A DNA stretch of 64,000 bases, from positions 41,230,001 through 41,294,000 of the forward strand of contig OZ241832.1 in NCBI GenBank assembly GCA_965202585.1, read 5' to 3'. This DNA comes from Thalia democratica. Taxonomy: Eukaryota. Positions 1 to 64,000 of this stretch are shown here, piece after piece. The stretch's first letter is position 1, and each line of letters starts with the position of its first letter. The notes below the pieces were generated by a model, which saw only the letters and a list, made by a program, of their open reading frames with translations, did no database searches and was not told where the DNA came from. The position numbers and the translations under genes were made by a program.

Positions 1-681
1 AAATCTATTTATACGATGACAACAAACTGAAATCACTAGTAAGTATAATGAGTTTACTGCAACGAACTTTTGTTTATTTTAAGTGTAAAAAATAAAAATA
101 AAAACTGTTTGATTTTTTTAAGTACTGTTTTAAACTTAAGTGTATAAGATTCAATTTTGTTTGTTGATTACAAAAAAGACATAAAATTGATTTTTTTTTG
201 AAAAGTAAAGGTATGTAATCCTAAATTTAATAATTATTGGTAGCGTCTACTAATGTTGGTAATATCAATGTTGGATTAATTTTCGAATAAAAACATAAGT
301 TGTACTCCTTAGAAAAATGTTAAAGTTTAAATAAACAATTCACGTATAAACTATATAAATATTTAAATGAACCTATAAAAAATCACACACCCAAAAAGGT
401 ATTAAAGTATAATTAAAAAGCTTCTGACAATATTTAAGATAATTTAACTATTCTTTTGACTATTGAATTATATACTTACTTTTATACACATGTTAGCTTA
501 TAGTAGATATTTTTTTCTAAACCTAACGTGGAAATTAACCTATAAAGGAAGTCATAAACAAAAAAAGAGTACTAAATATTGTAATATTTCGTATATATTT
601 ACAGTACTGAAATTAATATAATTGTAATTAAGTTTCTTCATATTCAAAGCTGTTTTTTTCTAACTAAATATTAAACTTTAG

Positions 682-1332
682 AGTAACAGTGAAACTAGTA
701 TCAAAGATTTTGATGTCAGTGAAAATAGTGTTGTTACATGTGATGGAAAGTTGTTGAAAATGTGGAAAGTAGTTAATAATCAGGTTTTATAAATTAAACA
801 ACAAATTAAAATTAAATAGAAAGTGTAATTTAAAAAAAAGAATATTATTAGTAGTTATATTTTAGTTTCATTATTTAAACCCTGCTAAGCAATAAATAGT
901 AGTTAAAATGTTTAAAAATGTTTTATTTTATTTATTAAATATTTGTCACATTTTTTAAAGTAATTTTCAAAACTATATATTCTTTTAGCTTGGTATTGAA
1001 CTCTTTTTAAGTAATTTTTTTTATCATGTTATATTAATTTTCATTCTGTACAAAACTTAATATCTCATGATTAAGATGGCATTATATTTGAGCTATGTTT
1101 TTTAACAGTTTTCCTGTTAAAAAAATATTCTATTACTACTGTGTTCTAATTAATTTACAACATTGTACTCATCGCTAAAATGAAATATTTACAGTTGAAA
1201 CAAGTTGGACAGTTTCTATCTGAAAGCACTATTGTGTGTGTGAGTTTCCTGAATAAAGATTTTATAATTTATGGAAATGTTATTGGTTCGATAAGTGTTA
1301 TTAAATGCTCTTCGTCTTATTTCGTTATTTGA
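682..1332 (+). CDS. Probable last two coding exons of a WD40-repeat protein (gene starts upstream of the window)
   Basis: Exon 682-768 (tttag|...|gtagtt, 29 codons, SNSETSIKDFDVSENSVVTCDGKLLKMWK) splices in phase 0 to exon 1195-1332 (tttacag|LKQVGQFLSESTIVCVSFLNKDFIIYGNVIGSISVIKCSSSYFVI*). Both read as WD40 beta-strand patterns. Upstream exons not resolved. Confidence 0.5.
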
Positions 1333-1907
1333 AGTTTTCCATCGAATTTACACTTTTATCCAAAAACATAGTGTTTGTACTGAAATATATTTTTGTTGAA
1401 CTGTAAATTCTGAATCAGCTTTTATCAATTCATCATAGAATCACATAAAAGTTGCAATTTAATAAAGGTTATACTAATTTGCAATACTGTTATTTTTTAG
1501 TTTGTTTTTCTACCATTAAGTTGTAATATTATACACATTCCATCTTTTGAGTATTATGTTTGCTAATACTGAAAAATTTGTTTTAAAAATTGTTATACTT
1601 CTGTTTCACGTGAATCTTTCTCAAAGTGTAAAATAAAAGTTAAGATTTTTGCAAATTTCATTTTCTCTATGTTATTTTTCTACACTTCGTAATTTTTTTA
1701 TTTTTTTGATCTTTAAGCTTAAATTTTATTTTAGAAGAAAAAACCCAATGTATGTACTTAAAATTAGTTGTTAGTAAAACAAAAACTTAAATGTATCAAA
1801 AACTAACATCCTTATCTTTTTTATAAGTTAGAATACAATGTTTTGATAATTTTTTCAGGTGAATAAAAACCAATAATTTTTAGATTTTTCTATTCGTACT
1901 GAAAGTA

Positions 1908-2041
1908 TAGACTGCACTGAACGTCCATCAACAATTTGCGAGACAGCCTTCTGCCATTTTCGTCGTATAAGAAGTCGTTAGCCTAATAATGATGAAACCA
2001 GTAGTAGATTGTCTTGAAAAATTTTGATGCGGTGCAGTCTA
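1908..2041. mobile_element. Small MITE with TAGACTGCAC terminal inverted repeats
   Basis: Left TAGACTGCACTG, right end CGGTGCAGTCTA; a related degenerate copy at about 44776-44888. Confidence 0.55.
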
Positions 2042-4367
2042 GTGTTGATTATGTAACAGCGAAAACATTTCAGCCTTGCTGAAGACCTTCAAAAAATTGC
2101 CACTAGCCTATTGAAACTAGTATTTTACTAAATCTGGCCATAACTTGACAAAGTCCGGATCTAACTAAAATTTTCCGACTAAATCTGGATCTAACCAAGT
2201 TAATTTTTATTTTGTTTCAGCTGGGTCTTGATCTTAAAACATGATCCTATCAGGTTTCCATTTAGTCCAGAATTTAAATAACAGATCATTAGCTGACAAA
2301 GCTTTTTTATTTCGTTATTATGTTTTATAATGAATATTTCTAATCTTCATAAAAACAAACTATACTGTAATCTTCCTTTATTGTACCAAAATATGTTTCT
2401 GTGTGTTGATTCGTTAACACACAGAAACCTGTGTTGGTACATTAAAGGAAGATAACTGAATAAATTGTTTTTATTTATATTTCAGTAAACTTGTTTCACT
2501 AGGACCTTTTGTTAGCAAACGATTAAATCAATATTTTGAACAGTTTTTTCTAATCTTCAAGATTTAATTTCGTTACAATGCTTGTACGTAAACTAAACCT
2601 ATATGTCACAATATATAAACTGACTAATACTGACGCAGCGTGATATTCGTTAATTCAAAATAAAATAAAGTATTATTTCAAACTGATATATGGGACCATA
2701 CCACTTGTTTTAAAGCAGATAACGACAGCTTTTTATTAGGTTGAACAGAATATATATTAATTTTTAAATCCGATGATTGATGAAATACAAATATATACTA
2801 TCATATGTTAATGATAACTTTAATATTAGAGTATGTTCTTAATTGAATGTTTTCAGATAGCAGGTATATTGGTTAAGTACATATTTAGAGTTTTTATTCC
2901 TTAATAGATAAGTAGTAGGCAAGTTAAACAGATAAAAAGTAGACTTTGCTTATCTGATCGTAGTCAAAAGAATTACTACTAAGTTATCAGACTTGAAACG
3001 AACACTAATTATAATCTTAATATTAAAACTGACAATATCAATTAAGATTGATTACGTCAATTTTAACGAATTACCCACAAACAAAAACTAGTACCTAAGC
3101 AAGTTTTCTTTGACTGAACGGTTTCTCGTGAATATTTCTTTCTGTTGAGATCTATTACTCTTCATTTCATTATTAGCAGTAATGGAGTAAAAAGAGAGAT
3201 TACTATTTTAAAGATTTTTGTTTATTAAGGTTATACATTTTTCTTTAAGTGTTTGTTCTTGTACAGTTTTTTTATAATGAACAACACATTTAAAAACAAT
3301 GACTAAAATCTGTTCCAAAGACCTTAGAAGTAAGTGTTAGTTTTTTTTTCACATAGTCTTATGTATAGTTGAAAAGGGCCTGCCAATTGAGAAAAAGCAG
3401 TGATCTCTTGTGTTTTTTAAAAACTTTTACTTCTTATAAAGAGTTTTTCTTGTTGTAAAACCGAGATTTTTCAGAACCAACTTTACAAAAAGCAATGTAT
3501 AGTGTTTAGAATTTCCGGCAGTAATATTGTTTTATTGAACGATTTAAAAAGCGCTCAAAAGTCTTGGTTTAGAACCTGGTATACAAAGGAACTTTACGGA
3601 TTGAGTCGTACGCCAAGTGCTAAATAATTTCTTACGAGCTACTTCACATAATTTTATCATCTAAATATTTAAATCTTTAGTAAAAAAACAATGAATTAAA
3701 AGAAATTTAAAAAAAATTCCTAAGCAAAAAATTAACTGAATCTTTTGTTTAAATGTACTTAAAAACTTTTCTAATAACATAAGAACTAAAAAAATACATA
3801 TTTAACATGAAATAAACTTTAAAAAAGAGATAAATATTACTAACATGTGAATGCTTGAATGTTAGGTTACAACTTATTTAAAGAAGTTAAAAATGTAATA
3901 CGCTGAAATACTTAAACATTAAATTTTCTTTTTATTAAATAATTCAACTTAAACAGTAAAATTAAATATACATTTGAATAGACTAATATATAATTTTTTA
4001 ATAATTTTAAAGGTCTGAGTGCTACATAACTGAACTTGACTTTCATAAATGAAAATATAAAGATAAGTACTAAAACATTAATACACATGAGAAAAAAAAC
4101 AATAATAATATTAGCAACAACAAGTAGGATTTGAAATAATAAAAATATTTAAATTCTACTGCCAGGAATCTTTTAACACTAAACACAGTGCTTTTCACAA
4201 AGTGTATTCAAAAGTTTCCATGATTATAGAAACTTGTTTTCATACTCCTCTATAATATCTGTATTTGATTTATTTAGTGATACTTATTTTATAGTCCTTC
4301 AAAAAATTAACATATTGTAAGAACAAAAAGTTAACTAATTTTTAAGAGAATGTAAAAACTATTCGGT

Positions 4368-4745
4368 AAAATGGGATCTGTCCTGGACAAGACGTAAACT
4401 GTATTCAAGTGGTATACGATTCGATAACCAAAAAGTTTTACACCAAGTTCATGGACCAAACTTTTTGAGCTTTTTTTGTCGTTCAATAATCAATATATAT
4501 CTAAACCTAAAAATAACAGTCAAAATAAACTTTTTTTTATTTAATTTTTAAACTATGGTACTGATGTGATTAGAGTTAAAAATAAAAACTTTAAACGCGT
4601 TATAACAAATTTAGAACATTACAACTTAAAAGTCCTAGGCATGACGTTAAGCTGTTCTGGTGTATGACTCGATAACCAAAAGTATTTTTGTACACCAGGT
4701 CCACAGACCAAACCTTTTGAGCGTATTTATTTTGTCGTTCAATAA
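4368..4745. repeat. Two copies of an ~120-bp interspersed repeat (CTGGAC...CGATAACCAAAA...TGTCGTTCAATAA)
   Basis: Copies at about 4370-4490 and 4630-4745; further copies at about 15310-15430 and, inverted, at about 29275-29345. Confidence 0.6.
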
Positions 4746-5516
4746 GCAATAATAATAAATAGTTGTATAAAGTATTTACTAAATTTTTAACTTATATATC
4801 TATACCTTAAAATTATTATTTAAAAGCTTATAAAAGTATAACACGACATGAGTTAAAATACAAAATTATATTATTTTCTATGTACTTTAATTCATAGCTA
4901 TCCTGATTGATTGATAGCTGCAATTTTTTTATGCAATGCTTTTTTTTTTTAATCAGAGCTTTATTTTACTAAAAAAAGCTGAGGTTAACTTTTGTTATAG
5001 TTAATAATACTGTACCCTTCTTAAACTACCTATCTTGTTCTCCCAATATTTTTCCTTTTTGTTCTCTTCACAAAATTATTTTCATGATAAAATTAATTAG
5101 AACAGCAAAGTTCACTAACTATTAAAACCACTCGTAATTTTTATTTGTTTACAGCAATAAACTTCATCAGAGTTACAGCTTATTACTTGATATAAATATT
5201 ATATAATATTTTTGGGCTGTTTTTACTAAAAAAAATAAATGTATTACCACGAAGCAACGTTTTTACTATTTAAAACTATTTATAGCAAAAGAAGCCTAAT
5301 TGAAGACGAAAACCGTTTAAAATTAAAATAAATGATTTATTTTAAAGTTAATTACTATAACATATATATTTATTTATTTATTTTGCATTACTAATTTAAA
5401 AGCAAAGATAAATTATTTTTCAAAATTAAGTGTTCAGAAATAGTATAAGAATAATGTAGTTTAAATAGGCTAGACTTTGTTTTTTTATTTAAAGCTATTT
5501 ACCAATCCTAAATTAA

Positions 5517-8500
5517 TCATCTTTTTCTCAGCGACAGTCTCTTGATCCTATTAAACGAAGTATTGAGCTTCTTATAAAGCAAAAGTTCAACTTTGGAATA
5601 CAACACCGGGTTGAGCAAACTGTTGATTGGTAGGAGTACAATTGAGGATATCGAGTGAGCGATTCCGGGTATTTCGTATCCTGAAAGTCCGAGGAAGGAC
5701 ATAATGATGATTGGCAGCCAACACACCACATCCGTTGCCACAACCAAGAAGACTCTCACAAACATGGTCTTTTCATTTCGTACCGTTTTTTCTTTAAAGC
5801 GCTTTTCGACTTTTTTGCGTTGCATGCCTCTAAAGATTAATGCGTACCCTACGCAAATAAAAATAATTATAAGAAAGTTGAAGCTTAGGAGGGCCGCTGA
5901 AAATCTTGAAGCTAAAAAAGATTTTGAAAAGAAATCAGGCAAGCACACGGATGATGAGCTGTAAAATCCAAAAGTTTTTTTCGCTTCGATGTTTAGCGCA
6001 GGAACTATGCTTTCTGTTTCGTAATCATCATCATAACCTAAATGAAATATCAACACTTCCGGAAAATTATCAGTGCCGTTTGTTTTATATATTTTTCTAA
6101 AGTTCTCAAATTTTTCAATAATGTTTTGCAAAGCTTTTGGATCAATGAGACGTTCCACCATTTTGTTTTTTAAGTAGATATGCTTTGAGATGACGTACTT
6201 TTGGATAAACTGTCTTTTTAAAACTACCGGTGTCAAAGATAAAACTAAAGACAAACTCCAACAAAAAAGTACAAGGATGTAAACTTTGTAAGGTTTGATG
6301 TCTAAGCTTCCGTAAGGTTTGTAAACGGTGTACAATCGGAAACTTGTCACTAACAAAAGTATCAGCAGAGAAGTTTCGGATGAAAGTAATGTTAATATAC
6401 CAACTACATCACATCCTACACTCGAACGCCATTCTAAATTTTTAGCGCAATACTCACCGGAAAACTGCTTTGATTTAAAAGTAATGAAAGTCAAAACTAG
6501 TCCTAACAGTATGTCTGACAAAGCTAAATTGATGATAAAAAGTAAGTTATAAAACTTTATGGAGTGCTTGCTTTGAACTCTTTTTATTTTATTTATGTTT
6601 TTAACAATTACTATTGAGTTCAAAACGACGATGCTTATAGAAACGACCCAAATAAAATTTCGAAGGTAAGAGTTTTTGATCATTTCTTTATCAGAGCTGA
6701 AAGAATTTTCTTTACACTCGTCAGACTGATCGGAACAATCTAGCTCATTGTCGCCTACTTTTTCTTTTCTAATTGACACTGGGCTTCCTTTGGTGCAATT
6801 AAAATGCGTTTCGCTGGAACAGTACTTCTCATCCGACTCGTCAGAGCAATCGATGTTGAAGTCGCATACTTTTTTTATGCCAATTAATTCATAAGTGTAG
6901 GAGTTGTTGTTTTCACACAAAAACAGCCAGGGGCATCTTAAAAAATTATCTTTGCAAATTTCGTACGGAGAAGGAGTTATTTTAAGAGAAACTTTATTTA
7001 TATTATCGATAAACTTGCTTGATCCATTAGGGAAATTGAAGTAAGAGACAAGTGGTTTAGTTTTACTGAACTCATTTTTTAGAATAACGCTTAGTGTTGT
7101 CCCTTGGTAAACATATCTTTCTGTTTCTTCGAATTGGTTAGCTTGATTCATTCCGTACCGTGAAAAAGTTGTGTTTTGCGGAAATAAGAAGCTGAAGCAA
7201 AAAGGAAACTTGTCCATATTAAAACATTCTCCGGAGCATTCGTCTTCTCTAAACGGACATTCATACTTTAAGTTGCAAGTAATATGTTCAGTTTTTGAAG
7301 AATTCGTTGTTTGATCTTCATGCACCCATGACTTTTTGAGAAGACTAGGAGTCTTGTTCAAAGCAGTTTTACCTTTTGCACATTTATGACTTTTTGTTAA
7401 GGGTCCACTTATTAATTCTGTTTCGAGCTCGTAGGGACTCAAAATTTCATGACTGCAGTACTTTTCATCTAGAGAATTAAATAAGTCTATATTCAAATCA
7501 CAAATTTGATTAAACGATAGCCCGTTTGCTTTATTGAAGTCTTTTGATAATTTTTTGCACAAATTTTCTGTTTTAGAATCTTCACAACTACATTCGTCTG
7601 ACAAATCCATACAATCGAAAATTCCGTCACAAATTTGCGAACTTAGAACTATTGTACCGTCAACACACGACGAACAAAATGAAGAAAATTTTCCTGTCTG
7701 ATCAAAGCACTTATCTTCATGATGCTTGCAATAACTTTCGTTAGAAGAAGCTCTTCTAGGCTGTGGAACAACTTTTCTACGAAACCCATAATCTTCTATC
7801 AAGTGGTCAGATAAACATTTCAAACCAAATATAAGCTCTGAAATCAACTTTTTCCCGTATTTATAAATATCTTCATTGCTAGAGTTAACATGACGTTCTA
7901 AATCTCCGCTGTCTCCTAAAAGACTAAGCCAAGTTGCAATATAAACTTCACTGTTTGGTTTGTTAACTCTGTACATAGTAGGGTGTTTACAGTATTCTAT
8001 TTCATCACTACCGTCAATGCAATTTTGAACGCCGTCGCACAAAAACCTTTTTGGTAAACATTTGCTTTTGTCTAAGCACAAAAACGATGAGCTTCCAAAA
8101 CACTGCTCTAAAAATGTAGTTTCGTCCAAGTTTGAGTTGCAGTCTTTCGTGCCGTCCCGTATCATGTGCGTAGGAATGCACCTGTTATGTACTGAAAGAC
8201 CATTATAATTTTCGGAAATGCATCTCAGTTCCTCTGGGTAGCAAGGGAAATTTTCAACACCCTCGTCAGACTGGTCGTCGCAGTGCATTAAAACGTCATT
8301 TACAGCACTTCTCGCGACGCATTGGCTTGACTTGCACCTGTACTCTGTTTTCAAATCGCATTCGATCGTTTGTCCGTCTACGTTGACCTGTAAAAATATA
8401 AAATTTTACTCTTTTAACAGAAAACAATGCTTTTTTTATTAAAAAATCTAAAGAAAGCTTTAAATAGTTTTACTTGTAGAACTATATAAAGTGAATGAAT

Positions 8501-9737
8501 ACTAATTTTATTAGATTTCTGATTTGTATTTTACCTTTACAATAAAGTTTTGTTTATATTTTAGCCTTAATTTGTTTATTTTTTGAGTCTGAAAACATTT
8601 AATAAACTTATACTTTTGAATTATGTTGAACTATTCGGAATGCAATCTCAACAAAGTCACTTGAACCATCATCAGAAATAATAGCAAATGTTGTCATGTT
8701 ACCTTTTCTGTTAACAGCTTCAACTACGTTGGTGGATAAGCCAGTTTCGTAATCATCTAAAATTCTAAGGCATCTAATCAATATAAAACATTTTTAAACT
8801 GTTCACAGTTTTTTTTTTGATGTAGTTATCTTACAAAATTAAAACTATTTTGAATACGTTACTACTTAAAACAGTCTAAATATTTCATTGGTGAAATAAT
8901 TCGCTAATCATCAAACAAATGAATGAAATATTTAGACTTTTGTAAGTACATTGTAAGAAATAAACTATGTTAAAACTACCTATAGTTTAGAAATTTTCTT
9001 TTAGCTTTAAAATCTTGAAGAATTATTGAATGATCATCACATAGATACTTTGAATAGTTTGCACAAGCAATATGTGTAAATTTGTAACTAACACAAACTT
9101 TGTGATTATAAGAATTTTCACATTCATATTCGCTGTTTGTGCATTTTCTTTTATGTATAAAATTTTCAAGATCTGTTTTAAAAAATTACAAATCTTAATA
9201 ATAGTTTTATACTCAGGTTGAAAAACTATAAGTTTTACGTATCATTAATATTTACTAAATGAAACTCAATAGGTGTGCTTTAGAGAGTTAACATGATGAA
9301 AACTATATAACTACTTTTTTGTATTAAACAAAAAAAAACTTAGATATTTAATAACCAAAAGTATTTAAGAAATTATCATAATTAAAATCACGTTTTTTCG
9401 GTTTTTTAGTACATATTATTTTTCAGCTAAGTTGTGTATTAAATCAAAAGTAAATTCAAAAACATAATATTAACATAATGTACAACTTAGACTATTAAAC
9501 ATTATTTTTATATAATTTACTGGTAGCATAAAAAAATGTGTTTCTAGTATGATAAGACACATCTTTTAAAAAGCTTGCTTAGGGTTTTTTTTAATTTAAT
9601 ATTTTTATAATTTTATAATTTTATTGAAAAAAAATTGAACATCAACCAAACAGATGAGCAGAAACTTACTTTTCTGTGGGTTGGAAAGTTTAATGCGTAT
9701 TTTTTTACTAGACGTTTCTTGACCTTCAAAATTAATC
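5517..9737 (-). CDS. LDLa-repeat rhodopsin-class GPCR (LGR/RXFP/GRL101-related 7TM) without leucine-rich repeats; 5' end not resolved
   Basis: Phase-compatible exons with GT/AG ends: 9737-9670, 9172-8980, 8773-8614, 8387-5517. About 6-8 LDLa-like modules (e.g. CLPKRFLCDGVQNCIDGSDE, CDFNIDCSDESDE), then a 7TM with LGR-type motifs NLALSD, SSETSLLIL, SVCLP, TDVVCWLP, LPINSLLNPVLY. The ORF-track start at 8354 lies inside an exon. Confidence 0.9.
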
Positions 9738-10787
9738 CTAATTGAAGAAATAAAAGGAAAAAATGCATATATAGTTAAATAATGTAAATTTTGCATATTT
9801 TGACGGAAGTTTTAAACTTATCTGCTTTTAAAGATAAAAAATCTAAAAAGTATAAGATTTAGATCAAAAGACAATGTTATACTTTTAAGTATCAAATTAA
9901 TCTAGAATATTTTACTAATTAACATTGTTTAAACTAATGCGTTCTTTTCAACATTATCCAAAACAAGCGTTTCCGCTGTTTTGCTAGTGGACAATGCATT
10001 ATACGTTGCACGACAATTAGTTAAGATGACTTCACTGATGATATAAGTAAACAGTGGCTTTGTGGTAAAATATTATAATAGTTTGTAGATTAAAGACTAT
10101 AGTTTTCTTCAACAACAGCGAATGAAAAGTTCTAAGAAGAACAAAACTAGGGTCTTTGTCTACTGAGAGCTATTTTATGATGATTAAAGTAATATGATCA
10201 AAACTTGTTATAATAAGTAAGTTGTTGGTAGATAATCTATAAAAAAAAGTAGGGTAATTTGGTAGACTGCATTTTTTATCAAAAAATTCAACAGCTTGTA
10301 ATCATTCAAATAATATTTTTTAAATCATAAATAGCATTGTTCAGCTAGTATGTTTTTAACAATTTTAATAAAGAAGTTAATAAAATTATGTACAAAATAA
10401 AAATACCAAGAAAAAATGTATCTCATTCTAAATCTCAAATATAAATATTAATATTTTCTAACAAGTTTGTTGAACACGAAATAACTATCTGTTCTAATAA
10501 ACATAAAAAGAAAAACTTTGCTCAAGAAGCATTATGTAAAAAAAACTTCGAAAAATGAGTGAAACACCACTCATTAATTTTAACTTGTTGAGCTATATAC
10601 AACAAACAAACTTCAACAGTATAAATTTTAATTTAAGAAAAAAACTTCCCAATTTAAATTTATTATAAGATAGTATATGACATAACTTAAAAATAGTTAA
10701 GCTATGATAAAAAATTATTTATAAATCTGCTTTGAGACAAAAAAAACTGGTATTTTAACTTATTATTAATGGTCTAACGCAACCAAC

Positions 10788-10892
10788 GATCTGGATCCAG
10801 CCAGGTAATATCTTTTTGGATCCGGATCTGGCGGGTTATTAATTCTAAAAGATATCCGGATCCGAAACTTGAGGATCCGGTAGATCACTAGC
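10788..10892. mobile_element. MITE end rich in (A)TCCGGAT motifs, terminating in GTAGATCACTA
   Basis: Clustered GGATCC/CCGGAT motifs; the same family at about 13097-13254 (ends GGTAGATCACTA) and about 2130-2292. Confidence 0.5.
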
Positions 10893-10991
10893 TAAAGTTT
10901 TATATTAAATTAATTAATTTTGGATACTACTGGTCAAATATTAGCATTATGTTTAACACTTATGTAACTTGTTTGACATTGTTTTACTTAT

Positions 10992-11458
10992 TGAAACGGG
11001 TCAAATATGCACGAAGAAACTTTTTCACGAAGGGTCACTTTCGAACGAGGGTTCATTTTTGCACTAAGACACTTTTGCACGGAGGGCCACTTTTGCATGA
11101 AGAGTAATTTCTTTACAAAAGTTAAAAAATTCATATATAAATAAAAAAGTAATAAAAAAAAACAATAAAAAATATATGTATTTAAAAACAAAAACAACAA
11201 AAAAAACAAGTTACCGACCAACAGTAAGGATTGATAGTAAAAGTAAAAAAGATAAAAGAAAAAAAATGTCAAAAAAAATAGAAAAATGAATTAATTAATA
11301 AAATAAACAAAAGAAGAAAAAGAAAGCCACCGACCGAGGGTTAGGAGTAACAATGTGGGTAAAAATTAAATAAAAATTTCAACCCGTGCAAAAGTGTCTT
11401 TGTGAAAAAGTGACCCTTCGTGCAAAATAGACTCTTCGTGCTTATTTGACTCCTACCC
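10992..11458. mobile_element. Mutator-like MITE with subterminal ~17-nt repeat arrays
   Basis: Inverted ends GGGTCAAATATGCACGAAGA / TCTTCGTGCTTATTTGACTC; degenerate 9-bp flanks tttacttat / attatttat; same family as 58225-58778. Confidence 0.65.
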
Positions 11459-14400
11459 ATTATTTATAGTGTTGAGAACATTTTAAAACTTCTAAATATT
11501 AAAAATAAAATATGATAGTAAGTTTAAAATCTTAAAGTGTTACAAAAAATATAAGACGTAAAAATACTGAATAAAATAGTTTTACATCCATAATGAAGTT
11601 TCGATAGAGAACAATAAGTAGTTTTAAAATGTTTAATGAGTTTATTTAAAGGAGACATTAATTACTATGCCTAAAGATCTTTAAACTTTTAAATTAGCAG
11701 ATTAGGTTTAATAACAACGAAAGTAGTTATCAGAGATTTGTAGAAATTATAAGCTTAAAAGTTTAAAGTTATTTTTTTAAAGTTATTTATTAACAATAAT
11801 ATTGGCTAAACCACAAAAAAATCTAAATTTGGCAGAAAGTAATTAATTCTAATGGTGTTTCGATTAAGGTTTTTGTTCAGCTGACCACTTTTTTGGTTAA
11901 TTGTTTAACTAGTATAGTGTTTTTTCTTGAACAATAAGAGAAAATCGCACAAAAAGTTTGCTTTAAGGACCTGGTGTATTTTCGGTTATCGATTTGTATT
12001 AAGAATTTTTTGGGAATATTGGTTCTTCGTTTAACCAGGAAAAATGGAATTGTTATCTTTTGTTTCATATATTTGTTAAGTACAAATTGTTTTCTCTAAA
12101 AATACAGTCAAAAGCCGGATAATACCTGCATGCCTTTGTCTACCCTTATTCTATAACAATCTTGTTTGACTAAAAATTAATAAGCTTAATTAATATTCAA
12201 GATTAAAAACAAATTTTACAGTAAATTTTATTAAGTTTTCAGTTTATAACAGCATAATTTAGTTTCATACCGACACCAATACACTATTTTGCAACGAATT
12301 TATTAAAATTGTTTGTAAGAATTAGTTCTAAAGGAATATGACCTTTTGGTCATAAAATTGTCTTACGGAATACTAGCATTTCGAACTTAAACCATTCTTA
12401 AACTTTGCACTCCTGTACAAACATTGGATGGAAGTCGTATAACTCGAAAACTAAAAAAAGACCTATCTATATTTTCTTCTTGGACTAGAGTACATAAAAA
12501 AGAGAATCTAAGAAAAAAGTTAAGTTATTTATAATTTTAGACACAAGACATGGCTTTCATGGTTTTCGGAAGAAAAATTTAGAAGAACATTTACGTTTTC
12601 TTTTCTGAAACTAAACAGTTTACGAAAATAAAAAAGTTTCTAAAGTTTTTAGTTTTCAACAACTATCTAAATTTTTAACCTCAAGCTCTTTTTCGACGTG
12701 AAATAAACTATACACGCTCTTGGTAGTCTCAGTCTACCGAGAACTTGCGTTCTGATGGTCTAAATTGCATTATCAATACTTTATTTTAACTTGAGTTTGC
12801 TTCACGACACATTAAAGTCCAAGCATTAGCTCTGATGACTTTTGCCGCTGTTTACCTTGATTTTTATGTTTTACAATTTGTATAAATATGTTTTTTATAC
12901 TTTCTTTTTGATTTTTATTAGTTTAATTAAACTAAAAGAGTTTAACGAAAAGTATACAACAGTTAATAAAAAGTAAAACTTATTTAATTTCAAATAAAAA
13001 TGGTTGATCATTATCGCAACTAGTTGTTTTAGCTAAATTAAACTCTCACTTAAGTGCGTTTTTTAAACTTTAGATCAAATGTCAAGATTAAAAAAATATC
13101 CGGATTTGGCCGGACCTTAGTTTGGAAAAAATATCCGCATTCAGCCGGATTTCAATTAGGAAAAACATCCGGATCTGTATCCGAACGGTTATAAATATGA
13201 AAAAAAGATCCAGATTCGGCTGGATAGAAAATTTGTGGATCTGGTAGATCACTAATTGTTATATTTCCTAATTAAAAAATAAAAAAACATAAAACTACGT
13301 GTTTACCAAAAAACAAATTAAAACTATTGATTTTCACACCTGTAACATGCACAACATGTTTATAATTCTGAATCCTAAATAAACAAAATATAAAAAGTGT
13401 ACTAGTAGATAAAACCGAATGAAAACTATCTTAAGTAAAAATTAGTATTATTAATATTATTTTTACTTAATATCAAATTAACAAATATTTAAGTATTTAC
13501 AAATTTTAAACTTTACAAAGCTTGTAAAACTGTATTAATAGCTAAAAGTTTATACCTTTTTTAGTTTTCTTACTATCTCAAAACTATGTTATAACAACAG
13601 CTTTACAAAAAAATGTATGTTTTTTTTCTAGAAATATTTAGATACATATAGTTAAAAGTAAACTTAAAAAAAGTGTTACTTAGATTCAATGATTTTTTGT
13701 GAACAATTAAATGAATACAAGCACAATGAAATTAAGTGAGTACTTCTATTAGAAATATAAAGTTGAATCAAAGAACAATTTTTAAGAATTTAACATTAAA
13801 ATATACAACTTTTCTACTTTTTATTCACTTTAATTTTACGTTTAGAATAAAATTGTAGTTTTTGTGTTATTTCTCATAGTAAGCTGTCTACAAGCTACAA
13901 GCTGTCTACAAGTTTTTATTATTAGAAACACTTTACTTTATTTTCAATGACCTTTACGTGACATTAGACCTATCAAACTACAATAGAGTTAAATACTGTA
14001 TGAATAAAAAAACATTATAAAAAGTTTTATTGTTTTTTTTTTATTCTACGTAAACTTATAATAGCTTACTGTTTAATTTGTTATAACAAACTTTTTTTCT
14101 CATTTTTTATTTTTTAAATTTAAGTAGTACAAATTAACTTGTTTAATTTAAAAAACTTCGTTAAGGTTTTATGGGAACTTACATAGTGCAATTTTTAATT
14201 ACAAGTATACTGAATACTTAACTTATTAAGTTAGAAAATAGTTTTTAAACTTTAATGAATAAAAGTAAAAACTTGAAAAAAATATTTGAATAAGTAATTA
14301 AGCATTTTCTTTAAAACATTAATTTAAAATAGTCTTAATTTACATTTTGGCATAAATAACTTAACACGATCCTAAGTAAGGCCCACTACAAGATTCATTA

Positions 14401-16431
14401 TTATAGAACATAGTATGGGGTACCTATATTCTCGTACTCTATTCCATTTTATACAAATATAAAAGTAATATGTGATTGAACAGAATCTTCTTTACCTATA
14501 GAAACTTAATACAGTTTAAACGCACAATTTTTTTTTTTTTAGTTGTCGGTAAAGGTTTTTCTGAATGAAGTAAAATCCCTGTAATAATTAACAACAATCT
14601 TTTTATCAACTAAACTCATTGAATCTATGACTTTTTCATGTTGTAAACTAATAAATTTTTAACTTTTAAACAAAAAATATAATTTTTTTCAATTAATTTA
14701 CACCTTTAAAAACAATTCAAACTATTTTTTTGCAGTTTTTGCACAAGTCGTTAAAAAACTTTATACATAGCTCCACGGACAAAAAATTTAAAATGTACTT
14801 TATTTTAATTGATTATGTTAAAAGATTCTGATTACAAGAATTATAACATTCTAAAAAGCTCCACATAGTAAAACAAGGGTTCGGCAGCTTTTTAACAGTA
14901 GTAACTCGCAATTACTAAAAAAGTTTCTTCACGAGCCAGTTTTTTCTTAAAATTTTTCACGGAACCTTAGTCTTTTGGTTGCTCTTTAAAACTCTTTAAA
15001 TGTAAAACTATCAATGTAATAATCAATGAAAAGCTCTACTTTTTACTGAAATCATCTTTTTAGCTGGTTTAAAACGTTGCGGCCCATATCTGTTTTCCGA
15101 CCCTTAAATTAAACCAAAGCTTAAAATAACGGTTTAATGACAATTTAAACATCTATTATGGATATGTTCCTTTTTTGTAATAGTTCTTTTTATTTTATTT
15201 TTTTTATTCATACTTTAATAATTTTATTTTTCTCTTTAAAGTAAATCAATTTTATAAACTATTAATGCTTTTTGTTTTAGGTTAGATATATATTGTATAG
15301 TTTAAATGTTTAGTCCTGGACAAAACGTTAAAAGGTATCCGTGGTGTGCGATTCGATAACCAAAAGGTTCTTTGTGCACCAGGTCCTAGAACCAAATACT
15401 TTGAGCGTCTTTTTTTGTCGTTCAATAAATTATATAATTTTGTAAAAGTGGAAAACTGTAACTTTTTCAACAACTATTTATTCAGAATAAACGGTTTTAA
15501 ACAAGTATCTATGTTTTAGTTCAAAGTTTATTGATCTATTTTTTTAATTCTATTGACAAATTTAAAATATATAAGCCTATATATATAAAGCTTAAAAGAT
15601 TGTTGACTTTAACTATATAAATGCTTTAATTTATCAATTTAAATTTTGCCATGATTCGTTAAACACAAACATGGTCTTAAAATTGTTTATTTAGGCCAGA
15701 TTGAACTGATCATAAACCAATGATAAAGTAAAATAGGAGTCAGCACTTACATTTTTTAGCTTGAAAACAAACTGAACAAAACAAGCAAGCTTATGCTTTT
15801 CGAGTTAACATTAGTGCTTATTTAATGCCTAATTTTAAGAATTCTACTTATAGATAATCTAATTAATTTAATACTATAAGTTTTTTGATTTATTCTTGGC
15901 TGTTAAGACTTTTTCCTTACAAATCTATGGGTCCGAATGTAATGTAATGGTGTTTCCCTAATATTTGGGATAATAAGCAAAATATTCATTTTTTTAAATT
16001 TAATTTTACCCTTATCCCTAACTAACCTTGCCTAAACATGATAGATATATATCAAAAAAAAAAATTTCTAATAACTTAAAATAAAAAAATTATGCAAAAA
16101 AACTTATTTATTTTGCTGACTCAGCAATTACTAGGGGAAACAGCCATACATTACAACAAGACACAAAATCTATCCATCTAAATTTTTTTTTTATAATTCT
16201 AACTCTCTTCTTTTTTAATAATACCGACCCCTAATGTAGAAAAACTAGTAAATTATATGATTTTGATTATTACGTTAAGTAGTAATAAAATTTATGCCTT
16301 TTTTGTATATCTTCCCTAGATTAAAATGTATAAACTAAATAAAAATGTTGTGGTTAAGTTATTTGTATGAAAATTGTTTACTTTAGTGAATTAGCATCCG
16401 ATTTAAAACGCTTTTTTAAATAATATTTTAT

Positions 16432-16660
16432 GGGACACACTCAGTTCCGACCCGCGCACTATTTTTACTTAATCAACTCCTTCAAAAATAGTTTATACAC
16501 AATTCAATTCCCGCCCGATCCATTCCCACCTAAGTTATGTGACACGGCGTCATTTTTGCACGGGTTTCATTTTTTCACAAAGGGTCACTTTTACACAAGT
16601 ATCCACTTTTTAAAAAATTGTCATTTTTGCACTCGTCATCAGTTTTGCATAGGTGACACT
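16432..16660. mobile_element. Left end of a repeat-array (foldback/Mutator-like) element
   Basis: Begins GGGACACACTCAGTTC, followed by tandem ACTTTT(G/T)CAC-type units. Confidence 0.5.
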
Positions 16661-18904
16661 GTAACAATGTAACCTAGGCAAAATAAAAAACATTGTTTCA
16701 ATATATTCAAGAACTAAAATAAGAATTCGTTCCAAAAGAAATCGCTTCCTTTTAGTGAGACCGTATGATTAAATTAATGTGGAATTTTTTCTCTTCTAAG
16801 TGTATATAAATGAGTTTAGAGAGAGTTAAGCCGGTTTTATTCTAAACAGTAAAGCGGAATTTTTGGCGCATGAACTTTAACACCTGTCATTCACAAATAA
16901 TTAAAAATTTTCACAAATAGCAGATTTATACCTTTAACCATATCTTAACATCAGCTATACTTCACGGAAAATAGAAAAAAAACTTTACGAAGAGTTCGTA
17001 TATAATTTTCATTGCATTTAAGCAAATGAAAAACTTATAATTGTATCACTTCTCGCACCGGTCAAGAACACGACAAACCACAGCTAATTAAAAAATATAA
17101 AAAGCCATAAAGAGTTTAAACAAGCTCCCGGAGTGTGTGGTGAAAATATTTTTTACTTCCAAAAGATTTTAGAAACATAAAGTTTCTACACTAACTTTTT
17201 GATCAAGGTAGGTTAATTAGTATGTATTAAAATGTTATAAAGCTTAAAAAGAGTTTTTAATAAAAACAACATAATATTACTCAAAAATATATTTAAAATA
17301 TGTTTATAGATGTATACAAAAAACAATACCTATTATTATTTAAAATGTTAATTCATCAGTCCTTTTACCAAAATACATTTATTAAAAAAATATTTAACTC
17401 TACCTCTTTTAGTTGACTGATTATACCATTCAGTAAAAAGTTTAGCGTTTAATCAGTATAAGAATAATCTATATCTAGTTTAAGTACCCTGAAATAGTTA
17501 TTGATGTTTGCGATAGGTTTATCTTGAATTTTAGCTAGTTTTATAGTTTAGCAGTTTTAGAATAACTTTATTATGAGAAATGTTTAACTTTTCACTACAA
17601 CTTTGAAATCTTACTTACACTCATATAATATACACCTTTATACCTACTTTAGGGTAATTAAAGCTATTAGTACTTGTTAGACATAATTTACTTTAAAACT
17701 GTTTGCCTCGTATTGTGTGTAAGTGCAGTTTTAAGCAACAATTTAAATATATTTTTCTTTTTTACATAGTTTTTTCCTAGGTTTGTGTGTAAATACTGTT
17801 AAACATACTTATTAGAACTTTTTTTTTGTTTTTCTAGCTCAACTTTCCGTATAACATAAAAGTTGTTTGTTGTAAAATATATGCACTGACTCATACCTTT
17901 CATATTTTAATTTTTACAATTAAGTCGGTATTAAATTTAAAATGATTGGTATTTAATAAATAAACAAATTTAATATCAATTTCGAAAGTATATCATGAAT
18001 TATTTTCAGGGAAAATACAATTAAAACGATACAAGATAAAACTAAACATATATATTGCAAAAATAATCAAAAACTAATCAATCAATTTAACTAAAGTATG
18101 ATTAAGAAATGTACATTATAAATTAATATAAATTGGTTTTAACTAAAAAAGGCTGTAATGTAATCAAATTATTTCATTTTTGCACAAAGTAGGTTTATTT
18201 AAATGTCTTAAAATAACTTTAAATCTGACCAAATAGAAAATTTTTGAGCATTGTCTAAAAACACTAAGCCAAGAAATTTCAAAACTTTTTCATTAAATTA
18301 CATTGTACACTAGTTTTTCAGCTGTAGACAGTGTATTCATAGAAGTTCTGATTGCCAGACTCTTTTTTTCTTTTATATCACCAATGTAAGATATATTGCA
18401 CTATGGTACATGCTTTTTCATTTTTGTTTTTAGATGTTTTGAAGTTCACTCAATGTAGTTACTTTCGAAATAGCACTTAAATTAGTAGACAACAAACTCT
18501 TTTCTTCTGATGTCGTTGAGTCTTTTACGCTTCGATTATGTATTGGCTCGGAAGTTAACTCTGGAATTCATTAAAAAATATATTATGCTTGTAATTTTTA
18601 CTATCTTCATTAAACTAATACAGAATCAACTCCAATATATAAGATTTTTAGTAGTATTGGAAATTATTTCTAACCAAAAAGTTTAACTTTACTTGACTAA
18701 ATAGATTGTGTTTTTATTAATTTATTCTATAGCGTTTTAGGCTACCCGTTTAATTTGAGAATTGATTTTATAATAAGTGATTTATCAATTAAGTCACAGT
18801 TTATTTAGCCAGGTAAAACTAAATGTTAGTCTTATATTTTGTTTTTTGTTTTGTTTATAAACATGTTAAAATTATTTTCGTCAATTTAGCTATATCTAAA
18901 TTCA

Positions 18905-19272
18905 AAAGTCAACCGTGCAAAACTGTCACTCGTGTACAACTTGCACATAAAATGGCTAAGGTAAAAAAAGCGATGCCATGAAAAAATAACGCTTCAGCCG
19001 TACAAAAGTGGTTACTGGTTACTAGTGTGAGAGTAATGGCAGGCTTAAAATCTACACCTATGCATATCTAAAGTCGTGCAAAAGTGACTATCCCTGAAAA
19101 AGTGATGCGATGTAAAAGTAACTGACGGGCGGAAAACAATCGGGAGGGATTTAATTTGGGTAGAAATAATTAGGGTTTTAATTGATTGGGTAGAAATTGA
19201 TTCGGGTTGCAACTGATCGGGTGAGAACCTATCGGTTCAGAATTGATCGCGGGTTAGAATTGAGCGTGTCCC
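18905..19272. mobile_element. Right end of a repeat-array element, inverted relative to 16432-16660
   Basis: GTGCAAAAGTG-type units, then (A/T)TCGGG/TGGGT units, ending GAATTGAGCGTGTCCC (reverse complement GGGACACGCTCAATTC). Confidence 0.5.
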
Positions 19273-19468
19273 TTTAAATTGTAAAAAATTACAATATAAA
19301 GTCTGTCTTTATACTAATTTTTAAAATCTTAAAAGATTCAAGCAGAGTAAATTTTACAGCATGAAGTCGTTACAAGTCGAAAAACAGAAACCATGGTTAA
19401 ACAATTAAATCTTTTAGTATGGTGATTAGTGATGCTTGCTATCAACAGTTTATTAAAAAGTATATCCT

Positions 19469-20328
19469 TATCTTTCGCACGTTGCTTGTGGTTGGTCTGA
19501 TGGACCAGGTTGGCTACGGCGCGAAGAGTGTGGGTCAACACCCCTTTTGTTGATCCCTCTGTCAATGGTACGCTGGCTACAGCGAGTTTCGGGGTTGTTG
19601 ACCTTGTCTAAAGTATGATGTATGTTCTCTTTAGAGAACATACTATCCTTTTTGGGGGGCTTGGATCTATTACTCATTATGCTATACCAAGAGTTAGGTG
19701 TGGCCCACTAGTTGTTTAATTAAATTTAGATATTTTAGATATTTAGATATTTTAGATATTTAGATATTTAAATTAATTAAATTTGATTTGTAAATTTCAG
19801 AGATTATTAAGAGCACCAAAAGCAGCTTGCTTCTTAATTAATTATCCACAACAAAGCTTATTTATTCATTTTTATGTAACCAAATTACAGATAATTTCAA
19901 TATAATTAACTATTAACACCAAAGTTTATTTATTTAAATTTATGTAAAATCCAAAGTACAATTAACTTCAATTTAATTTTATCAACAGCAGAGTTTATTT
20001 ATTCAAATTTATGCAAACCAAAAGTACAATTAACTTCAATTTAATTTTATCAACAGCAGAGTTTAGTTATTCAAATTTATGCAAACCACAGTAAAATTAA
20101 CTTCAATTTAACTTTATTAGAAATTTCCATTTTAAGAGACAGAACTAGAAAATAAGAGATTAATGACAATACTCACAATTTAGCACATAGGAAGTTCAGC
20201 TTGAGCCTTTACAAATCTAATCATTCAAATCTAAGGCGGCAATTTAGAAAGTTAACAAATTAATACAAAAAACCCCTAATTAGAGAAAACTCTTTTGCTG
20301 AATTTAATTTAAAGCCAGAGGCGTTACA
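19469..20328 (-). repeat. 3' LTR
   Basis: Direct repeat of 23611-24469; starts TGTAACGCC on the minus strand; internal (TTTAGATAT)n array and ~60-bp tandem subrepeats. Confidence 0.93.
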
Positions 20329-20340
20329 TTTTCCCCTCTT
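20329..20340 (-). promoter_or_regulatory. Polypurine tract
   Basis: AAGAGGGGAAAA immediately before the TG of the 3' LTR. Confidence 0.85.
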
Positions 20341-20909
20341 ATTAAACATTTTTAGAATTTTAACTTAGGTTTTTTTAGATAAATATTAGTTTTAAGGTGT
20401 TAAACGTTTGTTAAACTGAAAAAAACTTTAAATATAGTCAAGGTTAAAACCATTATACACTAGAGCACTCAACTTAGAGATATATAAGCATGCAACATAA
20501 GTTTATAACTTTCTTTTTGTAATTTACATGTAATAAACAGAAATAATATTTTAAGAGATACTTATGATCATCAACTTTATGTGCTAAAACGTACTTGCAT
20601 ATAACAACATTTTTGAGCTAATTCAAAATCTGGATTTAAACACTCTACTAGCTATTTTTAAAGTAAAATTAAAACTATAAGTATTTAAATGTAGTAAATG
20701 CTTAAGACACTTTTTAAGTGTGGTAAAAATGCTTTTTTTAACAAAATAAAAAAGAAATTCTAAAGAAATTGTAAAGAAAAGACTTTTTTAAAATATAAAT
20801 TTACAAGTTCCTAATTACAATCATGAGTCAAAAGCTTGTTTAAAAGTCAGTGTTTACCGTTCATGATGATGATTCCTTACTCTTACACTGGAGGTTGAGG
20901 CTCGGCCTC

Positions 20910-21158
20910 TTCTTACTCGCCTTCTCCTCCTCTTCTCTGGTTGCTCCAGCTGCGGCCGCTCTTCTTGTAGCGGTTCTCCCGGAACTCTGGCGGGAAGTTT
21001 GGCTCCACTGACGTCCTTCTTCGCGAATTAATCGCTGGCGACCTGGCGTTGTTCACCATCGTCATCAACGCCAACGGATTTGAGGGTCTGCTTGACATCA
21101 TCAGCAGACGGGTTGGCATTGCCCCATGGCATCCGAAGGTGTGCTGCCATGTATGCAT
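20910..21158 (-). pseudogene. RPLP2: Degenerate 60S acidic ribosomal protein P2 sequence inside the LTR element
   Basis: A frame absent from the ORF track reads AYMAAHLRMPWGNANPSADDVKQTLKSVGVDDDGEQRQVASD*FAKKDVSGAKLPARVPG, then after a frameshift AAAGATREEEEKASKK. It aligns by eye to P2 ([47 protein letters not shown]...KLASVP...AAAEEKK). Confidence 0.8.
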
Positions 21159-21645
21159 TTCCAGACGAATCAACATCGTCACTACAATTCTGCTGTACAT
21201 AGTGGCAGCCTGTTCTTATTAGAATGGTTCATTCTGAGGTCTCTGGGGTGTGGCAGTTCGACTTACCCCACCAAACTAGATGAGTGAAAGTTATTGAGCC
21301 ATGATTTTTACAATTTGCTTGGCAAGCTTTCCCAGTGCTAAACAGGAGACAACCAAAACTCAATGCAATATAGAAAATTTTAGATTTTTATATAAAATAT
21401 CACACAGTACCTATTTTAGCTAAGATAATTACAAAAAAAATACATGTCTATAAGATACCAATTTTTAATGGTTGTACAAATAAATATAAAATCAAAAACC
21501 CCATTAATTTTAAAATTAAAAAAATTCTTAAAGTTTAGTCATTTAACAGTAATATAAACAATGCAAGCAGCTTCCAGGTGTTGTACAAAATAATCAGTGA
21601 AAATCAACTGTTGCTTATTTGAATAAGCCCTTAAGTAGTATTCAT

Positions 21646-23046
21646 CTAAAAAGTACCAAATATCTTTCTATGCTTGTACAAAAAAACACCAGGTCTCCTG
21701 GCTTTGACCATGGCAGGCTTGTAATTATCCAATATTATCTCGAGCTCGTAGTTGTGTTTTGGCTTTGCGTGGTAGGTTGGCTTCCTGGTAATTTCAGGGA
21801 AGTCCATTAATAGTCTTTTGCATTTTTCTTCTAACGGAGTCGTATTCTTACCACCCAGATTGATGTGGTTGACTGAAGCGACTATAGGGGTGGGCAACTC
21901 AGCAGGTGCGAACAGTCTAGCTGATTCGTTTGACCCCATCTTGCATAGTTGAGAGGTAGATGGCAGGATCGCTAGTTTGTTCTTTCTTAACAGGTCCATG
22001 CCAATAATGCCAAAGTGGCGTGATTCTTGAATAACCCAGAACGAGTGGTTGATGGGTTCTAAATTCCCCAATTGAAGTTCGACATCCGCGCTACCAATAG
22101 GGTGGGTTGTTTTGTTACCAAACCCTTGGATGGTTCTACTTTGTTTAGGAAAATATTTGTCTATACCGTTAGTCAATTCCTTCGGCAGGATTGAAATTTC
22201 GGATCCGCTGTCAACCAAAAAGATAACATTTGTGTTTGAATCCGCTAAAAATAGTAGGCCCTGAGGGTAGTTCTTCGGTTTGGGTGCAGGGAATTTATTC
22301 AGTTGAAATGTCCATTTTTCTACACTTTTATCTTTATTGTGATTGGTAGTGTCGAGAGATTTTTGTTGTGGTTCTGGCTGCGGTTGCGCTGACCGTTGGG
22401 ACTGCCCGTTGTGGTGCTGGCTAAGGTGGCTCGGATCGTTGGCGCTTGTCGTGGAGGTGCTGGCTAAGGTGGCGCTGACCGTTGACGCTGGCCCTGGTGA
22501 TGCTGGCTGTGTTTGCGCTGACCGTTGGGACTGCCCGTTGTGGTGCTGGCTAAGGTAGCTCGGATCGTTGGCGCTTGTCGTGGAGGTGCTGGCTTCGGTG
22601 GCGCTGACCGTTGACGCTGGCCCTGGTGATGCTGGCTGTGTTTGCGCAGACCGTTGGGACTGCCCGTTGTGGTGCTGACTAAGGTAGCTCGGATCGTTGG
22701 CGCTTGTCGTGGAGGTGCTGGCTTCGGTGGCGCTGACCGTTGACGCTGGCCCTGGTGATGCTGGCTGCGGTTGCTCAGAACTTTGGTTCTCATCAGGTGT
22801 TTCTGCTGCACTACGTGAGGCTGTTTGCTTTATATGAAAAGTCATCTTCGGTTTGTTTGAAGGTGTGGACACTTCATTTCCTGGATGACTTATAGTGCAG
22901 TTTGAGGCATTTCTGGTTGATCTCGGTTGAGATGGGGGTTGCTGTCGAGGGGCGGTTTTATTTACAAACTGGACAGCTTGGGTGTGAGATAGTGTAGCCC
23001 CAATCACTCTCCCTCTCACTGCGGAGAGTTTGGGAGCTCGTTTTTT
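21646..23046 (-). CDS. Retroelement ORF2: S/T/Q-rich repeats plus retropepsin aspartic protease; pol truncated; probably reached by -1 frameshift
   Basis: FLVDSGSEISILP active site, flap IQGFGN, and GIIGMDLL. KHNYELEIILDNYKPAMVKARR resembles the pre-RT linker, after which similarity stops. Confidence 0.85.
   Translation of the reverse strand, partial: KKRAPKLSAVRGRVIGATLSHTQAVQFVNKTAPRQQPPSQPRSTRNASNCTISHPGNEVSTPSNKPKMTFHIKQTASRSAAETPDENQSSEQPQPASPGPASTVSATEASTSTTSANDPSYLSQHHNGQSQRSAQTQPASPGPASTVSATEASTSTTSANDPSYLSQHHNGQSQRSAQTQPASPGPASTVSATLASTSTTSANDPSHLSQHHNGQSQRSAQPQPEPQQKSLDTTNHNKDKSVEKWTFQLNKFPAPKPKNYPQGLLFLADSNTNVIFLVDSGSEISILPKELTNGIDKYFPKQSRTIQGFGNKTTHPIGSADVELQLGNLEPINHSFWVIQESRHFGIIGMDLLRKNKLAILPSTSQLCKMGSNESARLFAPAELPTPIVASVNHINLGGKNTTPLEEKCKRLLMDFPEITRKPTYHAKPKHNYELEIILDNYKPAMVKARRPGVFLYKHRKIFGTF
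22381..22767 (-). repeat. Three tandem 129-bp (43-aa) in-frame repeats in ORF2
   Basis: QPASPGPASTVSATEASTSTTSANDPSYLSQHHNGQSQRSAQT x3, nearly identical. Confidence 0.95.
22999..23046 (-). promoter_or_regulatory. -1 programmed ribosomal frameshift signal
   Basis: A AAA AAC heptamer (23046-23040) in correct phase near the end of ORF1, 5-nt spacer, then hairpin CCCAA-ACTCTCC / GGAGAGT-(GA)-TTGGG. ORF2 is in the -1 frame. Confidence 0.8.
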
Positions 23047-23819
23047 GCATGAGGCGGAGATATCACCTGGCTCCTTGGTAGGTCTTGAGCCTTTGAGGTG
23101 TGTGAAACCTGGTGGGTAACCTGGATTTGAGGATCCATGTATGTATTCTGTCTAACCTGAGTTGAGATGTCGTGATTTGTCCTTGTGGATGGATTTAGAC
23201 TTCTCAATTCATGTAATTCTTCTTGTAATTTTCGAAATTCCTCTAGAAGTTTAGCCCGTCGAATTTGTTCCTTCAAATCTTTGATCCCCTGTACTAACTC
23301 CTCGGCACCCAGTTCTTGAGGTGGCACTTGAATAGGGGGTCTCCTGTTGTTTTGGAGGGAATAGTCCATGTTTAAGTGGTTAGGTTGGAGTTGCTGTTGG
23401 AGTGGCAAGGGTGAGGTTCTTGCTGGAGGAATGGAGCTGTTGCTAGGTGGTCCTGTCACCCTTGGTGGAGGCCCATAGTTGCTAGGTGTAGAATTTTGTT
23501 GGGGTGGGTAGCTTTGTCTTGGCAGACCACTTGGATTAGGCTGGTCTCTAGGTTGTTGATAACTGCCCATTGCTGCCTGGAGTTCTTCCTCCATCACGTC
23601 CGGGTCACCATATCTTTCACGCGTAGGGTGTGGTTGGTCTGATGGACCAGGTTGGCTACGGCGCGAAGAGTGTGGGTCAACACCCCTTTTGTTGATCCCT
23701 CTGTCAATGGTACGCTGGCTACAGCGAGTTTCGGGGTTGTTGACCTTGTCTAAAGTATGATGTATGTTCTCTTTAGAGAACATACTATCCTTTTTGGGGG
23801 GCTTGGATCTATTACTCAT
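23016..23819 (-). CDS. Retroelement ORF1 (gag position), P/Q-rich with a coiled coil
   Basis: 267-codon ORF that starts in the 5' LTR and reads through the PBS; heptad segment EELVQGIKDLKEQIRR...LQEELHEL; no recognisable capsid or CCHC motif. Confidence 0.7.
   Translation of the reverse strand: MSNRSKPPKKDSMFSKENIHHTLDKVNNPETRCSQRTIDRGINKRGVDPHSSRRSQPGPSDQPHPTRERYGDPDVMEEELQAAMGSYQQPRDQPNPSGLPRQSYPPQQNSTPSNYGPPPRVTGPPSNSSIPPARTSPLPLQQQLQPNHLNMDYSLQNNRRPPIQVPPQELGAEELVQGIKDLKEQIRRAKLLEEFRKLQEELHELRSLNPSTRTNHDISTQVRQNTYMDPQIQVTHQVSHTSKAQDLPRSQVISPPHAKNELPNSPQ
23593..23610 (-). promoter_or_regulatory. Primer binding site for tRNA-Trp
   Basis: TGGTGACCCGGACGTGAT directly after the 5' LTR; matches the complement of the vertebrate tRNA-Trp 3' end as I recall it (TGGTGACCCCGACGTGAT) at 17/18. 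Confidence 0.85.
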
Positions 23820-24469
23820 TATGCTATACCAAGAGTTAGGTGTGGCCCACTAGTTATTTAATTAAATTTAGATATTTTAGATATTTAGATATTTTAGATA
23901 TTTAGATATTTAAATTAATTAAATTTGATTTGTAAATTTCAGAGATTATTAAGAGCACCAAAAGCAGCTTGCTTCTTAATTAATTATCCACAACAAAGCT
24001 TATTTATTCATTTTTATGTAACCAAATTACAGATAATTTCAATATAATTAACTATTAACACCAAAGTTTATTTATTTAAATTTATGTAAAATCAAAAGTA
24101 CAATTAACTTCAATTTAATTTTATCAACAGCAGAGTTTATTTATTCAAATTTATGCAAACCAAAAGTACAATTAACTTCAATTTAATTTTATCAACAGCA
24201 GAGTTTAGTTATTCAAATTTATGCAAACCACAGTAAAATTAACTTCAATTTAACTTTATTAGAAATTTCAATTTAAGAGACAGAACTAGAAAATAAGAGA
24301 TTAATGACAATACTCACAATTTAGCACATAGGAAGTTCAGCTTGAGCCTTTACAAATCTAATCATTCAAATCTAAGGCGGCAATTTAGAAAGTTAACAAA
24401 TTAATACAAAAAACCCCTAATTAGAGAAAACTCTTTTGCTGAATTTAATTTAAAGCCAGAGGCGTTACA
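23611..24469 (-). repeat. 5' LTR
   Basis: Near-identical to 19469-20328: about 3 scattered substitutions, 1 indel, and one 10-nt divergent patch. Confidence 0.93.
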
Positions 24470-24958
24470 TCCTTTCTTTACTTTCGTTTTCTTAGACCAT
24501 GCTAAAAACTGTATCTATATAAAGTATTTTTTTATTTTATGTATAAGTGAAATTATCTTAAACTATTTTTACAAACTCTTAACTAAGTTATAACTTTTTA
24601 ATAATGATATTGCTTGAACACAGTATTAAGTTGAAGTCAAAACAATTCGTCTGAAGTAAAATTTTGCTTATTTATTTAATATTAAAATGGTATAAAAATC
24701 ATTAACTTAATATCTTAAAGCAGTGTTATTTTTCAATAAACATAGATAAATAACTGGCTAGTAAATATTTAGAGTTATATATTAATTGATTTAAACTCTA
24801 TTTTATACTTAGTAAAAAGGACTACATTTAGTTTAAAAAAAAATCCCCAGCATTCGGATGAAAATTAATTTGAAAAATAAGTTAAATCCTGTTGACGGGT
24901 ATTCTTAATCATAAACATAATGCTTTTTGCCAAGCCTGCTCCATACCTTACTTTATAC

Positions 24959-25232
24959 CAGGGTTTTCCTTTTTTTTTTTCTCAAATTGTCCCCTTTGAA
25001 GAAATTAAAAAGGCTATTGCTCCTCCAAAAAGAGTACCATTTAAAACACTAAGACTTTTTTTTTTGCTCTTCATCTACAACTCATCATCTCAACATCAAC
25101 AACAAGTATATCTAGTAAGAGTTAAAAATTTTAAAATTGCCCCCTCCCTTTGGCCCTATTACTAATAACTGCTCCCCAAACTTACTAAAATCGCACCGAG
25201 GGGGGAGGTACCGCCCACTTTGGGAAACCCTG
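24959..25232. mobile_element. hAT-type MITE
   Basis: Ends CAGGGTTT(T)CC / GGAAACCCTG; 8-bp flanks ctttatac / gtttatac (7/8). Confidence 0.7.
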
Positions 25233-25449
25233 GTTTATACTAAAGTCTTTTAAATAACTTTACTTACAGAACGATAATGTTAAACTTCTTAATTAAAGAA
25301 TAAAATTTCTCAACCTCTACAGATATATGAAATAAAATTACTAAGACTTTCTTTACAAATTCTAAATATAAAAAAAGTGTTTTGCCCTATATCGCTCTTC
25401 AGTTATCGTTACAAAACAATAAATGAATTTTTCATAAAATATAGAGGTG

Positions 25450-27320
25450 GAACTACAAATATTGAGAAAATAATATTTTTAATATAAATCTGAAGCCTGA
25501 GGGAAATTTAATTTATTCGTACAAGATACCTAACCACATGTTTTAAGCATTCACAAGATGCAAATAACCAAATGTTTTTTTTTGTCTGGGAATGTTATTT
25601 GTAAATTTTTTAAGTGAAATAAAGTTGTAAGATATAAATATATAACAATTAAAACACCAAATAGCCTAGTTATGGATGTCTATTTAACTTTTGCTAATTA
25701 ATCTGCTTTGAAAGCAAAAACAGAGCAACTTTTGAAATTTGAAAACTTATAATAAGCAATGAAAATTTGAGACAAGTTAGGAACAAATTAAACACTAAAA
25801 ACCATAGTAACACCACATTGGAAAATATTTAATAATAATATTTTTTTTTTTAGTTAAAATATTATTTGAAAAAAGGTGGCTGCTTATAACACCACATACT
25901 TTCAATATACTTTGCAGGCTAGAGTGTTCTACAGAGCATATTTGCCCACAGACCATACACTCCCCACCCTTAAAGCTACAAAATACATAACTGATGACTC
26001 TTTTTAAAATACAAAGAATAAAACTTCCGTAAGTAACACTACTTAACAAAGTATATGCAGATTTGATGGTTATAATACATCATATTTAAATATTATCACA
26101 ATTTAAACTAGGGTTTGCTAGCTTTTTTAAGTGGTACGCCATTTAAAATAAAAAGTTGCTTGTAGCCATTATGCAATAAAAAAGTCTTTGGCTGGTCCTA
26201 TTTATTGAAAATAGTTGTAGGAATAAATATATAAAAATGTTTTAAAACAAACAAAAAGTTTTTTACAATTTTGATGTATTAACTACCAATCTTGATTGAA
26301 GGTAGACTATCTATCCTTGGCTTAAGAATTTAGTTTTTTTAAGGCTTATGGTAGTGCCACAATCTGAGCATACAGAAAATAACTAACTCAGTAGCAGAGT
26401 TACTAGAATTTTTGAATTTTCATATGTTATTACAAAATTGTTAATCACTTAAGGCTTTAAGCTGATAAATTCTGGTTACTATGCTCAGTAGTTTCTGAAG
26501 ATATTGGGCCGAATAAACTACAAGTAGAGCATCATAAGCAAAGAGGAAATATTGTACTGTTAAGTTAATCGCCTTGTAATTTACTCTCAGACTTGCAAGT
26601 TTGAAAAGTAGACTATTTTTTTATGCAGCTTAAGTGCTATATTTAAAAAACCAAAAGAGTAATTCAACAACCATGAAAACAAAATTTCAAAAAGATTCTT
26701 ACAACTTACAACTCTCAATTTCAAATAAATCCAAAGCACTACCATTATATTGAATGTTTGCCTTTGTTTTTGTGTGAAAAAACTTCAAAATTTCAAAGAG
26801 ATGTAAGGGACATTTAACCTTTATTAAAATAGCAAACAGTCCTTCTCTACTTAGTAAATAAAGGTTTTGGAAGATCAATAAACGCAATATACAAAGGCGC
26901 CTTCTGTTTATTACGCTTCTCTTGCAGGTGTGGTACAAAGAAAATCATATTAGTGATAAAATGTTTAGACATAACCCACTACCGCTCAGGATATACTCTT
27001 TTAGCCTGCTACTGCATTGTAGGAACAACTATAAGTTTAGAGGCTGGTAATTCCAAGAAGGTAAATTCCCTTGTGGTTGTTGCAATTTGACCTAGATTGT
27101 TTGATTTTATGATTTTACCACTTAGTTTAGTTATTTTTTTACAGCTAATATTTTAGTTAAGTTAATATCTTAAAGTTATTACTTTAGCTTCAGGCATAAC
27201 TTCTGGCACCATAACATCTTTCAAACATTTTACTAAAATGTCATGAAGAAGAAGATATGAGCAGGTGTTGCATTTTGGAGTTACTGTCTTGTTGCTCCAT
27301 GGAGACATCACAAAATATGG
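25450..27320 (-). mobile_element. Decayed RTE-clade (BovB-like) non-LTR retrotransposon, RT region
   Basis: Broken frames give LQEKRNKQKAPLYIAFIDL, SREGLFAILIKVKCPLHLFEILKFFHTKTKANIQYNG, LFAYDALLVVYSAQYLQKLL and TISLKKTK, all typical RTE RT blocks; many stops and frameshifts. Boundaries approximate. Confidence 0.8.
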
Positions 27321-29140
27321 GAACAGGTCAATTATGCACAAAGACACTTTTGCACAAAGGGTCATTTTTGGACCAGAGTAAAAAAAAATTTAAAAAAAAA
27401 CATAAAAAACAAAAAAGTACATGACCAACTCACAGGCTAGTTTTGATTTTTTTTTGAAAAATTCAGGCTAGCTTTAATAGCTCTGGTTTATGACTTATGT
27501 TTTTAATGATGTTTTTTAAGTTCTGTTGTTAATATTTTAAATAAATAAGCTTTGTTGTTTTAAATCTATTTAAAAAAAAATTTATTACAGTTTATCAAGA
27601 AGTTTAATTTACCTTCAATATAATCTGTTGACAAATATCTTTAATATTTTTATTAGCCTTAGACTTTTTTATCAATTTAGATTAGTTTGTAAATATTGCT
27701 TTAATTATTTTTTTCTCCCTTTTACCAATTTTTTCATTAGGTTTTTTGTATTTAAATGTAGTTTTGTAAGCTTAAGCTAAGCCTTAATGTCTTGATATTA
27801 TTTTTGAGATATTTACTAGAACTTATCATCTTGATAATTTTAATTATTAATTGAGTGAAGCATTGTTTTATGGATAAATTCACAAAACATTAAATCTGTA
27901 ATATACAAGCTGTATTAATAACAGTTGTTTTTTAATTTTGACACTAATTTTAATTTAGATTTTTATTTAAATTTTCTTATAAACTCAGACTAACTTAATA
28001 TAACTCAGGCTGATTTTTTTGCCTCAAAGTGAGTCAACTCTATTGTAAAAGTATACTCAAAGTCTATGATAAAAATGTTATTATAGCATCAACTAGAACC
28101 ACTATCATAGATAATGAAAGAAGGTGGGACAGTACTTAAACCAGTGGTCTGTAACTTTTAAAACCAGTTCACATATATATAATAAAAAGCCTGTGCAGTG
28201 CACTAACAACTAAAGTAAATGTTCAGTGAACACATAGTTATTATTTTGTGTTTTTATGAAAAAACTACTTTATAAAAGTTTTACTTGTACTAATAACTAC
28301 ACTAAGTGTAATAGTGATTTTTAGTTATCAAGAAGTTAAAAATCTAATTACATAGAAAATAAGCCTTCATTTTTTATTACTCGTTAAAATGTCTGTGCAC
28401 ACTTTGAGAAACAAAATAAAATCTTTTTTCAAACATTTTTTCTTGCATTTAAAGCAACCATATCAGTTGGTTTTTTGTTCTTATATAATAATCAAAATGA
28501 TTGTCTAATTTTAAAAGGAAGGGTCAACATACTTCAGAAAACACAGCATGCCTCCATTAGTAATTTCAGACAAGGAATTAATTTCAAAATAAAAAGAAGA
28601 TAAACACATGAAAAATAAGTAGTTTAGTTTTAGTCTTCTTTTCCTTAGTTATAGTTTTCAATACTTTTTATTTATTAATGTATTTTTAACAAAAAATTTT
28701 TTTTTGAACTAGTCCTAGGACTTTTGGCTTACCCTGTATACTACAGCAGTAGCTTTTTATACTTCTCACTTTTCATTCAAAACTTAATTTCATAATATGC
28801 TTTTTAGTTTATAGTAACAAGTTGCATATGCTTTTTCTAACTAAACTAAATTAAATAGTTAAATTGTTCTTAGTTTTTAGTTAGAGGTTGGCACATTTTA
28901 AGGCTAGTTTTAAGGATTTCAAATGACTAAACTAGTTTTTTGTTAGATTTTTAGAGAGTTTGAGTTAATTTAGCTAAAATTTTGTATTTTAATGGTTTCC
29001 TTATGTTCGATTATTTCATTTTTATTAGATTTTAAGTGTTGATTCCAATAAAAGATTAAAAATTTTGCTATAAAGCTAGTTAACAAAAATATTTTTTAAA
29101 GCCTTTTGTTAACATAAAGTATGAATGAAAGCATATATTA

Positions 29141-29575
29141 CAGGGTTGCTACACACTCAGGATAAATTTGGATATTTTGAAATTTTTTAAAATCTATGGA
29201 AAGCTCTCGATAGTTTTGTTTTATATAAGAAACTCAGTATAGTTCTTTTTTTAGTTATTATTATTGTTTATTGAATGACAAAAAGTGCTCAAAGTATTTG
29301 GTCTTTGGACCTGGTTCAAGAAGAATCTTTAGGTTATCAAGTGTACACCACACATGAAAATTTCCTGGACATGAAAATAATCTTAGAACAGATTTTTCTA
29401 GATTTTGAATGAGATTTAGTTTCAATATTTTATTATTTTATAACCAATTTTAATAAATAACTCGATTTTTTATTATTTTGAAAAATTAAAACAAAACTTT
29501 TTAAAGATTTGATAAAAATCAGGATAAATTAAGGTCACTCAGGACAGTTTTTTTGACTCAATGAGTGGCAACAGT
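29141..29575. mobile_element. MITE with (C)AGGGTTGC ends
   Basis: CAGGGTTGCTAC left end and degenerate GTGGCAAC right end; a related inverted copy at about 55838-56209. Confidence 0.5.
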
Positions 29576-30182
29576 CTTAGATCTTAGTGATTTTGAAATT
29601 TAGTAAAATAAAGAGCTCCTGATAAATTGTCCACCGTAAACCACTGATAAAAGTATTGTGTAAAATGGATTATTTAGTTTAAACTTTTATAAGGTTTTTT
29701 TTTTATTTATAGTTGCATGAGATATTGAAGTTTATTTTTAATTATGAAAAATAAAATTCAATAGATTTTTTTAAGCTGTAATGTATAATTTTCATCTCTA
29801 AGATCTTGTGCACGCTCAAGCATCCAGTACACACTGGGTTAAACATAATAATTGCACCAAAAACATAAACACTTATGAGATTTTTTATTACTCTCAGACT
29901 GGCTGAGCCTAGTTTATAGCCAATCAGATTATTTTTTGGTTGCTCAGACTAGTTTTTTTTTTTTTGCTTCAAATATTGTCAACCCTGACATAAATACTTA
30001 AGCTGCAAACTTGTTTTATTCAAAAATTTGCAAGTAGCTACTTGTAACATAACAACAAGTCATATATACTTATTTACTTTTGAAGCATGTAAAATTTGCT
30101 TAAACATTTTTATAGATGGTTTTGCTATTATTCTAAAAAATTGCTATCACAGTTTTTGAATTTGTCATGTTAATAATAGCAG

Positions 30183-30249
30183 GTAAGCATTTATTGTACT
30201 CAAATTAAAAACTTTTTTTACATACAAAATGTTTTTGTTGTTTTTTCAG
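30183..30249 (+). other. Probable 67-nt 5'-UTR intron of SZT2
   Basis: AG|GTAAGC donor at 30183 and TTTTTTCAG acceptor ending at 30249, 41 nt before the ATG. Confidence 0.55.
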
Positions 30250-30290
30250 ATTTATTGTTTATAACAAAATGTTTTTAATACTTTGAAAAT

Positions 30291-33200
30291 ATGAAAACCT
30301 CTTTTAGTCAGAATGATCTGTTTCTTCTTATGGATGATAGTCAATGGATTTGTAGATCTACTTTGTTAAAATGGTATATAGATAAATTAAAAAAATCAAA
30401 TAAATTTGAAAACTTAGAAGAGTATACAACAGCTGGAATAAAGCTGCTAATTCCTAATAGTGATCACTATGTGCCATTAAAAGAAATATTGTGCAATCAA
30501 GAAGAAAATATTTGCACATATGCAAATGTTAATTTGTTATCCTCTTCTTACATTTTTGTCTTTGGACTTGATTTATCTGCGAGTGTTTTACGTGTGGATA
30601 TTCCACAGTCTCATACTGTTCTTGAAAGCTTAGTTTTAAACTTAGAAAAGTGTCTGCAAGCTCTTGTTGAATGCAACAAACTCAACATAAATGAAAGTTT
30701 TCAACCAAAAATTTATGTATCTATTTTTGCTCAATGGCATGCTACATCTTTTAGTGATGCAAACATAGCAGGTAGACATGTGCAGCACAAATTTTTAGTT
30801 CACTGTTGTAAATTAAGTAGTTGTTTGATCAAGGAATTGATTGACAATGTTAGGCAGTTTGTTTTTAATATTAAAAATACCTATGCTAAACAAGTTGTAA
30901 ATCCATACTCTTGTTCGCAGCAAAACATTTTGATTGGAATGCTCAAAACAGGTCGGTCGAGTTTTAAAAATCAAAAAGCAAATTGTAACTTTAATCTGGT
31001 CATAATAACTGATGGTGTGATTGGTATGCCTGAACAGCGTTCCTTAGACAACATTATTTTTGATTATCATAATTTAGGTATATCTTGTTATTTTTTGCAT
31101 GTTGTATCTTGTGATAATGATTTTGGTTGTATACCAAACTTAGAAGTAATGCAGTATGTTGCTGCCACTACAAAGGGTGATTATTTAAAATCTAGCAATA
31201 GTTTAAATCATTCTGAGTTTATAAATATCTTGCAAAAAAAATTTTTAATTAAGTCACTTTTTAGTGATTTTAAACAAACAAAAGAAGCACTAAGCCCTTT
31301 TATGCATAGGGTATGCCTTGAACAGACAATAGAAGTACCTCTATTTATTTTAATAAAAAGTAAATTAATGAAAGGATTTCAACCTAGTGGTGTAACACTT
31401 GAAGGTAATGTACTTACTGTTGTTTTAGAAAAATATTGGTATAGTAAACAAACCGTTATGCAATATGTTATTACTAATAATTTTGACAAAAACAATGTAT
31501 GTAAAATAAAAGTTCTTATCAAGTGTGCATATCAATTTATGTTAGACTTAACACAAGGACCTAAAATAATTCGTCAAAATGGAGAAAGAAAAATTTGGAG
31601 TGATTTTAGAGTAAATGCTTTATTAAATTGTCATGTTTATATTAGTAAAGAGCTACCAGGTTCAGATAATGTTATACAAGTTCTAAACAGCTTTGTTACA
31701 AATAATAAGCGTCATAACGTACCAAAAATACTATTAAAGGGTCAAGCACTGTTTTATCAAGCAAATGCTCGGGCGCGTATTGAGCTTCAACCTAATAATA
31801 TTGATGTAGATTTTGCCATGTTTTGGAAATTCGTTTTAAACAACTTATCTTACATTCGTAAAGCTTGTTTGCATTCTCACTCAATAGAAGTTATATTACA
31901 AGCTGACAATTTGACAACTGGGTACTATACATCGACAGGATCTGATGCACATTATGCTGCAATAACTTGCAACGTTGCTTTTAATGCTTTAACTGAAACA
32001 CTTAAAAAGTATAGTGACTTTATTTTACTTCATGATAAAGCATATATAAAGGTAGTCAAAAAAATAGAATCTAGTCTTGGTTTTGCACTTGATTGTAGTG
32101 AATGTTATTCACTAGATGTTGAAGAAGCTCCTATATCTTTTATGCTTGTAGAACTTATAAATCGGCAACCATTGATTGTTGTTAATGTTTCCTTTTCTTT
32201 TGGTACAGATTTCAATGTTAGAAAAAAATACTTATCTACTTTAATTAAAAACTTAAATAACATATCTTTGTCCACTCAACAAAATAACAGTACTACAAAA
32301 AAAGCTCGTGTGCGTCATGCCAGCTCCAAGTCAGTTTTAAGTTCAATTAATACTTCAAAACATCCTTTAAATGCAGAAGTTTTAGGTGTTGTTTTACAGA
32401 AACCAATTACCTATACCCTAATTCGTTACGACTGCAGTCCAAGTGATCTTTTGTCATTAAGTTTTCTTAATGACAATGAAAGGTATTTGCGTGAAGAGTT
32501 TTTTCTACACAACAAAACCAATGAGGACGAAGGATGCTTTTATATGTATCACAAACGTTGTGTTTGGTGTATAGAAGACTTGAGCTATGCTAAGACTTTA
32601 GCAGAGTTGTTAGTAAGACTTCGGCAAGTTGAAGGTTACAGTTTAGCTTTTTCATCATGTGGAAATCAAAATATGGTCTGTGAAATAAAAAATTCAGAAT
32701 TTTTGAAGAAAAGTGAGCAAAAAGAAAAGTGTGAGTGTCAGTATGGTAGCCGCCAAATTCAGTACATTATTTTTCCTCCAGCAGTCAATGAGACAGAATC
32801 CACATTTTCATTTTGTGAGTCTGAAGAAGCTGATGATATTTATTTGAATGTAGATGTAATAGAAAAACCTGAGAACTATCTAGCTGCAGAAATTTGTTTA
32901 GACCCACAACAAGTTATGATAGAAAATGAAAAGCAAAAATATAATGTTGATGAATGCTTTTGTAGAAGTGTTTGCTCACAGTTTTATAATGACTTAGACA
33001 TGCAAAAAATGACTGATAATATTTTTGCTTTTGATACTATATGCTTAAGCGCAGTGCAAACTTTAGAAACTTTGAAATCTTTGTGTGATAGTCCTAATAA
33101 AGAAGTTTGTTTGCCAAAAAGTTGTAAACTGCCTTTTTTTAGTAAAAATGATGTCAATAGATCATTATTGTTAAATAAAAATACAAATAACAACAGTTCA

Positions 33201-36200
33201 GATAATTGTAGTGCTATTCAAGTGGAAAAAAACATTCTTCTTTATAAAACTGTGTTTAACTTTGAAGCACTTCTTGAAAAGTTTTCCTATACAGAAATAC
33301 AGTTTTCACTTTTAGAGCAAGCTGATATTAACCAAACTAATGGTATAAATTCTATTTTAATTGATTCATTTAATAATAATCTTAAAAACTTGTTTAACTG
33401 TGAACTAGTTTTAAACGAGTATAGTAACTCAACAATAACTACTTTGATATACCACGAAGACCCTTTGTACCACCAAGGAATTTTAAATTCAAAATTAAAA
33501 TCACTTAAGTGGAGATGCTTTTTAAAAAAAGGTACAGAGCTACAAGTGTTAGTTTATGTAGTACCTGCCACATACGAAGATTTTTTGACCTGTTATGCTA
33601 TTAAAGAGAGTTTAGCAGAAAGTGTCGATGACTACAAGCATTCAACTTCAGTGCTTAAAACTAGCTCAGAATCCTCTATAGGTGACACAACTCTTTTTTA
33701 TCAAAAGCGTAGAAAATTTTCTGCTCACCATTCTTCAATGAGTGAACGCTCATCGTTTTCTAACAAAACAGAAGGTTACATTAAACCTCACAGAACGTTT
33801 TCTTCCTATATATTCAACTGCACAACTGACAAGCTATTAAGTTCTGTTTTACAAAGTAATTGTGAGTTTTTACATAGAAATTTTAGTCCAGAAGATGAAG
33901 TAGTAAAGGATTTCCGTATACGGTTTAAAGAGCAAACTGGAGAATTAATAAAATGTTCACGCAAAATATACAAGTCAGCTAGTATTAATCCTTTTTGTGA
34001 AGAAAATACAGATAATGTCAAAGATGACGTTTTTGCAGAAAACAAAAACGAAAATGAAATATTTTGTGAAAGTATAGAACTGATCAGGGACTTTTTTTAT
34101 AGATCTTTTTTATCTAGTGTTTTTAGAGCTGTGCAGTCATGTGGCCAAATAGCTGTTTCTAGTGATGATGTTGACACTTGTATTGAAGACTTGTGTGTTG
34201 AAAGTACAGTAGAAATCGATATAACTGATTTTTTGCTTTACAGTAATCCGCAAATTATGAAATTTAAAAATCAGTACATACAAAATAATAAAATTGTTAA
34301 AGACTTGGATAAAATTTTAGAGTCAAGATTTAAAAATCTTGAATCCAATTTTCTTAATAAAAATCAAGACAGTAAAGCTCAACAAGATTTAAAACCTTTT
34401 CAAACAAGTTCTTATAATAGTGCTTTTGTACCTGTCAAAGGTGAAAGGGTTTCAAATAAAGAAGAAAAGAATGTAAATTTCGGAAAAAATGATAACATTC
34501 TAAAGCAATCTTTAGAACCTATAACTGTTACTTCAGATAGTGTTCCAGAAAACAGTCCTTGTACATTTACAACAGAGTGGAGTAAGTTACCCAATTTTTC
34601 TATTACTCATTTGTGCTCAAAAGATACATTAGACTCTGATATGAGTGCTAGCAATCATTTTGATAGAGTCATTAAAAAATTTTGTAAGCAATATCATTCT
34701 GATAGTGACTTGTTTTATGCTATCTCATCAGATTTAATAAATAGATCAAAAAGTTGTTCATCTCTGACAAACAAAAGGAGTACTTCAGAAACAGAGCTTG
34801 AATCAACTTTACCAAATGATGAATTTTTACACTTTAACTGTTTAACGGAAAACACAAAGTTTAGTACTTCTGCAAAAGAGAGTTTATCAAGTAGTAACGA
34901 TATAGACTCTTCTCAAGAAACTTATTCTGGTGATGTACCTTTGTTTTTATATTTATCTTGTACAATCAAAGAACAAAACTCACGCAATGTAGGTTTTAGT
35001 TGTGTTAGAACATTACCATCAAACCTAAAATCTATTACCAAAACCCTTGAAAAACCCTGTGATGATTTGAACTTGGGCTCTTTAAAAATTACATTAGATC
35101 TACAATGGTATTTCATTCCTGAAATAAATTCTAATAAAAATCTACCTGTACTCTCGTGTATTAAGCACATGAAAGATACTGAAGCTTCAATAAAATGGGT
35201 AGTAGATGATGAGCTCATGTCAACATTGTGTAGAAGCAATTTACACAGCAAAGCTGTTTTAGAGCGAATTATTCAACATGTTAAGAGTTCTGATGATCAA
35301 AATCTTAAAAGTAGAAAAGAAAATTGTAAACAAACTAAAATTCGTTTAGATTTCTGCTATGGGTTCAATAAAAGTATAGAAATATTTCGAAAGGAATTGA
35401 AAAGTATTGTTGTTGCAGATTATCCTTTAGAAGTTGTTGGAAATATATTCTACTGGAAACATAATAAATCAATTTTTGTACCAATAAATTCTACATCAAA
35501 TGACAATAGCACTGACAAGGTATCAAAAAGTGCAAACTTATCAACATGTGTTAACAACAATATTAATAAAAACTTAACTATATGTTTATCAGAAATTGAA
35601 GCAGATTTAACGAATGAAGATGATAAAAAAAGAGAACTTGAATTTGTAAACGCAAATGTAAGCAAAAAAACGCATCCAAATGAAAATAACAAAAGCGTTA
35701 AAGTCCTCAACGAACCTACAACAAATTACAGTGAAAGTCAGAATATGGACTACCCTACTAGTCCTTCTGAATCTTATAATTTATTTGATGATTATTGTTT
35801 TTCAAATGGCTGTTATAAAAAAGATAAAAATAATAGACCTGCTTCTAAATGTTTCCAAAAATATTGTGGAAGTTTCGAAGATTTTGTAGTTTCAATGACA
35901 ATAGAAGAAAACTATTGCTGTTTGTATTTGCATAAACGTGCCAGTTGTCACAAAATGCATGAGTTTACAGAAGAAATAAAGATATTTTATAAACTTATTC
36001 TGAATAAAATCAATGCTGCCATGAAAGCAACAAACCAAATACTTTTATTACAAGAAATGTATGAAAAACATGAATGTCAAAAAATGCTTGTAGAAGAGCC
36101 TCAAGAAATGATTTGGACTAATTATGAAGAAGTAAAATCAACAAACTTAGCAGCTTCTTTAAAGTATCCTCCAGGTAAGTTTAAATGTAAACATATAACA

Positions 36201-39200
36201 GAGGTAGATTTTTCAATAGAGCTGCATAAAAAACTAGTTGAGCACATATCAAAAGCTAGCTACACAGAAAACTTAGCTTTAAGTCTAATTAAAAGTCACT
36301 TTTCTTCTTTCATTGTAAAAAATCGGCCAAATATGTTTGTATTCAAAATTTCTGATGAATGTGTGTGTTATTGTCAAGTTAGTTTAATTGTTAAAGTAAA
36401 TGGAATTAACAAAGAACTTACATATAATACAAAATCTTCTAGCAATCCTCCCACGCCAACTAATACATATTACAAGTATTTTGTAAACATAAATTGGTAT
36501 GGAGTTCATGATTTAAGCAAAAAGCAAAAGAATGATATAAAAGGTATAAACAACACTATGAAGCGTAAACTTGAGGAATCTGCTCTAGAAAACTTACTTG
36601 AACTGATTAATAGAAACTATAACTACAAGCTATCCTCATACGACATTAATCTCATACAACCACGAAAAGTTGATGACTATGGAACTTTTGTCTCTTTAGA
36701 TCCTCCAAGTGAAAAGTTTTTATTTCATTTACCTCTCGAAATTGTAAACCATGATACCTATCCACAGTTTGTTTACTACTTACATCAGCATATTTCAAAC
36801 TTTTTGATTACACCAAGATACTTAAGGCCTAATTCTAAATCAGGTAAGTTTCTTACATACTCAGAGTATCATCTTAATGAGGAGCAACTAAAATTGCCTA
36901 AAGATTTACAAAAAATGCAAAAAATTTATCTTTACCATGCTTATACAAAAAAAGGACGCACTGGCCAAGGAGTTGCATGCGTTTCAGCAGATATTTTGTT
37001 AGGAGCATCAACGCCATACAATGAGTTTAATGATGTAAACTTTTTTGATAAAAGTAAGGAAGTTTTAAAATTGATAAAGATAAATGTTCAGAATTCTGTA
37101 GAATATAAAGAATTTCCTGAAGTTAAAATGCTTGCTCATAAACCTGTAGCTAGATTTTGTTTGTGGACAGTTGGTTCTGTACGAATTGATCAATTAGTAA
37201 CAGAATTAAAAAGTACGTTGGAGTGTAGTTTAGTAGATATGGTTATCGAAAAAATTTTAAATCTAAAAAACTCTATTCCAGCTTCTTCTGCTGCTATAGT
37301 TAATTTAAGTAACATACTAAAAAACAATAAGGAAAACACAAGTCTAGAAGATCCTAAAAGCTATGTTTTTAGTTTAGTTAATGTTTATTGTAATGTTTTA
37401 CCTAACTGGTTTAAGGCAGTATTACAAGAGCATCAAAGTCCAAGTTTACTTAATGGGAGTATAAAATGTAGAAATTACACTATTTTACAAAATAGCATCC
37501 CTTGTTTAGCAACCGAGTTAGAAAAAACAAAATATTCTAAAGTGTTTTGCTATAAACAGACATTAGGTAATGCTTGGGAAAAAGTTTTCATTGAAAAATC
37601 TCATTTTTCGAACGAAAAAGAAGAACTTCAAAACATTTACAAGTTTAATTACATTATTATAGCCGAAAGTAATGACAATCATTTAAGACATACTCATTTG
37701 GCAGGTTCATATAGAATTACTCCTTTTCAAAAGTTTTGTTCTTATAAGAAACTAAGTGAGCACTGTAATAGTCCATGTCCTCATGAAATGCAGTTTGAAC
37801 AAACTATACATAGAAAAAATCTTATAATAACTTACTTCGATTCTAAAGATAATCTTATTACCTTTTTTACATATAACTTAAGTAATGAAACATTCAATAA
37901 AATATTTGAAGATTTGAAGAACACTGTTAATTTTAATGAAAATCGTCATAAATTACTACAAAGTTTTACATTTCAAAAACTAGGTTTGTTTAAAGCTGTT
38001 GTACCCATGAGTAGATTAAAGGATTTGAAAGGAGTATCGTGTTCTCTAAATACACTCAACAATTATGAAAAAGGCCATAGTACTTACAAACACGTGTTCA
38101 AAGATGTTAGAGCACATAATAAATCAAAAACTTTTCAAGAGTTTACAGCATTTGATGATGTTTTTATGAATGATCGCCCCCCTATTGCTAAAGAATCTGA
38201 TATGGATTGTGCAGACCAACTGAAATTATTCAATTGTCAAGCTGAAGCGATCACTAGGCGTAATAGGCAGTTCAATTTTGATTTTGAAAAAATAGAAGCC
38301 TTTATAAATGAAAGTAAAAAAAGTAATGACCAGTCATTTAAAGTTAATATGGAAAACTTCAGTGTAATTTTTTCTTATGCGCGTCTTATTTACAGTAATG
38401 AATGCCCAGTTTTTATATTTCGTGCACTAAAATTAAATAGTACTTTGGAAAAATTTCATATGTCTCAATTACCGGATACAACTAAATCTAAATTTTTGAC
38501 CAAAAGAAATTCAAACTCTGGTGAAAATAAGTTACCAAGTTATTTTAATGATGTCTTTAAAACTGAAGCAATGAGTTTTATTAATAAAGAACTTTTAAGA
38601 ATATATGGTTTTACGTGGAAAGATTTTAAACTGTTGCATTTTAGCGACAATCCTGTTGAAAATTCGTTTTTATTTGAAAAGAATACTTACTTTTACCGTG
38701 TAATGCCAGATTCAGTGTTAATTCTTGCAATTACTTTGGATAGCAAAAAATGTCTTGCTAGACTTCACATAATTGACCAACCTTCCTCTTTTGAAAGAAG
38801 TAAAAGACACGATATTAATTTTATTATTGATTGTTGTGATTTATCTCATTGTAAACAATTTCAGCTTTTGTGTTTTGAAATTCATGTCAACTTGATTTAT
38901 TATCAGTTGGTACACCACAAAGAGTTTTTAAACAGCATCAACAAAACTGACGGTAGTGCATCTTACAATTTTAAGCTAGGAAGTTTAATGAAATCACTTA
39001 TACAGTCAAGCCAAGCTTACTACTCCAAAGTTGTAGACATATCTAACTTGATGCATTTTTATAGCATAAGTCGAAATTTAGACACCTACAGCACAACATT
39101 CGATGCTTGCACTCTATACAAGTTTATAGTCCTTAATGCGGGTATGTTTGGAATGAAAGTTGTAGAAGCTTCTGATACCAAGGAAACGTTAATTTATAAG

Positions 39201-40058
39201 TTTTTTTGTGAAAATGAAAGTGATTCAGCTAAAAGTTCTGGCTGTAAATTTAATGAAAAAGTTAGTAGTTTTAACGTGAGTATAGTTGTATACAAAAGTG
39301 ACTTGGTACAACCTTATAAAGATAATTTAGAGCTTAAAATTGCCATTTTATTTACCGAGAAATCAACAAGGTTTAATTCATTAGAAACTAGAATTGAAAG
39401 TTCAAATAATGAAAGAAGATTAAGCAGAGGTATGCGAAAACTTTCAAAATGTTTAGAACAGTCACTACATGTAAAAACAAACATTGATTTAAAAAGTGAC
39501 GACCGTTTAAGAGAAGATAAAATAAAGTATAAAAATTTTTTATCGGAAAAAATTAAAGAAAACATTGAAAATTGGGTTACTGCTGCTGAGAAAGAATGTG
39601 AACGAGCTCAACTCTACAAACGAATTTATGCTCTTGCTTCTGAGAAATCAACTACTACAAATAGAAATATTAAATCGGATTATGAAAGGCTGGTCATACT
39701 AAGTTTAGTAAAAGAAGCTGAATACTTTGACTGCAAGTTACAAAGTTTTTTTAATCAATTAAAAATCGAACGAGACCGTTTCATTAAGCGTATTAGTAAG
39801 TTTTCAAAATGTTACGTCCTTACGGAAGGTATGTCAAAACGAATTTGTATATTTCCCATTACTGCACACGAAAATATTGACATTTTGTTAGTTATTGGTT
39901 TGAATCCAGCTAATATTGTATTTAGTTTGAAAGTTCTTATGCCACCTGATGACTCTGTGGTCAGTAGTTCAAACAGTTGCAAAAGTGTTTCAAAAGTTTT
40001 GCTTCAGAAAGTTCTTTTTGAAATTTTTAATTTGTCAATTTTGCAACGCTTCGTTTAA
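30291..40058 (+). CDS. SZT2: KICSTOR complex scaffold SZT2 homolog, single coding exon
   Basis: 3255-aa ORF. N-terminal blocks match SZT2 as I recall it: FLLM..W, YIFVFGLDLSAS, FQPKIYVSI, IITDGV, LRQVEGYSLAFSSCGNQNMV, YIIFPP. Length is close to vertebrate SZT2. Confidence 0.88.
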   Translation: MKTSFSQNDLFLLMDDSQWICRSTLLKWYIDKLKKSNKFENLEEYTTAGIKLLIPNSDHYVPLKEILCNQEENICTYANVNLLSSSYIFVFGLDLSASVLRVDIPQSHTVLESLVLNLEKCLQALVECNKLNINESFQPKIYVSIFAQWHATSFSDANIAGRHVQHKFLVHCCKLSSCLIKELIDNVRQFVFNIKNTYAKQVVNPYSCSQQNILIGMLKTGRSSFKNQKANCNFNLVIITDGVIGMPEQRSLDNIIFDYHNLGISCYFLHVVSCDNDFGCIPNLEVMQYVAATTKGDYLKSSNSLNHSEFINILQKKFLIKSLFSDFKQTKEALSPFMHRVCLEQTIEVPLFILIKSKLMKGFQPSGVTLEGNVLTVVLEKYWYSKQTVMQYVITNNFDKNNVCKIKVLIKCAYQFMLDLTQGPKIIRQNGERKIWSDFRVNALLNCHVYISKELPGSDNVIQVLNSFVTNNKRHNVPKILLKGQALFYQANARARIELQPNNIDVDFAMFWKFVLNNLSYIRKACLHSHSIEVILQADNLTTGYYTSTGSDAHYAAITCNVAFNALTETLKKYSDFILLHDKAYIKVVKKIESSLGFALDCSECYSLDVEEAPISFMLVELINRQPLIVVNVSFSFGTDFNVRKKYLSTLIKNLNNISLSTQQNNSTTKKARVRHASSKSVLSSINTSKHPLNAEVLGVVLQKPITYTLIRYDCSPSDLLSLSFLNDNERYLREEFFLHNKTNEDEGCFYMYHKRCVWCIEDLSYAKTLAELLVRLRQVEGYSLAFSSCGNQNMVCEIKNSEFLKKSEQKEKCECQYGSRQIQYIIFPPAVNETESTFSFCESEEADDIYLNVDVIEKPENYLAAEICLDPQQVMIENEKQKYNVDECFCRSVCSQFYNDLDMQKMTDNIFAFDTICLSAVQTLETLKSLCDSPNKEVCLPKSCKLPFFSKNDVNRSLLLNKNTNNNSSDNCSAIQVEKNILLYKTVFNFEALLEKFSYTEIQFSLLEQADINQTNGINSILIDSFNNNLKNLFNCELVLNEYSNSTITTLIYHEDPLYHQGILNSKLKSLKWRCFLKKGTELQVLVYVVPATYEDFLTCYAIKESLAESVDDYKHSTSVLKTSSESSIGDTTLFYQKRRKFSAHHSSMSERSSFSNKTEGYIKPHRTFSSYIFNCTTDKLLSSVLQSNCEFLHRNFSPEDEVVKDFRIRFKEQTGELIKCSRKIYKSASINPFCEENTDNVKDDVFAENKNENEIFCESIELIRDFFYRSFLSSVFRAVQSCGQIAVSSDDVDTCIEDLCVESTVEIDITDFLLYSNPQIMKFKNQYIQNNKIVKDLDKILESRFKNLESNFLNKNQDSKAQQDLKPFQTSSYNSAFVPVKGERVSNKEEKNVNFGKNDNILKQSLEPITVTSDSVPENSPCTFTTEWSKLPNFSITHLCSKDTLDSDMSASNHFDRVIKKFCKQYHSDSDLFYAISSDLINRSKSCSSLTNKRSTSETELESTLPNDEFLHFNCLTENTKFSTSAKESLSSSNDIDSSQETYSGDVPLFLYLSCTIKEQNSRNVGFSCVRTLPSNLKSITKTLEKPCDDLNLGSLKITLDLQWYFIPEINSNKNLPVLSCIKHMKDTEASIKWVVDDELMSTLCRSNLHSKAVLERIIQHVKSSDDQNLKSRKENCKQTKIRLDFCYGFNKSIEIFRKELKSIVVADYPLEVVGNIFYWKHNKSIFVPINSTSNDNSTDKVSKSANLSTCVNNNINKNLTICLSEIEADLTNEDDKKRELEFVNANVSKKTHPNENNKSVKVLNEPTTNYSESQNMDYPTSPSESYNLFDDYCFSNGCYKKDKNNRPASKCFQKYCGSFEDFVVSMTIEENYCCLYLHKRASCHKMHEFTEEIKIFYKLILNKINAAMKATNQILLLQEMYEKHECQKMLVEEPQEMIWTNYEEVKSTNLAASLKYPPGKFKCKHITEVDFSIELHKKLVEHISKASYTENLALSLIKSHFSSFIVKNRPNMFVFKISDECVCYCQVSLIVKVNGINKELTYNTKSSSNPPTPTNTYYKYFVNINWYGVHDLSKKQKNDIKGINNTMKRKLEESALENLLELINRNYNYKLSSYDINLIQPRKVDDYGTFVSLDPPSEKFLFHLPLEIVNHDTYPQFVYYLHQHISNFLITPRYLRPNSKSGKFLTYSEYHLNEEQLKLPKDLQKMQKIYLYHAYTKKGRTGQGVACVSADILLGASTPYNEFNDVNFFDKSKEVLKLIKINVQNSVEYKEFPEVKMLAHKPVARFCLWTVGSVRIDQLVTELKSTLECSLVDMVIEKILNLKNSIPASSAAIVNLSNILKNNKENTSLEDPKSYVFSLVNVYCNVLPNWFKAVLQEHQSPSLLNGSIKCRNYTILQNSIPCLATELEKTKYSKVFCYKQTLGNAWEKVFIEKSHFSNEKEELQNIYKFNYIIIAESNDNHLRHTHLAGSYRITPFQKFCSYKKLSEHCNSPCPHEMQFEQTIHRKNLIITYFDSKDNLITFFTYNLSNETFNKIFEDLKNTVNFNENRHKLLQSFTFQKLGLFKAVVPMSRLKDLKGVSCSLNTLNNYEKGHSTYKHVFKDVRAHNKSKTFQEFTAFDDVFMNDRPPIAKESDMDCADQLKLFNCQAEAITRRNRQFNFDFEKIEAFINESKKSNDQSFKVNMENFSVIFSYARLIYSNECPVFIFRALKLNSTLEKFHMSQLPDTTKSKFLTKRNSNSGENKLPSYFNDVFKTEAMSFINKELLRIYGFTWKDFKLLHFSDNPVENSFLFEKNTYFYRVMPDSVLILAITLDSKKCLARLHIIDQPSSFERSKRHDINFIIDCCDLSHCKQFQLLCFEIHVNLIYYQLVHHKEFLNSINKTDGSASYNFKLGSLMKSLIQSSQAYYSKVVDISNLMHFYSISRNLDTYSTTFDACTLYKFIVLNAGMFGMKVVEASDTKETLIYKFFCENESDSAKSSGCKFNEKVSSFNVSIVVYKSDLVQPYKDNLELKIAILFTEKSTRFNSLETRIESSNNERRLSRGMRKLSKCLEQSLHVKTNIDLKSDDRLREDKIKYKNFLSEKIKENIENWVTAAEKECERAQLYKRIYALASEKSTTTNRNIKSDYERLVILSLVKEAEYFDCKLQSFFNQLKIERDRFIKRISKFSKCYVLTEGMSKRICIFPITAHENIDILLVIGLNPANIVFSLKVLMPPDDSVVSSSNSCKSVSKVLLQKVLFEIFNLSILQRFV

Positions 40059-43000
40059 GCTACACTTAAATTAGTCAATTAGCATAAACTGTTTATAGAT
40101 CATGTAAGTTTTTGTCATTATAGTAATATGTACTACTACATTTTTTATAATTTCTTAATATTTTAAGCATGTGAAACATGCTCATAAGTTACTACATACT
40201 AAGTTTTTTTTTAACTTTAAAAAATAAAAAAAAATTACGGTTCTATTTTATTTTGAAAATTCCTTCAAGTATAGATTTTATAGACTAATTTTCGAAACAA
40301 AAATAGGAACCTTTTTAAAGTTTGTAATTTTATTTTTGTGGCAGCTTTTAAATTATTGTTAAACTTTTTTTTATAGTATTTAGTTTTTATGATATATGAT
40401 ACAACTTATTTCTAACTTTATATGTTTTACTTGGTGAAATAGAAACTTATTGCAAATTATTTTTAAATATTTTTTTAATATGGCTAACTATGTTTTTAAA
40501 TTGCTGGTTTTAGTTTGTTATCTATATGTTATAGAATTTTTTCTAACATATGTAATTTTTATTAAATTTAAGCACTTCTTTAGTCAAGTTTTATTCTGTT
40601 TTTTTTTCAAAAAAAATTATTTACTGGCTTTTTCTATAATTCTCAGTAATTTGTAGACAAATTAAAATTTTACTGCCTTCCTTTTCACAAATTTATTGTT
40701 ATTTACCGAAAAAGCTTTACTTGTAAAGTAAATTCATATAAATGAATAAAAGAGCTTGTGTTTTTTTATAATTTTTTGTACTCATCCAACTAGAAAATTA
40801 TACTTTTCCACTTTTTCAAGCTCCGTTTATTCTACAAAAATAAGAAGTGCTTTGCACTGACTAAAGCAACCTTTGATTTACTTTGTACTCAAGCCTGTTC
40901 GGTAAACTAGTTTACGTAGTATTCTTTAAGATAAAATTATTGAAAAATAAAGACATTTAAGATAAACTTATATTAATTTTGTTGAAATAGAATAGTTGAA
41001 GTTATAAATTCAAGACAGTTCGTTTATATTAAATGTAACGTTAGCTCCTAAAAACTACTTTTACTAATATATTGGTCTTTTAAAAACCGTCTGCATCTGA
41101 ATTATCTATTTTTCGTTTAGTATTGTAAATAGCAAATTTTAAAATATACGAAAATTTCTTACGACTTAATTTACTAGCTTATTTGGTTTTAAAATCCTGT
41201 ATTGTAATAGTCCTTTTTCGCATAGATTTTGATATGCTTGAACCGAGGATATATTACTATATTCAAACAAAATATAGGCTGAGACCAAAAGACAAATAAA
41301 GTTATATCGACACCTAGTGAAATGTAAAACACACATGTACATAAAACAAACAGTATTTATTTTTAAACCCTTAGTATCGGTTTTATAGGATTTTCATAGC
41401 AAATATTTACAGCATAAACCAAATAGTTTTTTATTGTAGAATCTTGATTTTGAGGATGATACAAAAATTTTTGAGTTTGAAACTTCATTTGAAATGGTTT
41501 AACAGATGTGTTGATTGTTGGCAACTCTTTTAAAATGTACTGTGTTAATTTTTATTTTAACCGGTTCTAGTTTTTACTAGCTAGTTCTTGAGATTTTTTT
41601 TAGATATATATACTATTGTGGTAAGTTACATAAATGGTTGAATATAGCTTTGGGTATATTAACATTTTATACTAGATTTTTTTTGCATAAATTTAGGTCT
41701 TTTTCAGTTATTTTTACATTTCTTAAATTAAAGAAGATAAAATGAAGAGTATTCGAATATAAATTAAAAGCTTAGCTTGAAGATTAACTCATTAGTGCTT
41801 AAAACAACATATGTAATACTTTGTAGAGTTGTTAAACTAAAAGTTTAACTTAAGTGGCTTAAACTACAGCCCGAGATCAGCAGTGTTTGTTTTGCTTATA
41901 TAATGTACAAAAGTTGTTTTCGACTTCAAAATCCTTTCGATTATATTAGTTAAAAATTGACATTTTAGAGTTAAACAAAAAAATATTATTTGTATGTAAT
42001 AAAATTTGATTAGTTATTTACTGCTTCTGTAATCGCCTTTTTCAGCTAAACATATTATTAAAAGTTGTAAAACCATGTTGAAAAATATAAAAATTAGCAT
42101 AATTACCATGAACAGGGTTACAAAAAATCTGGAGTTTGACAATGTAGTCAAAAAAAACTGGTAGTTAAGAAATCATGAAAAAAAATTGGAATTTTAAACA
42201 CTTTTACATGTAAAACAGTTAAATTTAGTTAGAATATAAAAGTCTTCAATGAAGAAATTTTATGCGTCATTTAGAATTTTATTTGTTGTAAATAGGTTTA
42301 AATTAGAATTTAAAGCAGTTTTTTTTTACTTTATTTTAGAATTTAATAAAGAAAATAATATGTTCGAAAATCTGGACAAGTATTTTTTTAATCTTCGGTA
42401 CCCCTGCAAAGACTGTATAAAACATTTTTAAAGAAACTAACTTAATGTAGAAACAATTGTTAACAAAACTTTTATTTGTAATTCGGTTGTATTATATGTT
42501 TTTCTTAATTAGATAAATACAGAAACGGTACAAATATAGTCAATACAAATATACATGAGTTCTAAGTTAAATTTATACCGTCAAAAAAAAACTACACTAC
42601 GTGCATTTCTCGAGATCTAAAATTTTAACACGAGTACTAAGCTATAGAAAACAAATGTAAAAGTTTTATATCAAAAACCCAACAGCAGTTTTATTTTAAA
42701 TTCTACAAGTGTTATATTAAAAGTACTATAACGATGCATAAAAAAACGGACATAGTTTAAAATACTTGTATAAAAATATTAACTGAAGTTTTGAAACACA
42801 TCATCAATTACAACTACGTAAAACTGAATTACAGATGTTTGCTTAACGTGGTTAAGGTTGTTTTAAAACAAAGTAAATTAGCTCTGTTATAGCAGAAACA
42901 AGTTTATATACCGAAAAGTAGAGTCGTATTTACGAGGCAAAAATATTAAGGAATAAAATAAGCTATCACAGTAATGATTTTAGAACTATACTTTTAATTT

Positions 43001-46000
43001 ATATATGTGTAGACCATTGGGATTTGATTTTGCAAAATTCAACTCAGAATTTTTGCAACACTTATAATTTTTTACAACTTTCAAATTATACTTTTTTTTT
43101 AATTTAAGCATTTTTTTAGATAACATATTTAACCCTTACTTTTATAAGCAAAAGCAATTTAACAAACTATGACTCTATTGTGACCCAAAGATTGTAATTT
43201 AAAAAAATATAAATAAATGTTTTATTTAACTTTTTTTAATAACTTTGAAAACCTACTTGTTGATAATACCAGTAAAATATTTACTTTTCATAATTATAAA
43301 TTTTTTAATAACAAAAGTTAGAAATAAGTTCGACTATAGTTGAAACTAAAATTAATGTATATATTATTACTACAAAACTATATTACTTTTGAAAAAAAAA
43401 CCTATCTATTTCCAATATATACAAATCATAAAAGATTTATTTTTGTATTTTTTTTTACTTAGCTTAGCAAACAATTTTATTGTTCAGGCGATCGTTGACA
43501 AATTATTCATGAACACTTATTTATACTCTTTCGTTTTTTATTATTTTCTTTTCGTTCTATCAGTTGGTACTAGTTTTAAATTGTTTTTGTCCATATAACG
43601 TCTTAAGCTTGTTTTGTTTGTGGGGGAGTTAAAATTTTACTTTTTGTTTAAAACTCTTTTTTTTTGTACACAAGTACTTTATTGACTTATTACGTTTTAC
43701 TGCTAATAAATTATGAGCAGCTCTACCGAGCTAAAAGCTTTTTAAAATAAATTTAGTCTTTATATGAAAATTTTTACATTAATTTTTGTTTTACTCAATC
43801 TCCTTATTTTTGTTAATTAGTATTGTTTAATTATTCACCATGTGGTTAAAGTTCTTAGTTTATACAACTTATTTTTCATAGCTTAAAAAAAATTTTGCCG
43901 TGATTTTGTTTTTATAAGTTTATCATTAGTTTTAGTTGATGTGTAACATTAGATTATTATAGTTTTAATCGAAATTATTAAAAAAAATTTCAGCTTTGCT
44001 TCTCTAGAAGTGTTGCTTATTAATATTTACACTTTATGTACTAAATAAAAAAATTTAGCTAGATTTAGATATTCAAACGCTGCATTGTTTTAATTTGATA
44101 TAAAATCAATATTTATAAGTTCTCATCATTTGCAGGATTTTTTCTAAAACTTTACTTTAAGTTAAAAGGTCTTTGTCATTATGTTTATAAGTAAGTTGAT
44201 TGTGTACCCTTGGTATAAAATATACAACAGCACAGTTGGTCTGTTAGCTTATGAAAAACTCATTTAATAAATACTTCCTTACGTCTTATTGTTTTAACAT
44301 TTAGAATACTTGTATTAAATATTTCTAAAATCTCAACTAAAAGATTTCTCTATAAAAATTGGGTTACTAAAATTGTACTAGTACTCTTATGTATTAAATT
44401 TTTTAACTTAGGATGTTTAATATATTAATACATAATTTCACTATAAAACAACTTTTGTTTGTTTTTAATTTGAATCATGCGTTACTACTTCTCTATTTAT
44501 TGATCCTTTGTTCACTTGTTTTATGTAGTTAATTAGTTAATTATACTTTACTAAGAATATGTGAGTTAAAAAAATTAAGCTTTTGATAAAAAGATCTCGT
44601 TATTGTTTTTTTATGCAACAGGAGTTCGTCAATCAATGATTCATTATAAAACTTTTTAATTAAATTAGTTCCGCTAAATTTGAGATTCTGCTATTTGCGA
44701 AATCTTCTAATTTCTTAGAGCATTGTATATGTAGCAACTATATTATATGTTTTTGGTTTAAATTGAACAGGTGAAAGACTGCACCGCACGTCAATCAACA
44801 ATGCGGTCACGCTACACTTTTACCATGTCTACCTGACGAAACCAGGTCGAATAATGTCAATGGACAGTTGATGATGCGCTGCAGTCTAGTCTATAATTTA
44901 TTAAATGATGGCAAAAATTGTCTTGCAAAAGTCGAATGAGTCATAGAAACGATTCTTTATAAATATGTTAATCATTTCATTTTTACTTTGTATTGTAAAG
45001 TTTTTGAAGTAATAATTTAGTATTTGAAATATTTATAATATAAAGAAACAACTAATTTTCAAATCGTTTACTTAGTTTCGATGCTTTATGCATCTCCTCA
45101 GAACGAAATAAAGAACAAAGTAAGATTTTTAAAGATTCACACAAAAAAACACATTGTAACGATTCAACTAAAATTGAATAACTTTAGTTAGCCTATTTTA
45201 AAAACAACTTATGTACAAGTTAACTTATTTTTGCTTGTTTTGTTTTAGTATTTGAAATATATAGTTTTGATATCATGCCACAAGGCATATTCTAATATAC
45301 AAGTAAGATTTAGTTAGATGGATGAACGACAGTTCAAGTTCTAACAGTTCTTTGTTATTATTAATTATCCTTTTTAATTCTTTATGCAGTCTTATTATTT
45401 AGACCTCGATTTTTTTTTGTTTTTGTGAAGTTTTAAATATTTTTTAGATATGGCTAAAACTGTTTGTAAAACATTTAATTTTATCTCTTAATAAATACTT
45501 TTTTAAGATCGTAATGTTATAAATTAGAAATATATATGCATTTTTATCTTTCTCAAAAATAAATAATAAAAATAAATTAGTTTTTGAGATTTTGTTTTTG
45601 AAATTGTTTATACGAATTTAAATTGTCATAATTTGAACAATCATAAAACATACTAACAGGTCACATTTTATAAAGGCTGTTGTATCTACAATTTTTACGA
45701 CAGATATAAAAGTTTCAAATTTGAGAAAGTTTAATATTACTACCAAAAACTACTCATAAATAAAATGAATAGATTAAATTTAAAATAAATTTCATTACGT
45801 TATAATAAATAAAAAAAGTGCAAACTAATAATATGATGTTGAAAATAAAACGATCGAAAACTGGTATATTTTTTAGTCATAAAATCAAACTAGTTGTAGC
45901 TGTAAAAATTATAAAGACATTAATTTTTTAAGTTTATTGTCTATTTATTATTCTAAAATTTAAAATAAAAGTACAATTAACAATCAATAAAAAAACATTA

Positions 46001-46166
46001 AGGCAAGGCAAAGTTTTTACTAAAATGTTCGATTGACGATATTTCAACTGGTTGACTTTTGAAAGTGTTTGGATGGTATTCAGTTACCTGAAAGACAAAG
46101 CACAGTAGTTAATTTTTACATAGTTATAAATATATTAAGTAATTGTTCAAAACCTATAACTTTTTT

Positions 46167-46525
46167 CAGGGTTGCCAGTGGTTTTTGAGAAATTTTCATC
46201 ATTTCAAAAATGTTTTCAGGTTTTTAAAAGTACACATTTTTGGGTTTATCTTTAGCTAAAACTAAGTTTAAGGTAAAAAAAAATTGGATTAAATAGTATA
46301 ACAACACTGAAAAGATACTGTAAAGCTACTCTACATTTGTTTTTTGATAACAATATTTTTATATATATGGTAGACTTTTTGAGTCAAATCAAAATTTTAC
46401 TACTTAACATGTAAAAATTATTTAAAATAAATTATGATTTTTTTAGTTAATTTTGTACAAAATTTCAGGTTTTTCCAGATTTTTTTTTCAAAATTTCTCA
46501 AATTCCAGGTTTGATGGCAACCCTG
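46167..46525. mobile_element. MITE with CAGGGTTGCC terminal inverted repeats
   Basis: CAGGGTTGCCA...TGGCAACCCTG; same family as about 47207-47601 (left end degraded) and 57195-57599. Confidence 0.75.
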
Positions 46526-48185
46526 TTTTGGTTAGGATACTAGTTTTGGTTGCTATTTAAACACACTTTAATAACTTATTTATAAATTAAGTCATATTAC
46601 TTGAATTACAAAGAAACTATTCAATTTTTAAATGCAACAAATAAAAGAATACTGGGAATTATACACAGCAGTAAAAAAAATTATAAACAACTAGTATCAT
46701 CAAAAGTATTTGTGCTTAAAGAGTAAATGTAATTTAAAAAAATTAGCTTGAATGTGTAAAATCAATTATCTAGAAAGTTTAGTACAAAACTATAAACTCA
46801 AGGTGCTAACCTTATAATGTAATGAATTCAACATGCTAATAAACTAAGACATTAGATTAACAGACTGTTACTCTTTTCAAAGAAATAAATCATTTTTTAT
46901 TTAAACCTTTTTTTGATCTAACAGATAACCGCATAAAAGGTTATACTAGCGTTATTGAAAAAGCACACGAATAAAATATTTTTATTAGAATGTTGCAAAA
47001 GTTTACTCTTCACAAAACACTTAGAAATTGAAAACAAAGTATCGATATACATACAATTGTGTAAATAGTTTATGTTACACTTTAGTAGTTAGAACGAAAT
47101 GTAGTAATTGATTAAAAACTGTTTACTTTAAATCTAAATTAAAACAGAACTTCCTAAAAAACATATGTATAAAACATTTGTTTTTTATCTATTTTAAGCA
47201 CAAGGTATTCACGGTGTGAACCTGTACACAGTAGAGAACACAAAATTATTTTCAGAATTGCCAAAAGTTTTTGAGAAATTCTTCCAGGTTTTAATTTTTT
47301 TTTTCCAGGTATTAAAAGTAGAAGTTTTTGGGTCTATTTTTAGTATAAAATAAAGCTTAAGGTAAAAACCTGTCTTAAATAGTAAAACAAGTTTAATAAG
47401 AAGTTGTAAAACCACTTTAAACATGTTTTAAGTAAAAATATATGATAGATTTTTTGTGACAAATTTAAATTTCATTATTATACATGCAAAAGTTGTTTAA
47501 AATTCAAGGTTTTTTAGTGATTTTTGTTCTAAATTCTATGTTTTTTAGGAACTTCTCAAATTCCAGTTTTTTTCAGGAGTCCAGTTTTTTTGACAACCCT
47601 GTTATTTTACTCGACAAAAATTTTAGCAAATAGAAAAGGTAATTTTAATAACGTTTAATTTGTTATTTTCTATCATAAAAAGCTATCATTCACACAAAAT
47701 AACAGTTCCAAACACATTATTTATACCGTGGACTCTCAAAACATGAAAATAGTGTATTTTACAAATACATTATACTTTTACAGCCTAATGTGCACAGAAT
47801 TGTTTTCTCACTAATTTAATGACCACAGCTTTTAATAAGCTTTGAAGACGACTGATCTAAAACACACAAATTTTCAAAACTTAAAGAAAATTAAACTTAT
47901 ATCCAACAACATAAGATCATTAATATTAAATATTTGGCTTTTTTAGTAATATTTTTTTTCACATTTTTAAGACCTAATTTATAATAAAAATGTAATATAA
48001 ACATTATACTAAGTAAAAATAATTATAAAAAAAAAACTATATACGAATGCATAATTAAATGTTCTTAATATCAGACGAATTAAAATGGGATGAAGGTAGT
48101 CTTCCTCTTTTGATTTTAAAGACCGGACAGGATTGAATTTTAGATAAATATAAATAAAAATGGTAAGAACCATTAAAAAAATCAG

Positions 48186-48348
48186 TCACAGTCTTTTACA
48201 ACCACTTAGAATAGATCTTTCGTTTATTAAAAAACAAACATTTTCAATTCTTATTCAAATAGAATGTGAATCTATTTGAATAAGAATTGAAAATGTTTGT
48301 TTTTTAATAAACGAAAGATCTATTCTAAGTGGTTGTAAAAGACTGTGA
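48186..48348. repeat. Perfect inverted repeat: 78-bp arms, 7-nt loop
   Basis: 48186-48263 is the exact reverse complement of 48271-48348; loop ATGTGAA. Confidence 0.95.
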
Positions 48349-48787
48349 ATATCAGACGAAGTTTGAAATAATATATATAGTAAGAAAATAATAACTTACA
48401 TTATTATTCAAAACTATTCACAAAAAATAAAACTAAGTTTTGTAACAACACATACTTTGCAAAAAGTCAAAACTGTAATACTTTTATACAAATGGTAGAT
48501 CAACACATTTTATACCTTAACATTACACATAAACATGAACTATAAAATAAAACATCGTTTTCTTTATTAAGATCCCAGCTAGCATGACACAAAATGTTAA
48601 TATGTCTGTTAAGTCTACCTTCATAGGGGTCAAAAAAAAATATACAATAAGCATTAACAACATATACATATAATAGTTTTATTAGAAAATGTTAAAATAA
48701 AAAAGAAAAGCTTTTTAAGCTGATAAATGAGAGTTTATTTTGTCAATCTAACAAGTTCATAGTCTAAATGAGAAGTTAAAAACAAAC

Positions 48788-51700
48788 CTTGACGTTAACG
48801 TAATCGCCTACTTGCGTTTTACGTTCTGTTTTACTTGTGACATCATACAAAGTCTGATGACGTGGTAATATGACTTTAAGGTTGCCATCACAACGACCAA
48901 GCCATTCGTCGTCAGACTTGACGGACACCTTTAATGGGTAAGTTGTTTAATAGAAACACAAAAATGTCTTTTTATAAGTATTAAAAATAAATTTGTTTAA
49001 AATGCTTTAAAAATAGTTGAGTAATTAGTATTTAAAGTACTTATGGTTTGGCATAAAAACTAAGAAAAAAAATAGCATATGGAGGATATGTAATTTATCT
49101 ACCACTTTACTCTTTACCATTAAATTTCTAAAACTAAGTTTTTATTGGTTACTTCAATGAAAACTAATATGATATATAATAATAATATTGTTTCAAACAA
49201 ACACAACATTTATATTTAGTTATTAAACAATTTTTTGGTAAAGTTTTACAATAAAACAACTTATAGTGAGTAAATTTTAAAAATATCATTCTAAACTAAA
49301 ACATAGTTTTTTATGCTGAACTTATCATTTAACGGCAAACACTATAACAAAATTTTGTTAAAATTAAATTCAAAAAAGAAAACTATTTGGTACTTTAAAC
49401 TTACTTTAGACAAACTAAAGCAAAAAAACTAACTTTCTCAATTAGAACGAGTCTGTTCTGACCAACAAACTTACTGTTGGCCAGGGGTAGATTGTTTTCA
49501 TATGAATTGATCACGTCAGCAAGCCTCTGTTGCTTGACAACCTCATTAACGTCATCTTTCATTCGGTGATATGCGTGCGTTTTCTGCCAAAATATTTTTT
49601 TTTAGTAAATTTAATCTAACGAGTGTATATAAAATGACAATTCCCACCCGATCAAATCCCACCTGCGCACAAATCCCAATGATTTTTTTTTTAATTAATA
49701 TATTTTTGTTTTGTTTTCATTTGTTATTTATTTTTTATCACTGTTACCCCTAACCCTTACCCTTTGTCGGTAAGCAGTTCTCGGAGTTTACCGGGTGGGA
49801 CTTGATTGCAGGTTGTAATTGAGCGGTTTCCATATAAAATATGTGAAAAATTTAAAGGTTTCTTTTAAACTGTAAGTTAACTTAAGACTATCATATAAAA
49901 AAAATATTTAAGACTATCATATAAAAAAAATATTTAAAAAAATTTATAATAAGAAACTCATTACTGTTTTAAAATACATACTAAGATAAATTATAGTAAA
50001 CTATTCTTCAATGCTTATAAAAATTATCGCAAATTCAAAATTGAATAAAACTTAAAACCAAGAAAAAAAATATTTTCTAAACTATTTACAAGAAAAAAAC
50101 AAAAAAATAAAAACTTTAATTATTATATCTTGAAAACATATTAATAACTTTAACAATAAAAACATTACTGTTATAATTTAATATTAAGTTAATTTAAATA
50201 AATTATAAAAAGCACAAACTTGTCAATTAACGATAAAATTTAGTCTTTAAAAACTAAAATTACTATAAGTTTGAATTTTAGACGTTAATTTGTTTTACAA
50301 TATGTATTACAGTGGGCCCAAATTGCATTTAACTGGAAATAGGGAAAGAATTTTATTTAAAAAAATAATATTTGTAAATCTTTACAAATCCTAATTTATT
50401 GTAGTCTAAAATTGTATCTATTGAATTTTCAAAACTAAATTTGAAAAATTCTAGTAAAATAAAAGTTGTTGGATTTTAAGTAGTAGCGCTTATAAAAGTT
50501 TTTTGCTCTATGCATTTTTTTACTATAAATATTTTAATTTTTAAAATAAAAATTAATTAATTAAATATATATTTGAATTAATTTCGCCTTTTGTAACATA
50601 TTGTAATTGTTTAGTATATACTAAATATTAAGTTTTAGTAATAAAAAATAATTCTTTATACTAAAATTATTATGTAATGCTACTTGCACTTTCTCCTTTT
50701 TGAGAGAACTAGCGTTTGCTTTAAAACTGGTGCTTCACTTTATTTTTTGCTGATTTTTAGTTATCGTTCTAGGTTTAACAGCCATGAACAGTCAGTAAAC
50801 TTCTTACTCGCGATGTTGTATGTTTTAAGTTAGGCTGTTAAGTCATGGTATTTTGATTCGTTGTAACTTTTTTAACTATAGATTTTTATATTTGTTATTA
50901 ATATGTGCCAGCTTTTATTGATAATTTCTGTTCGCATTTATGTTCTATTCACAGATTCGATTTCAGTTAAATAATAGTATAAGTTAACAAAACACTTTAT
51001 AAACCTATTAGATGAAATAACTAAAGTAGTTTCCGAACTAACTTAAGATTGAACATTATTTAAGCGTTATAGTCAGTTATATCCAGGCCCATCTCAATAT
51101 ATAACCAAGCACATACCATAAATAGTTTTAATTCAATTTAAAAAAAATATATATTTTAGTCTGATTTTGAAAAAAAATGTTGGCTAATTCATTTTAGAAT
51201 GCCTCTTATTAAAAAATTCTGGTATGAGTTGAACATGTTTTGTTTAAGTTTTTTTAATCTGCTAGATCTGAGGATTTCAAAAATTTATTCATTTATATAT
51301 GTGCCACCCGTGCCAGAAATATGTCACTTTAAAAAGTTTACTAGAGTGTTGATATAAATACATGAAAAATACCTTTTGTAATTTTTTTTTGAACAATAAA
51401 AAAGTTTTTAATTTTAATAACTATTTATTTACCAATTCTGTAAAATATCTTTAGAAATCTATGAAAAAAGTAATGAAATAATTTGATGTTGAAGTAAGTT
51501 TTTTATTCAACCGTTAATTTTCTATTTTAAATGACATCAAAATTTGAACTAATCAAAAACCTTTCAAAACGCCTCACGCCAACTGATATAACTTTTGCTG
51601 TTGATGGAATTTTTTAGTTTAGTTTGAAGCACTAAATGCGCTAGAATTTTGGCTTTCTACCCATAAAATTCTCAAAAAAAATTCTTATTTTTTTATTTTT

Positions 51701-54700
51701 TTTTATTTTCAGTTGCGGGGCCCAATGTTAGCTAGAATATTAATTAGTTATTTTCTAAAGACTTAAATCTAGTTTAAATTTTGTAAAAAATATTTTCAAT
51801 ATTTTATTAGTTTAAACAAATTTAACAGCAAATAAACACACTAACTCCACGCATACTGTACTTGAACATAAAGGCGGAGTTGTATTTGACAATGTTCATC
51901 AGATCAACAGTCAGCCTGTGATCTTCTTCTGTTTCGCCGCAAAATCCACTGATCATGTCGGTGGAAATAGTTATGTCTGGCATGTAAGACCTAATTCTAT
52001 CCACCAGCTCCAAGTAGTCTTCTCTTGTGTGTCTTTAGATTTGATAGGTAAATTTTAAACGAACAAACAGTAAACATAATAAGCTTATTATTGATGATTT
52101 ATTAAGGAGAAGTTATGTAAAGAAAACTCTGTAAAACAGAAAAAAATGAAATAAAGGGGTTAAACCTATATTATAATATACAACTTTTTGTGTTGCAAAT
52201 GATTCTATTATAACTTAAAGTTCGAAAATAAATAAAATTACTTTACTGTAAAGAACATTACGTTATAAAGTGTAGAATAGCATTTCAAATATTAAAAGCT
52301 AATAAAAACGTTGAGATATTAAATTTACTTTTTAGAAAATAAAACAAATTACTACTGTTATACATTCTTTTGTTGTTTAAACATTATATTGGTGGTTTAT
52401 CTCAATAAAGTATAAAAGGTTAGCATTATGATTCCTGCTAATTAGTATGCTTACAACGACTAAAAAAATTCTGAGTATATATTGCAGTACCCAACACTAA
52501 TGTTACTATTACACATAAATTTAGCTTTGTGCTCAACTAATAACAAATAAGTGATTTAAACATCACAGTTTTGTTTTATGACCATCTAGTACACGTCAAT
52601 TAGTAGACAGGCCCAGAAAATTAATTAATAATACACTAAACTGAGCATAAACATACATATAAAACTAGAAAACAAAAACAAAATTATACCTTGAAGAAAT
52701 GTTTTAGTGTTTAATCTGCGTTGTTCAACAAAGATTTTATTCAAAAAAAAAACAAATTATAAGAATAGCTTCAAAGCTGCATAAAATTAGATGTTACGTA
52801 ATAATATAATAAATAAATATTTAACAAAATTATGTACACAGTACTTAAAAAAAATTTACAAAAGTGTTAAGTACTACTATTTAGCTTCTTTTATTTAGGG
52901 ATTTGTACTTACAATTCCTTTTTATTGAATAAAAACTTGATTTTTTAAATGTTTATTGAATAATAAATATACATATGATTAAAGAATGTCAATCTTTTTG
53001 TTTGAAAACATTTCATATGTAGCTTTCTGTCAATATCAAAAATTTGTACAATAAGTACTTTCAAAGTTACAAAAACTTCAATTTAAGTAAAGTTATTTTT
53101 TTCAAACTGCTAAAAAGATATTTTCTTCTGAATCTTAACTAACATAACAATTTAAAAACAAACAAGAAAATTTTTCTATTAAAGTAACAAAACTTGTGAA
53201 TTAACATACCCTCTCCTCATAGACTTCAGGACATTTGAGCTTCCACTTTGTGCAGGCAAGTGAATTTGTTTACATATGTTGTTGCGCTCTTTCATAATTT
53301 GAAGTACCTAACAAATAAATAAATATTTAAAAAAGTTAAGCATAAACAAAAACTAATAAAAGTACTACAAATTTTCAAGCTTATCTAAATTCCATTTTTT
53401 ATTCACACAAAATTTACCTAAGATATAGGGGAAAAATTATATGAAATAAACAAAAAGAAACTTCGTACAATTTATTTAAAACTTTAAATTTCAAATAAAC
53501 TAAAAGTAAAAATATTCTTTACATGTAAGCTTGTAATCAAAAAAAAATACTTCGTCAGGAAAATCCTTAGGGTGCGGAGAAGTAAATCTGATGCGCATTT
53601 CTGGGTCAACTGAAGAAATATTATCTAGAAGGTCTGCAAATCTCATTCCGCCAACTTTTTCTTTGTACAATGTTTTGAAACCTAAATATACGAATTATTG
53701 AAAGTAAATTTTGTCAATCGAAATAAATTCTATTTTTACTTCTTTTTTAAATAACTTTTAGTTGATATACATTAAACTTAAAATTAGAATCGATGTTTTT
53801 TTTATTCTTATAACTCCTTAAAGCCTAAATATCTTTTTAAACTTTTGAGCTAGGATTTTTTTACACTCAAACTAAAACTTTAAGTTAAAAATCCTGTACT
53901 GTTAACTTTTTCTTAAACCATAAATGTTATGTTACTCTTATATGTCAACTAACTTATAAAATTTACCTTTGCTAAGGTTGCTGTTAGATGCTGAGTATTG
54001 CTGCACTGAAGTATCCCGGTAGCTGTTGACGTTTTGCCCTAGCAACGTCACCTGTTTAATTCCTTGCTCTGATAAAATTCGTACCTCGTCAACAATGGAA
54101 GAAATTGGACGAGATCTCTCGCGCCCTCTTGTGAATGGAACTATGCAATAAGAGCACATGTTGTCGCATCCCCGCATTATCGACCTGTTTTGTTGTCTTT
54201 TAACTAACAACTTTTTCAAAAATTACATATATTTTATATAAAAATACAGTTTACTACAGAAAAGTACAATTTTTCTTTGAAATTTAAAAAAAAATAATAA
54301 TATCACTAGCAATTTTTTTTTCACAAAATAAAATATTTTCTTTCACATAACAAAAACTAAAGATCTTACACAAAAGCAGATTTTGATTTGCTGTCAAATC
54401 TAACCGGAACAATATCTGCATACGTTTCATCTACAGACAGCATAACATTAATTGCAGTTTTTGAATCTTCTGTTGTTTCCTCTAGCAATCTTGGTAAATC
54501 CCTTTATAAAGATTAATAAGTTGTTTGTTAATAAAACTTTTTAGTTAAAGAATTTCTGAAAACTAACATTTAATTTTGATAAAAACTTTAATTAAATGTA
54601 AAGCACTTTTTTCTGCGTTTATACTGTAATACTTCATCTTTTATTTTATCTTTAGTAGGAAATAATTTAACTGTATTAGACTTAAGGCTATTTGTTAATG

Positions 54701-56788
54701 AATTGAATTTATAGGATTGGTTAATCAACTTTTAATAGACTCCATAATGAAAGGTGAAAAGCGCAATAAGTGAAAAACCAACACTAATTTATTTAGAGTA
54801 GAAGTTTTTCAATCCTCATAAAGTCACTTATTTTTAAATTAATAATAATTGAGTAAAGACATTATAATTTGAAAAAGTGCTTTATTTAAATATGTAAAAA
54901 AATAGTCAATCAAAATATTTTACCATAACTTAAAATTTGCTGTAAACCAAAAGTTGGTTGAAAATTTGATGTCCTCTTTATTGATTTGCTTAAAGAGTCA
55001 GTGTTGAATTAGAAAAAAAAATTATTTACGACTAAAAATTCAAAATACTTTTTGTTAATTATGATTACAAACCTGTATGCATCAGGTCCAGCTATTACGT
55101 CAACTGCTTTTTCTTTGTCCAATATTTTATTTTTTAGCCTTTCAGCCATGCAACCTGGTAGCATTTTACATATCGTAATTAAACTAATTATGATTAAATA
55201 ACAATTAAATCTAATTCAAAAAATTATACGAAACTAACCAAGTATTCCTATTTTTGGATATTGCCTAGATTCGTGTCTCATTTTCAATTTCTTTAGAAAC
55301 TTTAATCTATTCCAAATTTTGTCTTCCGCTTTTTCTCTTATAGAACAAGTCACAACAAGAATAACATCTGCCTACAATTTAAAAAGGATGTAAGTCAGAT
55401 TTTATTTGCAAGTATAAAACAGCAATTACTTTGTCTAGCACTTTAATTAGTGTATTAAGTAAGTACTAAAAACAACAAATTAATCTTAAGACTATCAATT
55501 AGATAGAAGCAACTTGAAAATGAATACTATAAGTGATTTTTTTATTGGAATTTTTGACACAATATACTTGTTAGTTTTTGAAAATGGGTTAAGCATAGTA
55601 TTGTTATAAACAATGTAAATATTTTACAGCACTAAATATGTTTAAACTTTTTTATATCTATGTTCTTTATAGACATTAATTGTCAAAAAAAAAAAGAAAA
55701 TTAAATATTATATACAGTTTATTCAAAAACTTTATTTTTAATAATAAGTGTTAACAAATTTCATATAAATAATAACAATTAATTGAAAAAACAGAAACTT
55801 ATTTCATTTATTAGGTAGCTTTTAATTATATAGTTTAAAGGGTTGCCACTCTTTTCAGTCAAAAAACTATCCAAAGTGACTTTTAACTGTCCTCAATAAT
55901 GTATATTTTTTTAAATCCTTTAAATAAGTCTTAAACATTTGTTTAATAAATTTTTCAAAATCAATATAAATAAATCTTTTCAATAAAATTAGTCATAAAA
56001 TATTGAAACTGTAACAACTAAATCTCATTAAAAATATAGAAAAACAACTACTTATGATATTTTCAAAAAACCTTAAAACTATTAGAGTTTTTTTATAAAA
56101 AAAAATAGCATGAGTTATCATGAGTTAAAAAAAATAGTCAAAGTTATCCTAAGTTTTCAAAAATTTCAAACTTTCTCATCTTGAGTATTCTGAGTGTGTG
56201 GCAAGCCTAAGTTTGTTAGAAAAAAGTACAAGCTTTAATACCAATGTAAAAATTAATAAAATTCAAAATAGTTTTTTTTTAGTTTAACAATACTGTAAGC
56301 AAATACAATTTTTTGCAAGATAACTTAACTAGCAATAAATATTATTGTACGTCTATCAAAAATAAGCAAGTATACAAACTTTAAATTACTTTTGAGTAAT
56401 CTTCCGTCTTATGAAAACCAGAATTTTTCAAAATAGACCATGCATATTCAGTATCATTAACATTCATTTGACACCCATAACATTCAAAATAAACGGTTTT
56501 TCCAAATGGATATTTTTCTTTTGCTTGACTAACTTTTTCAAGATAAGGGTGATTTTCCTCTGCAACATGATTGCAATTATTTTGAATAGGTTGGGAAGCA
56601 AGAAATTCTCGGATATTTGGTATTTCTTTCAAATTTAACTTTCTGTTAGCTTGGCGAAGTTTACTTGCACTCAGCAATCTGTACTGCTTGTACAAATTAT
56701 CTTTTTTTATTAGTTTTGCATTCAAATTTCCTACTGAGAACATGCCCTGACATGTTTTGTGAAAAGTAAATGTTTTCAGGACACTCAT
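48788..56788 (-). CDS. CDK5RAP1: Mitochondrial tRNA methylthiotransferase CDK5RAP1 (MiaB family, radical SAM); terminal exon not resolved
   Basis: Phase-consistent exons 56788-56390, 55371-55239, 55154-55073, 54501-54370, 54184-53967, 53681-53551, 53307-53210, 52032-51846, 49583-49434, 48928-48788. Motifs [27 protein letters not shown] (CxxxCxxC), [25 protein letters not shown], and [13 protein letters not shown]. Confidence 0.96.
49630..49832. mobile_element. Small MITE in a CDK5RAP1 intron
   Basis: AATTCCCACC-type units at the left end and GGTGGGA/AATTGAGCGG at the right end, related to the 16432/19272 ends. Boundaries approximate. Confidence 0.45.
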
Positions 56789-57194
56789 TGTAAATTATAA
56801 AAAGCAAAAATCTGATTATAAACAAATTTATCACAATTGAAAAAATAGGCGTGTTTACAAGAATAAATAGCTGCTTTATTGATTAAACTTAACATTAGAT
56901 TTAAAGACAAAAATTAAAGAACAAGAACATATTGTAATTATACACTTCTAAAACAAATTTATTTTAATCGTATATACTGGCATTTTTGTTTAAAAAAAAA
57001 TTAAACTTACATCTTTTTTTTTTATTTAATCACTGACATTAGTAAGCGTTAAATATTCTTATGTCTAACAACTATGACTAAGATTTTAGACAGATGTTGA
57101 TATGTTTCAAAAAAAATTATATAAATGCATTAAATTTTACCAAATATGAAAACTTTGAATAACATGTAAGATACAGCAAACTTTTCTATAAATA

Positions 57195-57599
57195 CAGGGT
57201 TGCCAAAGGATTTTGAAAAGTATCTCTAGGTTTTCTGAATTTCTTCATTGTTTTTTTTAAAGACAGTTTTTTGTTCTATTTTTATTATAAAATAAACTTT
57301 AAGGTAAAAATGTCTAAAACAGCATAACAACATTAAAGAGATATTGTAACACTACTTTAAATGTGTTTTTTAGCAAAAACTTTTTTATGATGCAAAAAAA
57401 TTATCAATATAATATATTTTTTGTACCTTATTTTAATTTCATAACTTTACTAATGGAAATAGTTTAAAATTCTGGGTTTTTAGTTATTTTTGTTCGAAAT
57501 TTTAGGTTTTTCCAGGTAATTTTTTAAATTTCTCAAATTCCAATTTTTTTTTACCTAAATTGTCAAATTCCAGTTACTTCCAGGTTTTTGGCAACCCTG
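57195..57599. mobile_element. MITE with CAGGGTTGCCAAA terminal inverted repeats
   Basis: CAGGGTTGCCAAA / TTTGGCAACCCTG; TAAATA on both flanks. Confidence 0.8.
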
Positions 57600-58224
57600 T
57601 AAATAGCTATAAAAAAGATATTTTTTACTCAATTTTAGTACAATGTCTTATAAAAAAATAGTTTTTAAGATTTTTAAACCTAAGTACCTTATTTAGTAGA
57701 AAAGCTTTTTATTACATTTAAGTTTTAAAATAAAATTATTTTTACAAACTAATTTGAGTTTTTGATTACTGAAGAGTGTTAGCATGAACTGAATATAAAA
57801 TATTTAATTACTTTTAGTTTATTAATATTTAGACACTCAACTTAATCCTAATATGTGTTCTATTTTTTCAAAAAATGAAGAAATGAGAGTTTTTGTTATG
57901 CATGTAGCAAAATTGTAAAACTTTATTTTAAATTTATAAAAATTTGTCAAAACTATATAAGTACTTTATTTAAGTACTCACAATTTATTAAGGCTATTAA
58001 ACAGTTTAAATAATTTTTTCAATAAAAATTAACTAACTATTCATTATGTTAAATTAATATATATTAATATTTACACTAATTACCATTAATTTAATGTATT
58101 AAAATCTTAGCTATCAAAAAAGAAATGTAAAGATAAACATAATTCATAATATCAAAAATATTTACATGTTGAATTTAATTCAGAGAATAATATTTAAAAA
58201 ACTTTTAAAACACATAGTAATAAT

Positions 58225-58778
58225 GGATAAGAGTCTAATATGCACAAAGGGACACTTTTGCACAAAGGGTCAAATAAGCACAAAGACACTTTTGCACGCA
58301 CGGCGTCGATTTCGCACAAAGACACTTTTACATTGAATGAACAATTTCTTAAGTTTTTTCTCTCTAATTATCACTATTACCCCTAACCATTACACTTGGT
58401 CTGTAAATTAATTTTATATTTTTGGTTTTTTATTTATATTATAAAAAAAAATTCTATGTTTTTGTTTTAATTAATAATTTTTATTTTTGACTGCATAAGA
58501 GACAAGATGTACACATAAATTTTATCAGAAGATATGATAACTTAATAATCAAAACAAATAAAAGGAAACTAGACATAATCTTTTGAGCTTTTATTAGTTT
58601 TTTTTTCTATTGCTGTTTCCCTTAACCCTTACCATAAGTCAAAAACTTTTTTTTTTTTTTATCTTTTTATTTTTTACTTAGTTTTACTCTCATGCAAAAA
58701 TGTCCTTTCAGCAAAAAAGTCTTCGTGCATATTTGCCCTTTGTGCAAAAGTGTCTTTGTGCATATTTGAACCATTCCC
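58225..58778. mobile_element. Mutator-like MITE with 9-bp TSD
   Basis: AGTAATAAT duplicated at 58216-58224 and 58779-58787; inverted ends containing (T/C)AAATATGCAC; subterminal GACACTTTTGCACAAAG units. Confidence 0.8.
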
Positions 58779-58830
58779 AGTAATAATACTTTTAAGTGAT
58801 AATTGGATAAAACATATAAAAACATATAGT

Positions 58831-59523
58831 CTAACGTTGTGAACCATGATAGGTGGTCAATACTATATTAACTAAATCATTAAACTCGTCTGGTTTACAA
58901 TTATTTTCAATCCAACTTATAATAGAACCAGAGATCTCCTGGAAACTATTGGTTGAAACTTTCTGATCAAATGTAATAAACAACTGGTCCATGATGTCTT
59001 TAAAAATTGCTCCCTTCATATCATCAGAAACTTGGTTGTTGTAAACAGAAGAAGCATGCTTGTGCTGCATGACAACTTGGCTATAACTGTCTTTCATGCA
59101 TTCTAAAGCTTCTTTCTGTTTTCTTAACTTGTTTATCTCCTCTCTTTGGTTGCTGTTATAATTCTGAAACATCTCTATATGTTCTATAGTTTTCTGTAAA
59201 ACTGCAGCTTTGCTGAGTTTTTGAGTTGCACCATCTATAGTAGTTGATGAGAGTGGTAGAAGCATTTGTAGATCATTATAACCTTTTCTGATTGATTCAC
59301 GTCTCTTTTTTTCTGCTTGTGTGTGTGCTTCCCTACGTTTTTCTTGGATAATTCTTTTGTCATCAGTATCTTCTTCATCTGTGTTTGGAACAGATGAAGC
59401 CGCACTAGACGGTCCAGAAACAAACTGCTGAAGAGAAGGATTGGTATCAAAAATAAAATCACTACTTGGTAGACTGTAGTTATTATCAATCAGATCAGAA
59501 AACTTTCTTGAATTTCCAGACAT
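58831..59523 (-). CDS. MLX: Max-like protein X (bHLH-Zip partner of Mondo/ChREBP), single coding exon
   Basis: SSVPNTDEED, RREAHTQAEKKRRESIRKGY, KLSKAAVLQKTI, and C-terminal FQEISGSIISWIENNCKP. Confidence 0.93.
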   Translation of the reverse strand: MSGNSRKFSDLIDNNYSLPSSDFIFDTNPSLQQFVSGPSSAASSVPNTDEEDTDDKRIIQEKRREAHTQAEKKRRESIRKGYNDLQMLLPLSSTTIDGATQKLSKAAVLQKTIEHIEMFQNYNSNQREEINKLRKQKEALECMKDSYSQVVMQHKHASSVYNNQVSDDMKGAIFKDIMDQLFITFDQKVSTNSFQEISGSIISWIENNCKPDEFNDLVNIVLTTYHGSQR

Positions 59524-59899
59524 AGTTAAGTTTGTAAATACTTTTTTGATCTGCTTATTAGCATATAATTATTGTTAATAAAAAAAATATTTACACAAAA
59601 CAGAAAATATTCAATATTATTTTTTTATCAGAATTTATTTTAGAGCAAATTTTATAAACAAAAACTACCATGAATATATAATTTACTTATTTGTTAAAAA
59701 AAACCTATTAGAATGTTGAAGTTTTAAAGTAGTTAAGTTTCACATCTGTACATTTACTTTACAACTGTTATCAAAAAATTATTTTTATTTATTAACGTAC
59801 AACAAACCTAAAATAAAATTGAACCAATTTTATATTCAAAATTTTAACTAAAACATCAAAATTAAATTCATGTATGTTATACAAAATAAAAAATCAGTT

Positions 59900-60544
59900 T
59901 TAGTCTGTATCACTAGAATTACTACCATCATCACTAGAATCACTAGAAACATCAGAATCTTCAAACATGGTTACTGTTTTCTTTTTTTTGGAACACACTG
60001 GAGTATTTTCTTCTAACTGGCTTTTTCTTTTCATAATTTTTGCTTGTTTTAAAGCATCATCCAAAGAATCACTAATTGTTTCGTTCTGTTTATCATAATC
60101 AGGATCATTGAAAAAATGTTTTGGATTAACTAATTTTTTTTCTAAGTTTTCTACTTTTTTTCTTTCTTTTTCTTCATCATTAGCTTTCTTATTTTTCATG
60201 TACTCTTCAAACTTTTTTTCATTGTTAACATCTCTCATTCGCCTACCTGACAAATCTCTGCAAGATTCAGTATTAGTGGTTTTTTCTATTTGAGACCCCA
60301 TTGCTCTTAGCATTGAACCAAAACCTCCTTTTCCACCATTTAACTTTAAATTTGCTGTGTATGTTTTATTAATGTCTAAGCAGCAATCTTCAGAAACTGG
60401 TAATCCTTCATTAATGATGTAATAACATGATGAGTGAATCTGTTTTTCATCCTGAATGTACTGTTTAGCACTCTGCACTGAATGGCAGGAGCCATAAGGA
60501 ACTTGAACACTTAAACTTGAGGAAAACTTTATTTTAATAAACAT
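59900..60544 (-). CDS. SDE2: SDE2 homolog (ubiquitin-fold splicing/replication-stress factor), single coding exon
   Basis: LNGGKGGFGSMLRAMGSQIEKTTNTESCRDLSGRRMRDVNNEK with the GG|K cleavage site; acidic C-terminal tail. Confidence 0.93.
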   Translation of the reverse strand: MFIKIKFSSSLSVQVPYGSCHSVQSAKQYIQDEKQIHSSCYYIINEGLPVSEDCCLDINKTYTANLKLNGGKGGFGSMLRAMGSQIEKTTNTESCRDLSGRRMRDVNNEKKFEEYMKNKKANDEEKERKKVENLEKKLVNPKHFFNDPDYDKQNETISDSLDDALKQAKIMKRKSQLEENTPVCSKKKKTVTMFEDSDVSSDSSDDGSNSSDTD

Positions 60545-60770
60545 AACTTATCTTTTTATACAATTACCTGCAAAAATTATTTCAAATTTTTAGAAAATTG
60601 TTATCAAAAAAAGAAATATAGTCAATTATACTAAAATATATATTATTATACTTAAGTAATAAATAAATGTCATACTATATAATTTACCTAATGTGTTTCA
60701 GTTTTTGAATTTTGTTCCATTTCATTCTTTATTATTTTTACAACATATGATTTAAGATACAATAATGAAA

Positions 60771-61566
60771 TTTAAAAAATATAACAAAACACATTTCATT
60801 TTTTCTCAAACTTATTTGAGTACTTTTGTAGTAAGGCTTATCAAAAATTGTATCTTACTACATTAAATTGAATTGAAATTGAAATAAAATTATACTGAAG
60901 TTTAAAGTTTTAAAAAATTACGTAATAATAGAATGTAGAATTAACTAAATGCTTATACTGTAGAACTTTGCTGTACTAATAAAACTTGTTAAATTAAAAT
61001 CAAACTAAAATAAACCAAGAACAAAAATTTAAAAAAAACAAACTTGCAAATAAAATTTACGAGAAACTACTTTAAAATTACATTTACTTAATAGAAGGAT
61101 TTAAAAAGTCTAGTTTGATATACGAACTTTTTCTGTTTACATATACTGGGCCTTCAAGATTGAATGCATAGGGCTTCTATAACATGTAGCAGAAAAATTT
61201 TGTATACCAAACTAGACTTTTTAAATCCTTCTGTTAAGTAAATGTAATTTTAAAGTATAATTAGTTTCTTGTTAAGTTTTTTAAAAGTGTTGCTTTTTTT
61301 TTCATTTTTATTTTTGGTTTTTTTTAGTTTGATTTTAATCTAACAAGTTTTATTAGTACAGCAAAGTTCTACAGTATAAGCATTTAGTTAATTCTACATT
61401 CTATTATTACTTCATTTTATATTTTAAAACTTTAAACAACAGTTTAATTTTATTTCAATTTAAATTCAATTTAATTTAGTAAGATACAATTTTTGATAAT
61501 CCTTACTATAAAAGTACTCAAATAAATTTAAGAAAAAATTTAAATGTGTTTTGATACTTTTTTTAA
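60771..61566. repeat. Long imperfect inverted (foldback) repeat
   Basis: Arms at about 60771-61125 and 61190-61566 are reverse complements with scattered mismatches (e.g. TTTAAAAAGTCTAGTTTG / CAAACTAGACTTTTTAAA). Confidence 0.85.
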
Positions 61567-61628
61567 ATAAGTTATGCACCAGAAAAAAGCTGTTCAAACA
61601 ATAAAATTTGAAAAACCTGAGCTAAATA

Positions 61629-63826
61629 CAGTGCTTCCTCGCTAATCCGGCCGGTTTTAGTCAAGAAGTTGACTTATTTACTTTAGCGTTTTTAGCGTTT
61701 AATTTCATTTTACTTCGAAAAAGTATTCAATTTACGTTTTATAAGTATGCAAGCAATATATTTTTACGTCATAATAAAGTATCATCTGTATAATCTTAAG
61801 TTTTTTTTCATACTTTTCCCGCTTAGTTGTAACAAACTTATTTATTATTCATTTGCAATTTTTCTGTCTTTGCTAAGCAAGTTACAATTTAATATACTAC
61901 AATCAACATATCTGGTTAAAAAATGGATAAGACAGCAAAGAAACGAAAACGCGTTCAACTAACAATTGAAAACAAGTTAAAAGTTTGCGAAATGGCAAAC
62001 AATAATGTGCCTAAAGCTGTTATAATGAGCCAATTTAACATTGGTAAGTCAACTTTAAATGATTTAAATTTGAGAGGCGAAGAAAAGTTCAAAAAGTTTA
62101 AAGCCGAAAAGGAGGAGCTGGGACTAATTGGAGCTGATAAAACAGCAAAAAAAGTAGAGGGAGGCGTCTTTGACAAGCTAGACAGCGCCCTTTACATTTG
62201 GTTTCGTCAGGAACGTGAAAAGGGTTGACAATAACTGGCCCAATACTATTAGAAAAAGCCTCCAAGTTCCATCGTTTAATTTACGGTGAACACTCAAGGC
62301 CCTTTTCAGCAAGTACGGGGTTTCAATGGAGGTTTTGCAGGAGATTTGGCTTGCGTAATCTTAAAATATGTGGCAAAAAATTAAGTGCAGATAGTTCAGC
62401 TGCTAATAAATTCATAAATGAGTTTTCTGTCATAACTGAGGGCTATTCTGAACACCAAATTTTTAACTGCGATGAAACTGGGTTATACTTCAGAATGTTG
62501 CCTGGTCATACATTAGCTTTAGTTAACGACCGGCCAGATGGAACAAAGAAAGCAAAGGGTAACAATAAATGCATGTGCTAATGCAAGTGGCACAATAAAG
62601 CTACCTTTATTGTTAATTGGAAAGGCTAAAAACCTGCGATGTTTCCGTAACCTCAACAAGGAAGCGCTGCCAGTTGTCTGTTGTAGTCAAAAAAATGCTT
62701 GGGTCAATTGTGACATTTTTTGCGATTGGTTTTCTAACTGTTTTGTTCCCGAAACAAAACAAAGACTAAGTGAACTTGGGCAAGAAAAGAAGGCAATTTT
62801 GTTCCTTGACAATTGTTTTGCTCATCCTAGTGAGGACAAACTTGTATCAGCTGATGGAAAAATCACTGCAAAGTTTCTGCCTCCAAACGTTACTTCACTC
62901 GTACAACCAATGGATCAAGGTGTACTCGAGTCCATAAAATGGGTTTATAGAAGGTCGATTCTTAGAGATCTTATATCACAATCAACTTTCACAATTGAAG
63001 ATTTTTGTAAAAGAATCGACATGACAAAAGTTGTCGACACTGTTTCATCTGCTTGGGGTATGGTAAAGCCTTCTTCCATTAGAAACTCATGGAAGAAATT
63101 AATGCCATTACAGCAAAGCTCTTCCATGCAAAACATAGACCCTTCAGAAAAAACTCAAGACAACAAGTTTGTACAGCAATTTGCAAGATTAAATATCACA
63201 TTTACAGAAGATGATATTCAAAGATAGATGAGTTGCGATGGTCCTGGATATGAGTATATGGACAAGCAAGGAATTGTTGAACTGGTTACTGGGGATAACG
63301 AAAAAGAGGCTGTTAAAGTTGTTGAAGATAAAATTGGTGTTTCTCAGCCTTCTAAGTGTCCATTTTCTCATGCTGAAGCCATGCAGAAAATGGACGATTA
63401 CTTAGCTTACTATTGTTGCCAACCAGAAGCCACACCTGAAGATGTGTCAAAACTCATCCAATTTTGTGAGTTTTCTGCTAAGAAACGAGAGAGCACTGTA
63501 AAACAATCTTCCATTCTTTCTTTTTTCAAAAAAAATCTTAATTTAGTTAAAGTGTTAACAGTGTAGTTTTTTTCCACTAATTTTGAACTTATAAAATTTT
63601 GTTTTGTTTAGTTTTGTCTGTTTTAATTCTTTTTTCTTTGAATAAAGTAAAATAAATTAAATTAACAGAAATTTTATAGTACGTTTTGTTATATACATTC
63701 ATAATATAAGTAAGGTAGATAATTTGTAAAAAAAAGGAATATTTTGTTCTTATCCGGCCAAAGGCAAATCCGGCCGTATTTCAAAAAAATCTTGCCCAAC
63801 TTGGCCGGATTAGCGAGGAAGCACTG
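61629..63826 (+). mobile_element. Tigger/pogo (Tc1-mariner superfamily) DNA transposon, full length
   Basis: Perfect 24-bp TIRs CAGTGCTTCCTCGCTAATCCGGCC (61629-61652 and 63803-63826), TA duplicated on both sides. Confidence 0.96.
61923..63566 (+). pseudogene. Inactivated pogo/Tigger DDE transposase (CENP-B-type HTH + DDE_1)
   Basis: Four ORF pieces in order (RKRVQLTIENK; ITGPILLEKA..FSASTGF..IFNCDETGLYF; RVTINACANASG..LFLDNCFAH..QPMDQG; MSCDGP), joined by two frameshifts (about 62225 and 62545) and a TAG at 63225-63227. Confidence 0.92.
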
Positions 63827-64000
63827 TACTAAAATGAACAATAAAAATTAAAGAAAACTAAGTTAATTTAGTATAACTCCCCATTTAGCAATTCGGTTTA
63901 TAAAATATTGGTAGAGAATTTTTAAGTTTAGTTAAAAACAATTTAACAAACACTCAAAAAATTTTAATGTCCATAATATGCAAATTACTTAACCAATCAC

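What the first reader, a model, noticed from the sequence alone, without database searches (positions are those of the whole stretch)
20910..21158. Ribosomal stalk protein P2 sequence carried inside the LTR element
Seen: a GC-rich island between the truncated pol and the PPT, on the element strand, reads GNANPSADDVKQTLKSVGVDDDGEQ...KDVSGAKL..VPG and then AAAGATREEEEK. That is 12/22 identity by eye to human P2 [22 protein letters not shown]. The relic has a damaged start, a TAA at 21030-21028, a deletion, a frameshift and no DMGFGLF tail, yet the LTRs are almost identical. Established: LTR elements can capture host mRNA by template switching, and P2 forms the ribosomal stalk. Inference: the capture is much older than this insertion, so an active non-autonomous family has been propagating host cargo, possibly as a source of sense/antisense small RNA against a translation gene or of a new product.
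Basis: partly seen in the sequence, partly recalled or inferred. Interest (0 to 1): 0.85.

Follow-up and report, generated by a model that had tools for sequence, protein, structure and literature searches.

The report
Dead ribosomal P2 retrocopy riding retrotransposon
A jumping gene of the Ty3/gypsy type in this marine animal's genome carries, just after its polymerase gene, a long-dead spliced copy of the host's ribosomal stalk protein P2 message; about 140 copies of the element hold it as passive baggage, which is a clean example of a known kind of gene capture and not a new mechanism.

Summary
Window 21166-20784 (minus strand) is an intronless copy of the host RPLP2 mRNA: a stub of 5'UTR, the whole coding sequence and 3'UTR-like sequence. 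It is 79% identical to the spliced coding sequence of the host gene on contig C5, and both coding introns are absent. It is a fossil. A 1-nt loss follows the ATG, there is a TAA at 21030-21028 and a 15-nt deletion, further frameshifts follow, and the acidic tail is decayed. Differences from the host gene are spread evenly over codon positions, which indicates neutral decay.

About 142 copies in the genome carry the relic, and nearly all share the same TAA. Sixteen long copies also carry it 0.64-0.9 kb after integrase, and eight of these have unbroken polymerase frames of 1348-1415 aa (protease, RT, RNase H, integrase). The window copy is a 2.7-kb deletion derivative of that parent.

Related elements, in this genome and in marine metagenomes, lack the relic, so there was one capture in one lineage, long before this insertion (LTRs 98.8% alike). 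RNA libraries hold the relic.

I found no sign of a function. Two other first-stage notes of this scan flag the same relic on other DNA of this genome.

The parts
24470..24473 (-). Target-site duplication AGGA, 5' side
   Evidence: Read from the sequence. The same 4 nt follow the 3' LTR.
23611..24469 (-). 5' LTR (859 bp, starts TGTAACG, ends GAAAGATA)
   Evidence: blastn of the two LTR regions: 98.8% over 864 columns, 9 mismatches and 1 gap; sequence
23593..23610 (-). Primer-binding site TGGTGACCCGGACGTGAT directly after the 5' LTR
   Evidence: Read from the sequence. It starts with TGG as expected for a tRNA 3' end. The tRNA was not identified.
23016..23819 (-). Gag-position ORF (267 aa), starting inside the LTR and reading through the PBS
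   Evidence: the ORF listing. No significant Pfam family.
21646..23019 (-). Truncated pol ORF (457 aa): 43-aa repeats, aspartyl protease (about 21970-22236) and the first residues of RT
   Evidence: the ORF listing. Pfam Asp_protease_2 E 1e-6, above its cut-off. Long copies continue past residue 191 of the query 22260-21649.
21687..21688 (-). Internal deletion breakpoint: about 2.7 kb (RT, RNase H, integrase) is missing relative to long copies
   Evidence: Long copies match only residues 1-191 of the 204-aa query. DNA similarity to relatives L076 and L077 ends at element position 2783. The distance from protease to relic is 1137 bp here, against 3866-3882 bp in long copies.
21167..21686 (-). 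Spacer between the pol remnant and the relic (AT-rich, then a GC-richer 130 nt of unknown origin)
   Evidence: Composition. No similarity to the host RPLP2 flanks or to relic-free relatives.
20853..21166 (-). RPLP2 relic: 8 nt of 5'UTR (GTCTGGAA), then the whole spliced coding sequence from ATG 21158-21156 to the stop-equivalent 20855-20853. Exon 1/2 junction is near 21006, exon 2/3 junction near 20950.
   Evidence: Alignment to the spliced host coding sequence: 79% over 252 nt, no intron sequence at either junction. The 5'UTR stub is shared with the host's processed pseudogene L039.
21028..21030 (-). Premature TAA inside the relic, shared by the family
   Evidence: TAA in 50 of 54 aligned copies; the other 4 have a 27-nt deletion over it. 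'1 TAA' in nearly all relic hits.
20784..20852 (-). 3'UTR-like stretch (AATTAGG ... ATTTATATT, as in the host 3'UTR) ending in an A6 run (20789-20784)
   Evidence: Alignment; sequences side by side. Suggestive only: short and AT-rich.
20341..20783 (-). AT-rich spacer between the relic and the polypurine tract
   Evidence: no ORFs, no matches
20329..20340 (-). Polypurine tract AAGAGGGGAAAA
   Evidence: Read from the sequence, directly before the 3' LTR
19469..20328 (-). 3' LTR (860 bp)
19465..19468 (-). Target-site duplication AGGA, 3' side
   Evidence: Read from the sequence

Best explanation
Window 21166-20784 (minus strand) is a fossil retrocopy of the host's own RPLP2 mRNA. It lies in the 3' non-coding region of a Ty3/gypsy-type LTR retrotransposon, between pol and the polypurine tract.

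Shown:
- It is a spliced, near full-length copy of the gene at G000:C5:34437070-34438180.
- It lies in the sense orientation of the element.
- It is inactivated by lesions that almost all copies share.
- It is carried both by long copies with unbroken protease-RT-RNaseH-integrase frames and by their far more numerous internal-deletion derivatives, of which the window copy is one. There are about 142 copies in all.
- Related elements lack it.
- RNA libraries contain it.

Inferred:
- It was acquired once. The most likely route is that reverse transcriptase switched from the element's RNA to a co-packaged RPLP2 mRNA and back during minus-strand synthesis (LTR-mediated retroposition).
- Because it landed outside the reading frames, the element stayed autonomous.
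- The cargo then decayed neutrally while being copied along with every retrotransposition.
- It has no function of its own. It is transcribed only as part of the element's RNA.
For: Origin from the host gene:
- 76% over 166 nt, E 2e-26.
- 79% over the spliced coding sequence, with both junctions bridged and no intron sequence.
- The second host paralogue (L036) is much less similar.

Neutral decay:
- Mismatch rates at codon positions 1, 2 and 3 are 0.21, 0.19 and 0.23.
- There is a TAA, a 15-nt deletion and frameshifts.

Propagation:
- A 39-mer of the relic occurs 142 times with at most 3 mismatches, and 0 times for the reversed control.
- The exon-1 protein search gives 145 hits: 2 genes, 1 pseudogene and about 142 relics, nearly all with the same TAA.
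- 40 scored DNA hits are 98-99% identical.

Presence in the autonomous parent:
- Protease hits with open frames of 1348-1415 aa and integrase hits in the same frames lie 3.87-4.1 kb and 0.64-0.9 kb upstream of exact relic 39-mers on the same strand. Examples are C7:23147756/23149358/23151625, C5:61676785/61678390/61680658 and C2:35248294/35249899/35252176.

Domain order:
- The relative P0004 shows protease, RVT_1, RT_RNaseH, Integrase_H2C2 and rve in that order. P0002 and the two genes called on L076 agree with it.

Single lineage:
- Relatives in the genome lack the relic (C2:105983584, C1:7596730, C6:43493326, C5:29397414: no hit).
- Metagenome contigs L076, L078 and L079 lack it within 0.7-1.9 kb after pol.

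Age:
- LTRs are 98.8% identical, against 21% divergence between relic and host gene.

Transcription:
- RNA runs X18, X20 and X19 hold 65%, 42% and 32% of the relic's sampled words; they come from two studies.

No separate constraint:
- Diversity in the relic is 1.22% (0.73-1.93), against 1.33% in the protease and 1.6-2.0% in the AT spacers.
- RNA folding z-score is -0.95 and there is no Rfam match.

Mechanism:
- It is known from yeast, plants and animals (PMC5131818).
Against: - The capture mechanism itself is not shown. The junctions are eroded and no 'empty' relative could be aligned across the site, so microsimilarity at the switch points could not be examined.
- The copy is nearly full-length and is followed by an A6 run. 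That looks more like a LINE-type processed pseudogene than the partial copies typical of template switching.
The presence of the relic in autonomous copies therefore rests on coordinates of hits, not on a read-through of one sequence.
- Relic diversity is at the low end of the element's non-coding parts, so weak constraint cannot be excluded with copies this young.
- The RNA evidence comes from assembled contigs of metatranscriptomes and cannot show strand, ends or level. Read laying was lost to a filter error.
Confidence: 0.85

Rival explanations
1. Nested processed pseudogene. A LINE-type (target-primed) retrocopy of RPLP2 mRNA happened to insert into the 3' non-coding region of one ancestral element copy. 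That copy remained active and founded the present family. In this reading the cargo was not captured by the element's own reverse transcriptase.
For: - The relic is nearly full-length: a 5'UTR stub, the whole coding sequence and 3'UTR-like sequence, ending in an A6 run at 20789-20784.
- The host genome makes ordinary RPLP2 processed pseudogenes. L039 is 91% identical to the coding sequence, is intronless, and lies outside any recognisable element.
- No pol sequence appears to have been replaced, unlike the cases in PMC5131818.
Against: - No target-site duplication is recognisable around the relic. Only GTCT recurs, which is at chance level.
- A6 is unremarkable in a genome of about 25% G+C.
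- The sense orientation is required for template switching but is only a 50% expectation for a random insertion.
- By other first-stage notes, several LTR families of this genome carry host cDNAs (not tested here), which favours an element-driven route.
Confidence: 0.25
2. The cargo was captured in another species, and the element arrived here by horizontal transfer with the relic already on board.
For: - Runs labelled with four different organism codes, and many marine metagenomes, hold the relic.
- The relic is 21% diverged from the host gene.
Against: - The differences are spread evenly over codon positions. A foreign orthologue would differ mainly at third positions.
- The relic shares the host-specific string PSADDVKQ.L.SVGVD with the paralogue L037 and not with L036.
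- The organism codes may stand for close relatives or for mixed samples.
Confidence: 0.07
3. The relic is kept because it does something. It might be a source of antisense small RNAs that touch RPLP2 mRNA, a cis-acting GC-rich RNA element of the retrotransposon, or a 40-aa peptide (ORF 21150-21028).
For: - It is transcribed.
- One 26-nt stretch differs from the host mRNA at only 2 positions, and a 17-nt run is identical.
- Diversity in the relic (1.22%) is slightly below that of the AT spacers.
- It has survived in every one of about 142 copies.
Against: - The confidence intervals of diversity overlap those of all other parts.
- There is no folding signal (z -0.95) and no Rfam family.
- Four copies have lost 27 nt of it.
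- Retention in all copies is expected for passive cargo in a family only 1-2% diverged.
- Decay from the host gene is even over codon positions.
Confidence: 0.05

Closest known systems
LTR-mediated retroposition / chimeric retrocopies inside LTR retrotransposons (Tan et al. 2016, Genome Res 26:1663, PMC5131818; yeast Ty1, maize Bs1, rice cases cited there)
   Same: An intronless copy of a host mRNA sits between the LTRs on the element's strand, is co-transcribed with the element, and is spread further by secondary rounds of retrotransposition.
   Different: In the cases described there, the retrocopy replaces part of the internal reading frames and the product is non-autonomous and usually single or low copy. 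Here the cargo sits behind an unbroken pol, so the autonomous lineage itself carries it. It has reached about 142 copies, and it is near full-length, not partial. Microsimilarity at the junctions could not be examined.
Rous sarcoma virus with v-src between env and the 3' LTR
   Same: A host-derived spliced gene is carried downstream of the last viral gene without loss of the replication genes.
   Different: v-src is intact, expressed and selected. The P2 relic is dead and shows no sign of selection. The carrier here is an endogenous Ty3/gypsy element without a recognisable env.
Ordinary processed pseudogenes of ribosomal protein genes
   Same: An intronless, decayed copy of a highly expressed ribosomal protein mRNA. 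The same genome has a free-standing one (L039, 91% to the coding sequence).
   Different: This one is embedded in a mobile element and is therefore multiplied about 140-fold. No target-site duplication or long A-tail is visible.

Membership tests
LTR-retrotransposon-borne retrocopy (LTR-mediated retroposition) | Intronless copy of a host gene whose genomic copy has introns | tested here: met
   The host gene L037 has coding exons 1453-1624, 1808-1885 and 2487-2563. The relic bridges both junctions without intron sequence.
LTR-retrotransposon-borne retrocopy (LTR-mediated retroposition) | Located between the two LTRs of one element, in the element's sense orientation | tested here: met
   LTRs at 24469-23611 and 20328-19469 with TSD AGGA. 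The relic at 21166-20784 is on the same (minus) strand as gag and pol.
LTR-retrotransposon-borne retrocopy (LTR-mediated retroposition) | Secondary retroposition: the same chimera at many loci | tested here: met
   142 loci with the relic 39-mer and 0 for the control. 40 of 40 scored DNA hits are 98-99% identical.
LTR-retrotransposon-borne retrocopy (LTR-mediated retroposition) | Short microsimilarity between mRNA and element at both fusion points | not testable with these tools
   The junctions are eroded. The full host 5'UTR is unknown. No relic-free relative aligns across the 3' region.
LTR-retrotransposon-borne retrocopy (LTR-mediated retroposition) | Retrocopy replaces part of the element's internal ORFs | tested here: not met
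   Long copies keep unbroken 1348-1415-aa frames that hold protease and integrase, with the relic 0.64-0.9 kb further downstream. Whether non-coding element sequence was replaced is unknown.
Ribosomal_60s (P1/P2 stalk proteins, PF00428) as a working protein | Open frame with the N-terminal dimerisation domain and the acidic C-terminal tail ...DDDMGFGLFD | tested here: not met
   No Pfam hit on the relic ORFs. The PF00428 genome scan finds the host genes but none of the relic copies. There is a TAA, frameshifts and a decayed tail.
Ty3/gypsy (Metaviridae-type) LTR retrotransposon | pol order protease - RT - RNase H - integrase | tested here: met
   The window copy has the protease only. The relative P0004 shows the full order; P0002 and the two genes called on L076 agree with it. 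Long copies of the family match the L076 integrase ORF at 83-86% in the same frame as the protease.
Ty3/gypsy (Metaviridae-type) LTR retrotransposon | LTRs, PBS after the 5' LTR, PPT before the 3' LTR, short target-site duplication | tested here: met
   859/860-bp LTRs, PBS TGGTGACCCGGACGTGAT, PPT AAGAGGGGAAAA, TSD AGGA.
LINE-type processed pseudogene | Poly(A) tail and flanking target-site duplication of the retrocopy itself | tested here: inconclusive
   Only an A6 run follows the 3'UTR-like part, and no flanking repeat longer than 4 nt is present. Both could have eroded.

The most novel reading that the evidence does not exclude
The P2 relic is not mere baggage. As part of an abundant, transcribed element present in both orientations across the genome, it feeds piRNA-type small RNAs that are near-complementary to RPLP2 mRNA (2 mismatches in 26 nt). 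This would couple transposon silencing to a ribosomal stalk gene. Alternatively, the GC-rich island serves the element's own RNA, for example in export or packaging.
Probability: 0.04. Interest if true: 0.6.

Novelty: new member of a known kind. Interest (0 to 1): 0.3.

Why it matters
This is a tidy natural example, from a little-studied marine zooplankton genome, of a host mRNA picked up by an LTR retrotransposon and multiplied about 140-fold. The unusual point is that the autonomous element itself carries the cargo behind an intact pol, not a crippled derivative. It is useful in three ways. It is a dated marker for the history of this element family: relic-bearing against relic-free lineages, with the shared TAA as a synapomorphy. 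It is a caution for gene annotation, because about 140 false RPLP2-like hits lie in the genome. And it is one data point for the apparent frequency of cDNA capture by LTR elements in this genome. It does not open a new mechanism, and nothing points to an effect on the ribosome.

Tried and rejected
- Pfam on the relic ORFs gave no hit. The PF00428 scan of the genome found the host P0/P1/P2 genes but not the relics. The identification therefore rests on the host gene comparison.
I replaced this by cross-matching the coordinates of three independent searches.
- L017 and L025 looked like candidates for long copies, but they are other deletion variants.
There are therefore no strand, depth or end data for the RNA.
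- Flanks of the relic against the flanks of the host gene and of the pseudogene L039 gave no similarity above shuffles. The origin of the GC-richer 130 nt before the relic (21299-21167) remains unknown.
- Metagenome contigs of relatives (L076-L079) were fetched in the hope of an autonomous relic-bearing copy or an alignable empty site. They are relic-free, and their 3' regions do not align with the window's.
- RNA structure and Rfam on the relic and element gave nothing.
- A tRNA scan of the window, to name the primer tRNA, found none.
- A literature search for P2 together with retrotransposon capture returned nothing relevant.
- Chance similarity is rejected (E 2e-26; z about 15 for the exon 2-3 part).
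- A present-day coding function is rejected (shared stop and frameshifts; even codon-position decay).

Full report
**1. What is at the coordinates**

The stretch is a GC island (about 50% G+C) in a genome of about 25% G+C. Pfam does not recognise the pieces, so I tested the claim against the host's own genes.

**2. The host genes**

A scan of the whole assembly (801 Mb, 1833 contigs) with PF00428 finds the P0/P1/P2 genes. Two are P2-type. One is L037 (G000:C5, about 34437070-34438180). It has three coding exons (L037:1453-1624, 1808-1885, 2487-2563), canonical splice sites and a 108-aa product that ends SDDDMGFDLFG. The other is a more distant paralogue, L036, also on C5. A third locus, L039 on C7, is an ordinary intronless, frameshifted processed pseudogene, 91% identical to the L037 coding sequence.

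**3. The relic is a spliced copy of L037**

- blastn of window 21340-20850 against L037 gives 76% over 166 nt, E 2e-26.
- A local alignment with the spliced L037 coding sequence runs from the ATG (window 21158) through both exon junctions to the stop-equivalent (20855-20853). It is 79% identical over 252 aligned nt (exon 1 79%, exon 2 76%, exon 3 84%), and there is no intron sequence at either junction.
- The part that matches exons 2 and 3 alone scores 70, against 20.3 +/- 3.2 for shuffles.
- Eight nt before the ATG (GTCTGGAA) match the 5'UTR seen in the pseudogene L039 (GTCTGAAA), but not the intron that precedes the ATG exon in the gene.
- After the stop, the motifs AATTAGG and ATTTATATT of the host 3'UTR recur, followed by A6 (20789-20784). 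These end features are short and only suggestive.
- The lesions are a 1-nt loss right after the ATG, a 2-nt loss, the TAA at 21030-21028, a 15-nt deletion, a 4-nt deletion, further small indels, and a tail decayed beyond recognition as protein.
- Mismatches to the host gene are equally frequent at codon positions 1, 2 and 3 (0.21, 0.19, 0.23). This is the pattern of a sequence that started out like today's host gene and then drifted without coding constraint. It is not the pattern of a foreign orthologue or of a once-selected gene.

**4. The carrier**

- The relic lies in a 5001-bp LTR element on the minus strand (19469-24469).
- The LTRs are 859/860 bp and 98.8% identical. The target duplication is AGGA. 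The PBS is TGGTGACCCGGACGTGAT and the PPT is AAGAGGGGAAAA.
- There is a gag-position ORF without a recognisable domain.
- A 457-aa ORF follows, with 43-aa repeats, an aspartyl protease (Pfam) and the first residues of RT.
- Relatives found in the protein library show the order protease, RVT_1, RT_RNaseH, Integrase_H2C2, rve, which is the Ty3/gypsy arrangement.

**5. How many copies, and which kind**

- A 39-mer of the relic occurs 142 times with at most 3 mismatches. The reversed control occurs 0 times.
- A protein search with host exon 1 returns 145 places: two genes, the pseudogene and about 142 relics, nearly all with the same single TAA.
- The 40 scored DNA hits are 98-99% identical over 490 nt.
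- In 54 aligned copies, the TAA is present in 50. The other four have a 27-nt deletion over it.

The decisive point comes from cross-matching coordinates.

- Protease hits that stop matching at residue 191 of my 204-aa query have open frames of 1348-1415 aa.
- The integrase ORF of the relative L076 hits the same frames at 83-86% identity.
- An exact relic 39-mer or an exon-1 hit lies 0.64-0.9 kb downstream of the integrase on the same strand. Examples are C7:23147756 / 23149358-23150974 / 23151625, C5:61676785 / 61678390-61680006 / 61680658, and C2:35248294 / 35249899-35251515 / 35252176.
- Sixteen integrase-bearing copies show this layout, and eight of them have unbroken frames.

The relic is therefore part of the autonomous element's 3' non-coding region. 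The window copy, like most of the family, is a 2.7-kb internal deletion. The protease-to-relic distance is 1137 bp here, against about 3870 bp in long copies, and the breakpoint is at about 21688.

**6. One lineage only, and old**

Related elements in this genome have no exon-1 hit nearby, even though all 145 candidates were scored. These are C2:105983584, C1:7596730, C6:43493326 and C5:29397414, with integrase 77-83% identical to L076. Three Tara Oceans contigs of relatives (L076, L078, L079) have no relic in the 0.7-1.9 kb that follow pol.

More diverged copies do carry a relic with the TAA, some of them slightly closer to the host gene. Examples are C6:49837162 with the relic at C6:49838888, C1:56732216 with C1:56729035, and C5:55526657 with C5:55525708. 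Their protease matches the window copy at 75-81%.

The relic is 21% diverged from its source. The two LTRs of this copy differ by 1.2%, and family diversity is 1-2%.

**7. Function**

- Nucleotide diversity in the relic (1.22%, bootstrap 0.73-1.93) is not separable from the protease (1.33%) or the AT spacers (1.6-2.0%).
- The RNA fold is unremarkable (z -0.95) and Rfam is silent.
- RNA libraries from two studies hold 32-65% of the relic's sampled words. It is therefore transcribed, most simply as part of the element's genomic RNA.
- The longest exact run shared with the host mRNA is 17 nt. The best 26-nt stretch has 2 mismatches. Small-RNA cross-talk is conceivable but unsupported.

**8. Mechanism and comparison**

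The best-documented route is LTR-mediated retroposition. Reverse transcriptase switches from the element's RNA to a co-packaged mRNA and back, and the chimera can then retrotranspose again (PMC5131818). This case shares four features with that route: intron loss, sense orientation, co-transcription and secondary spread. It differs in that no reading frame was replaced, the carrier stayed autonomous, and the copy is near full-length.

The last point, together with the A6 run, keeps a rival alive: a LINE-type processed pseudogene that landed in an ancestral copy (about 25%). I could not examine microsimilarity or an empty site.

**9. Context from the scan**

Other first-stage notes flag the same relic elsewhere in this genome (s1-301178, s1-271289). 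Further notes, three of them followed up, report other host cDNAs in LTR elements here: Y-box, SR protein and histones. I did not test those. One follow-up note guesses a pelagic tunicate. My only related data are that marine metagenomes hold the element.

**10. Verdict**

This is a new member of a known kind, of modest interest.

Noticed in passing
window 22325-22786 (minus strand), inside the pol ORF upstream of the protease: A 43-nt tandem repeat lies here. Because 43 is not a multiple of 3, it is read in all three phases and yields a 43-aa (129-nt) protein repeat rich in S, T, P and Q. Copy number varies between element copies: open frames of 501, 544, 587, 630 and 673 aa step by exactly 43 aa.
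   Followed up: partly
window 23016-23819 (minus strand): The gag-position ORF starts at an ATG inside the 5' LTR and reads through the primer-binding site. It has no recognisable capsid or zinc-knuckle domain. The pol frame overlaps its end in the -1 frame.
   Followed up: partly
G000:C7:15783767 and 15787808; G000:C4:44546048 and 44550817: Pairs of relic copies on the same strand lie 4041 and 4769 bp apart. That is about one element length minus one LTR, which suggests tandem elements that share an LTR.
   Followed up: no
L039 = G000:C7:43194658-43197735 (P2 part about 43196150-43196420, minus strand): A free-standing processed pseudogene of the same RPLP2 gene. It is 91% identical to the spliced coding sequence, with deletions and stops. 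It has no evident A-tail and no LTR element around it.
   Followed up: partly
L036/L041 (G000:C5 about 3126446-3129628) and L037/L042 (G000:C5 about 34437070-34438180): The host has two intact-looking P2 paralogues on the same contig, only 63% identical in exon 1. The relic derives from the second one.
   Followed up: partly
window 21299-21167 (minus strand): About 130 nt of GC-richer sequence lie directly upstream of the relic. They match neither the host RPLP2 flanks nor the relic-free relatives. They could be a second captured fragment or the element's own sequence.
   Followed up: partly
(sequencing runs): The best DNA holders of this element are marine metagenomes from several studies, plus runs under four different coded organism labels. 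The family, or its host, is widespread in marine plankton samples.
   Followed up: no
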